From NCBI GenBank assembly GCA_950097015.1, contig CATNEN010000001.1, positions 3,038,001-3,102,000 of the forward strand: a DNA stretch of 64,000 nt, given 5' to 3'. This document shows, one piece after another, positions 1 through 64,000 of this stretch; within the stretch, counting starts at the first letter, position 1; each line of letters opens with the position of its first letter. This DNA is from Macrostomum hystrix (Eukaryota > Animalia > Platyhelminthes). Made by a program: the position numbers and the translations under genes. The notes under the pieces are model-generated. The model did not search any database, was not told where the DNA came from, and saw nothing but the letters and a program-made list of their open reading frames with translations.

Positions 1-3000
1 CCTCCGCCATGCCGAAGCCGTCGGCCGCCGCCGCTGCTTCGGCGGCTCCTGCGTCGTCAGCTTCAGCCGCAGCAGCAGCAGCAGCCGCCGCGGCCGCCAA
101 CGCCGCCGCTACAGCAGGCGTGTTAAAAGAACCGCCGCTCAGAATGAAAGTGAAAGCTCAACTGGCCGGCCTAATGATTGAAGCGGCCCTCAATGCCAGC
201 CTTTGCGCTCGCTACGAAATCGATCCAATCAGCCTGATTGGTCAGGTCGGGCCATGCACCAGATTCCAGATGCTTGTACCGGCCCAGACTCTGCAATTCT
301 CCATCAATGCCACCAGCGGCGCCGGCCTACTCAGCCGAGACTCGGACATACCCAGCTCTGTCCGGGTAGCCTTCCCGTCCAGCTATTTAGTGGCCGAGCA
401 TAGGCCCTACGAATTGGAGGACGACATTGGGAAGGACGATCTCACCCAGGGATTGAAATATGTCTCCGGTGGATTCTTGGACGCTCAGGTGGGCCTTTGG
501 ATTGATGACATTTGAGATTTTACCTGGAGGGATGAGATTTCGAGATTGAATCTAAGGAGGTGAGATTTTGAAGTTGGTCATAGAGGGATGAGATTTCGAG
601 ATTCAATCTAAGGAGGTGAGATTTTGAAGCTGATCATAGAGGGATGAGATTTCGAGATTAAATCTAAGGAGGTGAGATTTTGAAGCTGGTCATAGAGGGA
701 TGAGATTTCGAGATTAAATCTAAGGAGGTGAGATTTTGAAGTTGGTCATAGAGGGATGAGATTTCGAGATTAAATCTAAGGAGGTGAGATTTTGAAGTTG
801 GTCATAGAGGGATGAGATTTCGAGATTCAATCTAAGTAGGTGAGATTTTGAAGTTGGTCATAGAGGGATGAGATTTCGAGATTAAATCTAAGGAGGTGAG
901 ATTTTGAAGTTGGTCATAGAGGGATGAGATTTCGAGATTAAATCTAAGGAGGTGAGATTTTGAAGCTGATCATAGAGGGATGAGATTTCGAGATTAAATC
1001 TAAGGAGGTGAGATTTTGAAGCTGATCATAGAGGGATGAGATTTCGAGATTAAATCTAAGGAGGTGAGATTTTGAAGTTGGTCATAGAGGGATGAGATTT
1101 CGAGATTAAATCTAAGGAGGTGGGATTTTGAAGTTGGTCATAGAGGGATGAGATTTCGAGATTAAATCTAAGGAGGTGAGATTTTGAAATAGATCAGATT
1201 TTGAGATTCGCCCTAAAAGGCTTTATCTCAAAGGGTTAGATTTTGTAAATTTGACCTGAAAGGATGATATTTTGACATTAGATTTTTGAGATTTGAGATT
1301 ACAGCTAATTATAGCGTTAGGATGAATTAAGGCATGAGATTATAAGTTTTGACGTCAAAGGATGAGATTTGAAGATTTGATCTAACGGAATTAGATTTTG
1401 AGTTTTTTATGAACTGCTAGATTTTTTAAATAACTGCTATTAGTCTGGTTGTAGATGAGATTTTAATTTTAATTTATGAAAATATAATTTATAATGCTGT
1501 GTAAATGCCGCAAATTATATATTCTGTTTGATTGCCCGCAGGCGCGAGTTGACAAGTTTCGTCACACGGTATCAACCAGCGATCTCTACTATCTAATTAT
1601 TGTGGTCAGAGTGTTTATGAAAGAGATCAACGAGATTATACAGAAGATGGCTGGAGACGCTGCGGCAGCTAGTATGAATGAGCTAGACGAGCAGCAGCAG
1701 CAGCAGCAGCAGCAGAATGCTTCGCAAAAGCAACAGGCGCGTTCGCAGCAGCCGCTGCCGCCGCTCATAACGAGCCAGAATTCTTCGTCTAGCGCCGCGC
1801 CCGGTAGCGGCTTCCTCAGCAGTGTACTTTTCAGTTTCAACGCCGTATTCCGAGGCATCCGGATCTCGGCCACTAGTCCGTCATCCTCGGAGATTAAATA
1901 CAAATCCGGAGAGTTCTCCGTGCAGGTAACACGTTTGATTGTTTTTATTTTAGTGAGGCTTGTTGCTACCGGTTGGAGGCAGGAAAACTAAGGGTAATGA
2001 ACTTTGTTATGATTAGAATAGGACAGCTCACGATTCTCAAGATTTAATATATTATCCCAAATTTAATAATTATATTAATTAAGAGGTTGTAGTCTTGTGG
2101 TTAGAGCGTCGGACCCAGGACTCGAAGGTCGTGGGTTCGATTCCTGACTCCACTGGAACAATTTGTGTCCTTTAGCAAGACACTTAAACTCTGCATTGCT
2201 TCAGTTCACCCAGCTTTTAAGTGGGTACCAGCATCAGCTGGGGTAATTGAAGGTGGGTGTGGCGTCGCCACAGTCCATGGACTGATCAGCCGTACGCAGC
2301 CTTCAGATGCGCCGCGCAATAGCTGCGGCTGTGCTGTCGGCTGCACATCTGGCCCAATCGGACAGGTGTAATCAATTATTATTAATATTATAAATTATCC
2401 CAGATTTGACTAATTATTTCTTACTCACCAAATTATACCTGATTTAAAAAAGGCCCCACACTTGACAAACATGAGAGGTGTAATGACCAGCATCTGTGCT
2501 TCGTAAATGTCCGTTTCTTAAGCCAACTCGTTAGATACAAAATAATGTGCCGCAAAAATTGACAGGTGTCAAATCGAGTCCAATCCGAGCAGGACTTCGT
2601 TCAGCAAGCCAGCAGTGAACTGTTCTTCAAAGCTAATCTGCCGCTGCGCCTGGAGTTGAACAGTCCTTTGAGCACTCTGGCATTCTTCTATACTCAAATC
2701 AAGGCCAGGAATAACATGGTCACCGAGAGGTCCAGCGGACAGAATCAGAAGGCTTTCCTGTTCTCTGTGCAAAAGCCTCACGTGAGTAGAGCCACTGCTG
2801 TGTCTGACTTTTATCTCTCTAAATAGCAAAGTTATCACTGACTCTCTGACTCTCACATTGGGAAATTTCTCCCAATCTGACTCTCACATTGAGAAACTTT
2901 CTCCCAATCTGACTCTCACCTTGAGAAACTTTCTCCCACTCTGACTCTCACCTTGAGAAACTTTCTCCCAATCTGACTCTCACATTAAGAAACTTTCTCC

Positions 3001-6000
3001 CAATCAGACTCTCACCTTGAGAAACTTTCTCCCAATCTGACTCTCACATTGAGAAACTTTCTCCTAATCTGACTCTCACATTGAGAAACTTTCTCCTAAT
3101 CTGACTCTCACATTGAGAAACTTTCTCCCAATCTGACTCTCACCTTGAGAAACTTTCTAATAATCTGACTCTCACCTTGAGAAACTTTCTAATAATCTGA
3201 CTCTCACATTGAGAAACTTTCTCCCACTCTGACTCGCAACCTGAAATTCAATTTCTATCTCCCTGACTACCGCCACATTTTCATTCTATCTGACTCTCAC
3301 CCTGAGATTTATTTCTCCCTGATCCCTCCTGAATAGTGCTGCACAGCAACCACAATCCCTTATTAAATCAGATCTACATCGAAGCCGAGGCCGTGAACAA
3401 GGCGCTTGTGCTGCTAAACTACAACTACGCTAAAACCTGGGAGAAGTGCGAAAATTATTTCAACTCGTTGGACAGAGAGGCGGCAAAGTCTTCGCGCGGC
3501 CTGCATCCTCAGCCTACGCAGGCACTGTACCATCACCATCACCCGCACCTTCATCACCACCAGCAGCAGCATCTGAAGCCATCCAGTGCCGCCCCAAATC
3601 TAGCCAGTGTCAGCCCGCCAATCAGAGTGCGCCAGTCTAGAGAATTGCAGCCCGTTCAATCTGGACAAACTGACGAGTCATCAACTGTGTTCCTACAGCT
3701 GACCGTAAGGAACTCGTGTATTTTTAGAATAGTGTCAATATTCTGTCAATTTACTCAGTGTAGTTCATTGAAATACAATTCTCTTCTTTCTTAGAATACA
3801 TTTTTTCCTGACAGTTTTTTCTTTTATAGAAAAATAGTATAGTTTCTTAGAAATATCTGTTCGAAGCGTCATCGTTTCTTAAAAAAACCTAATTTTCGTT
3901 GATGAAATAATTTGCTTTCTCATGTTTGCTTAGATAAGTTGTTCCTTTATGATTTCTTATAATATATTCTGCTCCTTAATAGTTTCTTAGAATCATCTGC
4001 TCCTTTATGGTTTCTTAGAATCATGTGCTCCTTTCTAGTTTCTTAGAATCGTGTGCTTCTTTCTGGTTTCTTAGAATTATGTGCTTCTTTCTGGTTTCTT
4101 AGAATTATGTGCTCCTTTCTGGTTTCTTAGAATTATGCGCTCCTTTCTAGTTTTTTAGAATCATGTGCTCCTTTCTGGTTTCGTAGAATTATGTGCTCCT
4201 ATCTTGTTTTCTTAGAATTATGTGCTCCTTAGAATCATGTGCTCCTTTCTGGTTTCGTAGAATTATGTGCTCCTATCTTGTTTTCTTAGAATTATGTGCT
4301 CCTTTCTGGTTTCTTAGAATTATGTGCTCCTTTCTGGTTTCTTAGAATTATGTGCTCCTTTCTGGTTTCGTAGAATTATGTGCTCCTATCTTGTTTTCTT
4401 AGAATTATGTGCTCCTTTCTGGTTTCTTAGAATTATGTGCTCCTTTCTGGTTTCTTAGAATTATGTGCTCCTTTCTAGTTTCTTAGAATTATGTGCTCAT
4501 TTCTGGTTTCTTAGAATTATGCGCTTCTTTCTAGTTTCTTAGAATTATGTGCTCCTTTCTGGTTTCTTAGAATCATGTGCTCCTTTATGGTGTCTTAGAA
4601 AGTGTTTTTTATGGTTCTTTTAAATATTTTTTTCTAATGGTTTTCTAGAACAATCTTCTCTTTTTCTTAGAAAAAATTTTATGCTGCGTCAAAGTTTCCT
4701 AGAAAAAAAGCTGGTGTTTTCTTAGATTTCTTATATTTTCTTTAATGGTTTACCAATTGTTTGATAAAAACAATGTTCGTCAATGTTTTCCTAGAAAAAA
4801 GTTCTCTTTCGTGATTAATTTTCTGCTCCAAAAAGGTTTTTCTTAGAAAATATGTTCTAACACCATTTCTTACAATAACATGCGATTTAGGGGAAATGGT
4901 TTCAAACACGATTTGATAAATCATGCCAGAAAGAGTTCTCGCTATAGTTTCTAAGAAACCTATTTTCCTTTGTCTTATGTCACTACGACTTAAATGTTAA
5001 CGACAAATATTTTTCTAAATTCGCACTCTCCTCCAACTTATCCCCAATTCAGGTAGAGGATTTCGGCATCGCATTGCACACTGGTTCAATCGCCTGCGTT
5101 GATAAGGTGGACAGTCCCACGGCTCTGGTTCTCACCCTGGAATCCAGCCGCATCTCCGCCATCTACAAAGACGCCTCGTTCGCTTCGGAAGGTTCGTTTG
5201 CAAATTTCTGTCTGAGATTCGAAGACGATTTCAACCAATCGTCGGAGGATTGGAAGCCGGAGTTGTCGCCGGTATCCAATCCGGATAGGATCGTGTTCAA
5301 CGCATGCGCTGTGCCAGAAGGCTCGTTCAAGATCTGCTCCAGCAGTAAGACCTTCGGCTTGGAGCCGGCACCGCTGCTAGTTAGGACCACTCTAGACTTT
5401 CACTGGCAGATGCACGGCCTTGATATTCACCTGGATGTCAACATTGGCAAACGATTGAAGCATCTGTTCTTCACGCTGAAGAAGATTATGACGGGTGACG
5501 ATAGTCAGGGCGGCAGCGGCGGCGGCGGAGACGCCAGTTTGCGGTCTAGCTCCGGCGAACCTGGCACTGCCACCGACAGGCAGACAGTTGTCAATCAGAT
5601 TGATCAGAGAAAAGTTGAACTGGAACAGTTATTGGCCGATAATACCCTGGATTCTAGAGCTATCCAATTAGCTGGCACCAAAAAGATGGAGATTGACAAC
5701 TTCGAAGACATCCTACTGAAGCGCACTAAGAAGTCGTTGATCAGCAAGCTGAGAAAGCGCGGCCGGCAGTATTCGGTGTTCAACGATTCCTCGTCGACTA
5801 GCTCAAGCGATGCAGTCGGAGGTGCCGTCGGAGGCGGTGTTAGTCGAAGGTCCAGCGACAGGTGAGTTCAACAGTAGGACTGCCAAGCTATTTTGCCGCC
5901 CGTTTTTATACCAAGGGAGGAGGCAGTTATTACCCCCAGGAATTTTTTTGGCAGCGCTCGACTGCTAGCAGCGTTGGGTCGTGACTGATTGGTTGGCAGA

Positions 6001-9000
6001 CTAGGCGATGGTGTCCTGTGGTTGAGCTGCGCCTAATAGTTAGGCTTGATCAGTGAAATTTGAGAAATTCACGTCAGGTTGTCCATAGTGGCCTAGTTCC
6101 ACCTGTTGTAGCTCTTGAAGGTCCAGCAGCTCCGTCTAGATAAAGGTCGATGACCACCGAAGACGGAGATGATGCAGGTACATTCGGGTGACATGCTGAT
6201 CAATTTTGAATGCCTGGCAAGGCCGCACTGAGGCAGACCTTCGGGAATTCCCTCGCCTTGGTAGTTCAGTCACACCTGTGTGAGTGTGTGCCTGAGTACA
6301 GTATCTCTGTGTGTGCGTGTGTGCTCAGGAGTCAGCGAAATGGGCAGAATTGCCTCCTCGCTGGCTGCAGGTCTAGTTGGTAGTTCTATTGTTCATTTAT
6401 GTAGCAATTTTCTTTTATTTCCTATTTGCAGTTAAAGTTTAGCAATTTAGCATTTATTTTTGTTATTTGAAAGTCTTGTGCAACTAGTGGTTTTATATTT
6501 AATGAAATCTCATATTCTATCCAATAGCTGGACTCTAAGCGATTATTCAAGTATCCCGTGGTACGTCGTGTTTTTTACGTACTTTCAATGCTGAACAATT
6601 CTGAAGCATCCTACTATTAAGTAGTATAGATTCTACAGTTTGTTTGTTTTGAAAGATTGCCTGAGTGTGATTTTCATGATTGCTAATTTACCTATTTGTG
6701 CATGAACATTTGCCTCTATGCTTGGAGTTAGTATTTTTCTCAGAACAATATCGACACAGCAATGACTATAATAATATTTTCCTAATTCCAGTATGTCTGG
6801 CTTAAGCGCACTGATACAATTTCGGAGGTATATATTGCAAAGAAACCAATCTATTTTTTTCAAAAAATAACTGTAGAACTAAAACGTTGTTATGAAGATT
6901 CTTTTTTTAATAAAATATTGAGAGGTAGAGAAACTCAAATTTAAACAAATTTTGCTTTTTGAGTCATTCTAATTATTTAGTCATAACAAATCAGGTTCAA
7001 AAATTGGTTTTTCAACTAATAATTCTCGTGTATTAACTAAAAATGTTTCATTCAGATTAGCATCATATGCATAATACTCCAAGATCCTGGGTTTTAGACT
7101 GCTCATAATACTCCAAGATCGTGGGTTTTAGACTGCTCATAATACTCCAAGATCGTGGGTTTTAAACTGCTCATAATACTCCAAGATCGTGGGTTTTAGA
7201 CTGCTCATAATACTCCAAGATCCTGGGTTTTAGACTGCTCATAATACTCCAAGATCGTGGGTTTTAAACTGCTCATAATACTCCAAGATCGTGGGTTTTA
7301 AACTGCTCATAATACTCCAAGATCGTGGGTTTTAGACTGCTCATAATACTCCAAGATCGTGGGTTTTAAACTGCTCATAATACTCCAAGATCCTGGGTTT
7401 TAGACTGCTCATAATACTCCAAGATCGTGGGTTTTAAACTGCTCATAATACTCCAAGATCGTGGGTTTTAAACTGCTCATAATACTCCAAGATCGTGGGT
7501 TTTAAACTGCTCATAATACTCCAAGATCCTGGGTTTTAGACTGCTCATAATACTCCAAGATCCTGGGTTTTAAACTGCTCATAATACTCCAAGATCCTGG
7601 GTTTTAAACTGCTCATAATACTCCAAGATCCTGGGTTTTAGACTGCTCATAATACTCCAAGATCCTGGGTTTTAGACTGCTCATAATACTCCAAGATCCT
7701 GGGTTTTAGACTGCTCATAATACTCCAAGATCGTGGGTTTTAGACTGCTCATAATACTCCAAGATCCTGGGTTTTAAACTGCTCATAATACTCCAAGATC
7801 CTGGGTTTTAGAATGCTCATAATACTCCAAGATCCTGGGTTTTAGACTGCTCATAATACTCCAAGATCGTGGGTTTTAGACTGCTCATAATACTCCAAGA
7901 TCGTGGGTTTTAGACTGCTCATAATACTCCAAGATCGTGGGTTTTAAACTGCTCATAATACTCCAAGATCCTGGGTTTTAGACTGCTCATAATACTCCAA
8001 GATCGTGGGTTTTAAACTGCTCATAATACTCCAAGATCGTGGGTTTTAAACTGCTCATAATACTCCAAGATCCTGGGTTTTAGACTGCTCATAATACTCC
8101 AAGATCGTGGGTTTTAGACTGCTCATAATACTCCAAGATCGTGGGTTTTAGACTGCTCATAATACTCCAAGATCGTGGGTTTTAAACTGCTCATAATACT
8201 CCAAGATCCTGGGTTTTAGACTGCTCATAATACTCCAAGATCGTGGGTTTTAAACTGCTCATAATACTCCAAGATCGTGGGTTTTAGACTGCTCATAATA
8301 CTCCAAGATCCTGGGTTTTAGACTGCTCATAATACTCCAAGATCCTGGGTTTTAGACTGCTCATAATACTCCAAGATCGTGGGTTTTAAACTGCTCATAA
8401 TACTCCAAGATCGTGGGTTTTAAACTGCTCATAATACTCCAAGATCCTGGGTTTTAGACTGCTCATAATACTCCAAGATCCTGGGTTTTAGACTGCTCAT
8501 AATACTTCAAGATACCGAGTTTTAGACTGCTCATAATACTCCAAGATACCGAGTTTTAGACTGCTCATAATACTCCAAGATACCGAGTTTTAGAATGCTC
8601 ATAATACTCCAAGATACCGAGTTTTAGACTGCTCATAATACTCCAAGATACCGAGTTTTAGACTGCTCATAATACTCCAAGATAAAGAGTTTTAGACTGC
8701 TCATAATACTCCAAGATATCGAGTTTTAGACTGCTCATAATACTCCAAGATACCGAGTTTTAGACTGCTCATAATACTCCAAGATACCGAGTTTTAGACT
8801 GCTCATAATACTCCAAGATAACGAGTTTTAGACTGCTCATAATACTCCAAGATAAAGAGTTTTAGACTGCTCATAATACTCCAAGTTTGAGCATACTCAC
8901 CTTATAAAGTAATTAAAATTGTACTCTTCTGTTTGACTGCTTGTTTTTTTCTTCTTTGTCAGTGCACTCTCTTTGTGTTTATCCGCGTTTCAAATTTTTA

Positions 9001-12000
9001 GATTATTGTAAGGACGGTGACGGTTAATGCACAAATTTAACAAATTCTTGAATCGTTTTGAAGTGAAAAAAAACTAGATTTTAATAAAAAAAATTGTACA
9101 AAAATAAATGTGCTTGCTAGTTTTTTTGCCTAAACTTTCGCTTGTGTCCTGTGAATGTTCAATGATGCTTGTCGGCGAGTTCAATTGAGTTCAATCGGTG
9201 AGTCTGAGTTGGCAGCATACAGGTTGATGAGGTAAAACTTGACCGATAGTTAGAACAGGCAAATACAGGTGTAACAGATGAAACAGGGGACTAGCTAGTG
9301 AAAGAGATGCAACTAATTTGTTTTACGGTAAATTATTTTAACTATATATAAGGTAAGTTTTTCAAAATGTTTTGAAATACCGTCAGATTTTGCAAAGTAT
9401 ATTACATCATAACTGCCTCCGCTGTATACAATTTCAACAGTCTATTCAACTTTCTTGAAGATATTCGACAAAATTTTATTCTGAAGTTCAAGTGCTGAAG
9501 AATTCAGTTTGACTGACCATAATTATTCAATAGTTATTTGACATTAGTTCGCATTTATTCATACAGGAACCTGGCCAGAAGTCAACGCTTGTCATCGCAC
9601 AGATTCCAAAGTGTCATGGAGCAGAACGATGAATTCGGATCAAAGTGAGTGCGGACTGTTGTTTTTTTCTGGTTAATTATACCACTGAAAGAAAGCACGG
9701 TCGGGTGTTTATCTGAGTGCAATGAAAATCACAGCCGAATTTGCTTTAATTGCCTATTCACAGCGACGATATCTACTCGCACACTCTGGCCACGGTACCG
9801 TCCGCTGAGGGCAGTCTGACAGCCGACATGCCGCCGACACCGCCGCCACGACTGAGAAGCGTCGGCGCTAGCGGCACTGGCGAGTCAACATATTTGGACT
9901 CGCCAACAGCAGCTGGAAGCGCGGCTAACCAAGAGCCGTTGAGAAGTCTGGATCTGTCAGTTGTGGTCCGCGTCAACTCCGGCAAGTGCTTGCTGCATCC
10001 CAGAACCGCTCCGGCGCCAGCCAGGCCGGGTCAGCAGCACGCCAAGCCGTCGGTTCTGTCCACTACGGCGTCCTGCGTCAGTGACAGCGGCGAGGAAGCC
10101 ACCGGTGGATTTGGCGGCCTGGAGAATCCGCAGCAGGATCGGGAAGATTTGTTGGCTCGCTACAAGAAGTACAGAGCTTATCCCGGACAGGTGAGTGGCT
10201 TAGATATTAGGACTCGAACCCGGGAGCTTCTGGGTCGAATAGCGATGCGCTAGACCTTCTTTTGTGGTAAACTGCCCTGTGGCCCTATTCGGATTCGAAC
10301 CCGGGATTCTCTGATTTAAGAAGCAACGCGCTATACCTTTAAGCCAATCTTTGCCCCCCATATTGTACAGATAAACTGCTTTTTATGTTACTGATCTCCT
10401 TTGATACTACTAATATACATATACTACTTATGTATATTTCTACAGGTGACCGAGATCACCGAATTCGTCATCCCCGCACTGGACGCTGATTGTCGCTACG
10501 TTTCTGAGGCCACCGATCCGGAGACTCGCCGCCGAAAAGACAATGTCTACGCCAGCATTGTGCTGCAGTCTTTGTCGCGCCAGATGCTGGTTCGACCAAC
10601 TTTGCTAGACTATCTCGAGCAGTCCTTGGAACCGCTGCCTACATTCTTTACCGACGTGTTTCCTGACGACACAGGATCGGATGACAAGTCTAACGTGCTG
10701 GCCGTATCCGGAGATCGCGAGGACAGTAGCTTCGATGTCCCAGTAGACGTAGTTGTGTCTATTCGTGTTGAACCATCGACTGTCCGCTTCTCTTGCACCA
10801 GCGTTGAGTGCTCAATTCTGCTGCCGGCAGTGGATCTGGTGTTTTCTACGCAAAGAAATCAGGTCAGTTTTGTTATGTTTTCGGTTATCCGATATGTATC
10901 GAAATACTCGTAAAAAGGTTGGAGATTCCAGTAAAAAAGTAATCTTTATTAAATTTTAAGGAGGGACTGAATCCAGTCTGATATGTATCGGACTAAACCT
11001 AACCTACAGGTTATACGATATAGGATTTCGGTAAAAATTTAGACATAAGGCTTGGCGATATGTATCGATATCTAGCTTTTTAAGTAGACCGATATGTATC
11101 GAAATAATCAAAAAATGATATTTAAAGCTTTTGATTTTGCTACTTCCAATTAGTGTTTTTATCTTGAATCAATTGTACAGGAGGGACTGAATCCAGCTTC
11201 TTCCTATTCCGGCGCCCCTGGATCGGCGCCTCCGCCAACCTCGTCGTCGCCCTCCCAGCAGCCATTGTATCGACCCCAGTCGCCACAGTCCGGCCTGAGC
11301 GGCTCAGGCACCAGCCTGGCTAGTCGAACCCTGTCGGAGAGTAGCGGCCTGCGGATGACTGGCTGCTTGCGCGGCTTCTCGGTCTACGTCTATCGAATCA
11401 ACGTGCTGGAACGCGATCGAGATCGCAGCAGCTTCGATCCGGCCAAGCACGGCCCCGACTCGCCGCTGCAGCTCATTGTGCGCGACATTTGCGTCGATCT
11501 GTCTAGATCCAGAGAGGCTGCCGTCACTGTTGATAAGAGCGGAGTGTCCAGGCTGCACAACAAAATTGCTCTAAGCGCCGTCTGTTCGCTCTCAGATGCC
11601 AAGTTTGAGCACAATGTTGTCATGCTGTCGGATATACTGGAATTTCCAAAGAGCTGGTATCGACGAGCCCTAGTCAGGTAGGTTAATCGTTTTTTTGCCA
11701 AAGAAATGTATCGGACATGTATCGAAAACGTATTTTATTATTGTCACCCGATATGTATCGAAAAAACATACTTCATTTATTGGCACCCGATATGTATCGA
11801 AACACTTTTATTTATTGTCACCAAATTTATAGCGCACTTTTTTGTCCTCTTTTAGGCGTCTATTCCTAGGCGAGGAGGCCAAACCGCAAGTATCCTCGGC
11901 GGCTCCTGCAGCAAAGTCAACCTGGGAGACTTTAGTAGTGTTTAGTATGGCCTTCGACACTGTGCAAGTGCGTCTATCGCTACTGAAAACTCTAGGCACA

Positions 12001-14482
12001 GTAGTATGGGAGACCAGAGATTTGCGGACTCACGGTCGACTATTGATGGATTCAAATGAGTCCCCGCAACTGCAGAGCAACGATTGGAAGATGGCTGTCA
12101 CCATTGGTCGATCGCAGCTGTCTACTACTCAGATAACAAGTTCTATTCAGGTGCAGTATTTTTACTTGAGCTAATATTCTTATTATCACATGTTTGAGCC
12201 GATATGTATTGAAAAGCATTTGTTATTAGGTGGCCACATTTCTACAAAATCTGCACGCATGGTGTCACGTGTTGGAGCCGCGCGGCGCAGCGCCAAAGCA
12301 TTCTTTCGGCGTTCAACTATCTGCTCTGGAACTTAATCTGCAATTCTTGGGCCTGCACATTCTGTTTGCTCAGCTGAGCGGCCTGGACGCATCCTTCCGC
12401 GATCAGTGGATAATTCGAGACACGGCCGACGATCACGTTGGCACCCAGCGGCCATTGTCCGTCTCAGTCAGCGGTCAACTAGTCTGGGATCAGTTGCACA
12501 TGCTAATGAATCAGTACACTTCGTCTCATCTGGTTAGCACGTTTGACAAGTTGCACAGTTTCTACGCCACTTCGTTTAAGAAACCATTCGTGGAGCTCAA
12601 CGACGAATTTAAGTTCACAATCGAAGAACTACCTGGTAAAAGAAAGAAAACTTCAACAGCTGACCATGGTGTCCATCATCGGCACTGGCAGGTAAAATAA
12701 TTTTTTTGACCTGTCTTATACTACTTATAATGTGACGTAATTTAAGTAGTCAAAGCGTTTTTTATTTCTTTTTAATGACAAAGAAAAATACTTTATTTCA
12801 GCTTCCAACTAGTGTCCTTCAGAGCGCCAAACTGCGCATGTCGCCCAAGCCTAATTCGGATCATCCTAATCTCTACGGCGAATTGAAGATGCACGGTCAG
12901 CATTCGGCGCTGGCACTATTCCAGGGCGATTTCTCTGCCAGACGATGGGGCGTGTTCATGCTGCGCGACTTGCAGCTGAGCTTCGAATCCGAGGCTAGGC
13001 ACAAATTCGACTTGGAAGATAGTCGCTTAGATCTGCGCCAACTCGATCTGTGCATCAACCAGCAGCTCAAATGCTCACTTGGCGGCGACATCAGACAGGA
13101 TCGGAGTCAGAAAGTGCTGGCCGTTATCGCTTGCGTCAGCAATCAAAACAACAAGCATCCGTCGCTAACTAATGCTGTTGCTAGGCAGTGGTTTCAATAT
13201 AGCATCGGTTGTGTCTGCTCGGAGGATATGCAGGTTGGTTCGAATTCAACCGATATGTATCGAAATTTGTTTTGTTTATCTTAGGTTAAACATCGACACA
13301 TGCTATATTATCTTATTTTTCTATATGTAGTGAATTAATTAAATGTCGAAGCCTAACATTCAACAATATTAACATTTTGAAATCAATTTCATTCAAGTTT
13401 AACTTATTCACCTTATGATATAAACTTTTCGTTTCTATGGGTTGTAGCCTAGTGGTTGGTTCGTCGGACTCACGACTTAAAGGTTGTCGCGGGTTCGAAC
13501 CCTGACTCCACTGGAACAATTTGTGTCCTTTAGCAACACACTTAAACTCTGCATTGCTTCAGTTCACACAGCTGTTTAATTTGTACCAGCATCAGCTGGG
13601 GTAATAGAGATAGGATGTCCATGGACTGAACAGCCGTACGCAGCCTTCAGATGCGCCGTGCAATAGCTACAGCTGTGCTGTCGGCTGCACATCTGGCCTA
13701 ATCAGGGCAGGCGTAACCAATTATTATAGTTATTGTTATTCTTGAAGAGACTCTTTTTTCATTTTTTATATTCAGATTCTTTTTGTTATCCGATATGTTT
13801 CGAAAATCGCAATAACCCCCATCCTCATTGGCAAAAGGCCTTCCCCATTCTGGAGTACATCAATCCGCCAGAGTCGGCTGGCCGAGCGCCAACCAGCTTT
13901 CCCGTCACCCTGGAGAGCATCTTTCGCGTGCCCCAGCTGCAGATTGTCCTCATCACTGATCACGACCAGACATACACTGTGCCAAGACTTGACGGCGATC
14001 GCCCCACTGTGCAATGCACTTTTATCGGCTCCAGCACTGGCAACATTATCTACAGCAACAATAGTCAGCATCTGTTGTTCCTGCGCGACCTAATCTTGGA
14101 CAGCATTGGCGAGACTCGAACCGCCAGATCAACCGCCGGTCAGGCCGCGGCCAGCGAGGCCGAAGAAGTTGCCGCCGCCAACACCAGCACGCAGAGTCCG
14201 CTGATGCGAGATTTTCGCACCTTCCAGACTCGCCAGTTTGACAGCACATTTCGCATTCGCACCCAGGAGACCAGCTCCTCAAATATTGTGGTGCTAGATT
14301 ACATATTGAACAATATCGGCATCAAGCACTTCAAGGAGACGATACCGAAGTGGATTCAGCGTGGCTTAATGGACAATTTAGACTCGGTGCTAGCGGGCCT
14401 AATGCACAAATCCATTCACTACATGGCTGACGGAGGTTGCCTAGACGATGAAGAACTCTCCGCATCATCTAATACCAAATGA
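1..14482 (+). CDS. BLTP1: Bridge-like lipid transfer protein 1 (KIAA1109/tweek/lpd-3) homolog, 3' portion; 5' end lies outside the window
   Basis: Approximate exons: <1-488, 1542-1925, 2566-2781, 3336-3703, 5053-5861, 9567-9644 (78-bp exon absent from the ORF track; phases 2/2 fit), 9764-10190, 10446-10862, 11181-11677, 11856-12150, 12230-12691, 12802-13233, 13838-14482. Motifs recalled from KIAA1109: FNACAVPEGSFKICS, WQMHGLDIHLDVNIGKRL, LLDYLEQSLEP, FPKSWYRRALVRRLFLG, and C-terminal TIPKWIQRGLMDNLDSVL. No database search was run. Confidence 0.85.
514..1190. repeat. Intronic tandem repeat, 56-bp unit, ~12 copies
   Basis: Unit GAGATTTTGAAGTTGGTCATAGAGGGATGAGATTTCGAGATTAAATCTAAGGAGGT; period 661->717. 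Confidence 0.95.
2081..2385 (+). mobile_element. tRNA-derived SINE family B with a CORE-like central domain
   Basis: A/B-box head (TGGTTAGAGCG...GGTTCGATTCC), central TGTGTCCTTTAGCAAGACACTTAA...CAGTTCACCCAGCT..TGGGTACC resembling the MIR/CORE consensus, (ATT)n tail; near-identical copies elsewhere in the window. Confidence 0.85.
2845..3235. repeat. Intronic tandem repeat, 32-bp unit, ~12 copies
   Basis: Unit CTGACTCTCACATTGAGAAACTTTCTCCCAAT. Confidence 0.95.
3985..4600. repeat. Intronic tandem repeat, 28-bp unit, ~21 copies
   Basis: Unit TTCTTAGAATTATGTGCTCCTTTCTGGT. Confidence 0.92.
5872..6391. mobile_element. Non-autonomous DNA-transposon-like repeat (copy 1) carrying a SINE-A fragment at 6268-6376
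   Basis: About 350 bp shared with 20333-20922. Imperfect terminal inverted repeats CAGTAGGACTGCCAAG / TTGGTAGTTCTATTG. No clear TSD. Confidence 0.65.
7069..8885. repeat. Intronic minisatellite, 34-bp unit, ~53 copies
   Basis: Unit ATAATACTCCAAGATC(G/C)TGGGTTTTA(G/A)ACTGCTC. No unique spacers, so not a CRISPR array. Confidence 0.97.
13438..13730 (+). mobile_element. SINE family B copy
   Basis: Colinear with 2081-2385, with a small internal deletion. Confidence 0.85.
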
Positions 14483-15609
14483 GGTATTAAAAATGGCTTT
14501 TTGCGTGTTATTTCCTTTAAGAAAACTTATCTAATGATTGTCCCGGTTTTTTAATTCAAACGTGCCTACTCATTAGTAGGATTGTTTGCGACGCTTTTTT
14601 GCGACAAAAAATAATGACGTCATTCTTTAAAAATTACTGCACTACTTTTTTGTAGGAAAATTAGCTTGTTAATTATATTTCTTGTATACATAATTTTTAA
14701 GTACATCGATTAATTACAATGAGACAGACAAATTAATAGCAAATTGAATTGACGTCATTATATCCGAATGTTTATTAAAAATGTTTTTACATACCTGGAA
14801 TTCAAGCAAACTAACGTTTGGCCATGCCTATGTAAAAACTCACCCCAAAGTAGCTAATATAAGCAGAATTCAATTGGTTCTGCTTTCGGCGTCATTAGTT
14901 TCGAAATAACCCACAAAGTAATCGAATTGTCTGTTTTTGTAAGTTCGTTTTCGATTTGTTAGTTATGGTGTAAAAAAAATAAATTCAAAAAATTCCCACG
15001 CTGGTTCCCTGACAAAATCTGTTTTAATTTGTTGCTTTTCAAAATATTATTAATTATGCGCGTCATTTTACTACTTATCTCCCAGTAAGAATCAGTAGTA
15101 TCGATATGTTTATTTCTTGCTCTATTCTTGTGTCATTACTAAAAGTTGTAACTGAGTTTCGTGACAGATATGAATAGACACTTTCCTATGGTATTACTCG
15201 CAGATTTTTTTGCGGCGAGTAGTATCATAAGAATATTGATAATTTTCAATAACTTATTTGTCTGTTTCCATTTTGCATAGCCTAAAACTAGTAGAATTTA
15301 AATTTAATTTTTGCCTCCGCTATTCCTCTGTACAGGCCAGTAAATTAATGACATTAGTTGGTAATTTTCATTCGACTCTATTTTGTTAGTCTGTGTTCCC
15401 AATCCAAGTATATTTTCTTTTTGTTTGTTTTAATTCAAATCGAATCAAAATACATTGGATTAATTTCAACTTTTAAGCAGCAGTTTTTCTGCAAGGCTTT
15501 ATAATTGCAGCACTAGGCTGGCTTTTAAACTATATTATAGATCTCTGAATTTCTTGATAATATTCATTTTAGCTGTGTGGTTCATAAACTCCTTATTTTT
15601 AATTAGTTT

Positions 15610-16750
15610 GTCAGTTTGACAGCGATAATCCTTTGACAGATTCTCAGTTTGACAGCGATAATCCTTTGACAGACTCTCAGTTTGACAACGATAATCCTTT
15701 GACAGATTCTCAGTTTGACAACGATAATCCTTTGACAGACTCTCAGTTTGACAACGATAATCCTTTGACAGATTCTCAGTTTGACAACGAGAATCCTTTG
15801 ACAGACTCTTAGTTTGACAACGATAATCCTTTGACAGATTCTCAGTTTGACAATGATAATCCTTTGACAGACTCTCAGTTTGACAATGATAATCCTTTGA
15901 CAGACTCTCAGTTTGACAACGATAATCCTTTGACAGATTCTCAGTTTGACAATGATAATCCTTTGACAGATTCTCAGTTTGACAATGATAATCCTTTGAC
16001 AGATTCTCAGTTTGACAATGATAATCCTTTGACAGATTCTCAGTTTGACAATGATAATCCTTTGACAGACTCTCAGTTTGACAACGATAATCCTTTGACA
16101 GATTCTCAGTTTGGCAATGATAATCCTTTGACAGATTCTCAGTTTGACAGCGATAATCCTTTGACAGACTCTCAGTTTGACAATGATAATCCTTTGACAG
16201 ATTCTCAGTTTGACAACGATAATCCTTTGACAGACTCTCAGTTTGACAACGATAATCCTTTGACAGATTCTCAGTTTTACAATGATAATCCTTTGACAGA
16301 TTCTCAGTTTGACAGCGATAATCCTTTGACAGACTCTCAGTTTGACAATGATAATCCTTTGACAGACTCTCAGTTTGACAACGATAATCCTTTGACAGAT
16401 TCTCAGTCTGACAGCGATAATCCTTTGACAGATTCTCAGTTTGACAACGATAATCCTTTGACAGATTCTCAGTTTGATGACAATAATCCTTTGACAGATT
16501 CTCAGTTTGATGACGATAATCCTTTGACAGATTCTCAGTTTGATGACGATAATCCTTTGACAGATTCTCAGTTTGATGACGATAATCCTTTGACAGACTC
16601 TCAGTTTGCCAACGATAATCCTTTGACATATTCTCAGTTTGACAACGATAATCCCTTGACAGATTCTCAGTTTGACAATGATAATCCTTTGACAGATTCT
16701 CAGTTTGACAGCGATAATCCTTTGACAGATTCTCAGTTTGACAGCGATAA
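15610..16750. repeat. Intergenic minisatellite, 30-bp unit, ~38 copies
   Basis: Unit TCAGTTTGACAACGATAATCCTTTGACAGA(T/C)TC-type; produces spurious repetitive ORFs on both strands. Confidence 0.97.
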
Positions 16751-17959
16751 ACACGTTAACGGCTCAGCCACTCAACCCTTTTAGCCGTTACTTTGACTAT
16801 GCGACTCTTATGTAACATTCAAAATGGATTTCCGTATTAGACACAAAGGATTCTTTATGCACATCGACTTTTACTCTGACCGACTGAACAAAGCATTATT
16901 TATCTAGTAGTTATAACCGTACGAGCATTTTAAACTGCACAGCTTTGCAAATACAGAGTCTTTGGGCAAATACAAAATTGCACATCTCTTAATGTAGGGC
17001 CCGAGTATAGCGCAAGAACTCTTATTTCAACTTTCCAAGCCTTTACTGCCTTTAAACGCTTGCTATAAAATTGTACGAGTAAAGTTATTGAGCACTTTTA
17101 TAGTCATCTGAGACATATACGACAGTTAAACTAAAGCGTAGACGAAAAAAAGAGCGAATAGAAAAATAAGTTCGAGCATAATCTGCGAGCTGTCAACCAT
17201 GGCCTAAGGCACAATTGTTGGAAACAATGCCTTATTGTAAGAGCTGTATGACTGCAAATATGCTCCATTGTTGAGTCTAAAAGAGTAGGAGACTTCGGGT
17301 TGGGCACAAAAGAAGCAGCAATCAAACGGTTGAGCTCTGTGCTCAGTTTTTTTTCAGTTTTGTGCCGAAGAACAAAGAAAAACTGCACACCGTATTGACT
17401 CGAAAATGGGGTATAGCTTAGCTATGTATACACATATGTTTAGTAGAAAGTTGAGGCCCTCCATGCGATATAATACTGCCTGACACAAACGCACTTAAAG
17501 AGAAGTTTTCAATTTCGTGTTTCCTAGCCTACAGACTGGCTTTATAAAATTAGCATAAAGAATTCAAACTCATATTTCATTATATTGTAAGTTTATTTTG
17601 ACTCTGCTTCAGCTGCCCACTCTAAATTGATTGGTCGACGAAAATCTGCGACAATTAGCCTACATAAGCTAAAGAAAACAAGAAGCCAAGCAAGGCAGCA
17701 ATTGAAGAAGGCTGTATAGGGTGAGAACTTGGCTTCATTTTTTTAGTCAAACGTCATTCAGGCCATGGGAGAATGACTCAGACCAGGCCAAAAGTGTGGG
17801 AGACTGGCAAAAACCTTGATTGTTGGTACTCGGCAACAGCAGATTGTAAGTATTATCTTCCAGAGTGTGAAAGTCAAAACGGCCCTTTTAAGGTCAAAAT
17901 CAATCGAATCCCTTATACCATAACCGTAGCTTCCAGTTTTTTTAACCACCACAGCCCCA

Positions 17960-20900
17960 ATGACAGCCGCAGAAACAGACGAGGCATCGGATCAAGATGC
18001 AGAACAACAATCCGGAAACGCGCCAACATTCCCGCCTATGGAGGCCTCTTCGACAGCCGCGCACGAAGATGAAGAGCGCATTCGCCGTCGCTGCGTCGAT
18101 TTGTCCAGCGCCAGCGCGCACATGCGCCGAGGCAATCCGGCCCTAGCCGAGCCGTTGTATCGTCGCGTTCTAGCCGATGTCAAAAAAGACGACAGTAGCA
18201 GCTCGATTGAGGACAAGGGACTAGACAGTTTTGACGATCGGTTAGCATTCAGCGTCGAAGCTAGGCTTGGCCTAGTTGAGATCGACCTAACCAGACTGCG
18301 TGACGAATCGGCTCTCAGTCCTTCAGCAGCTCTGGGTAAGACCGAGCGGAACAGCGAGGCAGGCTTTCAGAATCTGCTAGTTCGTTGTCGTCTGCTTTTG
18401 AGAGCGCTATCTCACGCGCATGCCGCTCAGGACGCACTGACGAGAGGTGGCATAACGCGACGTCGCCTCCAACTGCGTCTCCTGCTTGGCAGCGTTGACA
18501 TCAAGCGGCGCCTGATTGAGGCTCGACTTCAAGGCCTGCTGCGACAGGCCGTTACCGGAGGCGGCGGTACCGGCCGATCTAGTCGACCACGAAGACGTCG
18601 TTTAAGTCAGAGCGGGGCGGACGCGAGCTCGAGCGGTTCAGGAGCCGGGCCAAGTCGTGGCCAGACAGGTAACAGCTTCTGCAACCAGGAGAAGAGACCG
18701 GCTTTCAGCGGAGCGGCTGTCAGACGTTCACCGTCGTTGCAGCAGCGGCAGCAGCAGCAGCAGCAGCTGCAGCAGAATCGTAGGCGGCAGAAGAACAATG
18801 CCTCAACACTGGGCGAGTTTGTTCGTCAATTGCGAGAATTTCTAGTATCCAGCGCGGACGCTGAGAAAGCTGCTGCGGCTGCCGCTGTGGCTGCCGCAGA
18901 AGATGCTAGTTCGTCAACAAGACAAAATGAGCAAATTGTTAAAGGCTCGAAACTCGACCCAGCTTCTGATCCCGAACAGATTTCAGTGCAGCAGCTGGAC
19001 AGCAGGATTGGAAAATTCGTAGAGGACAGTCTCCAACGCCTAAAGGACATCTGGTCGCCGCCGCGTGACCTTGTCGTTAGCAGCCTTCGACGAGATCAAT
19101 CAGGTCAGCACTACCTGCAATTCAGCCAGCACTACCTGACCTTTGCTCAGTCGCTTATCGACGGTTCAGTTCTTCGCGACGACATGGAGTCCGCCGCGAG
19201 CAGTCTTCTTGGCGATATTCGACGTCAGCAACTTGATGCGGCCATGACGGAGCTGCATCAGACACTGGATGGACCAGCCTCAACTCTTCCGGTTACAGGG
19301 CGGGAGCGAGCGGCAGCCCGGTTGGCTCACCCTGCTGTAGCGAATCATTCTCAACCGCGTCAGCAAATTCCTTCAGTATCGCCGCTGGAAGCAGCTGTAT
19401 TCTATGACGACAAAGAAGTTGCTGAAATGCTCAAGACTCTACTACGCTGTCTGCTTGACATCGCACAGGCCGACTTTGACTCTGATCAGCTCACGGAAGC
19501 CGTCGAATTGTTCGAAGTGTGCCTTGATCTCTGCAGATCGTTGAGTCGCGAGGTTGGCGACAATGAGGTTGAACGCTTCGAAGCGCCCAAGATTCACCGC
19601 TTCCTGGGAGCCATTCACTGCCGACTGGGGGATAAGAGACGCGGCGTCAGCATGATGATGTTCGCAGCCGACTTGTTCGAGCAGCGACTTCGAGAAGCGA
19701 TGCCAGTGGACGATGAGGATTTCCACGCCAGCAGAGGAGAAAACGATGAAGACGACGATGAATTTGACGAGAACCCTGCGGAGGCTGGCCTGCTAGGACT
19801 GGCCGAGACTTGGTACGACATCGGCTGCGTGCTAATTGGAGCCTCAGGAGACGGTCGGTGCGGTGACTTGCTTTTAAATTCCCTGAGCGAACGCCTTCGA
19901 CGATGGTGCATCTTCGATCTTCTTCTTCAGTTTCCTTCTAAAAGACAGCAGCAGCAGCAGCAGCATCAGTCTTCAACTACAGCAGCTGACGCCATTGACG
20001 CGTTGAAAGCATTTGCCAGATGTCGCGACCTCCTGTCAGCTGTGGCAAAACAGAGACGTCTGAGGCGTCGGTCAGCTCGCTTCCTCAGTGACATCGAGGT
20101 GCGCGTGACGGCTCGCCTGGCTGACTGCTGCTTCCTGGCGAGTCGACTAAAGCGAGCTCAGGCTCACTACGAAGAAGCCCTGGCGCTCCTGGGAGGCATC
20201 GGGGATGTACCGCGGACTGAACAAGGCAGTGGTACGGTGGGCTGGTGGTTCTGTGATTAAGATACAATATAATAGCTTATTTGAGCTGATTTCGCTTGCT
20301 ACTACCAAATTGCACTACTCACAAGCTAGTAGCAGTAGGGCTATAAAGCCATTTTGCCGCCCGTTTTTATACCCTTAAATTATTGGGCAGCGCCTGAGCG
20401 CTGACAGCCATGGGTGGTGACTAATTGGTTGACCGAGTAGGCGATGGTGTCCTGTGGTTGAGCTGCGCCTTTTGTTTCAAGGCTTGATCATAGAAATTGG
20501 AGAAATTCACGTCAGGGTGTTCATTGTGACCTAGTTCCACTTGTTGTAGCCCTTGAAGGTCCAGCAGTCCGTCTAGATAAAGGTAGGTGACCACCGAAGA
20601 CGGAGATGATGCAGGCACATTCGGGTGACATGCTGATACAACTTTGAAGGCATGGCAAGGCCGCACTGAGGCGCAGTGCTAATTTGTGTGCAGGGGTGTA
20701 TGAAATACACAAGCGCTTATTGAAAAAAATCCGACCTTCGGCCAGAACCATTGAATATCTCGACGGTCTAAAGAGCTGGTGACTTGATTCTTGTTTCAGA
20801 AGATGCGCAACAAAAAGTTGGCCCAATGTTCTTGAGTTTCGTGTGCTTTCGTAATTGTTCCGTTCGGGTGCAGCACAAAAAATTTTCAAGGGGGGGTTTC

Positions 20901-23651
20901 CCACCCCTTGGTAGTTCTACTGTTAACAAAATTCAATTCGTTTCAGACCCGAAAAGCCTCGCCAGCGGCGGCGGTCGCATGATCGACCACGGTCACGTGC
21001 TTCGCATGCTGGGCTGCTCGCGCCTATTGCTGGCCAACAATGGCAGCCAGGCTGCGGCTGTTCTAGAAACGTCGCTAATCATGTTTCAACACCTGGCCAA
21101 GGTGAATAACCGTCAGCTGCTTTCGATGACGGATGATGACGACGAAGCTGCAGGTGGCTGGGAAAGCGAGCAGCTGTGGGTGCTGACCCCGCTGCTAACC
21201 TGTCACCTGGCCAGCGGGCATCATCCGAGAGCCCTGCACTGCGCCAGACTTATTCTAGCCAATAGCAAACTGTCTTCATCGTCTACTCAACGCTGGTTGA
21301 CTTTCTACGCCAACTTTTCCGCCGGAAGAGCAGCCAAAAGATTGCGCGACTTCTCAGCGTCGGTTCGCTATCTGGAGCTCGCGGTAGCCGATGCCAGGCG
21401 AGGCAACGACGAATGGTTTGGAGGCGTCTATGGAGTTGGCCGCCTTCTGGCTTGTGTGGCTGAGGCTGAGGCTGGTGAAGCGGCCGCGGCTGATAGTGGT
21501 AGCAGCGACGAGGAGGTAAAAAAATTATTTAGGAGACAATCGAATTCGACGTAGGCTTCTACATTGACCACAAATTTAAAATCGCGTCTGCATTGTTGAT
21601 TTTGAGGTCTTAGTTCTGATAAATGGGTCCTTGAAAAGTTGTCCTTAAAGACTGTTCCTTTAAAAATAGTTCTTTAAAAAGTAATCCTCAATAAAGGAGT
21701 CCTTGGAGAGTGGTCCGTGAAAATTGTATCTTCAAAAGTAGTCGTTGAAGAGTTATGGCTCTAGAGTGAACTTTGAAAAGTGGTCCTTTAAAAATGTCTT
21801 TGGAAAAAATCCTAGCTTTTTCGCCGCAATCAGTTTTGGCCCATTGGAATCGTTGTAGGTTGCCAGTCACTATGCCAGGCTTCTACAGTACCTAGAATCA
21901 GCGACAACTAGCCGCTTGCAAAGTCAACAACCTCAAGGCCGTCAATCTGGCCAGCAGCCGCTCATTCGCTCACCGGCCCTAACAGCGGCCTGTCTGAGAG
22001 GCGCTGAGATTCTACAATCCGCAGGCAGACCTGAGGACTGCGCCCGCCTTCTGGAAGCGGCCGCGCGTTGCTCGGCGGCTGAGGATGCGGAGAGCGCTGA
22101 GAGCCTCACGATACGCCTGGCCAGCCTCGGCCTGGAGCTGGGCACTGCCGCAATGCGAGCCGGCCAGTGGGATCGAGCCCTGGCTCATCTCAAATGCGCT
22201 CTCTCGGCGTGCGCCAAAAATCCGGAAGGCGACGTCGGTCAAGAGGCGGCGCCGATTCTAGCCCGGCTGGGATCGCTGCATCACGTCATGTACTGTCTGG
22301 CCAGGCGGGACATTTTATTTGAGCACGCTGAGGTACAGGACAGCCGTGACCGATGCGTTTTTAACTATCTGCAGTCCCTGCAGCTGGCGTGGTCGCCGGA
22401 TGTGGCTCTGAGGTTGTCCGGCTTCCTGCTGACCACCGGGCAGGCTGCTGAAGCCGAGCTCTTGGCCCTGGAGGTTCAAAACTTTGAAGATGATCAACCA
22501 AACGCTCGAATGTAAGATTAAAAATGTGTTAATAAATCGTTTTTCTTGACTACTCTCATTCGATCATGGAAGCCGGATCATTTCGCAATAGCAAACCGAC
22601 CGTTTCTTAAAATAACTATCGCGAAAGAACGACGTTTTCTTCAAAAAGACCAGCTCGCGCATTTTCAAAAAATCATAAATATTTTCTTAGAAAAGAGTCG
22701 ACCGTTTTCCTTGTTTAGAAAAGAGCTTTCCATAAAGTTATATAAAAATATCCATTGCTTCACGCTAGTCAATACTAAAAAATCGATGCGCGTTTCTAAA
22801 AATTTTTTTCTTAGAAATCAATGGCACCATGTTGTTTCTGTTTCTTAGAATGAAGAATTTCTTCGAAGAAAAACACCGTCTGTTTATTAATAATTCTCTG
22901 CTTCATTCAAATCTACAGTTTGTTTTTAAATGTTGCGTTATTATAGAAACATTCTCGGCTTCATAGAAATTAAGGGTTTTGAGGAAAAGCACTGCGCGGT
23001 TCTAAAAACTTTCTCTCGGTTTGAAATCGACAGTTTCTTAAAAAAAGAAACGTGCGTGTCTAACATTTTGCATAAAAAATTCGCTTGTTTAATGAGAAGA
23101 AAAAGTATTTTATTTTTTAAGAATAAAAACTCTAAAATGGATTTAATTTCAGTGACTTCGAATACTTCGAAGCGCCTACCCTTCCCTGGAGCCTCGAGGC
23201 TGTCTGGCCAGCGCCATCGAGTCTATCATCGCAGACAGCAGCTTCAATTCGACCTCGTCGCAGCGTTCTGACTGCTGCTATTCTAGCCAGCTGCTGCGGC
23301 TCTGCGAGTCAGCTCGGCTTGGCAGAGCGTCTAAGAAGGCTACTGACTCTGGCTGCGAGAGAGGACAGCGACGCTGCTGATGACCGATTGTTGGCAGCGC
23401 TGATCATGCTGCACCACGGCCTCGCTTGGGAGGCCACATTTCTGTTTGGCCTTGAACCTGCCGAAGCATCAACGATTTTAACCGTTGATAAAGTTAAAAT
23501 CATTCGCGTATGGTCCGCCAACCTGGCCATAATTGACCTAGCCGTTGCCATGGTGACAGCTTTCTGCTGTCTGCTTCATCTTACAAATGCACTGGCTGTT
23601 ATGCACATAGCAGCTACTGACAATGATAAAGATGAGACCACGCAGTTTTGA
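17960..23651 (+). CDS. Large alpha-helical (TPR-like) protein of unknown function, ~1330 aa, with a hydrophobic C-terminal segment
   Basis: Exons 17960-20231, 20947-21515, 21859-22511, 23153-23651; GT-AG phases 1/0/2 checked and in frame. TPR-like segments: AEPLYRRVL, EAVELFEVCLDL, RAQAHYEEALAL, AGQWDRALAHLKCALS. Confidence 0.7.
20333..20922. mobile_element. Non-autonomous DNA-transposon-like repeat (copy 2)
   Basis: Shares sequence with 5872-6391; ends CAGTAGGGCTA.../...TGGTAGTTCTACTG. Confidence 0.65.
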
Positions 23652-25346
23652 CACCTGTGCAAAGTGCGACAATGTTTGCATACATACCCATTAATTAACG
23701 TGGGCTTTGAAAGCCTCCGAAACCGTCACAGACTGTTTTCTGATATTCAGGAAAATTTTTAATCTAAAGTTTACGAAATATAGACAAATTTATCATTCGT
23801 CATGCCAATTTCTTGTAATTGTTAAAAAAAATCACATTGTCCCCACTTTTAATTGTTGTGACGCACGACCTCAAAAGGTTTGTTCTTTTTATGGGCTTGA
23901 ATTGATTGTTGGTTTAAATAGTGCGGGCAGTATAACGCCTCCGGCGCTCAATCTTGCTCTGACGGTCGTAGTACCTGACCTGATCAAATTACACCAATTA
24001 CTTTGACATGGCTGACCAAACGTCTTTGCTGGTCGTCGCTTATAAAAGCGAGGCGTCGTTGAACGAGATTGCAGATCAGAAATGATCTTCGTTGAGGAGC
24101 TACGGAATTACGGAAGTTACGGAATGGTAATCGTATGGAGTTAGAAAAATGTCACGCACGGGCGGCCGTATTTCTTTATATGAGTAGAAAACCAGCTCAT
24201 ATGTGCGCTGCACCGATGGTCCAATATGACACTGCTATAGGACGAAGTGCATGATGATAGCATTTTACCGTCCGCGATATCTCGAGTAATCCACTATTGT
24301 CGTTGCAATTAATGTGCCTGAAGATGCATTATTACCGGTTCGATCTGGAAGTTTATATATACAGTTTGACTGCGATCCGACCTGATCATTTCTGTGGTAA
24401 CGTAATTTTACAATATTAATCACTATTGATGTAGAAACAAAGTAATAATATTTGTACATACAAGAGCATAAAATAATTATATACTTACCAGTGACACCAC
24501 ATGGTGTTTTCAATAGAGTGAGTGGTTTTGAATGAGTGAGAAGCTTTGAATAAAAAGTTCTAATCGAGCGACTAGATAATATTAATGTGCTATTAATTAT
24601 GAAACTAACGTGCTATTTTCTAGTGGCCTAATGGCCCAAAGCATACAGAAGTAACTTGTATATTTAAAAAGCTTATTAAAAGCGACTATACTGTTTTAAT
24701 TATTGTAAACTCTAGATACGAAGACTTATTTGTTATAAAAAGTATATTTAAACCTAACTTTCATAGAACTTCCTAAGAAAGAGTTCTTTTGTCTTGTTTT
24801 AACTTTGAACAAAGAAAGTTGAAGAGGGATAATTAAAAATTAAAGAAAGAAAGAATTTAAGAAAATTAAAGAGCATTTTTTCTATATGCTTTGTATCTTG
24901 ATATTTAAAATAAATAGTTACAATGTGAATACTAAAAGTAGACCTAAACAGATCGTTTTAGAAACGTATTATAACTAATTAGCGACAAAAAATAAACGTA
25001 GATTTTAATAATAATTTTTAAAACATCGTCGTATATAAGCAGGTATTCCATTTAGAAAAATAAATATCAAATATGCTACTGTAGTTTTAAACTATATGGC
25101 TACCCCTAGTCTTTGGTTAAAGCTATGGCCTATTTATTATAATTTTTACATATATTAATAAAACTGTGATAAAATTTTAAGCATTGGCATGTATGTTTGC
25201 TGGCTAAACATGTTTATTCTCCCAGGCAAAATGTTATATAATTATTTCTTATAATTTCATTTCAATATTGCTCCTTAAATCGCTCTGATATTCAATTTTA
25301 AATGCTGCTATCTCTGTGCTGTCATGAAAGTTGTTACTGGCTCATA

Positions 25347-25632
25347 CATGCGCAACACCCGGCCGACCTGGCCAAACCAGCCGGGTAAAACGAGGGCGCA
25401 AAAACCAATCAACCAAGCGCAAAAAAATCAAAGGGGGGACCAAGTCACCAAGGGACAAAAAAGGAAGGTGTGAAGAAGAGGAAAAAGGGAGAGAAAAATA
25501 GAGCAAATGAGAGCAAACTAAGTTGTAAATAGAGCAATGAAACAAACTAAGTCGCAACTGAGAGCAAACTAAGTTGTAAATAGAGCAAAAACTAAGTCGC
25601 ACAGCTGGCTAAGTTTTGGGAGGTTGCACATG
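25347..25632. mobile_element. Possible MITE with TA target duplication
   Basis: TA|CATGCGCAACACCC ... GGGAGGTTGCACATG|TA imperfect TIRs; GC-richer island in AT-rich DNA; internal ~40-bp duplication. Confidence 0.45.
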
Positions 25633-26547
25633 TACTGGCTAGCTAATTAATTCTGTATTAGACATTAGACGTACTCACTGATCAAGCCACTAAAAGCTAT
25701 TCAATGGTGATGATAATTGGTATTGTTTTATAGCTAGCAATTCTACTTAATTCTAACTTCTTCATATAAATTCTTCAGTATTGGCCTCTTTATGTTTGGT
25801 AAAAAAAGATATAATAGTGTAATAAAAATTTTATCAAGTAAACATTGTCATTAGGCCTAGTCTTTGTTCTTTTTAATCTCTGTATTATTCATACTTATAC
25901 TTATTTTTTAGATGATTAGATTGAAATCTACAATAATAATAAAATAAAATTCAGTGCACACTGAACACTTATTAAAGCACTTTTTATAGTTGTATATTTT
26001 TTATTTTATATTTCTCTAGAAAACTGTTAGTGAAAACATTGCAACATTATGGATAGCCATGTTCATTTTTATGTTTTTCTTTATGTTCATTTTGCGTTGC
26101 ATATTAGTATTTTGATTATAAGCTAAGCTACCTACGAATTCAGATATTCCAATCTACAAACTTGAGTATTTCAGTGTGTACTTGTGTGTCAAGCTAGTCT
26201 TTAAACATTCAAAGATATTTGGCTGCCTATAATGCTATTCTTTTATTAAACAATATTATAAGACAATTGTCTACTTTAAAAGGTAAGAAGCTGCCACTTC
26301 ATCTAGCTCATCTTGTTTAGCCTCTGCTCTCTCTTCTTAATTTTTATATTTATAATTTATTTATTGTTGTTTTAAGAAAAACATCTAATATTCAGCATTT
26401 ATTCCTTTGCATTGCAGAGTTTTTGTATGTTGCTCTGCTAGTGGCAGCAACAGACAAGAGCTCTAGGCATCAGGGCTTAATTATGCCAATTTGATTCTAG
26501 AGCAGCAGTACTTCAGGTACAGCTTTGAAGCTGTTGAGCAAATTGAT

Positions 26548-29338
26548 ATGGACGCATTTGACACAGTGTGCTGTCATGTCATTCATCATCGGGTCCTGCT
26601 CCACCTCACTGCTAAATCTTCTGTCAAGACTTCATCTGAAACAGGCAGCTGGACCAGTCTGCCAGATTCTCACCAGCCTGTGCTCAACTTGCCAATTCGT
26701 TCTAACTCATGCCAAGTATTTGCTAAACGACTTTGTAACATTACAGGATTGGAACAGTATCTTACTAGACTCTATCCTGTTGGAGTGTGAGTTCATTAAT
26801 TTTATATTGTACAGTGGGACTTATATAATTATATATATATCTATAATCAATTATGGTCAAACAGGTTGTAGCTTAGTAGTTAAAGTATAAGTATGTAGTA
26901 ATAGTAAAATTATTTTATTCATATTCGAATCCCACAGGGCCCCAGACAAATGGCTAACAGAAGATCAGCTAAAGAATCTTCAAAGCTGTTTAATTCAGCA
27001 AGACCCATCCGAGCCGTTAGAGTCTGACGCTGTTGGTGAGGAAGCTGCCACTTCATCTAGCTCATCTGGTGCAGCATCTCTCCTCTCTTACTACTGTTCA
27101 TCGTCGTCTTCAACAACTTCTTGTTCAGCGGAATCGTTGTCTTCAACAGCTGATGCCGCCGCCGCTGCTGCTGTTGCTGCTACCATTCAGGAAACTGCAT
27201 CGCAAGTTGAACCAACTTTCACTCAGTCCAGTAGGAACCCTAGCGATGCCAGTTTTATGAGGCCGCCAAATATTGGTCGAGTCGCTACTAAAGGTTTGTG
27301 AAGTCGCCAATTTTGCAGGTCGCAAATGAATTTCTTGACTTGTTTTTTTTAATACAATTGATAAATCGTAGAAGTTTAAAAACACTCGGCAAGAAATGGA
27401 TCGATTTCCAACAGGGGGTATTTCAAATACCCAGTGCATAATTCACCACAGCTCCCAAACCATCCTCCCCAGAACAGCTCCCAAACAATCCTCCCCAGAA
27501 CAGCTCCCAAACCATCCTCCCCAGAACAGCTCCCAAACCATCCTCCCCAGAACAGCTCCCAAACCATCCTCCCCAGAACAGCTCCCAAACCATCCTCCCC
27601 AGAACAGCTCCCAAACCATCCTCCCCAGAACAGCTCCCAAACCATCCTCCCCAGAACAGCTCCCAAACCATCCTCCCCAGAACAGCTCCCAAACCATCCT
27701 CCCCAGAACAGCTCCCAAACCATCCTCCCCAGAACAGCTCCCAAACCATCCTCCCCAGAACAGCTCCCAAACCATCCTCCCCAGAACAGCTCCCAAACCA
27801 TCCTCCCCAGAACAGCTCCCAAACCATCCTCCCCAGAACAGCTCCCAAACCATCCTCCCCAGAACAGCTCCCAAACCATCCTCCCCAGAACAGCTCCCAA
27901 ACCATCCTCCCCAGAACAGCTCCCAAACCATCCTCCCCAGAACAGCTCACAAACCATCCTCCCCAGAACAGCTCCCAAACCATCCTCCCCAGAACAGCTC
28001 CCAAACCATCCTCCCCAGAACAGCTCCCAAACCATCCTCCCCAGAACAGCTCCCAAACCATCCTCCCCAGAACAGCTCCCAAACCATCCTCCCCAGAACA
28101 GCTCCCAAACCATCCTCCCCAGAACAGCTCCCAAACAATCCTCCCCAGAACAGCTCCCAAGCTCCCAATAATTGCAGGCAAAGGCGCATAATTTGGTAAC
28201 ACTAGACCTGCAGCCAGCGAGGAGGCAATTCTGCCCTTTCCGCTGACTCCTGAGCACACACGCACACAGATACCGTACGCAGGCACACGCTCACACAGGT
28301 GTGTACATCTGCCCCGACTTTCTCATCGTCAGGCAGTGTACACGGAATCGAGCTAAGGGACCTTGGCAAACGCGTTAACACTCTGCCTAATGTTAAGAGA
28401 CTAAGCAAACAGTAATAAATTCCACATTGATATTCTTAAACAAACCATCTGCAGTGCCCGCTGGAGCCACGGAACGTGCCAAGCGAAGATTTAAGCGATG
28501 CAGGAATTTCACTGGTAGGTTCTTGTTCGACTGTTAAATTGTTCATTCTGGTTCGTAATAAGGCCTTCATAAATAGTCTGAAAATCAATTTATGAATTCC
28601 AGTTCGAGCACCAGATTGCTACGATCGCGTGTGTCACCGAGTTATTCAGCATCGCCTAATGCAAAGCCGCAGCAAACAATTAAGAAGCAGTCATGGCAGA
28701 AAGATTCATTTAACTGAACTGACTGACACTAGCATTAGTCAGCCATACCGATCAACTGTTGCTGTGGCTATTGCAAAACGTTCCGTGCCCAGTTCAGAAA
28801 GCCAAGTACTCGTGCGACACTTTCCTATTGGAGTGTAAGTGATCACAGATCCCCTGATTGGTTCATCACCCTGCCTAGATCCTCTGATTGGTCCGTCACC
28901 CTCCCCAGATCCTCTGATTGGTCCGTCACCCTCCCCAGATGATCTGATAGGTCCATCACCCTCCCCAGATCCTCTGATTGGTCCGTCACTCTCCCCAGAT
29001 CATCTGATTAGTTCATCACCCTCCCCAGATCCTCTGATCGGTCCGTTATCCTCCCCAGATCCTCTGATTGGTCCGTCACCCTCCCCAGATCCTCTGATTT
29101 GTCCATCACCCTCCCCAGATCATCTGATTAGTTCATCACCCTCCCCAGATCCTCTGATTGGTCCGTCACCCTCCCTAGATCATCTGATTAGTTCATCACC
29201 ATCCCCAGATCCTTAGATTAACTATTAAGAAGTTCCGAACATAATCATTCATATTTCAGTTCGAAGGATCAGTGGATGTCGGAATTAGAATTTGAGCAGC
29301 TAAAACTTCTAGAAGCAAAAAAATCAGTGCCGATTTAA
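26548..29338 (+). CDS. 321-aa protein with two internally duplicated modules ending in a chromodomain-like motif
   Basis: Exons 26548-26786, 26938-27293, 28455-28514, 28603-28834, 29260-29338 total 966 nt, all GT-AG and in frame. Module 1: DAFDTVCCHVIHHR...VFAKRLCNITGLEQYLTRLYPVGV/APDKWLTEDQL. Module 2: DCYDRVCHRVIQHR...AIAKRSVPSSESQVLVRHFPIGV/SKDQWMSELEF. Confidence 0.7.
27449..28160. repeat. Intronic minisatellite, 26-bp unit, ~27 near-perfect copies
   Basis: Unit CAGCTCCCAAACCATCCTCCCCAGAA. Confidence 0.97.
28168..28390 (-). mobile_element. tRNA-derived SINE family A copy (internally deleted)
   Basis: Reverse complement matches 36275-36635. Confidence 0.8.
28845..29220. repeat. Intronic tandem repeat, 30-bp unit, ~12 copies
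   Basis: Unit CAGATCCTCTGATTGGTCCGTCACCCTCCC. Confidence 0.93.
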
Positions 29339-30084
29339 AACATTTTGAACTGGAGTCAAAATAAAGCAAATCTTCTGACATTTAATAAATCATTGTTGCC
29401 AAAAAATCACTTCAACTTTTCGACTGCTTTGTATAAAGATTTTTTTGTGTTTTTTAATTGCGGCATTATAATTCTTACTAGTAATATAGCTCGTTGTCTT
29501 ACTGGCTTATTAAGATAGCGTTTCAATAAAATTAGTTAAATTTTACAGGTTTTATCCGTCCTTCAATGTAAATTGATGCTAGGCATACAAAAACTCAGTT
29601 TTATTGTTCTAATTCATTTCATTTCCTTTATTTCTCCTCTGCTAGTCTATCAAATTGTACTTCAAAATGATTTTTTGCGCATAATCAATGTTTCGTTTTT
29701 TAATGTTTAATTATTGTTAAATTCTACTTATAGTAGTAGCTAGTAATGAACAAACGCGCTAGATTTTATTTGAAGCCAAAACATTCATGATATTAAACTT
29801 GTTTTTAATGGCCATAATTTGTTATAATCTAAGGAAGCTTTTTACCAATACTGGCTTTGTGTGCGTGCAGCTAAAACTGTTTTTTATCTTTTCTTTTTTT
29901 ATCGTCTTTAGCGTTTTCCACGCATTTTCTTGTTTGTAAAAATGCCATTTCTGTTGCTTGTTTGTTTTCTTATCATTCTTTCAGGCCACCGGATTATTGA
30001 TACAAGAATGTTTTGTACCTCATAAAGTGCTTCTTGTGTTTTAATCCCGGTAATAGTTGTGGCTTCTGACACAAAGATCCTTGT

Positions 30085-30740
30085 CTATCCCCATTCTCCC
30101 GCTTCTCAGATCCCATATTCTTCCTATTGTTTCATATCCCCATTCTCCTGCTTCTCAGATCCCACATTCTTCCCATTGTTTCATATCCCCATTCTCCCGA
30201 TTCCTAGATCCCACATTATTCCTATTGTTTCATATCCCGGTCCTCCCACATCACAGATCCCACATTCTTCCCATTGTTTAATATCCCAAATCTCCCACAT
30301 CACAGATCCCACATTCTTCCCATTGTTTCATATCCCCATTCTCCCGATTCCTAGATCCCACATTCTTCCCATTGTTTCCAATCCTCATTCTCCCGCTTCT
30401 CAGATCCCACATTCTTCCCATTATTTCGAATCCCCATTCTCCAGCTTCCCAGAACCCAAATTCTTCCCATTGCTTCATATCCCTGTTCTCCAGCATCCCA
30501 AATACCAAATTCATTCCATTGTTTAAAATCCCAATTCTCCCGCATCCCAGATACCAAATTCTTTGATTGTTTTGAATCCCCATTCTCTCGCTTACCTGAT
30601 CCCGATTTCTTCCCATTGAATCCAAATTGAATCCCAATTCTCTCGCTTCCCTGATCCCACATTCTTCCTATTGTTTAATATCCCAAATCTCCCAAATCAC
30701 AGATCCCACATTCTTCCCATTGTCTCATATCCCATTCTCC
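30085..30740. repeat. Degenerate ~49-bp tandem repeat; a related short array lies at 33110-33250
   Basis: Unit approx. CAGATCCCACATTCTTCCCATTGTTTCATATCCCCATTCTCCCGCTTCT. Confidence 0.85.
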
Positions 30741-31481
30741 AACTCTCCCTTCTGTGATCTCTTTTTCTTCCCATTTTTGAATCCTTTTTTACCCGATTCT
30801 CTCTTCCCATATCCTGCTTTATTCCCACGACGTTTCTGATCCGCTCTCTCTTTCCCTTATCCTACTTCTAGCTACATTCCCGGATCTTCTTATATCCTCA
30901 AAATCCTCCAATTTTCTCTCACCCGAATCCAGAATATTCCGATCACTTAGTTTTCTTAAGCTATTCAAAATAATATTTGTTGTCCTAAACTGCACCTAAT
31001 TGTACTCATCGCGTGTTTTGTGTCTCGTTAGCTATTTTCATTTAGACTTATTGAAATTTGAGTTTCGAGCTCAAACCTTCCCGATTTTGCTTCCATGCGC
31101 TTTGCTTATTCTCAATTCGGCACATTTCTGTTCAAGCATGTTTAGCTTTCTTTTTTCTGCGTGTTCATTGTTAGATTTTTATATTTCAAATTTGTGTCAA
31201 ATTACTCCAATGTAGGATCTTAAGAATCTGTACATCTATAGTTTTGTCCAATTTTATTTCTATTTATAACACACGCACTTGTAATGTGCCATTTATCAAC
31301 TACACAAATTAATCCATGATTTCAGCCGGCAAGTTTGTATGTAAGACAGCGAAAAAAACCTTAAAATTTTGGCGAGAAACGAGACTAACTCTTTGTAGGT
31401 GCTAAAATAGTATAAGCTTGCAGCTTCCTTATTAATTAATTGTTCCTTATTTTGCTAATAGAAACTGGTAGCTATATGTAT

Positions 31482-31780
31482 AAAAAATTTCCGCCCATTA
31501 CGATGAGCTATACTAACTTTCAAAGCCGTCCGACGTCAGCGTCGTCGAGATATTCAAGGTGACAAGGACAACTTAGATTGTTCAGATCTTGGTTGATCTG
31601 ACTAGGATTAATCAATACAATTTAGTTAAAAATATTAGCACACATGCTCAAATTTTGAGAGCAGAAAATTTATGCCCAAATTGGTGATTGTGCCACCAGA
31701 AAATCGTTGAATGTCTCGACGAGGCTGATGTTTTGTGATTCTGGAATTGTGTTTCATCGGATTGAGCGGAAAAATTTCCT
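31482..31780. mobile_element. Degenerate MITE-like inverted-repeat element; related pieces near 36870-36935, 38400-38465 and 39660-39750
   Basis: AAAAATTTCCGC...CGTCAGCGTCGTCGAGATATTCAA is mirrored by TTGAATGTCTCGACGAGGCTGATG...GCGGAAAAATTT. Confidence 0.5.
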
Positions 31781-32263
31781 GGCGATTAGTTGAATATTTT
31801 TGAGGTACATAAAAATGAAATAAATGTAGGTGAAATACCCCACGTGGGTCTATCTACTGTTAAAGAGTATACGAGAAGCTCTTCCGAGGGTTGTGTACAG
31901 CCATTCAGTCCGCGGACACCCAACCCGATTTCAGCTGGGCGAACTGAATCACTGGGGAATTGTTTGTAAGACTAAAACGCTTCTCGTCGATTTAAATTTT
32001 ATTTTTAGCTTCGTGAGAGTGTCACAGATCACATCGTCTCACTAATATTTTAGTTATATAGTGTCGTTCGTTCAAAAAAAACGCGTTAGACCGCAATTCA
32101 TTCCCCCTCTAAAATGTCGGGAAAAAATGGTTTGCTGTGACCAGCTCGTGAGCTACCGCTCATTGGCTACAGGATTTTGTATTGATTGAAGACTTTATAA
32201 TGGGCCCTAAACTATCCAGCTAACTGTTTCTCTACCTTCGACCCACTGTATCAGAATTTAACC

Positions 32264-32986
32264 ATGTTTCAAGTCCTCTATTCGTTAATTGTGATCAGCA
32301 GCAGTGTGTGGTGCAGATTATGCAGCGCCGCTTGCCCGAGTCCTTTCAGTCAGGTGGGCTCCAGCTTCTGCGCCTACTGGTCCTTCACTGCCGATAAGAA
32401 CTGGTGCGAGGCGGCCGAGTTCTGCCTCGGCATCGGCGGCGAATTGGCGATCGACCTCGATCTGGTCAGAGCTGTGCGGCCCAGTCTCAGTTCGCCTCAC
32501 ATCTACTTCGGCATGACAGACCTGCTGATTGAGCGGGGTACTTATCGATCATCTGGTTGGCAGCTCGCTAATGGCTCCATTGTGCAGAGCTTTCAGCTGT
32601 CGGATTGGGAGAACTCGCTAGCCGGCAACTACGACAGCTCAAGCGACTTCTGCGTGGTCAGGCAGGACGGCATCGCCGATCTACCGTTTAGCGAGAGACG
32701 CGGCGTCCTCTGCCAGCCGATTGTGACGCCCAACAGTTCGATGTTCAAGCGAGCCGAATTATTTCGCCTAGGCAACATCAGCCCGGTCTACTGTCACACT
32801 GAGCTGTGGAATGTTCGCAGCAGGATCCAGTGCGCGGCCGTCTGCTCCAGGCGATGGCAGTGCAGATCGGCGATCTACAACAAGGCGGACGGCCGCTGTC
32901 GCATGCTGGACTTCTCAGACGCCAGCGTTGGAGATCAAATTGAATTGGATCCCAACTGGACCAAAGTGGTCAAGGCCTACAACTGA
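32264..32986 (+). CDS. Secreted C-type lectin-like domain + PAN/apple domain protein (intronless, 240 aa)
   Basis: Hydrophobic signal peptide. CTLD motifs CPSPFSQVGSSFCAY, NWCEAAEFCLGIGGELA, YFGMTD, GWQLANGS, DFCVV, GVLCQ. PAN-type SRIQCAAVCSRRWQCRSAIYNKADGRCRM. Confidence 0.85.
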   Translation: MFQVLYSLIVISSSVWCRLCSAACPSPFSQVGSSFCAYWSFTADKNWCEAAEFCLGIGGELAIDLDLVRAVRPSLSSPHIYFGMTDLLIERGTYRSSGWQLANGSIVQSFQLSDWENSLAGNYDSSSDFCVVRQDGIADLPFSERRGVLCQPIVTPNSSMFKRAELFRLGNISPVYCHTELWNVRSRIQCAAVCSRRWQCRSAIYNKADGRCRMLDFSDASVGDQIELDPNWTKVVKAYN

Positions 32987-34044
32987 CGAGACAAGAAGAG
33001 CTGAGGAGCTTGAAGTCAAGGATCACTGGGAGTTGAGGGACAGAAACTACGTTTCTTAGAAAAAGCTTAGGAGGCTGGCTTTCGCCGAAAAAAACATTGT
33101 TTTAGATCTACATTCTCCCGATTCCTAGATCCCACTTTCTCCCCATTGTTTCAGATCCCCATTCTCCCGCTTCCCAGATCCCACTTTCCTCCCATTGTTT
33201 CATATCCCCATTCTACCGCTTCCCAGATCCCACTTTCTTCCGATTGTTTCAGACACCTTTTTTCCCGCTTTCCACTTTCTTCCCACTCTCTCCGACCCCC
33301 ATTTTCTCTCTTCCCGGATCCCACAATCTTCCGTACAGGTAATATTTTAAGGAATCGCTATCTTTAATCTTCTCCTAATCTTTATTCACACTGTATAAAT
33401 TTATTTTTGTTATCTCAAACTCAAACTGTTTATGTACTTTGCTTTCTTTTGCTCGCGACTGAAGTGGAGATAAATTTTCGCCTCCCACTAGTTGTGTCAC
33501 TTTTTACTTTTTTGCTGAGGCATATAAACGAAATGCCTGTCATTTACACTCAACTCAGGTGGAGTTATTGGCAAACACACCAGTCTCAAGTGAGTGAGTA
33601 AGGGGGGCGAGGGGGTCAGCGGCTAACGTCGCAGCCTCGCACTCCAAAGGACGCTAGTTCGATTCACCCTTCAAGTCACGATTAATTTCGGGACTTGTTG
33701 GGGGGGTTTGAACAGTAGCGACCGGCGATGGTGCACCATATTTCGTGCAATCAAATCTTGAAATAATAGCTTCGCTCCTACCTTCTGTGTGCCTGTTCTG
33801 CGTTGTGTGAGTTGTGTGCGTTGGCGCTGGGGCGTTAGACCCAGCGCTGGGGGTGGCTGGAGGGCGGGTGTACACCGCCGCGCGCTTTCTGGACTTCCGT
33901 CAGCGCGATTGGATAAGTGTACACTCATCACCCGCCCCCCTTGAGGACTGATTTCTTATCAGCCTTCCTTCCTGAGGCTTGGTCTGCTCTGTGCGTGTGG
34001 GGCTGGGGTGGGGGACACTGCTGCCTATTCTGGGTGCCTCCTGC

Positions 34045-35712
34045 CGCGGACCCCGGGATTATAAGCAACTGGACTGGAAGGCTAAAAATAACCCATACCA
34101 CAAGGGGGCATTAGTTTCCTACACAGCTTTTCTGCAGAAGGGCATGAATTGCTAACACAAATCACATAATAAATAGATAAATAGACACGTGTACAACTGA
34201 AAAAAACACTTTGCAACAGTGGAAAAAGCAAAAACATTTCTGACAAGCCACTTAATCTGAAACCGAGGCGAATCCGCAGTTAATTATTAGTAGGAATCGG
34301 CAGACTGACTGGAGAGCTTCGTAATCTTCCGCTTCCTTCCGCGCTCCGAATCGCCAGAAACTTCCTTAGCCAGGTTCCTCATCATGCAGTTGAAGAACGC
34401 TTTAGACAATTCTGTCTTCACATCATGTCCTTGGGTGCATGTTGTGAGGTGGGTGAATGATTCTAGAAAAAGTGCGTCGTCGGTCATTTCGTTCACGAGT
34501 CCACAAAATACCAGCTGCTGCTGCTCAGCGCACATGAACTCCTTCTTCAATGTCTCCTTTCGCCGAATCTCTTAGAAAATTTTCCAGCAATGAGTGCCCA
34601 AAGCAAAAGCAAACTCAGTTGGCTGGCAAAGACCACCTCGGTTGATCTGGTCAATGAAGGAGGAGGCCTGTGCTGGAACCCAGTCAACATCCAACTGCGC
34701 GGCAGCATCTTCCTCCAGCAGCAGTTCTCTGCACGAATCACACCTTCGGTTTTTCACCAGAGTTCGGGCAACAGCGGCAATGACGTAATAAATTACCGTC
34801 TGATCAGCAGGAGCTGGCTCGCAATCCATGTCTAGCTTTACGGCCAAGTTGTTGACACAAGTACAGCTTGCCGTCGCACAGAGAGATTTGAAAACCTGCT
34901 GGCTTACTCTCCTCCTGATCAAGTCTGGAGCGCACGTCGTGTAGGCTGCAATCAGCAATTGAGTCGGCTTCCTGAAAGGTGTCGATGCTGCTTTGCAGGG
35001 CACTGAGTTCCCGCTCCAGACGTTCAGAAGAAGTCGCCGCTGTTGATCTCTGCGGCTTTTTTTCAGAGGACAGGTAGGATGGAGCGTTGGGAAAGATGGA
35101 CGGCACAGCCCCTTGTTTCAAAAGGCGTCTTAGTTGTTGCTCCTTGCTCTTCTTACGTGCGGCGTTTGTATCCATGGAACTTTCAACGAAGTCGTCCAGA
35201 TGAAAATGTCTAGAGCAATTCCTTGAGTTTTTTGTTGGCTCAAACTCCTGCCTTGGGTTGGCTCGCTTCCACTTTTCCAGAAGGGCGGGGTCCTTCCATG
35301 GAAAACTATGGAAGCTGACTCTTGCGACAGTTCCATTTGCTCGATTTGAGCATCCGTACGCTGAGCAAGCCTTCACCATTAGTGGTCTTCACTCTCAGTC
35401 TCAGACAATTATGAGTGCTAGTTAGCAAAAACAAGGAGAGATCATTTTTAGGAATTGCTGTACAGTGCAGCGATTCTTGTAGTCCACTACAGGCCACAAC
35501 CCCGGCCGAAATACGAACAGGGACGAATTGGAATGTACATTGTAGAGAGAGCTTTTTAGTGTACAACGAAAGCTTTCTTTCCCTCGTGGAACAAAGACCC
35601 TAAGCCCCCAACTGGGGGACAGAAAGGAGAAGCATTGCCCCCTTGTGGTATAGGGTGGAAAATAAAATTATCTCTCCTTCCAGTCCAGATGCTTATAATC
35701 CCGGGGTCCGCG
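34045..35712 (-). mobile_element. P-element superfamily (THAP9/Galileo-like) DNA transposon, internally deleted, 1668 bp
   Basis: TIRs of ~66-78 bp (CGCGGACCCCGGGATTATAAGCA.CTGGACTGGAAGG...ATACCACAAGGGGGCA); 7-bp TSD CTCCTGC at 34038-34044 and 35713-35719; THAP transposase remnants inside. Confidence 0.88.
34287..35379 (-). pseudogene. THAP-domain P-type transposase remnant: THAP zinc finger joined to the C-terminal domain, catalytic core missing, frameshifted
   Basis: THAP motif MVKACSAYGCSN...FHSFP...W...CSRHF...LKQGAVPSIF. In other frames, P-transposase C-terminal motifs YYVIAAVAR..CDSC..L, INRGGLCQP and FFNCMMRN. Confidence 0.85.
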
Positions 35713-36274
35713 CTCCTGCCCTCCCCGGCTGGTCTGTGCTGCTGTGTGTGGTGCCTGCTCAGGGGAGGCGGCGCGATGGGCGCAAAAGCGCCTAGTTCGC
35801 CGGTCTGGGGGCGTGCCGCTCCGTCGCTTGTGCGACAAGTGCCCGGGGCCCCCCTGCAAATAGATAGAGATAGAGTGAGTGAGTAAGCAATTAACTAAAG
35901 CGACGTTAAAAAATGAAGTCTTCGCTTTTCTCTATCCTATCCAGCTCATCCTGTGTCAGTCAGTTTATATTTATTGTCGCTTGAATAATTAACGACATGA
36001 CCTTGGTAGATGGGCAGTGGGGATCATTTTTCAATTGACCTGCTGCAATTCCTCAGTTTAATGAGTAAGCTGCGAAAAAATTGTTAATCAAGTTTAGCAT
36101 TTTTTAAAAGGCCAAAGTTTTTGTCAGCTTGTAACCAACGTTTTGGAAGCGAAATATTTTAACCGCACATTTCTCGCAAATATACATTCTTTTTATAGAA
36201 GTCCTTAATGAGTATTGTAAGTTTAAAAAAAATTATGTAATTTGAATATTTGCATTAAATTTAACATTTAACAT

Positions 36275-36635
36275 TGGGCGGTCGGTGGCAAAGCGGTTAT
36301 CGTGTTTGCCTCTCGCACCAAGGTCCCTAAGTTCGATTCCACGGCGAGGCCACATTTATTTGGGGCGCAGCCGCGGAGAGAAGGCTTGGGGGCTTGTCGT
36401 GCAATTTACGCCCTTGTGGGCCAACCTCCAAGGCACAGTGAAGTGTACACTGCCTGACGATGAGAAAGTCAGGGCAGATGTACACACCTGTGTGAGTGTG
36501 TGCCTGCGTACAGTATCTGTGTGCGTGTGTGCTCAGGAGTCAGCGAAATAGGGCAGAACTGCCTCCTCGCTGGCTGCGGGTCTAGTGTCACCAAATGATT
36601 GCCACAGCCCTCCTGCAATTATTAATTATTATTAT
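36275..36635 (+). mobile_element. tRNA-derived SINE family A, near full-length
   Basis: A box TGGCAAAGCGG, B box GTTCGATTCC, (ATT)n tail. Other copies at 6268-6376, 28168-28390, 44110-44400, 52290-52610 and 57725-58020. Confidence 0.85.
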
Positions 36636-37569
36636 TAACATTGAACATTGGTAAAATAGTAGAGTCACGGCTGTCCATTTGGGTTCGACTTTCTGACTTC
36701 AGGTGGATGCTATGGATATTAGATGAGTTGAGCACCTGAGCTCTGCTGATTGGCACGCGAATTCGGCCCGACCTTAAACCTATTAACTGTAGACTGTACC
36801 GTCACACAGTCTGTATTTACTTCAAACAAAATTCAACCTATCACCATGAAAACGCAGAACATGAGCTAAAACTTTTCTCCGATAAAACAATTTCCACAAT
36901 CACAAAACATCGGCATCGTCGAGATATTCAACCATTGTCGTCTTGAAGAGTTTTGCGTGTTGATTAGACACACGAAACTCCCACTTCTAGACAATGGGGA
37001 ACAATTGCCTAGGAATTTTTAACAGTCACGTGACACTTACTGCAATTGCTTCTTGTTCCTTGGTAGTGAGTAGTTCGTAGTCTTTGGTCTTCGACAGCCG
37101 GCGGTTCTCCTTCTCCTTGTACTGATCGACCGTGAAGTATCGGTTCTGTTGCTTCTTAAGTCTTTGTAGTCTTCTTGTCTTCTTTGTCTTCTTGGCAGCT
37201 GCTTGAGTTTATCTGTTGACCAATAAATGACGAGAGCGAATCAGACTACTTGTCGGTTTCCTCGAGCTCGGAATTCACAATAGAAACGTGCGCCCTAGTG
37301 AACAATTGAAATTTCTCTTGAGTCTCTCTAATAGATCCTCCTGAAGGGCGTCTTCTTCGTTACCTCCGAAAGATAACGGATAACTCAAATCAAATCAATC
37401 AATAATCCTCTAGGAATGTATCCTAGGAAACAAGGAGGCCTTTCTCAAATTTATCGACGATATGTGGCTCTCGTAAACTTAGTTCAATTCAACAACTATT
37501 GCTAGCAATAAATAACTCTGTCTAGTAAAGCACTTACCACTTGTCTTTCCCTCAGAGATGAGTCCTCTT

Positions 37570-37810
37570 TGTAACACACTAAAAGTGGGGAACGAACCTC
37601 GCGCTGGCAGACCGAGACCGGTTTCTGGCTTGTTTGCCTTCGTCAGTCAGCCATAGCCGCACGCAGTCCTCTCCCACCACTCTTAGTGTGCACAGAAGTC
37701 TCTTTTAAGCTTGCCATTTTTATGGCGATATTTTTTAGTGTTATGCGAGAGTTTGCAGCCAAGTCTTTGCTTTTCTACTGTTGTCAGTAGTCTGAATTGT
37801 ATCTCTCACA
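37570..37810. mobile_element. Solo LTR-like element, 241 bp
   Basis: TGTAAC...TCTCACA termini with 5-bp TSD CTCTT on both sides; second copy at 50409-50644. Confidence 0.75.
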
Positions 37811-38484
37811 CTCTTCTTCGTAGGATGTTTTGAAGTCCGGTGGACCGCTCCGAGTCTGAATTTTCAGCTCGGATTTTCACTTGAATTTATAGTAAAACTT
37901 TGGGGAAAAACCGGTTCTACTACTGGGTGTTTACTTAGGTCATACACATATTTTTTTAGTGAGTCATGATTGTGAGTTTTACCATATTGGGAATATTGTG
38001 TAAATACAGATGCAGAAACCGATGAGTCATAATTGTTTGTTTTAACATACTTCAAGATTTCAAGAAAATCCAGCTGTCGAGAACCAGTTCTCCGGTTTCA
38101 TGTCACATGACTTGTTTCTAAAAATAGCGCACGACTCATTCCTAAAATTAGATTAAACGTTATGGCTGAGGTTTCCTTGTGACATTACTTTAAGTAGCGC
38201 GTTAAGCAAAAGCATATTTTACAACTCTCTACAGTCTAAGTGTCTGGTGGCAAAAATCACCTATATAGGCATAATATTAATATTGTATAGTTCATTGTAT
38301 TAATTTTGTAGTCAGTTTTTCATTATAACCAATATTGATTAGCCGAAGAGGTTTATTATACAAAGCTATGTCAGTTGTCCTTGTCACCAGGGTCTGTCCG
38401 CCGATGCCGACGTCGGACGGGCTTTGAGAGTTATTTCGCCGTAAAGGACGGAAAATTTTGATCCATTTTATACATAATAATATG

Positions 38485-38662
38485 CGGGCCGTATTGACTT
38501 TAGAAATATGAGATAGTGGAGAGATGCGACAGATAAGGGATGGCGGCAGTGACGGGAGATGAGACACAGGAGAGATGAGACAAGATACTGTAGGTGTTGG
38601 AAGGGGCAACGGGCCGGATTTGGGAGCTTCGAGGGCCGCATCTCGCCCGCGGGCCGGAGTTT
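38485..38662 (-). mobile_element. Truncated copy of the Charlie-like hAT MITE
   Basis: Reverse complement matches 50736-51250 (CCGGCCCGCGGGC.AGATGCGGCCCTCGAAGCTCCCAAATCCGGCCCG). Confidence 0.75.
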
Positions 38663-39984
38663 ATCATCGATGATGCGAATGCACTACTGTTAGTAGTCAA
38701 ACAGATAATCGTCATCTATGATAATTTTAACTTTTAAATTCAAATTTAATATCTAAATTTGATCCTTGCGACCGTTAAAATGCAGACAGCCCCCATGGAT
38801 CTAAGTATTATAAAAACTTTACAAAGAGCGAAGCATTTAACCAGCATGATCCATTAAAAAATACCATCTCGTAAATGCCTGACAAAACATCTCTTAATTA
38901 AAGAAAGTTTGACACAGTTGACTCTTTTGAGAATGCCAAGAATAGACTGAAGACTTTCATCTGTATTTAGACCGACTGCTTCAGGGCAGTATAGAAATAT
39001 TCTTACTGAAAAAAATATAACTATGCTCGTAACAATATCTTCTCACAGTTTAACTTTCGACAGTCTAAGCTACAAATGTATAGATATTTGAATTATTAGA
39101 AAAGTCTGTAAGACAGGCAATAGGGAACTTCTAATGTCCTGGCTGATCTGAAGCAATGGACAATTTGGTGTCTCGCCGAAGGACAAAAAATCCATGCATT
39201 AAGCAAGTTTTAGTACAGTGTAGTAAAATAAAATTTATGAGGCAAAATATCTGGCAACTGAATCAAAAAGTTATCTTATTCAGTCGCTAAAGAATGCCAT
39301 TCTAAAAGATCCAGTTTCCGAATGTTACTGCAAACACATTTTTCTTTTTTTCTGTATCTCTCAAAATATTCAACCAATCGCGATGAAAATCCAGAACAAA
39401 GGCTAAAATTTTCTGCTCTATCCGATCATACTACTTCCAGAACCACAAAACATTTAGCATCGTCAAGATATTCAATGATTCTCGTTGAGGTGTCTGGTGG
39501 CAAAACTCACCAATGTAGGAATACTTCTGCAGATTTCATTATGTAACCATGCAGGCTATTGTTGTTGATTATAGCGCATTGTTTTATTGCTAATTATTAC
39601 GAGTATATTCGCCAAATAGGTTTATACAGTGCTAGATGTCCTCGTCAACAATGTCTTCTACAACGTTCGCTGAATATCTCGACGATGCTGACATCGGACG
39701 GCTTTGAAAGTGAGTTTCATCGTATGCGTAAAGGGCGGAAAACTTTGATCCATGTGGTGGACTTTCACCTAAATCGGTCATTCGGTTTGGGAGCTTTCGT
39801 GAAGTAGACAGTGGGTGGTCTCGTGGTCTTTCTATTAAACATTTTTTTTAAAAACAAACGTAGACAATTTATTCTGGACTCCCAAGCTGCCACATTCAGC
39901 ACTCGCAACTGTACTGCCAATTTAAATCCAGCAATTATCGTAGTCCATTCTCCTAAATTAAAGCATGACGTGGACGCGGCTGCT

Positions 39985-42900
39985 TCAACGATTTGACGTC
40001 GCCCCGGCAGATCGACGAGAACTGGCGGAGGCCGAGCCTCGGGCAGCGCCGGAGTCCACCTCAGATTCCACGGCCGGCGCTGGCGTCTCAGTCTCGGGCT
40101 CGCCAGGACCGGCCCAACGCTCCAGCTCCTGTCGCACGAGGCGTTCCATTCGTTCGCGTTTCTCGGCCTCGCTGGCGCCCTCGCATTCGGCCACCGAGTC
40201 GAGCAGCCGGCTCATGGTTTCGCGTCGCTTCAGCTTGGCCCTCTCCATGCTCTCCAGCTTCAGCAGCACCGCGTCGATGCGGTTCACAATGCCACCGATG
40301 CTGTGCTCCATGCGGTCTACGCGGCGCGACAGGTTCGTGAATTCGTCGACGCTGACACCGCCGGCGGTCTGAGGACGGCCGCGCGCGCTGCGAAGCGAGC
40401 CGCGCGTGCTGGCGCTCGCCCCACCGACCGCGCCGGCCTCTTTATCGTTGCTGTTGCTGTCCTCGTTTTCAATATCTTCAGCGGCTGCTTCGCTTCTGGC
40501 ACTGCCCGGACGCTGGCGTTGCTGCTCGGCGCGTTCGCTTTCGATTTGACTGTTCAGAGCGGCCTTGAGTGAGATAGGACATTGCTAGTGGTAAGACATT
40601 TGCAATGGTACGAGATTGGTTATTGGAGGACATTAGTAATCTAGGAAATCGGTAATGGTTGGACATCGGTAATGATGCGAGATTGGTAGTTTTAGGACAG
40701 TGTTACTGGTAGGACATTTGTAGTAATGGTAGTAAATCGGTACTTGTAGTAAATTAGTTATGGTAGGACATTGGTAGTGGTAGGACATTTGTAATGGTAG
40801 GACATGATTAATCGTAGGACATTGATATAGGTATTGGTTGGTCATTGGTGTTAATATTCGTTGGTAGAATAACCATAGTATCAGTAGAACATAGGTAATG
40901 GTACGATTGTGTAGTAGCTCTTACATGCAGATTAGCACATGTAATGGTGTTTTATTGCATATTTGTTAAGCGTCTTTTGGTTCAATAGTACCCGCGTTAG
41001 CTTGTAAAATCTGAATAAGTAAACATTTGTCCTACTAACCGCAATTAACTTACCTTCTGTCCTTCCAATTCCGACTGCATCCTGCGTTGTTCGTCTTCGT
41101 CCAGCACCCGATCGCCGTCCATATCGTAGCGAGCAAACAGGGCTTCGATTTCTCCGTCGGCGTAGCCTCGCCTTTATGTCGCGAGTTTGAATGTAAAGTA
41201 TTTGAGATTGTTTTAGGGCATCGGCAATAAGTTTTATTAATGTATTCTCCAGTGCATGTTAGTAACGGGTTAATAAGTTTATCAGGGACTCACATCTTGA
41301 GCTCAGTTCGCCATTCCTCAAAGTCCAACTGTCTGTCGTTGTTCATGTCCGCGGACTGCATGGCTCGCTGGATGTCCACAATCTTGTCGCGGCGCAGGTG
41401 CAGCTTGTCAAGCATTCGCCCGGCACGCTGAGAAATTATGTGAAGTGTGCGATAGAAGTGAAGTGTGGGAATAAAATATCTTTTGGTAATTGTATTGTAT
41501 TGTTTTGGGAGCGACTGTTGCTATGGCAACGCAACAACCGTTTTTAAGCGCATTAGGAATGATATTAATCAATTTTTAATTAGTGTAGGTGTCTCTTGTA
41601 GATGTAAATGATTCCGATTAATTTAGTGCATAATTTATTAACTTTGAGAACCCGATCGAGCCACGGCACCCGCGTTTTTGAGCACTGTCGAACTGAAAGC
41701 TTTCTGTGAAACCGTTTGTTACTTTCCCGCTCAGTTACTATTCCTATTTTTAGTGAGCCACTTTCGCACCTGCTTAAAGTAGTCGGTCATCTCAAAGTCG
41801 TTCGGCTGATTAGCCAGGTTGCTCTTCACCTCGCTGTAGGTGTCGTTGATGATGGCAAGGAACATGTTGATGAGCACGAAGAACACGAAGAACACGTACA
41901 GAATGAAGTAGATGGGTCCCAGCACTCGATGTGCATTCTGCAGGCTGGCGAAGTCGAAGTCGCCCAGAATGATTCGGAACAGTGTGAAGATGGCCTGCTG
42001 GAACTCGCGGAAGTCCTCCACCTTGGTGCCGAAGATGAGGTAGCCCAATTGGGCGAAGGCAAAGAACACGATGAAGAACATCACCGCGAATCCTAGGAGA
42101 TCTTTGGCGCAGGCGCCCAGAGTTGAGCTTAGCTGAGTCATAGTCTTATTGAAGCTGATGTACTTGAAGATTTTCACCCAGGCGAAGAACACGGTAATTG
42201 CGATCGCATTGTTGAACTGCTCCTGCCAGAAGGACAGGAAGTCAAAGTCTGGATAGCGAGTCTCGTCCTGCAGTAAGCTCGTCAGCTTGTTTCCTACGCT
42301 GATTGTCCGATAGACGTTGAAAGTGGCGCAGACTAGGGCGATGACAATCACCAAAATGTCCAGCCAGTTCCAGAAGGAGCTGAAGTAAGCCAGCTTGTGC
42401 CGCTTGATCTCAATGATCTCCTCAACAATGTAATAGCAGATGAAGAGCATGAAGATGCACTCGCAGGCTAGGACAAAATAGTCCACTGGTTCCACGTAGC
42501 GCAGCAGCTTGACTGTGCGGAACTCCCAGGAGGTGAAGCCGCCACCAGTAGCCGGAAACTCGGCTATCAGCTTGATCACGCAGAACAGATTAATGTTGGC
42601 ATTGTAGACCGTGAAGTCGATGAAGACCGCCCTGGTTGATCGGTCGATCCACAGTCCGTTAAAAAGTTCGCTGATTTTAGCGGACGTATCATCGCGACTT
42701 CGTCCGAGGTCGATGTAGTAGCCGCCGCCGTTGTAGGTGGCCAGCTTGCCGGTGTAGCCGCGACCGTCGAGCTGCTGCTCAGTTGAGTAGTTCCAGGCGG
42801 TCGAGTTCATGTAGCCGAACGGCTCGCGACTCTCGGCGCTGTGGCTGTACATGGCGTAGCAGGCGCGGATGTTGGCGCGGAAGTCAGCTGCGATGGAACA

Positions 42901-44951
42901 GCTGTCGTTGCGGACGCGAACCTTTTTAGTGGATGGAAGAAGCGAATAATTCTTTGAAAATTGTCTAAAAGAAAGTGTTTAATCTCACCAACCTGTCTCA
43001 TTCTGGGCACTCCGAGCAGCTTGTTCTCGTAGTAGATAAAGTTGCGTTCCCTCGGATCAGTAACATTGGCGTTATTGTACCAGGTGTCCCAGTAAAGTCC
43101 TGAGATCAGCGGGCCTTGGGCGAACTAAAACAATAGATCGTTTGAATAGTAAGATATTTAGACAGGTTCTCTACTAGAGTACTCAAACAAAACTTTCGAG
43201 CTTCAAAACTTACCCCCCACCAGTCGGCGAAGTTGTTCAGCGAGTTAAACGTGGCAGAGCTGGACGTTGGCGTGGTCAGGAACAGCATGTTCATCACGGA
43301 TGTGTAGTAATACATGGTTGACGACGTCATGCCGAAAGTGACTGCGGATTAGAAAGTTTTGAAAGCCAGTAAAATACTGCTGTTTGAAATCGGTTTGTCA
43401 AATAAAAAACAGTGACTCAATGCGAAACATTTTCCAGTGACACGTACAGATCATCAGAACAATGAGAAACAGGCAGTAGACAATGAGCTCTCGCAGTGTG
43501 GTTTTGATGTAGAGCTCGCGGTTTTCGCGCGTGTCCATGGTGTAGTTGGTGCGCCACACAACTGCAGTCAGTTTGTGAGTTTTTGTGATAGTGATGTTCT
43601 TCTGGCCAAAAGTGATTTCTAATGACGTGCAATAAAAATTATACCGCCGTGAAATAAGTGGTAAAAACCTGCTATTTTCAATTAATGAATTTTTTAAAAC
43701 AACTCCTTGATTAGGAAACACAATCCAAAAACGTCTACTTCAAAAAGGGGTGATCTACGAGCGTATTTGCGAGTGATCCGTCCTTATTACTGGTGTTATT
43801 AAAAGATACAGTTATCAAGACTGAATAGGATCAAATATAGACAATAATGATAATCTACTATTAAAGGTGCGTCAGATTTGACTTTAAATAATATAAAATT
43901 TACGGATGCAGATGACCACTAGGAAGATGCAATACATGACTAGCTCTCTCAGGGTTGTTTTTATCTTCAACTCGGCATTTTGGGACACATCTTCCGTGTC
44001 TTTTGTCATCCAGAAAGCTGCGTAGAAAATGTAGTTGTTGGAAATATTTTGGGACTTCAAACCTGCACAAAACCACTTCACCACTTCGGATAACTATGGG
44101 ATATTCATCATTATTTGGTGACACTAGACCCGCAGACAGCAAGGAGGCCATTCTGCCGCTGACTCCTGAGCACACACGCACACTAATACCGTAACTAATA
44201 CACTAATACACAGGTGTGTGTACATCTGACTTTCTCATCTTCACGAGGTTGAACCTCTAAGTCTAGGGCGTAAATTACACGACAAGCCTTCACGCCTTCT
44301 CTTCGCGTCTGCGTCCCAAATAAATGTGGCCTCCCCGCGTAATCGAGCTTAGGGACCTTGGTGCGAGAGGCAAACGTGTTAACACTCTATCAATTGTCCC
44401 CATCAAATGTAATATTAATAGCAAATGAACTTGTGATGGTATCTTAGTTTTCATAAATTTTCATTGCATGATTTACTTTCCAATATCAGCGAAGCTCCAG
44501 TTTCTCACCTCTGACGCCTTTCTTGAACTTGCCCCAGCAGCCAGCGGCTTCGTCGTCGTTGTTTTTCTCGACAATGGCAGCCTGGCTACCGAAGTTGGAG
44601 GCCATCTCAAGCTGCTCAGCTGTGGCAGCAGAGGTGCCAGGCGCATTTTCATCGCCGGCGTTGGGTCCCCAGGCCTACGAAACATTTTTGAAGTTCGTGG
44701 TTATCAGAAGGGTAGTTATAATCCACTATTACCTACATTATCTAATCTTTCTTTCTTGTAAAGTTTCTAATTGCGGCATTAAAGTGCATGTTAACCTGAC
44801 TGCCACCGGCCTGACTACCGCGCAGGCGAGCCGACCCAGTTGTCGAGATAATATCCTCGCCCTGGGCCATGCTGCGGCGAGATTTGGCGCTAGACGGCTG
44901 CTGCTGCTGATCGCCGCTTCGACTTTTGGCACTGGCCGGTCTTGATGCCAT
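39985..44951 (-). CDS. PKD2: Polycystin-2 / TRPP cation channel
   Basis: Exons 44951-44795, 44674-44509, [44017-43904 or 43561-43448], 43341-43214, 43124-42994, 42921-41770, 41427-41294, 41171-41054, 40563-39985. Hallmarks: [44 protein letters not shown], pore [33 protein letters not shown]-hand-like [12 protein letters not shown], coiled coil [20 protein letters not shown]. Confidence 0.96.
44110..44400 (-). mobile_element. SINE family A copy in a PKD2 intron
   Basis: Reverse complement of 36275-36635. Confidence 0.8.
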
Positions 44952-45069
44952 GGTCGCTGCGCGGTTTTTAGCTAACTTTTCTTGATGACCTGTCCGACAT
45001 TGTTGGTTTGCAAACGTTCATTCTATTCGTTAAACTTTATAAACTAATTTTGCGACAACACTAAAAATA

Positions 45070-45356
45070 ATTATAATTGATTATACCTACCGAATGGGGC
45101 CAGATGTGCAGCCGACAGCACAGCCGCATCTGAAGGCTGCGTACGGCTGTTCAGTCCATGGACTGGGGGGGACAGAACACTTACCCTCAATTACCCCAGC
45201 TAATGCTGGTACCCATTTAATAGCTGGTTGAACTGAAGCAATGCAGAGTTTAAGTGTCTTGCTAAAGGACACAAATTGTTCCAGTGGAGTCAGGAATCGA
45301 ACCCACGACCTTCATGTTGTGAGTCTGACGCTCTAACCACAAGGCTACAACCTCTT
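45070..45356 (-). mobile_element. SINE family B copy in the putative PKD2 5'-UTR intron
   Basis: Reverse complement of 2081-2385. Confidence 0.85.
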
Positions 45357-46371
45357 ATAACAACCTAGTGTTGCAGTGACTACACTAGCACTAACTAGCT
45401 GAATAGTTCAACCAGAGACCATGTTTGTGTTGGCCTTTAATAAAACGCAACAATGAATTGAGACACTTACCAGAATCCGAAAAAGAAATGTCGACGTTCT
45501 CCACTGTCTGTCCCTCGAAGGCGTTTAACGCACGACGCCGTGTTTCTATTAAATCTCAGATTGCCGATGGCTACCCCTACCGCCCCACCTCCAACCCCCC
45601 GCCGCCTTCTGTTTGTTGTCACCAGCAACAAAACGCTGCGATTCTGCGCTCGATCCGGTTGCCAAGGGCAACGCGCAGCAGCTGCTAGTGTGTCGTTGGG
45701 AATTTTTGAGGAGGCAGTTAGGCAGCGTAGCTACAACAATAGGGACAACAAAGAGAGGCGAGGGTAAAAAACAGATTGAAAAATCGTCAAATCCTATCTT
45801 AATTTCGCATCCGCATTCACCTACTCTCTCTCTCTCTCTCTCTCTTTCTCTGTTGAACGCTGCATTAAAATTTCAACAGTGAGCAAGTGATGGAGCTTGA
45901 GATTTAGATAGCGAGAAAATTGAGGATGCGAAAACGCGCATTTTGTTTTACTGCCATTATCTCGGCACGGAGTTGATTTCGCAGGGGCATACCAGCATAG
46001 CAAGCTTTGGGATTTCTGGAGCGTGCCGTGTCGTCTCTGCCCCCCCGTAGAAAAATCCACTGATTAAGTGTCCTACGCTGAGGAATAGACGCTCGTAGAT
46101 TTTCTCTACATTGAGCTTGTTTTGTGAGCATTAAATTCATTTTTCCAAATATATCCATCTTCCCGGTCACGCTTCGTGGAACCAAATTAAAGCGATCGGC
46201 CTTTTAAACAAATTGAAATTGTGAGACAATATGATGGCGAGAAAATATCTTATAGACGTTGCAATTTTTAATTAGAAAATTTCTGAACTTTTTCTTTTGT
46301 CAGTCACAATCTTAGACTACAATGCCCTCTGTTACTTTTATTATTATTTCTGATCTGTTATTCCAGATGCT

Positions 46372-48075
46372 AAGATTCCCAATTGTCAGATTCCCAATTT
46401 TCAGATTCCCAATTGTCAGATTCCCATTTGTCAGATTCCCATTTGCCAGATTCCCATCTATTTTATTCCCAATTGTCAGATTCCCAAATGTCAGATTCCC
46501 ATTTGCCAGATTCCCGATTGTCAGATTCCCAATTGTCAGATTCCCATTTGTCAGATTCCCGATTGTCAGATTCCCATTTGTCAGATTCCCGATTGTCAGA
46601 TTCCCATTTATCAGATTCCCGATTGTCAGATTCCCAATTGTCAGATTCCCATTTGCCAGATTCCCGATTGTCAGATTCCCAATTGTCAGATTCCCAATTG
46701 TCAGATTCCCGATTGTCAGATTCCCATTTGTCAGATTCCCGATTGTCAGATTCCCATTTATCAGATTCCCGATTGTCAGATTCCCAATTGTCAGATTCCC
46801 ATTTGCCAGATTCCCGATTGTCAGATTCCCAATTGTCAGATTCCCAATTGTCAGATTCCCATTTGTCAGATTCCCGATTGTCAGATTCCCATTTATCAGA
46901 TTCCCAATTGTCAAATTCCCAATTGTCAGATTCCCATCTATTTGATTCCCAATTGTCAGATTCCCAATTTTCAGATTCCCAATTGTCAGATTCCCAATTG
47001 TCAGATTCCCAATTGTCAGATTCCCATTTGTCAGATTCCCGATTGTCAGATTCCCAATTGTCAGATTCCCATTTATCAGATTCCCAATTGTCAGATTCCC
47101 AATTGTCAGATTCCCATCTATTTGATTCCCAATTGTCAGATTCCCAATTTTCAGATTCCCAATTGTCAGATTCCCAATTTTCAGATTCCCAATTGTCAGA
47201 TTCCGATTTATCAGATTCCCAATTGTCAGATTCCCAATTTTCAGATTCCCAATTGTCAGATTCCCATTTGTCAGATTCCCAATTTTCAGATTCCTAATTG
47301 TCAGATTCCGATTTATCAGTTTTCCAATTGTCAGATTCCCAATTATCAGATTCCCAATTGTCAGATTCCCAATTTTCAGATTCCCAATTGTCAGATTCCG
47401 ATTTATCAGATTCCCAATTGTCAGATTCCCATTTGTCAGATTCCCATTTATCAGATTCCCAATTGTCAGATTCCCAATTTTCAGAATCCCAATTGTCAGA
47501 TTCCGATTTATCAGATTCCCAATTGTCAGATTCCCATTTATCAGATTCCCAATTGTCAGATTCCCAATTGTCAGATTCCCAATTTTCAGATTCCGATTTT
47601 TCAGTTTCCCATTTATCAGATTCCCATCTATTTGATTCCCATTTATCAGATTCCCAATTTTCAGATTCCCATTTATCAGATTCCGATTTATCAGATTCCC
47701 AATTGTCAGATTCCCATTTATCAGATTCCCAATCGTCAGATTCCCAATTTTCAGATTCCCAATTGTCAGATTCCGATTTATCAGGATCCCAATTGTCAGA
47801 TTCCCATTTGTCAGATTCCCATTTATCAGATTCCCAATTGTCAGATTCCCAATTTTCAGAATCCCAATTGTCAGATTCCGATTTATCAGATTCCCAATTG
47901 TCAGATTCCCATTTATCAGATTCCCAATTGTCAGATTCCCAATTGTCAGATTCCCAATTTTCAGATTCCGATTTTTCAGTTTCCCATTTATCAGATTCCC
48001 ATCTATTTGATTCCCATTTATCAGATTCCCAATTTTCAGATTCCCATTTATCAGATTCCCATTTTTCAGATTCAT
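46372..48075. repeat. 15-bp minisatellite, ~113 copies, between the divergent PKD2 and SLC7 genes
   Basis: Unit TCAGATTCCCAATTG with variants; higher-order block duplication in the right part. Confidence 0.97.
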
Positions 48076-48757
48076 TCATACTTGTATTTGCCAGAATACT
48101 TCATTTCAAATTCCAAATTGTGAAATTCAGATTGGATTATATACCTGCCCTGCACAAAGAATAATTTCCGACAAATTTTCAGAGGCGATTCCTAGAAAAT
48201 CTGAGTCCATAAATAATACAATTGCAGACGCCTTGTTAGTACTCTAATAAGCAGATCTAAGTTCGAGCCATAATCATGCCTTACTTACCTGTCTCTAATA
48301 TATCTCTAAGTTAAGAAGCAGAAAATGATGTACACTGTCACAGATTTTGTACAGATAAAAAACACGTGTCAAGAATAATTTTAGCATCAGCTGGGGAGGC
48401 TATGACCCTATCAAGAGTACCGAAAACTTTCTGAAAGATAAGCAACCAAAGAGAAAGTTCTGACTGGCAACCATATGAGTGCGAGTCACTTTCGGTTAAA
48501 ACTAAAGTTTATCTCAGTTACATATTTTAGGGCGAGTCCAGGCAAAGCTCGGAGCACTGACTGCTTAGTGAGATCAGTTTCTTAGAAGCGATTTCCGGAG
48601 GCCTAAGAAGTCTGCGAGCTAAGCATTCTCAGCCAGGTGAGTGAGCTTTGATTTGTGTCAATAGAGCACTTGGGATACACGCTATCTTTTAAGGATACAA
48701 TTCCACGACCTATATTGGTTACAAACTGAAACCCTTTTGTCTCTGAAACCACTTTAC

Positions 48758-49840
48758 AGTCTGTGCTACCACCCTACTGTATCTGCTGCCACCCTACTGT
48801 CTCTGCTACCACCCTACTGTCTCTGCTACCACCCTACTGTCTGTGCTACCACCCTACTGTCTGTGCTACCACCCTACTGTCTCTGCTACCACCCTACTGT
48901 CTCTGCTACCACCCTACTGTCTCTGCTACCACCCTACTGTCTCTGCTACCACCCTACTGTCTCTGCTACCACCCTACTGTCTCTGCTACCACCCTACCGT
49001 CTCTGCTGTCTCTGCTACCACCCTACCGTATCTGCTACCACCCTACCGTCTCTGCTACCAACCTTCTGTTTCTGCTACCACCCTACTGTCTCTGCTACCA
49101 ACCTTCTGTTTCTGCTACCACCCTACTGTCTCTGCTACCACCCTACTGTCTGTGCTACCACCCTACTGTCTCTGCTACCACCCCACTGTCTGTGCTACCA
49201 CCCTACTGTCTCTGCTACCACCCTACTGTCTCTGCTACCACCCTACTGTCTGTGCTACCACCCTACTGTCTCTGCTACCACCCTACTGTCTGTGCTACCA
49301 CCCTACTGTCTCTGCTACCCCTCTACTGTCTCTGCTGCCACCCTACTGTCTCTGCTACCACCCTACTGTCTGTGCTACCACCCTACTGTCTGTGCTACCA
49401 CCCTACTGTCTCTGCTACCACCCTACTGTCTGTGCTACCACCCTACTGTCTGTGCTACCACCCTACTGTCTGTGCTACCACCCTACTGTCTGTGCTACCA
49501 CCCTATTGTCTCTGCTACCACCGTACTGTATCTGCTGCCACCCTACTGTCTGTGCTACCACCCTACTGTCTGTGCTACCACCCTACTGTCTGTGCTACCA
49601 CCCTACTGTCTGTGCTACCACCCTACTGTCTGTGCTACCACCCTACTGTCTCTGCTACCACCCTACTGTCTGTGCTACCACCCTACTGTCTCTGCTACCA
49701 CCCTACTGTCTCTGCTACCACCCTACTGTCTCTGCTACCACCCTACTGTCTCTGCTACCACCCTACTGTCTCTGCTGCCACCCTACTGTCTCTGCTACCA
49801 CCCTACTGTCTCTGCTGCCACCCTACTACTGTCTCTGCTA
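48758..49840. repeat. 20-bp minisatellite, ~54 copies; same family as 54955-55850
   Basis: Unit CTACTGTCT(C/G)TGCTACCACC. Confidence 0.97.
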
Positions 49841-50408
49841 CAAGGTCCTTAGATTCGATTTCTACATGGGTCTCACCTACTGTCTTTTTTATCTACTATA
49901 TGCAGTGTTGGGCATCGTTAATGAAAAACTTAACTTCGTTAACAGTTAAGAAGTTAACTCTAACTGGTGAATAAACTAACGATTAACGGTTAACGATTTA
50001 GCTTTTGGCAGAAAAGTAACGCAGAAATCGTTAAAAACGTAACTTTCACCCAAAAAACTTATTTCTTACATAACGACTGCTTACAAAATGTAAATAAACG
50101 CATTTTCTACCCTAAAACTGTCTTTTTGTTTCATTTTCATGATTATACTGTAATGAAATCGGTATTCTATTTTAAATAGTCTCGTATAAACTGTATTTTT
50201 CGCACCGATGTTTTGTATCAAGATGTAAGATAATTATTTGTTTAAAGGAGGCTTGTTTAGTTAAATATAAAGAAACATTAACTAATTAACTTAACTTAAC
50301 TAACTTAACTAAATTAACTAATGTTGCCAGTAGCTTTAGTCTAGACGCCCTGAACTACTGCTATGTAACGAATTGTCGGGATCAGCGCGTGCGCCGGCAA
50401 AGCGTCTT

Positions 50409-50644
50409 TGTGACACACTAAAAGTGGGGACCGAACCTCGCGCTGACAGAGCCGGTTTCTGGCTTGTTTGCCTTCGTCAGTCAGCCATAGCCACACGCCG
50501 TCCTCTCCCACCACTCTTAGTGTGCACAGAAGTCTGTTTTAAGCTAGCCATTTTTATGGCGATATTTTTTGGTGTTATGTGAGAGTTTGCAGCCAAGTCT
50601 TTGCTTTTCTACTGTTGTCAGTAGTCTGAATTGTATCTTTCACA
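50409..50644. mobile_element. LTR-like repeat, second copy
   Basis: Closely matches 37570-37810; TG...CA ends; no matching TSD. Confidence 0.7.
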
Positions 50645-50735
50645 GTCAGTAGCATTATCAAGTGAATTATATTAAGTAGTACGAGCTACTTCAGCTAAGT
50701 AAGCTTGAGAGTGCAGCCTTCCGAACATCCTATAG

Positions 50736-51250
50736 CAGGGGTCGGCAAACTCCGGCCCGCGGGCCAGATGCGGCCCTCGAAGCTCCCAAATCCGGCCCGT
50801 TGCCCTTTCTGACATCTACAGTGTCCTGTTTCATCTCTCTCGTGTCTAATCTCTCCCGTGTCTAATCTCTCCTGTGTCTCATCGCTCTTGTGTCTAATCT
50901 CTCCCGTGTCTCATCGCTCTCGTGTCTTATCTCTCCCGTGTCTTATCTCTCCCGTGTCTAATCTCTCCCGTGTCTAATCTCTCCTGTGTCTCATCTCTCC
51001 TGTGTCTAATCTCTCCCCTGTCTTATCTCTCCCGTGTCTAATCTCTCCTGTGTCTCATCTCTCCCGTGTCTCATCTCTCCCGTGTCTAATCTCTCCCCTG
51101 TCTTATCTCTCCCGTGTCTAATCTCTCCCGTGTCTAATCTCTCCCGTGTCTCATCTCTCCCCTATCTCATATTTATACAGTCAGTGCGGCCCGCTATCGT
51201 CTTTTAGGTTCTCTCTTTGGCCCGCCAGCAAATAAGTTTGCCTACCCCTG
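50736..51250. mobile_element. hAT-Charlie/Buster-like MITE with an internal ~19-bp minisatellite
   Basis: TIRs CAGGGGTCGGCAAACT / AGTTTGCCTACCCCTG; 8-bp TSD TCCTATAG with central TA. Confidence 0.9.
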
Positions 51251-51357
51251 TCCTATAGTCATTTATTTTAAATGGCGACCACCCAGACATGAAAACATTA
51301 CAATATGGTTAACATAGTTAATGCCCAACACTGACTATATGTATCCAGGCATTCAAC

Positions 51358-54300
51358 ATGCGTGTCATCTACCACACGAAGCTGCTGGCTAGCATGCTAT
51401 CTCGCAAAAAGACAGTCGACGAAGACAACCTCCAGGAAACGCAGCTGAATCGCTGCCTGAACACCATGGATCTCACTGCTCTGGGTGTCGGCTCAACCCT
51501 TGGCGCCGGTGTCTACGTTATTGCAGGCGAAGTGGCTCAGAAGACCACCGGGCCAGCCGTGGTCGCTTCGTTCTTCGTCGCTGCGGCCGCGTCAGTTCTA
51601 GCCGGCCTCTGCTACGCTGAATTCGGCGCCAGGGTGCCCAAGTCCGGCTCCGCCTATGTCTACAGCTACGTGTCTGTGGGAGAATTCATGGCTTTTGTCA
51701 TCGGCTGGAATCTCATCCTGGAGTATGTCATCGGCACCGCCAGTGTGGCCAGAGCATGGTCGCAAAACTTCGATAGCTTAGTCGGCGGTAAAATCATTGA
51801 CTTCTTCAAGGAGCACTTGAGCATGTCTCTGCCTGGTCTAGCCGAGTACCCGGACCTATTCGCTCTGGCTATGGTACTACTGCTCACGGTTATCATCGCG
51901 ATCGGTGTCAAAGAATCAGCCTGGGTTACAAACGTCTTTACGTTTATCAACCTGATTGTGCTGGCCACTGTGTTTGTCGCTGGCTGTTTTCTGTCCAGCT
52001 TCGACAACTGGAACATCCGGCCTGATGCCAATGGCACCGTCGTCTACCACAATGTCACTTACGGCCGGGACGAAGTCGGCGATGGCGGCTTCTTGCCCTT
52101 CGGCCTGCAGGGCGTTGTCTCTGGAGCTGGTACCTGCTTCTACGCGTTTGTTGGATTCGATGCGATAGCCACCACTGGAGAAGAGGTGAGAACGCTTGTG
52201 GATGAACAGGAAGTATGATACTATATTGTAACAACGAGTTTCCGAGCATTTCCTGCAAGGGTGTTTAACACCGATGCGTACTCACATTATCAATAATAAT
52301 AATTGCAGACACTAGACACGCAGCCAGCGAGGAGGCAATTCTGTCCGTTTCACTGACTCCTGAGTAAAACACGCTCACGGATACCGTACGCAGGCACGTG
52401 CTCACACACGTGTGTACATCTCCCTGACTTTCTCATCGTCAGGCAGTGTACACTTCACACTGGAGGTTGACTCCCAAGGCGCAAATTCCACGACAAGCCC
52501 CCAAGCCTTCTCTCCGCGGCTACGCCCCGAGTGGATGTGGCCTCGCCGCGGAATCGAGCTCAGTGACCTTGGTGCGAGAGGCCAATGGGTCAACCGCTCT
52601 GCCACTCAGGCCCACTCGCTTCCCTGAAGTTTAACAAACACTCGTAGCTTAAGAGTGACCCAGATGTCATCCTCTTCAACCCACAATCTCCCCCCTCGTG
52701 TCGCAGGTGAAAAACCCCCAGCGTGCAATCCCAATCAGCATCATTCTGAGTTTAGCGATCTGCTTTGGCGCCTACTGCGGAGTCAGCGCCGTGCTAACCC
52801 TGATGCAGCCGTACTTCGCGCTAGACCCGCTGGCGCCATTGCCGCAAGCATTCGCATCTCACGGCTGGCTTGTAGCCAATTACGTCATCGCTGTAGGAGC
52901 CATCTGTGCCCTGTCAACCAGCCTGTTAGGGGCCATGTTCCCGCTACCTCGAGTAGTCTACGCAATGGCTAGCGATGGACTAATCTTTCGCTTTCTGTCC
53001 CGTGTTAATGCTCGTCTGGCTACGCCACTGATTGCCACCCTGCTCACCGGAGTCATGGCTGGAGTCATGGCCTGCATGTTTGAGCTGAAGGAGCTGGTGG
53101 ATATGATGTCTATTGGCACCCTGCTGGCCTACACTCTGGTGGCTTTGTCTGTTCTCATCCTGCGTGGCACCTGCGACCTTGCAGCGTTTCGAAACGGTGC
53201 CGCAGCGAAGAACACAGCTGACAAGCAAGGAGAAATCTTGGACCAGCCTGGTGCAACATCGACCTCGATGAATGATGCCCTGGTTGATGCCGAGGAGGCT
53301 GACTATGTTGATAACGATGAAGAACAGGAACCACCAGAGGCTGTATCAATGAGAGCCTACCTGAGATTTTCTTTCAGTCGTGGTGGCGAAACAGATCCGA
53401 GTCCCCTGACGGAGTACATCACGCGCGTCAACTCGGGAGTGTTTCTGATCGCTTCAGGAGCGCTGGCTTTCATACTGGAACGACTGCCAGATCGACTTCA
53501 AGCCGGCCGACCCGAGGCGGTGATCCCGGCGGCAATCACCGGCCTGGTGTGCCTGGCGACCATGATCAGCCTGGCGCTGCAGCCGCAGAGTAGAAAACGG
53601 GTCGCTTTCAAGGTAAATTCTAATATGGCAAATACGTCGTACGAAGAACGCAGTAAAGAAAGACATATTCTTTTTTCAAAGAGAGTTTGTTTATTTTTAA
53701 GTAGCCTAAAAGTTGGTAGGTATCATTAAGGTAGATCAGTTTTTTTCGGTGAGGCCACATTGGTTTAGGGACTTGCGTCAGGAAGACGTTTAACAACGAT
53801 TTAACGAGTTGATTCTACGAGCGTAGCCTTGTGGTTAGAGCGTCGGCCTCACAACTTGAAGGTCAGGGGTTCGATTCCCGACTCCAGTGGAACTATTTGT
53901 TTCGTTTAGCAAGACGCTCAACTCCACATTGCTTCAGTTCACCCAGCTGTTAACTGGGTCCCAGCATTAACTGGGATAATTGAAGGTGGGTGTGGCGTCC
54001 CCCCAGTCCATGGACTGAACAGCCGTACGCAGCCTTCAGATGCGCCGCGCAATAGCTGCGGCTGTTCTGTCGGCTGCACGTCTGGCCCAAGTTGGGGCAG
54101 GTGTAATAAATTATTATATTTTCTTATAATTATTATTATCATGAAAGACGTAGAAACCAAAATAAATGAGTACTACTTAAAGTCAAATGGTAAAATGACA
54201 GCCGTGTTATTCTACTCATTAAACTTTTTTTCAACAGGTAGAAGAATTTGATGACTTGAATTCAGAGCCGTTAAGTGTCGTTTAAGGTAAATCAGATTTT

Positions 54301-54637
54301 CTCACAGAATTTCAATGTAAAAATCCAATCACCGCAGGTTCCTTGGGTGCCTTTCCTGCCGTGCCTGTCGATTCTGGCTAATTTGTACCTGATGACGGCA
54401 CTGTCTAGCAGCACCTGGCTACGTTTTGTTGTTTGGAGTGCCGTAGGTTTTATCATCTACTTTGGCTACGGTCTGTTGCACAGCACTGAGCACCAGCTGC
54501 AGACCCGGCCTCGAATTTTAGCAGCATCAGCAGCAGCAGCAGCAGATGGTGCAGCTGCAACCTATGGCATCAATGGAATGCAACACAGGCCAACAGTCAC
54601 TAGTCTCAATACAGATCACTCCACCTTTGTAGACTAG
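51358..54637 (+). CDS. Cationic amino acid transporter (SLC7A1-4/CAT family), ~677 aa
   Basis: Exons 51358-52185, 52707-53612, 54338-54637. Motifs: [89 protein letters not shown]. Probable 5'-UTR exon ending at 48636 (CAG|GTGAGT). Confidence 0.95.
52290..52610 (-). mobile_element. SINE family A copy
   Basis: Reverse complement of 36275-36635. Confidence 0.85.
53820..54115 (+). mobile_element. SINE family B copy
   Basis: Colinear with 2081-2385. Confidence 0.85.
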
Positions 54638-54954
54638 ACTTTTGACGCGATTTTTGTTCGTCTTGGAGAGAAATCCAGGGCTCGTTGTTTCACTTAAAAA
54701 AGCATCAATTTCTTTTCCTTTGCGTGCCAAATTCGATTTTCTAATTGTGCTTTTAAAATAGTGAAACTTTCCAATGGTATTAAGAAAGAATACTATAGTA
54801 CTAAAGAAAGAAGAAATAAATAATCTTTTAATGATCACTCATTAATACTAATATAGTTAAAACGACTTGATAAACTGTCAAAGCAACTTTTAAAACAATC
54901 TGAATGAAACAACCTTTCATTACAAGATAAATTAAGTAATTTAGTGTACAGTCT

Positions 54955-55850
54955 CTGCTAAGACTGTACTGTCTGTGCTGCCACCCTACTGTCTGTGCTG
55001 CCACCCTACTGTCTGTGCTACAACCCTACTGTCTGTGCTGCCACCCTACTGTCTGTGCTACAACCCTACTGTCTGTGCTGCCACCCTACTGTCTGTGCTG
55101 CCACCCTACTGTCTGTGCTGCCAACCTACTGTCTGTGCTGCCACCCTACTGTCTGTGCTGCCACCCTACTGTCTCTGCTACCACACTAGGGTGATGTCTG
55201 TGCTGCCACCCTACTGTCTGTGCTACAACCCTACTGTCTGTGCTGCCACCCTACTGTCTGTGCTGCCACCCTACTGTCTGTGCTGCCAACCTACTGTCTG
55301 TGCTGCCACCCTACTGTCTGTGCTGCCACCCTACTGTCTCTGCTACCACACTAGGGTGATGTCTGTGCTGCCACCCTACTGTCTGTGCTGCCACCCTACT
55401 GTCTGTGCTGCCAACCTACTGTCTGTGCTGCCACCCTACTGTCTCTGCTACCACACTAGGGTGATGTCTGTGCTGCCACCCTACTGTCTGTGCTGCCAGC
55501 CTACTGTCTGTGCTGCCACACTAGGGTGATGTCTGTGCTGCCACCCTACTGTCTGTGCTGCCAGCCTACTGTCTGTGCTGCCACACTAGGGTGATGTCTG
55601 TGCTGCCACCCTACTGTCTGTGCTGCCAGCCTACTGTCTGTGCTGCCACCCTACTGTCTGTGCTGCCACCCTACTGTCTGTGCTGCCACCCTACTGTCTG
55701 TAATGCCACCCTACTGTCTGTAATGCCACCCTACTGTCTGTAATGCCACCCTACTGTCTGTGCTGCCACCCTACTGTCTGTGCTGCCACCCTACTGTCTG
55801 TAATGCCACCCTACTGTCTCTGCTACCACACTAGGGTGATGTCTGTGCCA
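54955..55850. repeat. 20-bp minisatellite; same family as 48758-49840, with interspersed CACACTAGGGTGATG variant units
   Basis: Unit CTACTGTCTGTGCTGCCACC. Confidence 0.95.
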
Positions 55851-56830
55851 GCACACCTATTTATGTTACGACCCTTATAGTGAAATAAATTCTAAGGAAA
55901 ACAAGGCAATTTTTGTTATTTAAAAACATTTATTTTTCAAGATCTGTATTTTTGAGATTTGATATTAGTTGCATTTTTCTACGGAAATCTAACATGTTAT
56001 TGGATGTGTTATTTACTTTATAGTTAGTAACAGGAATAACACGGTTTTTTATTCTTGGTTGCAGTTCTGCAGGTATGTGATTATGGAAAAGTCGCATTTC
56101 GAGAAGGTTATATAGAAAATGGGATATTAGGCCCTTATTATTTTTCTATGAGTTCATGAGTATAATAATTAAGGATCATACAAGCACACAGCAACAAATA
56201 GTACAGCAACACGCAGTCCTTGAGTAGCATTTGAAAACAAAGCCGTTTAAAGCAAGTTTGGAATGATTTCATTAAGTTATTCATATCATAAATATTTTTA
56301 TTTAAATAATGAATGAATTATTTTATAATTAATAAATATAGTTGAAGTACAAAAAATATTGATTACATATTTTGTTTACAAACAACTATTCGTAATTATG
56401 TGTTTTAAAAAGAAACCAAGTGATTTGAAGGCCCAGATATTTCAAATTGTTTACCCGTCCCTTATTGCAAGTACTTTTCGAATGGTGGTCACAATTCTTC
56501 GGAAAACATTATTAAATGGGTTATAATTAAAGTTTAGTGCAGGTGGTGACGGTCTCCCCAGTCCATTGACTGAACAGCTGAACAGCCTTTGGAAGTTATA
56601 CTAGTGACCAAATTGTAAGGCTTTTGGTTCTAATTTATATTTATTATTGTATTATATATTTGTCTCAATGAGAGCATAATTTTTGGGTATGAAAATTCTA
56701 TACTAAACTGAGCTATTCACTTAGTTTATTACTCAATTATTGGAACTCTCCATGTAAAAAATAAATTATCTGAGTCAGCTAGAATTCCTCCCCATCAAAG
56801 CAGCTTGTACAGCAAATTAGTGAGATAATT

Positions 56831-59800
56831 TTAAAATTTTGGAAAAATTAGTGTCTTTGTTAGCGTCGAAGTGTAGCACGGTATCTGCCGGTCTGACGAA
56901 CTTAGTTTCACATCCGCTGTCACTCTAGGTAGCAGTTGAGTGAACTCCGGCGGACTATGGGCGCCGTCGTTATACGCTTTGAGAATTGAGTCTTTCAGAG
57001 CTTGAATAAATAATGTTCCTGTAGGCAGCCGCTCAGATTCGTCACCATCAGTGACGCTATAAACGTAGAGTGAGTCCTCATTTTTTTGCGCATTACAACT
57101 ACCTGGACAATAATTTATTTGTCTCGTCATCACGACTCGACATGCCTGAATAATGAATATTTTCGGTTTTCCTTGCAGCGTTGGACTTTTTCTGAGATTC
57201 TCGAAAAGCTTTTTTAAGCATACTTTATGTCCTTCATATGAAAATATGTAACCAGATTCTCCATGGGACATTATGCACAACAAAAAAGCGGTGCAAGTAT
57301 TCAATTCATTCTGTTCAAAAATGTGAAGATAGCTTTTGGAATCGAAGAATTGGCTTCGCAAATTCTTCAGGATCTTATATCTAAATCCTAGCTTTTCTAG
57401 ACAAAGAGGCAGGCATCCACGCTCAACATCACTTTGGGCTCCATCTCTTGAAGTTAATCCACTATCAAGCCCAAACTGTTCGATGTTTAATACAACTGCT
57501 AGTTTCAAGGCTTTCCTGCAATTTCCGAAGCAATCTGTTTGTCCTTTATTAGATCCAGCACCTAACAGGTGTTCAGCAACAAGAGTCGCACCATTTTTCG
57601 CTGCGTGTGTCAAAGCAGTGTAGCGCAGTTCATCCTGTTTAATATTTTTGAATGTAAGCGATTAAATGGAGTTAGAAGCTAGAAAAATGCTGTCTATTAA
57701 GGTAGATCAAGGACTTATAGACTACCATTTAGTGACCCGAAGCCAGCGAGGAGGCAATTCTGCCCATTCCGCTGACTCCTTGAGCACACACGCACACAGA
57801 TACCGTACGCATGCGCACGCTCACACATGTGACTTACTCATCGTCAGGCAGGGTACACTTTTATTGTGCGCCTTCATGGAGGTTGGCCGTCAAAGGCATA
57901 AATTGTACAAGCCTCCGAGATTTCTCTCAGCGGCTGCTCCACATGCGGCCTCGCATGTCAATCGAAGTTGCTGGGACTTTAGTGCGAGAGGCAAATGCGT
58001 CAACCGCTCCGCTACTTACCCCCCGTATAGTCTCGTTACAGATGAATTAATTAGAGATATCTCTTAAAAGATCACGAACTTTGAAAATCCGGACTTGTAA
58101 TTGTAATGATTTTTTAGTTCTGATAACTAATTGCTACTAATTTCGCATTGCTACCCATTCAACTAAAGATTTGAAATATTTTCGATTAAAAGGATACAGA
58201 TTTTTTATTATAGGTAAATACTCGGAGTTTTTCGAATTCCTTGAATTTTAATTTTGCTGTAGGAGCCATTTGCTTTCATTCAAAGCAAATTATTGAAATT
58301 TTTGCGTACTCACTATTAATCTGTGATCGGCGCCCATTTCAAGCAGAGCTATGACCACTTCGTCGTGTCCACTCTGTGCAGCTAGCATCAATGGTGTCTG
58401 CTTCAAGTTGTCCGGTCTGTTTACTTCAATTAACAAGTGCTCATGCGAAATAGCTTGCGTCGTCTGATAAACTTTCACGACTTGCAGGTGGCCTTGGAGA
58501 CTGGCCCAGCTGAGAGCTGATCGGCCTAGTACATCGCAGGCTGTAACCGACTGCGGATGCTTTTCTATTATGAACTGAACAAGGTCGCTTTTTTCCCTCT
58601 TCGCAGAGACTATCAGAAGGGTTTCGTTCATCGGCGAGACCCGCTGAAAAAATTCGCTTGCGCCTCGAACGTAGCTGATCAGTTCCTCATCGGTCCACTG
58701 ATCAGGAAATCTAAATAGCGTTTAGAACAGTTGAGGGCATTGAATTAGCTTTATTCATCGAATGAGCGCAATTAAAGTGCCTCGATTTCTTGAAGATTAC
58801 CTACCTTTCTTTCAACGACTCGGTGAGTTTTCGCTGCTCAATAAGCCCTTTTAGCTTTTCTTTTATGTTGTTTACTGATTCCCTGTCTTTTGCGTTATAT
58901 GCAAAGCGATTTTCTTTCAAAAGGGCTTCCATTTTTTCCAAGCAGATCTTTAACTGCTTTCGAGAGTTGCTGTAGTGACACACTGTCATTAGCTCTTCAA
59001 AGTCCGGGTCCTCTTGCAGTTGCTCAAACCAAGAGTCAATGTTCACAATCTGGAGTAATTCAGCTTGCAAGCTCCAGTAGAGGCAGCAAAAATTAATAAA
59101 CATCGGAGATTTGCCTTCTGCTGCTTGAGATTTCCGAACGACAAGCAGAGCCCTAACGAAATCTGGCAGGAACATCAATCCGTCCAATTGCGAATTCCAA
59201 GGAATGCAGAATCTCCAAGCCCAGTCGAAATTTATAGGACCAAATACTTTTTGGATATCGCTCGGCTCCCAGCTTCTGGTCACTCTGTGATCTGAGAGAC
59301 TTCTTATTAATTGTCTAGCGCTTAAAGGGTCATTGTACTTGATGTACACCAGCGCTTTCATGCAGATAATTGCTGTTCTGCACCAGTATTCGTTCTCGAG
59401 TTGTTTAAAGACTTCTAGTTCAGCATTCACGTTGCACTCGGAAGTCACCAGCTGCTCGAAGCAGGTCAATACGACTTTGTACAGCAGACCATACTTTTGG
59501 CCACTTGCTTCGTTACCTTCATGTCTCATGTCGTTTGGCAATACTTGCAGAGGGACCAGGATGTATGGGTGAAAGTAGAATCTTTTGTGAGGAAGATCCC
59601 GCAACTGTCTTTTAAGAGCTTTTGTTATAATTTCTGACAAGTTAGCTTTCAGCTGCGTAAGTTGGCTTCGGACTCTGCACTTCGTCTGCTGAAAGTCGCC
59701 TTCGATTCCTGCATTGCTGAAGTATAGCTGACAGTCTGGCAGGAAAAAGTTTGGCATACAAATTTCCGGAGTCCCGTCTTTGTCGAGAAACTCAATAATT

Positions 59801-62800
59801 TTGTTTATCGCTTCGTTTAGAAGAAACAAGAGATTTACAGGCTCCCATGGCACCACAACATTCATTTCATGTTCGCTCAGTAGGTAAAGAATTAAAGTTT
59901 TTGCGTGGTATGTTTTTAGGCCAGGTCGGTCAAATTTATACGACAAGATTCTTTTGAAAATGAACTTCAGTAGATAAAACAACTGGCCCTGACTGTCATT
60001 TAGATTTCTCAGCAACTGTTTCTCTAGAAAGCTGGTGCTGATTCTAGCTTCGTATTCCTTTGTAGGCCTTGTGGCTCTTACTAGGTGCAGAAGTGGTCTG
60101 TTTTCGACATCGAAATCCTGCATGTGGCGCTGTCCACGAATGAAGCTGCTGCAGCACTGATACGCATAACAGGTACTCTCGGCAGGCTTGGCACCGCAAG
60201 CGTGTTTTTGAATTGCCGCTTCGCTGCCTGAAAAAACAATGAATAACTAAAATGACCGTCAAATTGTTTCTTGGTTTGTGTTTAAAATTTAAGCTTTGTG
60301 CGTTATTTCCTGCGTTGTGCCAGCTTATCGCCCTCCTGTGTCTTGTCAGCCAAGTGTATTCGGGCTGGTTAAGGCTCGTTGCATCAAATAACTAGTTTTT
60401 TTGGTGTGCATCTATTCGATTTTCATTAAAAATATTAAGAGGCCATTAAAAAGAGTGTATACGCTCGTTTGATGGCAGTGAGGACCAGACCTAAGCATGT
60501 CTCGCCTCTGGCTTTGTTATACCATTTTTGTGCCCCGGGCCTGGAGCCGATTGGCCGGTCCACCGGTCTCTCCTTTCCTGTGTGCTTCCAGCCAGTCCTA
60601 CCCCTTGTCGCGTGCAGATTGGCTGGTGGGTTTGGTTCTCTTTGTCCCTCGTCTCTTGACGTGGCCTATTTAGTCTGTTTTAGTCCGTTTAGACCAGGGG
60701 TCGGCAAACTCCGGCCCGCGGGCCAGATGCGGCCCTCGAAGCTCCCAAATCCGGCCCGTTGCCCCTTCTGACATCTACAGTGTCCTGTTTCATCTCTCCC
60801 GTGTCTCATCTCTCCTGTGTCTCATCTCTCCCGTGTCTAATCTCTCCTGTGTCTCATCTCTCCCGTGTCTCATCTCTCCTGTGTCTCATCTCTCCTGTGT
60901 CTCATCTCTCCCGTGTCTAATCTCTCCTGTGTCTCATCTCTCCCGTGTCTAATCTCTCCTGTGTCTAATCTCTCCCGTGTCTCATCTCTCCCGTGTCTCA
61001 TCTCTCCCGTGTCTCATCTCTCCCGTGTCTCATCTCTCCCGTGTCTCATCGCTCTCGTGTCTAATCTCTCCCCTGTCTTATCTCTCCCGTGTCTCATCTC
61101 TCTCATGTATCATCTTTCTGTGTCTCATCTCTCCCGTGTCTAATCTCTCCTGTGTCTCATCTCTCCCGTGTCTAATCTCTCCTGTGTCTAATCTCTCCCG
61201 TGTCTCATCTCTCCCGTGTCTCATCTCTCCCGTGTCTCATCGCTCTCGTGTCTAATCTCTCCCCTGTCTTATCTCTCCCGTGTCTCATCTCTCTCATGTA
61301 TCATCTTTCTGTGTCTCATCTCTCCCGTGTCTAATCTCTCCCGTGTCTAATCTCTCCCCTGTCTTATCTCTCCCGTGTCTCATCTCTCCCCTATCTCATA
61401 TTTATACAGTCAATGCGGCCCGTTGTCGTGTTTTAGGTTTTCTCTTTGGCCCGCCAGCAAATAAGTTTGCCTACCCCTGGTTTAGACACTACCACATAGG
61501 GGCGCCACTACCACATGGGGACGCCACTACCACATGGGAAGCGCCACTACCACATGGGAAGCGCCACTACCACATGGGAAGCGCCACTACCACATGGGAA
61601 GCGCCACTACCACATGGGAAGCGCCACTACCACATGGGAAGCGCCACTACCACATGGGAAGCGGCACTACCACATGGGAAGCGCCACTACCACATGGGAA
61701 GCGCCACTACCACATGGGAAGCGCCACTACCACATGGGAAGCGCCACTACCACATGGGGCCACTACTCGTCATATGCAGGGTGCCACATAGTTTCTTCAG
61801 CCGATTAGGGGGGCGTGGCCCTACGACCCACTATGCCTTAGACATGTAAGAATCTGTTTATCGAATTGTGCAAGACAATTAAGCAGGCTATTAGAGCAAC
61901 TAACTCACTCGAACCCTTGAAGTAAGCAAATGAGACGACCAGCTTTTGATACGACGGGTAAGAAAACACAAAGTAAATAAAATTAAACTTACCAATTAAG
62001 GCCCGTACAATAGCGTAGCCTTTCTCTACTAATGCTTTTTCGGTGCTTAGTTTACATTCGCAGGCTTCGCTTAGGTGTATAGGCTCTTCAGCCCTGACTA
62101 TTAGTGTCCAGTTGATGTCTGAATCGCTTGAAATCGAACCGTTTACCTGCGTCAAGTTGTCAGCCCAACCTTCAGCATAGCTGCCAGTTATGTGAATATC
62201 TTCGTTGGTGATTTGCCTTACAATGTACTGCAAGAAATCTGCCATTGTCTGTTGAAGCATTGCTCTTTGTGCCGTGAAGCCAGCTGCGTTCAGCATGGCA
62301 TGAATAGTCAAACTAAGAAGCCTGTCGTCCGTAGTTTCCCGCCTGCTGTAGTAATACAATAACGAATGTATAAATTAGTCACTGGGAGCTTGCAGCCCAT
62401 TGTTTAAAGCTTCGGACTTCTGACCAAGAGTTTGGGAGTTTGCATCGCAGCCAAAAGGAATCAATTGTGCCTTTGGGCAAGAAACTTGATTCCCCGTGTG
62501 CCTCAGCTCACCCAGCGTCAACATAGGCACCAGTATCAGCTAAGGGGAAGAGATTGTGAGTGCGGCGGCCTCCACAGTCCATGGATTGACTCTTTAGAGT
62601 TAATTCTACATAGCCTAGTACAGAGGTTGTAGCCTAGTGGTTAGGGCGTCGAACTCACGACTTGAAGGTCGGAGGTTCGATTCCCGACTTCACTGAAACT
62701 ATTTGTTTTCTTTTAGCAAGAAGCTTAACTCCGCATTGCTTCAGTTCACCCAGCTGTTAAATGGGTACCAGCATCAGCTGGGATAGTTGAAGGTGGGTGT

Positions 62801-64000
62801 GGCGGGGGGGGTTTCACAAACTCGAAATTTCACAACGTCGAAAGAACCTTTCTTCATAAGCTCGAAACTTCATAAGCTCGAAACTTCATAAGCTCGAAAC
62901 TTCACGACGTCGAAAACTAAAATAGCAGCTACCTTCATAGCAGCCATGAAATCTCTTGCTAAAGCTTTCGACGTTGCGAAGTTTCGAGCTTATGAAAAAA
63001 GGCTTTTCTGTGTTGTGAAATTTCGAGCTTGTGATAGCACCCCGGTGTGGCGTCCCCCCAGTCCATGGACTGAACAGCAATACGCAGCCTTCAGTCGCAG
63101 TCGCGCAATAGCTGTGGCTGTGCTGTCGGCTGCACATCTGACCCTATTGGGGCAGGTGTAATCAATTATTATTATTGGTATTACTATTATTATTATTACA
63201 TAAAAATTAGCATATGAGAGCCGTATAGCCGTACACAGCCTTTGAAAGCATCTCGTAATGGCTGTAAATTTGGCCCAATTAGGCTAGAAACGATTTCTAT
63301 TATTCCCTTTTATAGTCGGTGGTGAAGAAATGAACCTGCCTAAGATTATTGCTAAGTTATTAAATTCATAGCATACTTACCCAGGTAGACTGTAGAGGTT
63401 TGGGATACATCTTTCGACATAGGATTCGCTGCATGAAATAGAACGCATGAGCAAAATGCTTCAGTTTGAACATTTGTATCATTGACTATTATTAAAATTA
63501 GTTCGTCTTTCAACTATGGAGTAGAGAAATTTACCTGTCAAGAAGTCGCACAATTTGGTAGCGTCCAAATTTCTCTGCAAGCTGGAAACATGTGGCTCCT
63601 TCTTTGTCCTTTTTCTGGGCATCTGCTCCATTATGAAGCAACACTTTCGCTGCCCTGACATGGCCCGCAATGCAGGCCCTTGCGAGCGGTGTCCTGCCTT
63701 CATCATCAGTCGCGTCGATAAAAGAAGCTCGATCTTTCAGTAGGATCTCGATGAAGCTGTGCTGACCTGCATCAGCAGCCAGCATGAGTATGCTACCAGT
63801 TTCGTCAGGTTGATCGACGGATTCTATTTTCTGAACTAAAATCCGAGCCAATTCGACATCACCGTTCAAAATGGATCGCTTGAGGAGCTGCAGAGCGTCT
63901 GCGGGCTCTTCAATGCTAGAGACTGTCTTGAGTATCAATTCGTTGTTAGCTTCTCCAATTGAACTAAGTTGAATTAGACTGTTTGTGGCAAGACTATGGT
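56831..64000 (-). CDS. Ankyrin - cGAS-like/Mab21 nucleotidyltransferase (cGLR) - ankyrin - caspase (peptidase C14) fusion protein, >1160 aa, 5' end outside the window
   Basis: Exons >64000-63535, 63428-63381, 62345-61993, 60227-58805, 58710-58314, 57634-56831; junction phases 2/2/1/2/0 are all consistent. ANK: GRTPLARACIAGH, GRSALSWASLQGH, QTPLMLAAQSGH. NTase: TGSYAEG..SDSDIN, ISTSFLEKQLL, GLKTYHAKTL, MPNFF. Caspase: CIMSHG, GKPKIFIIQACR, GTLFIQAL, QIPCYTSTLTK. Confidence 0.85.
57725..58020 (-). mobile_element. SINE family A copy (diverged)
   Basis: Reverse complement of 36275-36635. Confidence 0.75.
60695..61479. mobile_element. hAT-Charlie/Buster-like MITE with an expanded internal minisatellite
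   Basis: Same TIRs as 50736-51250; 8-bp TSD GTTTAGAC at 60687-60694 and 61480-61487. Confidence 0.9.
61488..61765. repeat. 20-bp tandem repeat, ~13 copies
   Basis: Unit GCGCCACTACCACATGGGAA. Confidence 0.95.
62621..63190 (+). mobile_element. SINE family B copy interrupted by a MITE; an older diverged SINE-B copy lies at ~62385-62590
   Basis: 5' half 62621-62804 and 3' half 63044-63190 are colinear with 2081-2385. Confidence 0.85.
62805..63043. mobile_element. Mutator (MULE)-like MITE, 239 bp
   Basis: 9-bp TSD GGTGTGGCG at 62796-62804 and 63044-63052; long imperfect TIRs (GGGG..TCACAA.CTCGAAATTTCACAAC...TTCATAAGCTCGAAACTT). Confidence 0.8.

What the first reader, a model, noticed from the sequence alone, without database searches (positions are those of the whole stretch)
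56831..64000. One-protein immune module: ankyrin - cGAS-like receptor (Mab21 NTase) - ankyrin - caspase fusion
Seen: the ORF track shows five separate minus-strand ORFs. With GT-AG sites and a 48-bp exon at 63428-63381 that the track misses, they splice into one uninterrupted >1160-aa frame, with phases 2,2,1,2,0 all matching. Established: animal cGLRs signal through diffusible cyclic dinucleotides to STING, and initiator caspases are normally recruited by CARD/DED/death domains. In bacterial CBASS and type III CRISPR systems, nucleotide signals can switch on separately encoded caspase-like proteases. Inference: here a cGAS-fold domain replaces the death-fold prodomain, so ligand-induced oligomerisation or nucleotide binding could activate the protease in cis, bypassing STING. 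I do not know of a characterised protein with this architecture, but could not search.
Basis: partly seen in the sequence, partly recalled or inferred. Interest (0 to 1): 0.93.

Follow-up and report, generated by a model that had tools for sequence, protein, structure and literature searches.

The report
Flatworm cGAS-like pseudo-enzyme fused to caspase
This is a real, expressed flatworm gene that joins ankyrin repeats, a cGAS-like domain with a broken catalytic site and an intact caspase in one protein, a conserved but undescribed design that may link sensing directly to cell death.

Summary
Six minus-strand exons (five GT-AG introns, phases 2,2,1,2,0) give one frame. It runs past the window edge, about 1332 aa from the first ATG. 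Spliced contigs from three runs, with no mismatches, join exon 4 to exon 5 to exon 6. This removes the stop at 58801. Homology to Macrostomum lignano proteins confirms the exon 3/4 joint. The joints around the 48-bp exon are not shown by reads.

The middle domain belongs to the cGAS/Mab21 fold family. An AlphaFold model of a paralogue matches human cGAS at Z 19. The family has at least 146 copies in this 220-Mb genome. Li et al. 2023 had already put M. lignano members in their cGLR screen.

The caspase keeps His, Cys and the Asp-binding pocket. The NTase site does not: this gene has D-N-S where 67 of 67 sampled unfused paralogues keep D-x-D. All caspase-fused copies (four loci here, four M. 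lignano proteins) have lost catalytic carboxylates.

I read it as a single-chain sensor-executioner with a pseudo-NTase scaffold. That mechanism is inferred. I found no paper describing this fusion. The scan noted the tandem copies and the pseudo-enzyme idea before (s1-846602, s1-846618, s1-846637).

The parts
63535..64000 (-). Exon 1, the part inside the window. It holds the C-terminal part of a long first coding exon: a low-complexity N-terminal region followed by 3-4 ankyrin repeats. The ORF continues upstream to G000:C1:3102604. The first ATG is at window-equivalent 64508.
   Evidence: ORF and Ank_2 E=4e-24. Extended ORF L013:531-1604(-) with Ank_2 E=4e-30. Donor ACAG|GTAAAT.
63381..63428 (-). 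Exon 2, a 48-nt symmetric micro-exon (linker peptide ESYVERCIPNLYSLP). It is predicted only.
   Evidence: Acceptor tttcatgcag| and donor |gtaagt. A 54-nt micro-exon with the same phases lies at the same place in tandem paralogue B. No read evidence. Skipping it keeps the frame.
61993..62345 (-). Exon 3, the N-terminal half of the cGAS/Mab21-type NTase core (spine helix, G-S loop, first catalytic strand).
   Evidence: 53% identity to P0001 residues 1-104. At least 146 paralogous hits in the own genome. No Pfam hit.
62180..62185 (-). G-S of the NTase activation loop (GSYAEGW). It is retained.
   Evidence: G65/S66 of P0134 are invariant or near-invariant in A2.
62111..62119 (-). Degenerate catalytic dyad D-I-N (gac atc aac). 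The family consensus is D-I-D, so the second carboxylate is replaced by Asn.
   Evidence: The columns are D87/D89 of P0134, at the start of strand E87-93.
58805..60227 (-). Exon 4. It holds the rest of the NTase core, the Mab-21_C (HhH/H2TH-like) lobe, an all-helical extension of about 270 aa, and a terminal helical hairpin.
   Evidence: Translation has no stop. Mab-21_C 18.8 bits, below the cut-off. phmmer gave 129 hits, best P0001 at E=7e-138. RNA contigs cover 58805-60228.
60175..60177 (-). Ser (agt) at the position of the third catalytic Asp (family RPAQD-TC; here KPAES-TC).
   Evidence: D148 of P0134 is near-invariant in A2. Its profile column aligns with the Asp of cGAS 'SVDITLAL'.
58314..58710 (-). 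Exon 5, a linker plus ankyrin repeats.
   Evidence: Ank_2 E=3e-14. The joints 58805|58710 and 58314|57634 are seen in contigs of three runs.
56831..57634 (-). Exon 6: the last ankyrin repeat, the caspase p20/p10 domain, and the stop at 56831-56833.
   Evidence: Peptidase_C14 E=2e-28, 100 bits. Caspase-3 E=3e-16. RNA contigs reach 56732-56786.
57260..57268 (-). Caspase catalytic His motif S-H-G.
57140..57148 (-). Caspase catalytic Cys motif Q-A-C(-R-V).

Best explanation
SHOWN. This is one expressed gene of a macrostomid flatworm. The protein is about 1332 aa. In order it has: a disordered N-terminus, ankyrin repeats, a cGAS/Mab21-fold domain, a helical extension with no clear match to a solved fold, more ankyrin repeats, and a caspase. 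It belongs to a lineage-specific cGLR-like family of about 150 copies. Within the family it sits in a small clade, shared with Macrostomum lignano, whose members all end in a caspase. The caspase keeps every catalytic and Asp-pocket residue and has a short inter-subunit linker. The NTase site keeps G-S but has lost two of its three carboxylates. The domain as a whole is as conserved between species as the caspase is.

INFERRED. The cGAS-like domain no longer makes a nucleotide signal. It serves as a ligand-binding or self-associating scaffold, together with the ankyrin and helical modules. When its trigger is met (foreign nucleic acid is the likeliest, by analogy with cGAS/cGLRs), several chains are brought together. 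The C-terminal caspase domains then dimerise and switch on by induced proximity, as initiator caspases do on an apoptosome or inflammasome. Detection is thus wired to proteolysis and cell death within one polypeptide, without STING or an adaptor.

My odds: real fused gene, above 0.95. Non-catalytic NTase domain, about 0.8. Induced-proximity sensor-executioner, about 0.45. Immune role, about 0.5.
For: - Single mRNA: spliced, mismatch-free contigs in X4, X5 and X6 span 60228 to 56768 across both introns.
- Only one 100% copy of exon 4 exists in the genome, so the joined form is not a retrocopy.
- Fold: the AF2 model of paralogue P0134 (pLDDT 84.7) matches human cGAS at Z 19.1, rmsd 3.6 A over 266 residues, spanning cGAS 162-521. 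Foldseek gives E=2e-7 with probability 1.0.
- Family link: several members pass the Mab-21_C cut-off. A profile that includes the family hits cGLR1 at E=4e-31 and cGAS at 1e-22.
- Active site: 0 of 4 caspase-linked loci here and 0 of 3 M. lignano caspase fusions whose motifs were read (P0001, P0130, P0010) keep the triad. P0225, a >=90%-identical member of P0001's cluster, was not read separately. By contrast, 67 of 67 sampled unfused paralogues keep G-S and D-x-D, and 9 of 9 keep the third Asp.
- Clade: (P0001, P0130, (window, (tandem A, tandem B))) has SH-aLRT 99. A second clade, locus C1:9.2 Mb with P0010, also has 99.
- Conservation: the window is 53% identical to P0001 in exon 3, 49% in exon 4 and 52% in the caspase.
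- Caspase: the equivalents of R64, H121, Q161, C163 and R207 are all present.
- No CARD, DED or death domain appears in any exon.
Against: - No ligand, oligomer or protease activity has been tested.
- The fold model is of a paralogue that is 35-52% identical, not of this protein. The joined chain was not folded.
- A D-to-N change can leave weak metal binding, and a Glu sits next to the lost third Asp. Residual catalysis is therefore not excluded.
- Some M. lignano members with dead sites (P0013, P0014) carry no recognised effector, so loss of the site is not tied to fusion alone.
- The homodimer test of the helical extension gave no verdict.
- The immune role is by analogy only. Expression is modest (contig depth 7-9), and its regulation is unknown.
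Confidence: 0.5

Rival explanations
1. Nucleotide-gated caspase. The pseudo-NTase pocket still binds a nucleotide, and G-S is retained. It would act as the receptor for a second messenger made by the many catalytically intact paralogues. Binding would switch on the fused caspase. This would be an animal counterpart of bacterial nucleotide-activated proteases.
For: - G-S loop and overall fold are kept.
- About 150 paralogues with intact triads exist in the same genome.
- Inactive Mab21 proteins can bind nucleotides: PDB 5eom, MAB21L1 with CTP, is among the fold hits.
- Only one weak STING-like candidate is present in the genome.
Against: - No binding data exist.
- The NTase donor/acceptor pocket is not a known cyclic-nucleotide receptor site.
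- None of the M. lignano family members cloned by Li et al. 2023 is reported as active in the held text. It is therefore not shown that the paralogues make any signal.
Confidence: 0.15
2. Ankyrin-recruited initiator caspase. The ankyrin repeats dock the protein onto an upstream partner or platform, as proposed for the 'ANK caspases' of parasitic flatworms. The cGAS-like domain would be a structural relic or spacer. The role could be developmental, germline or regenerative apoptosis rather than immunity.
For: - ANK repeats lie directly before the caspase.
- ANK caspases, and a kinase-prodomain caspase in M. lignano, are described in PMC11463336.
- The NTase site is dead.
Against: - The cGLR-like domain and its extension are conserved at about 50% between species, no less than the caspase. 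They are also kept in two separate caspase clades. That is not expected of a spacer.
- The family's size and tandem turnover look like immune-type diversification.
Confidence: 0.2
3. Still an active cGLR. The domain makes a nucleotide signal despite the substitutions, and the caspase is an added second output.
For: G-S is kept, one dyad Asp is kept, and a Glu lies adjacent to the lost third Asp.
Against: - Two of the three carboxylates are replaced here, and they are replaced in different ways in the sister copies (N-I-D + S; D-I-N + T). The unfused paralogues are invariant.
- From established knowledge of cGAS (not tested here), mutation of the equivalent acidic residues abolishes activity.
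Confidence: 0.07
4. Gene-model artefact: two neighbouring genes (ANK-Mab21-like, ending at the stop at 58801, and ANK-caspase) wrongly joined.
For: An in-frame stop follows exon 4 if the 94-nt intron is retained.
Against: - Three runs carry contigs with the 94-nt and 679-nt introns precisely removed.
- No listed contig retains intron 4.
- The same domain order is found in four loci here and four M. lignano proteins.
Confidence: 0.02

Closest known systems
cGAS-like receptors (cGLRs) / Mab21 NTase superfamily (Li et al. 2023, PMC9980059)
   Same: Same bilobal cGAS fold with Mab-21_C lobe, G-S loop and SFS-x-EK motif. M. lignano members of this very family were among the proteins cloned for that paper's cGLR screen. 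ANK, TPR and death-domain fusions of cGLRs are reported there.
   Different: That paper describes 87% of cGLRs as stand-alone enzymes. It mentions no caspase fusion in the held text or tables. [quoted passage not shown] Here the catalytic triad is degenerate and a protease is fused in cis. Neither product synthesis nor STING signalling is shown.
Platyhelminth 'ANK caspases' and caspases with unusual prodomains (PMC11463336, Genome Biol Evol 2024)
   Same: A caspase preceded by ankyrin repeats instead of CARD or DED, in a flatworm. That paper also reports an M. lignano caspase with a kinase-like prodomain.
   Different: That paper places ANK caspases in parasitic flatworms only and mentions no Mab21/cGAS-like domain. 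Here the 'prodomain' is about 1000 aa and contains a cGAS-fold domain, in a free-living macrostomid lineage. Orthology to the parasites' ANK caspases was not tested.
Catalytically inactive or orphan Mab21 proteins (MAB21L1, MB21D2)
   Same: cGAS fold with an incomplete or unproven active site. MAB21L1 was crystallised with bound CTP (PDB 5eom, a hit). MB21D2 and MAB21L1 are hit by the mixed family profile.
   Different: Those are stand-alone proteins without ANK or caspase. The canonical Mab-21 gene of this genome is elsewhere (C24:4853213-4853761, 128.7 bits).
Apoptosome and inflammasome initiator caspases (induced-proximity activation); from established knowledge, not tested here
   Same: Proposed logic: sensor oligomerisation brings caspase domains together. 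The short linker and long N-terminal region are initiator-like.
   Different: Those systems use separate sensor, adaptor and caspase chains joined by death-fold domains. Here there is no death-fold domain and everything is on one chain.
Bacterial CBASS and type III CRISPR nucleotide-activated proteases; from established knowledge, not tested here
   Same: They couple a CD-NTase-type or cyclase signalling module to a caspase-like protease output.
   Different: The bacterial parts are separate proteins linked by a diffusible nucleotide, and the protease is activated through SAVED or CARF sensors. Here the link is covalent and the NTase is probably dead.

Membership tests
cGLR / cGAS-like receptor (Mab21 NTase superfamily) | Bilobal cGAS/Mab21 fold (NTase core plus helical Mab-21_C lobe) | tested here: met
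   Tested on a paralogue, not on the window's own joined chain. The AF2 model of P0134 matches human cGAS at Z 19.1 over 266 residues (cGAS 162-521) and Cv-cGLR1 at Z 18.1. Window exon 4 matches family members at E down to 7e-138.
cGLR / cGAS-like receptor (Mab21 NTase superfamily) | Pfam Mab-21 (PF03281) and Mab-21_C (PF20266) above the gathering score | tested here: not met
   Exon 3 has no Mab-21 hit. Exon 4 scores 18.8 bits for Mab-21_C against 24.1. Paralogues P0005, P0012, P0032, P0133 and P0134 do pass Mab-21_C.
cGLR / cGAS-like receptor (Mab21 NTase superfamily) | Catalytic G-S loop and the [DE]h[DE]...[DE] carboxylate triad | tested here: not met
   G-S is present. The triad reads D, N, S (62111-62119; 60175-60177) where the family has D, D, D.
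cGLR / cGAS-like receptor (Mab21 NTase superfamily) | Ligand-activated synthesis of a nucleotide second messenger that signals through STING | not testable with these tools
   This needs biochemistry. The genome holds only one sub-threshold STING_LBD candidate (25 bits against 27).
Caspase (peptidase family C14A) | Peptidase_C14 domain above the threshold | tested here: met
   PF00656 E=2e-28, 100 bits against 21.4. Caspase-3 chains at E=3e-16.
Caspase (peptidase family C14A) | Catalytic His (SHG) and Cys (QACxG), and the Asp-specific S1 pocket (Arg, Gln, Arg) | tested here: met
   The alignment to caspase-3 shows TSRDG, SHG, QACRV and SER at the R64, H121, Q161/C163 and R207 positions.
Initiator caspase of the classical kind | Death-fold prodomain (CARD or DED) | tested here: not met
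   No CARD, DED or death-domain Pfam hit in any exon. The helical extension has no clear match to any solved fold, death folds included.
Platyhelminth ANK caspase | Ankyrin repeats N-terminal to the caspase domain | tested here: met
   ANK in exon 5 and at the start of exon 6.
Platyhelminth ANK caspase | Caspase domain falls in the monophyletic ANK-caspase clade of PMC11463336 | not tested
A word-based search for long proteins with this caspase type found only M. lignano P0001 and P0130.

The most novel reading that the evidence does not exclude
The dead cGAS-like domain is a receptor, not a relic. It would bind a nucleotide messenger made by the roughly 150 catalytically intact paralogues, or foreign nucleic acid directly, and gate the fused caspase. 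Macrostomid flatworms would then run a STING-independent cGLR-to-caspase death pathway on a single chain. This would be the first animal counterpart of bacterial nucleotide-activated protease effectors. It might also be the ancestor of the ANK caspases of parasitic flatworms.
Probability: 0.12. Interest if true: 0.9.

Novelty: new variant of a known kind. Interest (0 to 1): 0.72.

Why it matters
cGLRs are thought to act almost always as stand-alone enzymes that signal through diffusible nucleotides to STING. Caspases are thought to be recruited through death-fold domains. Here both rules are broken in one conserved protein: a cGAS-fold domain that has given up catalysis is wired covalently to an intact caspase.

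The fusion is kept in two clades and two species, so it is used. If the mechanism holds, it shows how a second-messenger pathway can collapse into a direct sensor-effector fusion. It would also give a simple system for asking what cGAS-fold domains sense.

The finding also corrects the picture for flatworms. At least one free-living lineage has a very large cGLR-like family. It also has ANK-type caspases whose long 'prodomain' hides a domain that Pfam misses. RNAi is established in Macrostomum (own knowledge), so the idea is testable.

Tried and rejected
- Pfam on the exons alone: no Mab-21 hit for exon 3, and a sub-threshold Mab-21_C hit for exon 4.
- phmmer of exon 4 against PDB sequences: nothing useful.
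- Profile of alignment A1 against PDB: swamped by ankyrin repeats. I repeated it with the ANK-free set A2.
- The search for homologous proteins on P0001 residues 600-1099: swamped by ankyrin proteins. With the caspase part alone it found only P0001 and P0130, so I could not reach the parasites' ANK caspases.
- Helical extension (window 58807-59430; AF2 pLDDT 87.4): no Foldseek match at E<=0.001. The best VIA Z was 8.7, on designed or TPR-like helical proteins, which is background for helical models. The ESM Atlas gave only generic TPR-like bacterial clusters at low recognition. No death fold was seen.
- Complex prediction, two copies of that extension: no verdict (score 0.00, the partner's fold uncertain). 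This is no evidence either way.
- ARAGORN found no tRNA in 56000-64000, but Rfam did find one.
- Two-gene model: rejected by the spliced contigs.
- Retrocopy as the source of the spliced contigs: rejected, because the genome has a single 100% match to exon 4.
- 'Dead site implies fused effector' as a strict rule: rejected. P0013 and P0014 have degenerate sites and no recognised effector.
- Papers: no hit for Macrostomum + Mab21. No cGLR-caspase fusion was found.
- Exons were searched one by one by reference, and full-length M. lignano homologues served as proxies.


Full report
**1. The gene model**

I read the minus strand directly and translated each piece by reference. The exons are:
- exon 1: ends at 63535
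- exon 2: 63428-63381
- exon 3: 62345-61993
- exon 4: 60227-58805
- exon 5: 58710-58314
- exon 6: 57634-56831

All five introns begin with GT and end with AG, with good consensus. They are 106, 1035, 1765, 94 and 679 nt long. The phases are 2,2,1,2,0.

The first exon is cut by the window edge. In the genome (G000:C1, window = 3038001-3102000) its ORF runs on to C1:3102604. The first ATG is at window-equivalent 64508. From that ATG the model is 3996 nt, or 1332 aa.

Every search used single exons by reference, or full-length natural homologues.

**2. Expression and splicing**

The look-up of sequencing runs gave four runs of one study (organism C) that hold 76-81% of the words of 56831-60227. 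That is about the exon share of the stretch.

I laid X4, X5 and X6 on 56700-60300. Each has a contig with no mismatches whose pieces are 60228-58805, 58710-58313 and 57633 downwards. The joints skip 94 and 679 nt with CT..AC ends on the + strand, which is GT..AG on the gene's strand. The stop at 58801-58803 is therefore removed, and the Mab21-like, ANK and caspase parts lie on one mature mRNA.

The genome has only one 100% match to exon 4, so the joined form is not a retrocopy. X5's 3139-nt contig continues 451 nt upstream of 60228.

The exon 3 / exon 4 joint is confirmed by colinear homology with M. lignano P0001. The exon 1-2-3 joints are unverified. A symmetric 54-nt micro-exon with the same phases sits at the same place in a tandem paralogue. 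Skipping the 48-nt exon would not break the frame.

**3. The domains**

Pfam gives ankyrin repeats in exons 1, 5 and the start of 6. It gives Peptidase_C14 in exon 6 (E=2e-28). For exon 4 it gives only a sub-threshold Mab-21_C hit (18.8 bits against 24.1), and nothing for exon 3.

phmmer of exon 4 against 1.84 billion representatives found 129 relatives. Those whose source was looked up are from Macrostomum lignano, apart from one metagenome protein and the distant Mab-21/TPR proteins, one of which is from a bivalve. Several relatives pass the Mab-21_C cut-off. The weakest hits are bona fide Mab-21 + Mab-21_C + TPR proteins; the one looked up, P0078, is from the bivalve Sinanodonta woodiana.

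I made an AlphaFold model of the ANK-free paralogue P0134. It is 35-52% identical to the window's exons 3/4 and has pLDDT 84.7 and pTM 0.85. Its best PDB matches are cGAS chains, followed by MAB21L1: Foldseek E=2e-7 with probability 1.0. VIA-align gives Z 19.1, rmsd 3.6 A over 266 residues, with model 22-335 on human cGAS 162-521. Oyster Cv-cGLR1 scores Z 18.1.

A profile that mixes the family with the Mab-21/TPR proteins hits cGLR1 (8gjy) at E=4e-31 and cGAS at 1e-22. So the family is a divergent branch of the cGAS/Mab21 superfamily.

This is not a new assignment. M. lignano members such as PAA86972.1 are listed among the proteins cloned for the cGLR screen of Li et al. 2023 (PMC9980059, supplement 3). 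The main text does not mention them.

**4. The active sites**

In the mixed alignment A2, S66 and D87 of P0134 are invariant. G65, D89 and D148 are nearly invariant. In the model, D87-I-D89 opens strand 87-93. The D148 column aligns with the Asp of cGAS 'SVDITLAL'. The family's triad is therefore D87, D89 and D148, with G65-S66.

The triad reads as follows in each copy:

| Copy | Dyad | Third position |
|---|---|---|
| Family consensus | D-I-D | D (RPAQD-TC) |
| This gene | D-I-N (62111-62119) | S (60175-60177), with a Glu one residue before |
| Two tandem paralogues | N-I-D | S |
| Locus at C1:9.2 Mb | D-I-N | not read |
| M. lignano P0001 | D-M-N | S |
| M. lignano P0130 | D-I-N | S |
| M. 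lignano P0010 | D-I-N | T |

 This gene keeps G-S (62180-62185). P0225, a >=90%-identical member of P0001's cluster, has the same domain order, but its motifs were not read separately.

In contrast, all 67 other paralogues sampled from this genome keep G-S and D-x-D (27, 40). Nine of nine keep the third Asp. An M. lignano member fused to a protein kinase (P0133) is also degenerate (D-I-G, S). A RING-fused member (P0006) is intact. Two members with dead sites, P0013 and P0014, show no known effector. Loss of the site is therefore universal among caspase fusions but not exclusive to them.

The caspase aligns with caspase-3 over the whole p20/p10. It keeps the equivalents of R64, H121, Q161, C163 and R207. 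Its inter-subunit linker is shorter than in caspase-3.

**5. Family, paralogues and age of the fusion**

The genome is 220 Mb in 42 contigs. It has at least 90 scored matches to exon 4 and at least 146 to exon 3. These are lower bounds.

A caspase lies just downstream of a family member at only four loci:
- this gene
- a tandem copy at C1:3105641-3110998
- a second tandem copy at C1:3119614-3125201, nearly identical to the first
- a divergent copy at C1:9212902-9222971

All four have the same order: ANK, NTase, extension, ANK, caspase.

In a quick maximum-likelihood tree of the exon-4 region, this gene, the tandem copies and M. lignano P0001/P0130 form a clade with SH-aLRT 99. The 9.2-Mb locus groups with M. 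lignano P0010 (2111 aa, same architecture), also at 99. The branches between the two clades are weak. I left the careful tree search unfinished. Rows L002 and L003 duplicate the tandem loci.

The fusion therefore predates the split of the two species. It arose once or twice.

Between this gene and P0001, the cGAS-like exons are 49-53% identical and the caspase is 52% identical. The dead NTase domain is under as much constraint as the protease.

The closest public proteins are all about 50% identical and from M. lignano. The window therefore probably comes from another macrostomid. This is inference.

**6. The rest of the protein**

The N-terminal 220 aa or so are low-complexity and have no Pfam hit.

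About 270 aa of exon 4 lie after the cGAS-like lobe. They are conserved across the family. I modelled the last 208 residues from the window's own sequence (pLDDT 87.4). They form helices, a small sheet and a terminal helical hairpin. I found no convincing match to any solved fold: Foldseek gave nothing at E<=0.001, and the best VIA Z was 8.7 on helical-repeat proteins, which is background. The Atlas found nothing meaningful. No death fold was seen.

A homodimer prediction for this piece returned no verdict.

**7. Mechanism**

Shown:
- one mRNA
- an intact caspase
- a conserved cGAS-fold domain without a complete catalytic triad
- no death-fold domain
- conservation of the whole arrangement

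Inferred: the cGAS-like domain, with its ANK and helical partners, acts as a non-catalytic sensor or assembly module. Bringing chains together activates the caspase by induced proximity. I give this about 0.45.

Rivals:
- The pocket is a nucleotide receptor fed by the intact paralogues (0.15).
- The ANK repeats do the recruiting and the cGAS-like part is structural, perhaps in non-immune apoptosis (0.2).
- The domain is still an enzyme (0.07).
- The model is an artefact (0.02).

The genome has one sub-threshold STING_LBD-like ORF. A STING route for the intact paralogues is therefore neither shown nor excluded.

**8. What is known, and novelty**

Li et al. 2023 report that 87% of cGLRs are stand-alone and that some carry ANK, TPR or death domains. 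[quoted passage not shown] No caspase fusion appears in the held text or tables.

A 2024 survey of lophotrochozoan caspases (PMC11463336) describes ANK caspases as specific to parasitic flatworms. It notes one M. lignano caspase with a kinase-like prodomain and does not mention a Mab21 domain. Other searches found nothing on such a fusion.

The M. lignano proteins are public but named 'hypothetical protein' or 'Caspase family p20 domain-containing protein'.

I class the finding as a new variant of known kinds: a cGLR-family domain with a fused effector, and a caspase with an unusual prodomain.

Earlier notes of this scan had flagged three things: the tandem cluster (s1-846602), the SDIN/SNID difference (s1-846618) and the pseudo-enzyme idea (s1-846637). 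I tested the last two here and they hold.

Noticed in passing
window 57734-57830 (intron 5): A short dispersed repeat. Dozens of contigs in all four runs, including another organism's run X1, match only about 57734-57780, at summed depth 2,000-3,700. They run on into other, partly similar sequence on both sides. A similar element lies in an intron of tandem paralogue B (L048).
   Followed up: partly
window 62623-62692 (+), inside intron 2: Rfam tRNA match (40.4 bits against 29) antisense to the gene. ARAGORN did not call it. Similar flanking sequence is repeated at about 62500-62560 and 62740-62800, which suggests tRNA-derived SINE copies.
   Followed up: partly
window 60786-61399 and 61487-61758 (intron 3): Two tandem arrays: a 16-nt unit with 38.5 copies and a 20-nt unit with 13.7 copies.
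   Followed up: no
G000:C2:9104529-9104996 (L045:997-2010, minus strand): The only STING_LBD-like ORF found in the genome. It scores 25 bits, just under Pfam's cut-off of 27, and covers profile positions 3-145 of 182 in a 337-aa open frame.
   Followed up: partly
M. lignano P0133 (1185 aa) and P0006 (2381 aa): Other effector fusions exist in the same family. P0133 is ANK, cGLR-like, protein kinase, with a degenerate NTase site (D-I-G, S). P0006 is WSC, ANK, cGLR-like, RING, with an intact site.
   Followed up: partly
window 62020-62100 and 60150-60200; family-wide: A conserved His/Cys cluster in the NTase core (H-x4-C-x-C ... C ... T-C-x4-C-C), kept in nearly all family members. It may be a structural zinc site, at a different place from the cGAS zinc thumb.
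   Followed up: no
window 48737-49974, 54975-55529; L013:2206-3751: Long satellite arrays that read LLPPYCLCYHPTV... in one frame. They flank the genes of the cluster, including the 3.7-kb spacer between this gene and the next tandem copy.
   Followed up: no
window 51358-54637 (+) and 41731-42852 (-): The neighbouring genes look unrelated to this gene. By eye, one is a cationic amino-acid transporter-like gene and the other a PKD2-like channel exon.
   Followed up: no
G000:C24:4853213-4853761: The single canonical Mab-21 (PF03281) match of the genome, at 128.7 bits. It is separate from the roughly 150-member divergent family, which PF03281 does not detect.
   Followed up: no
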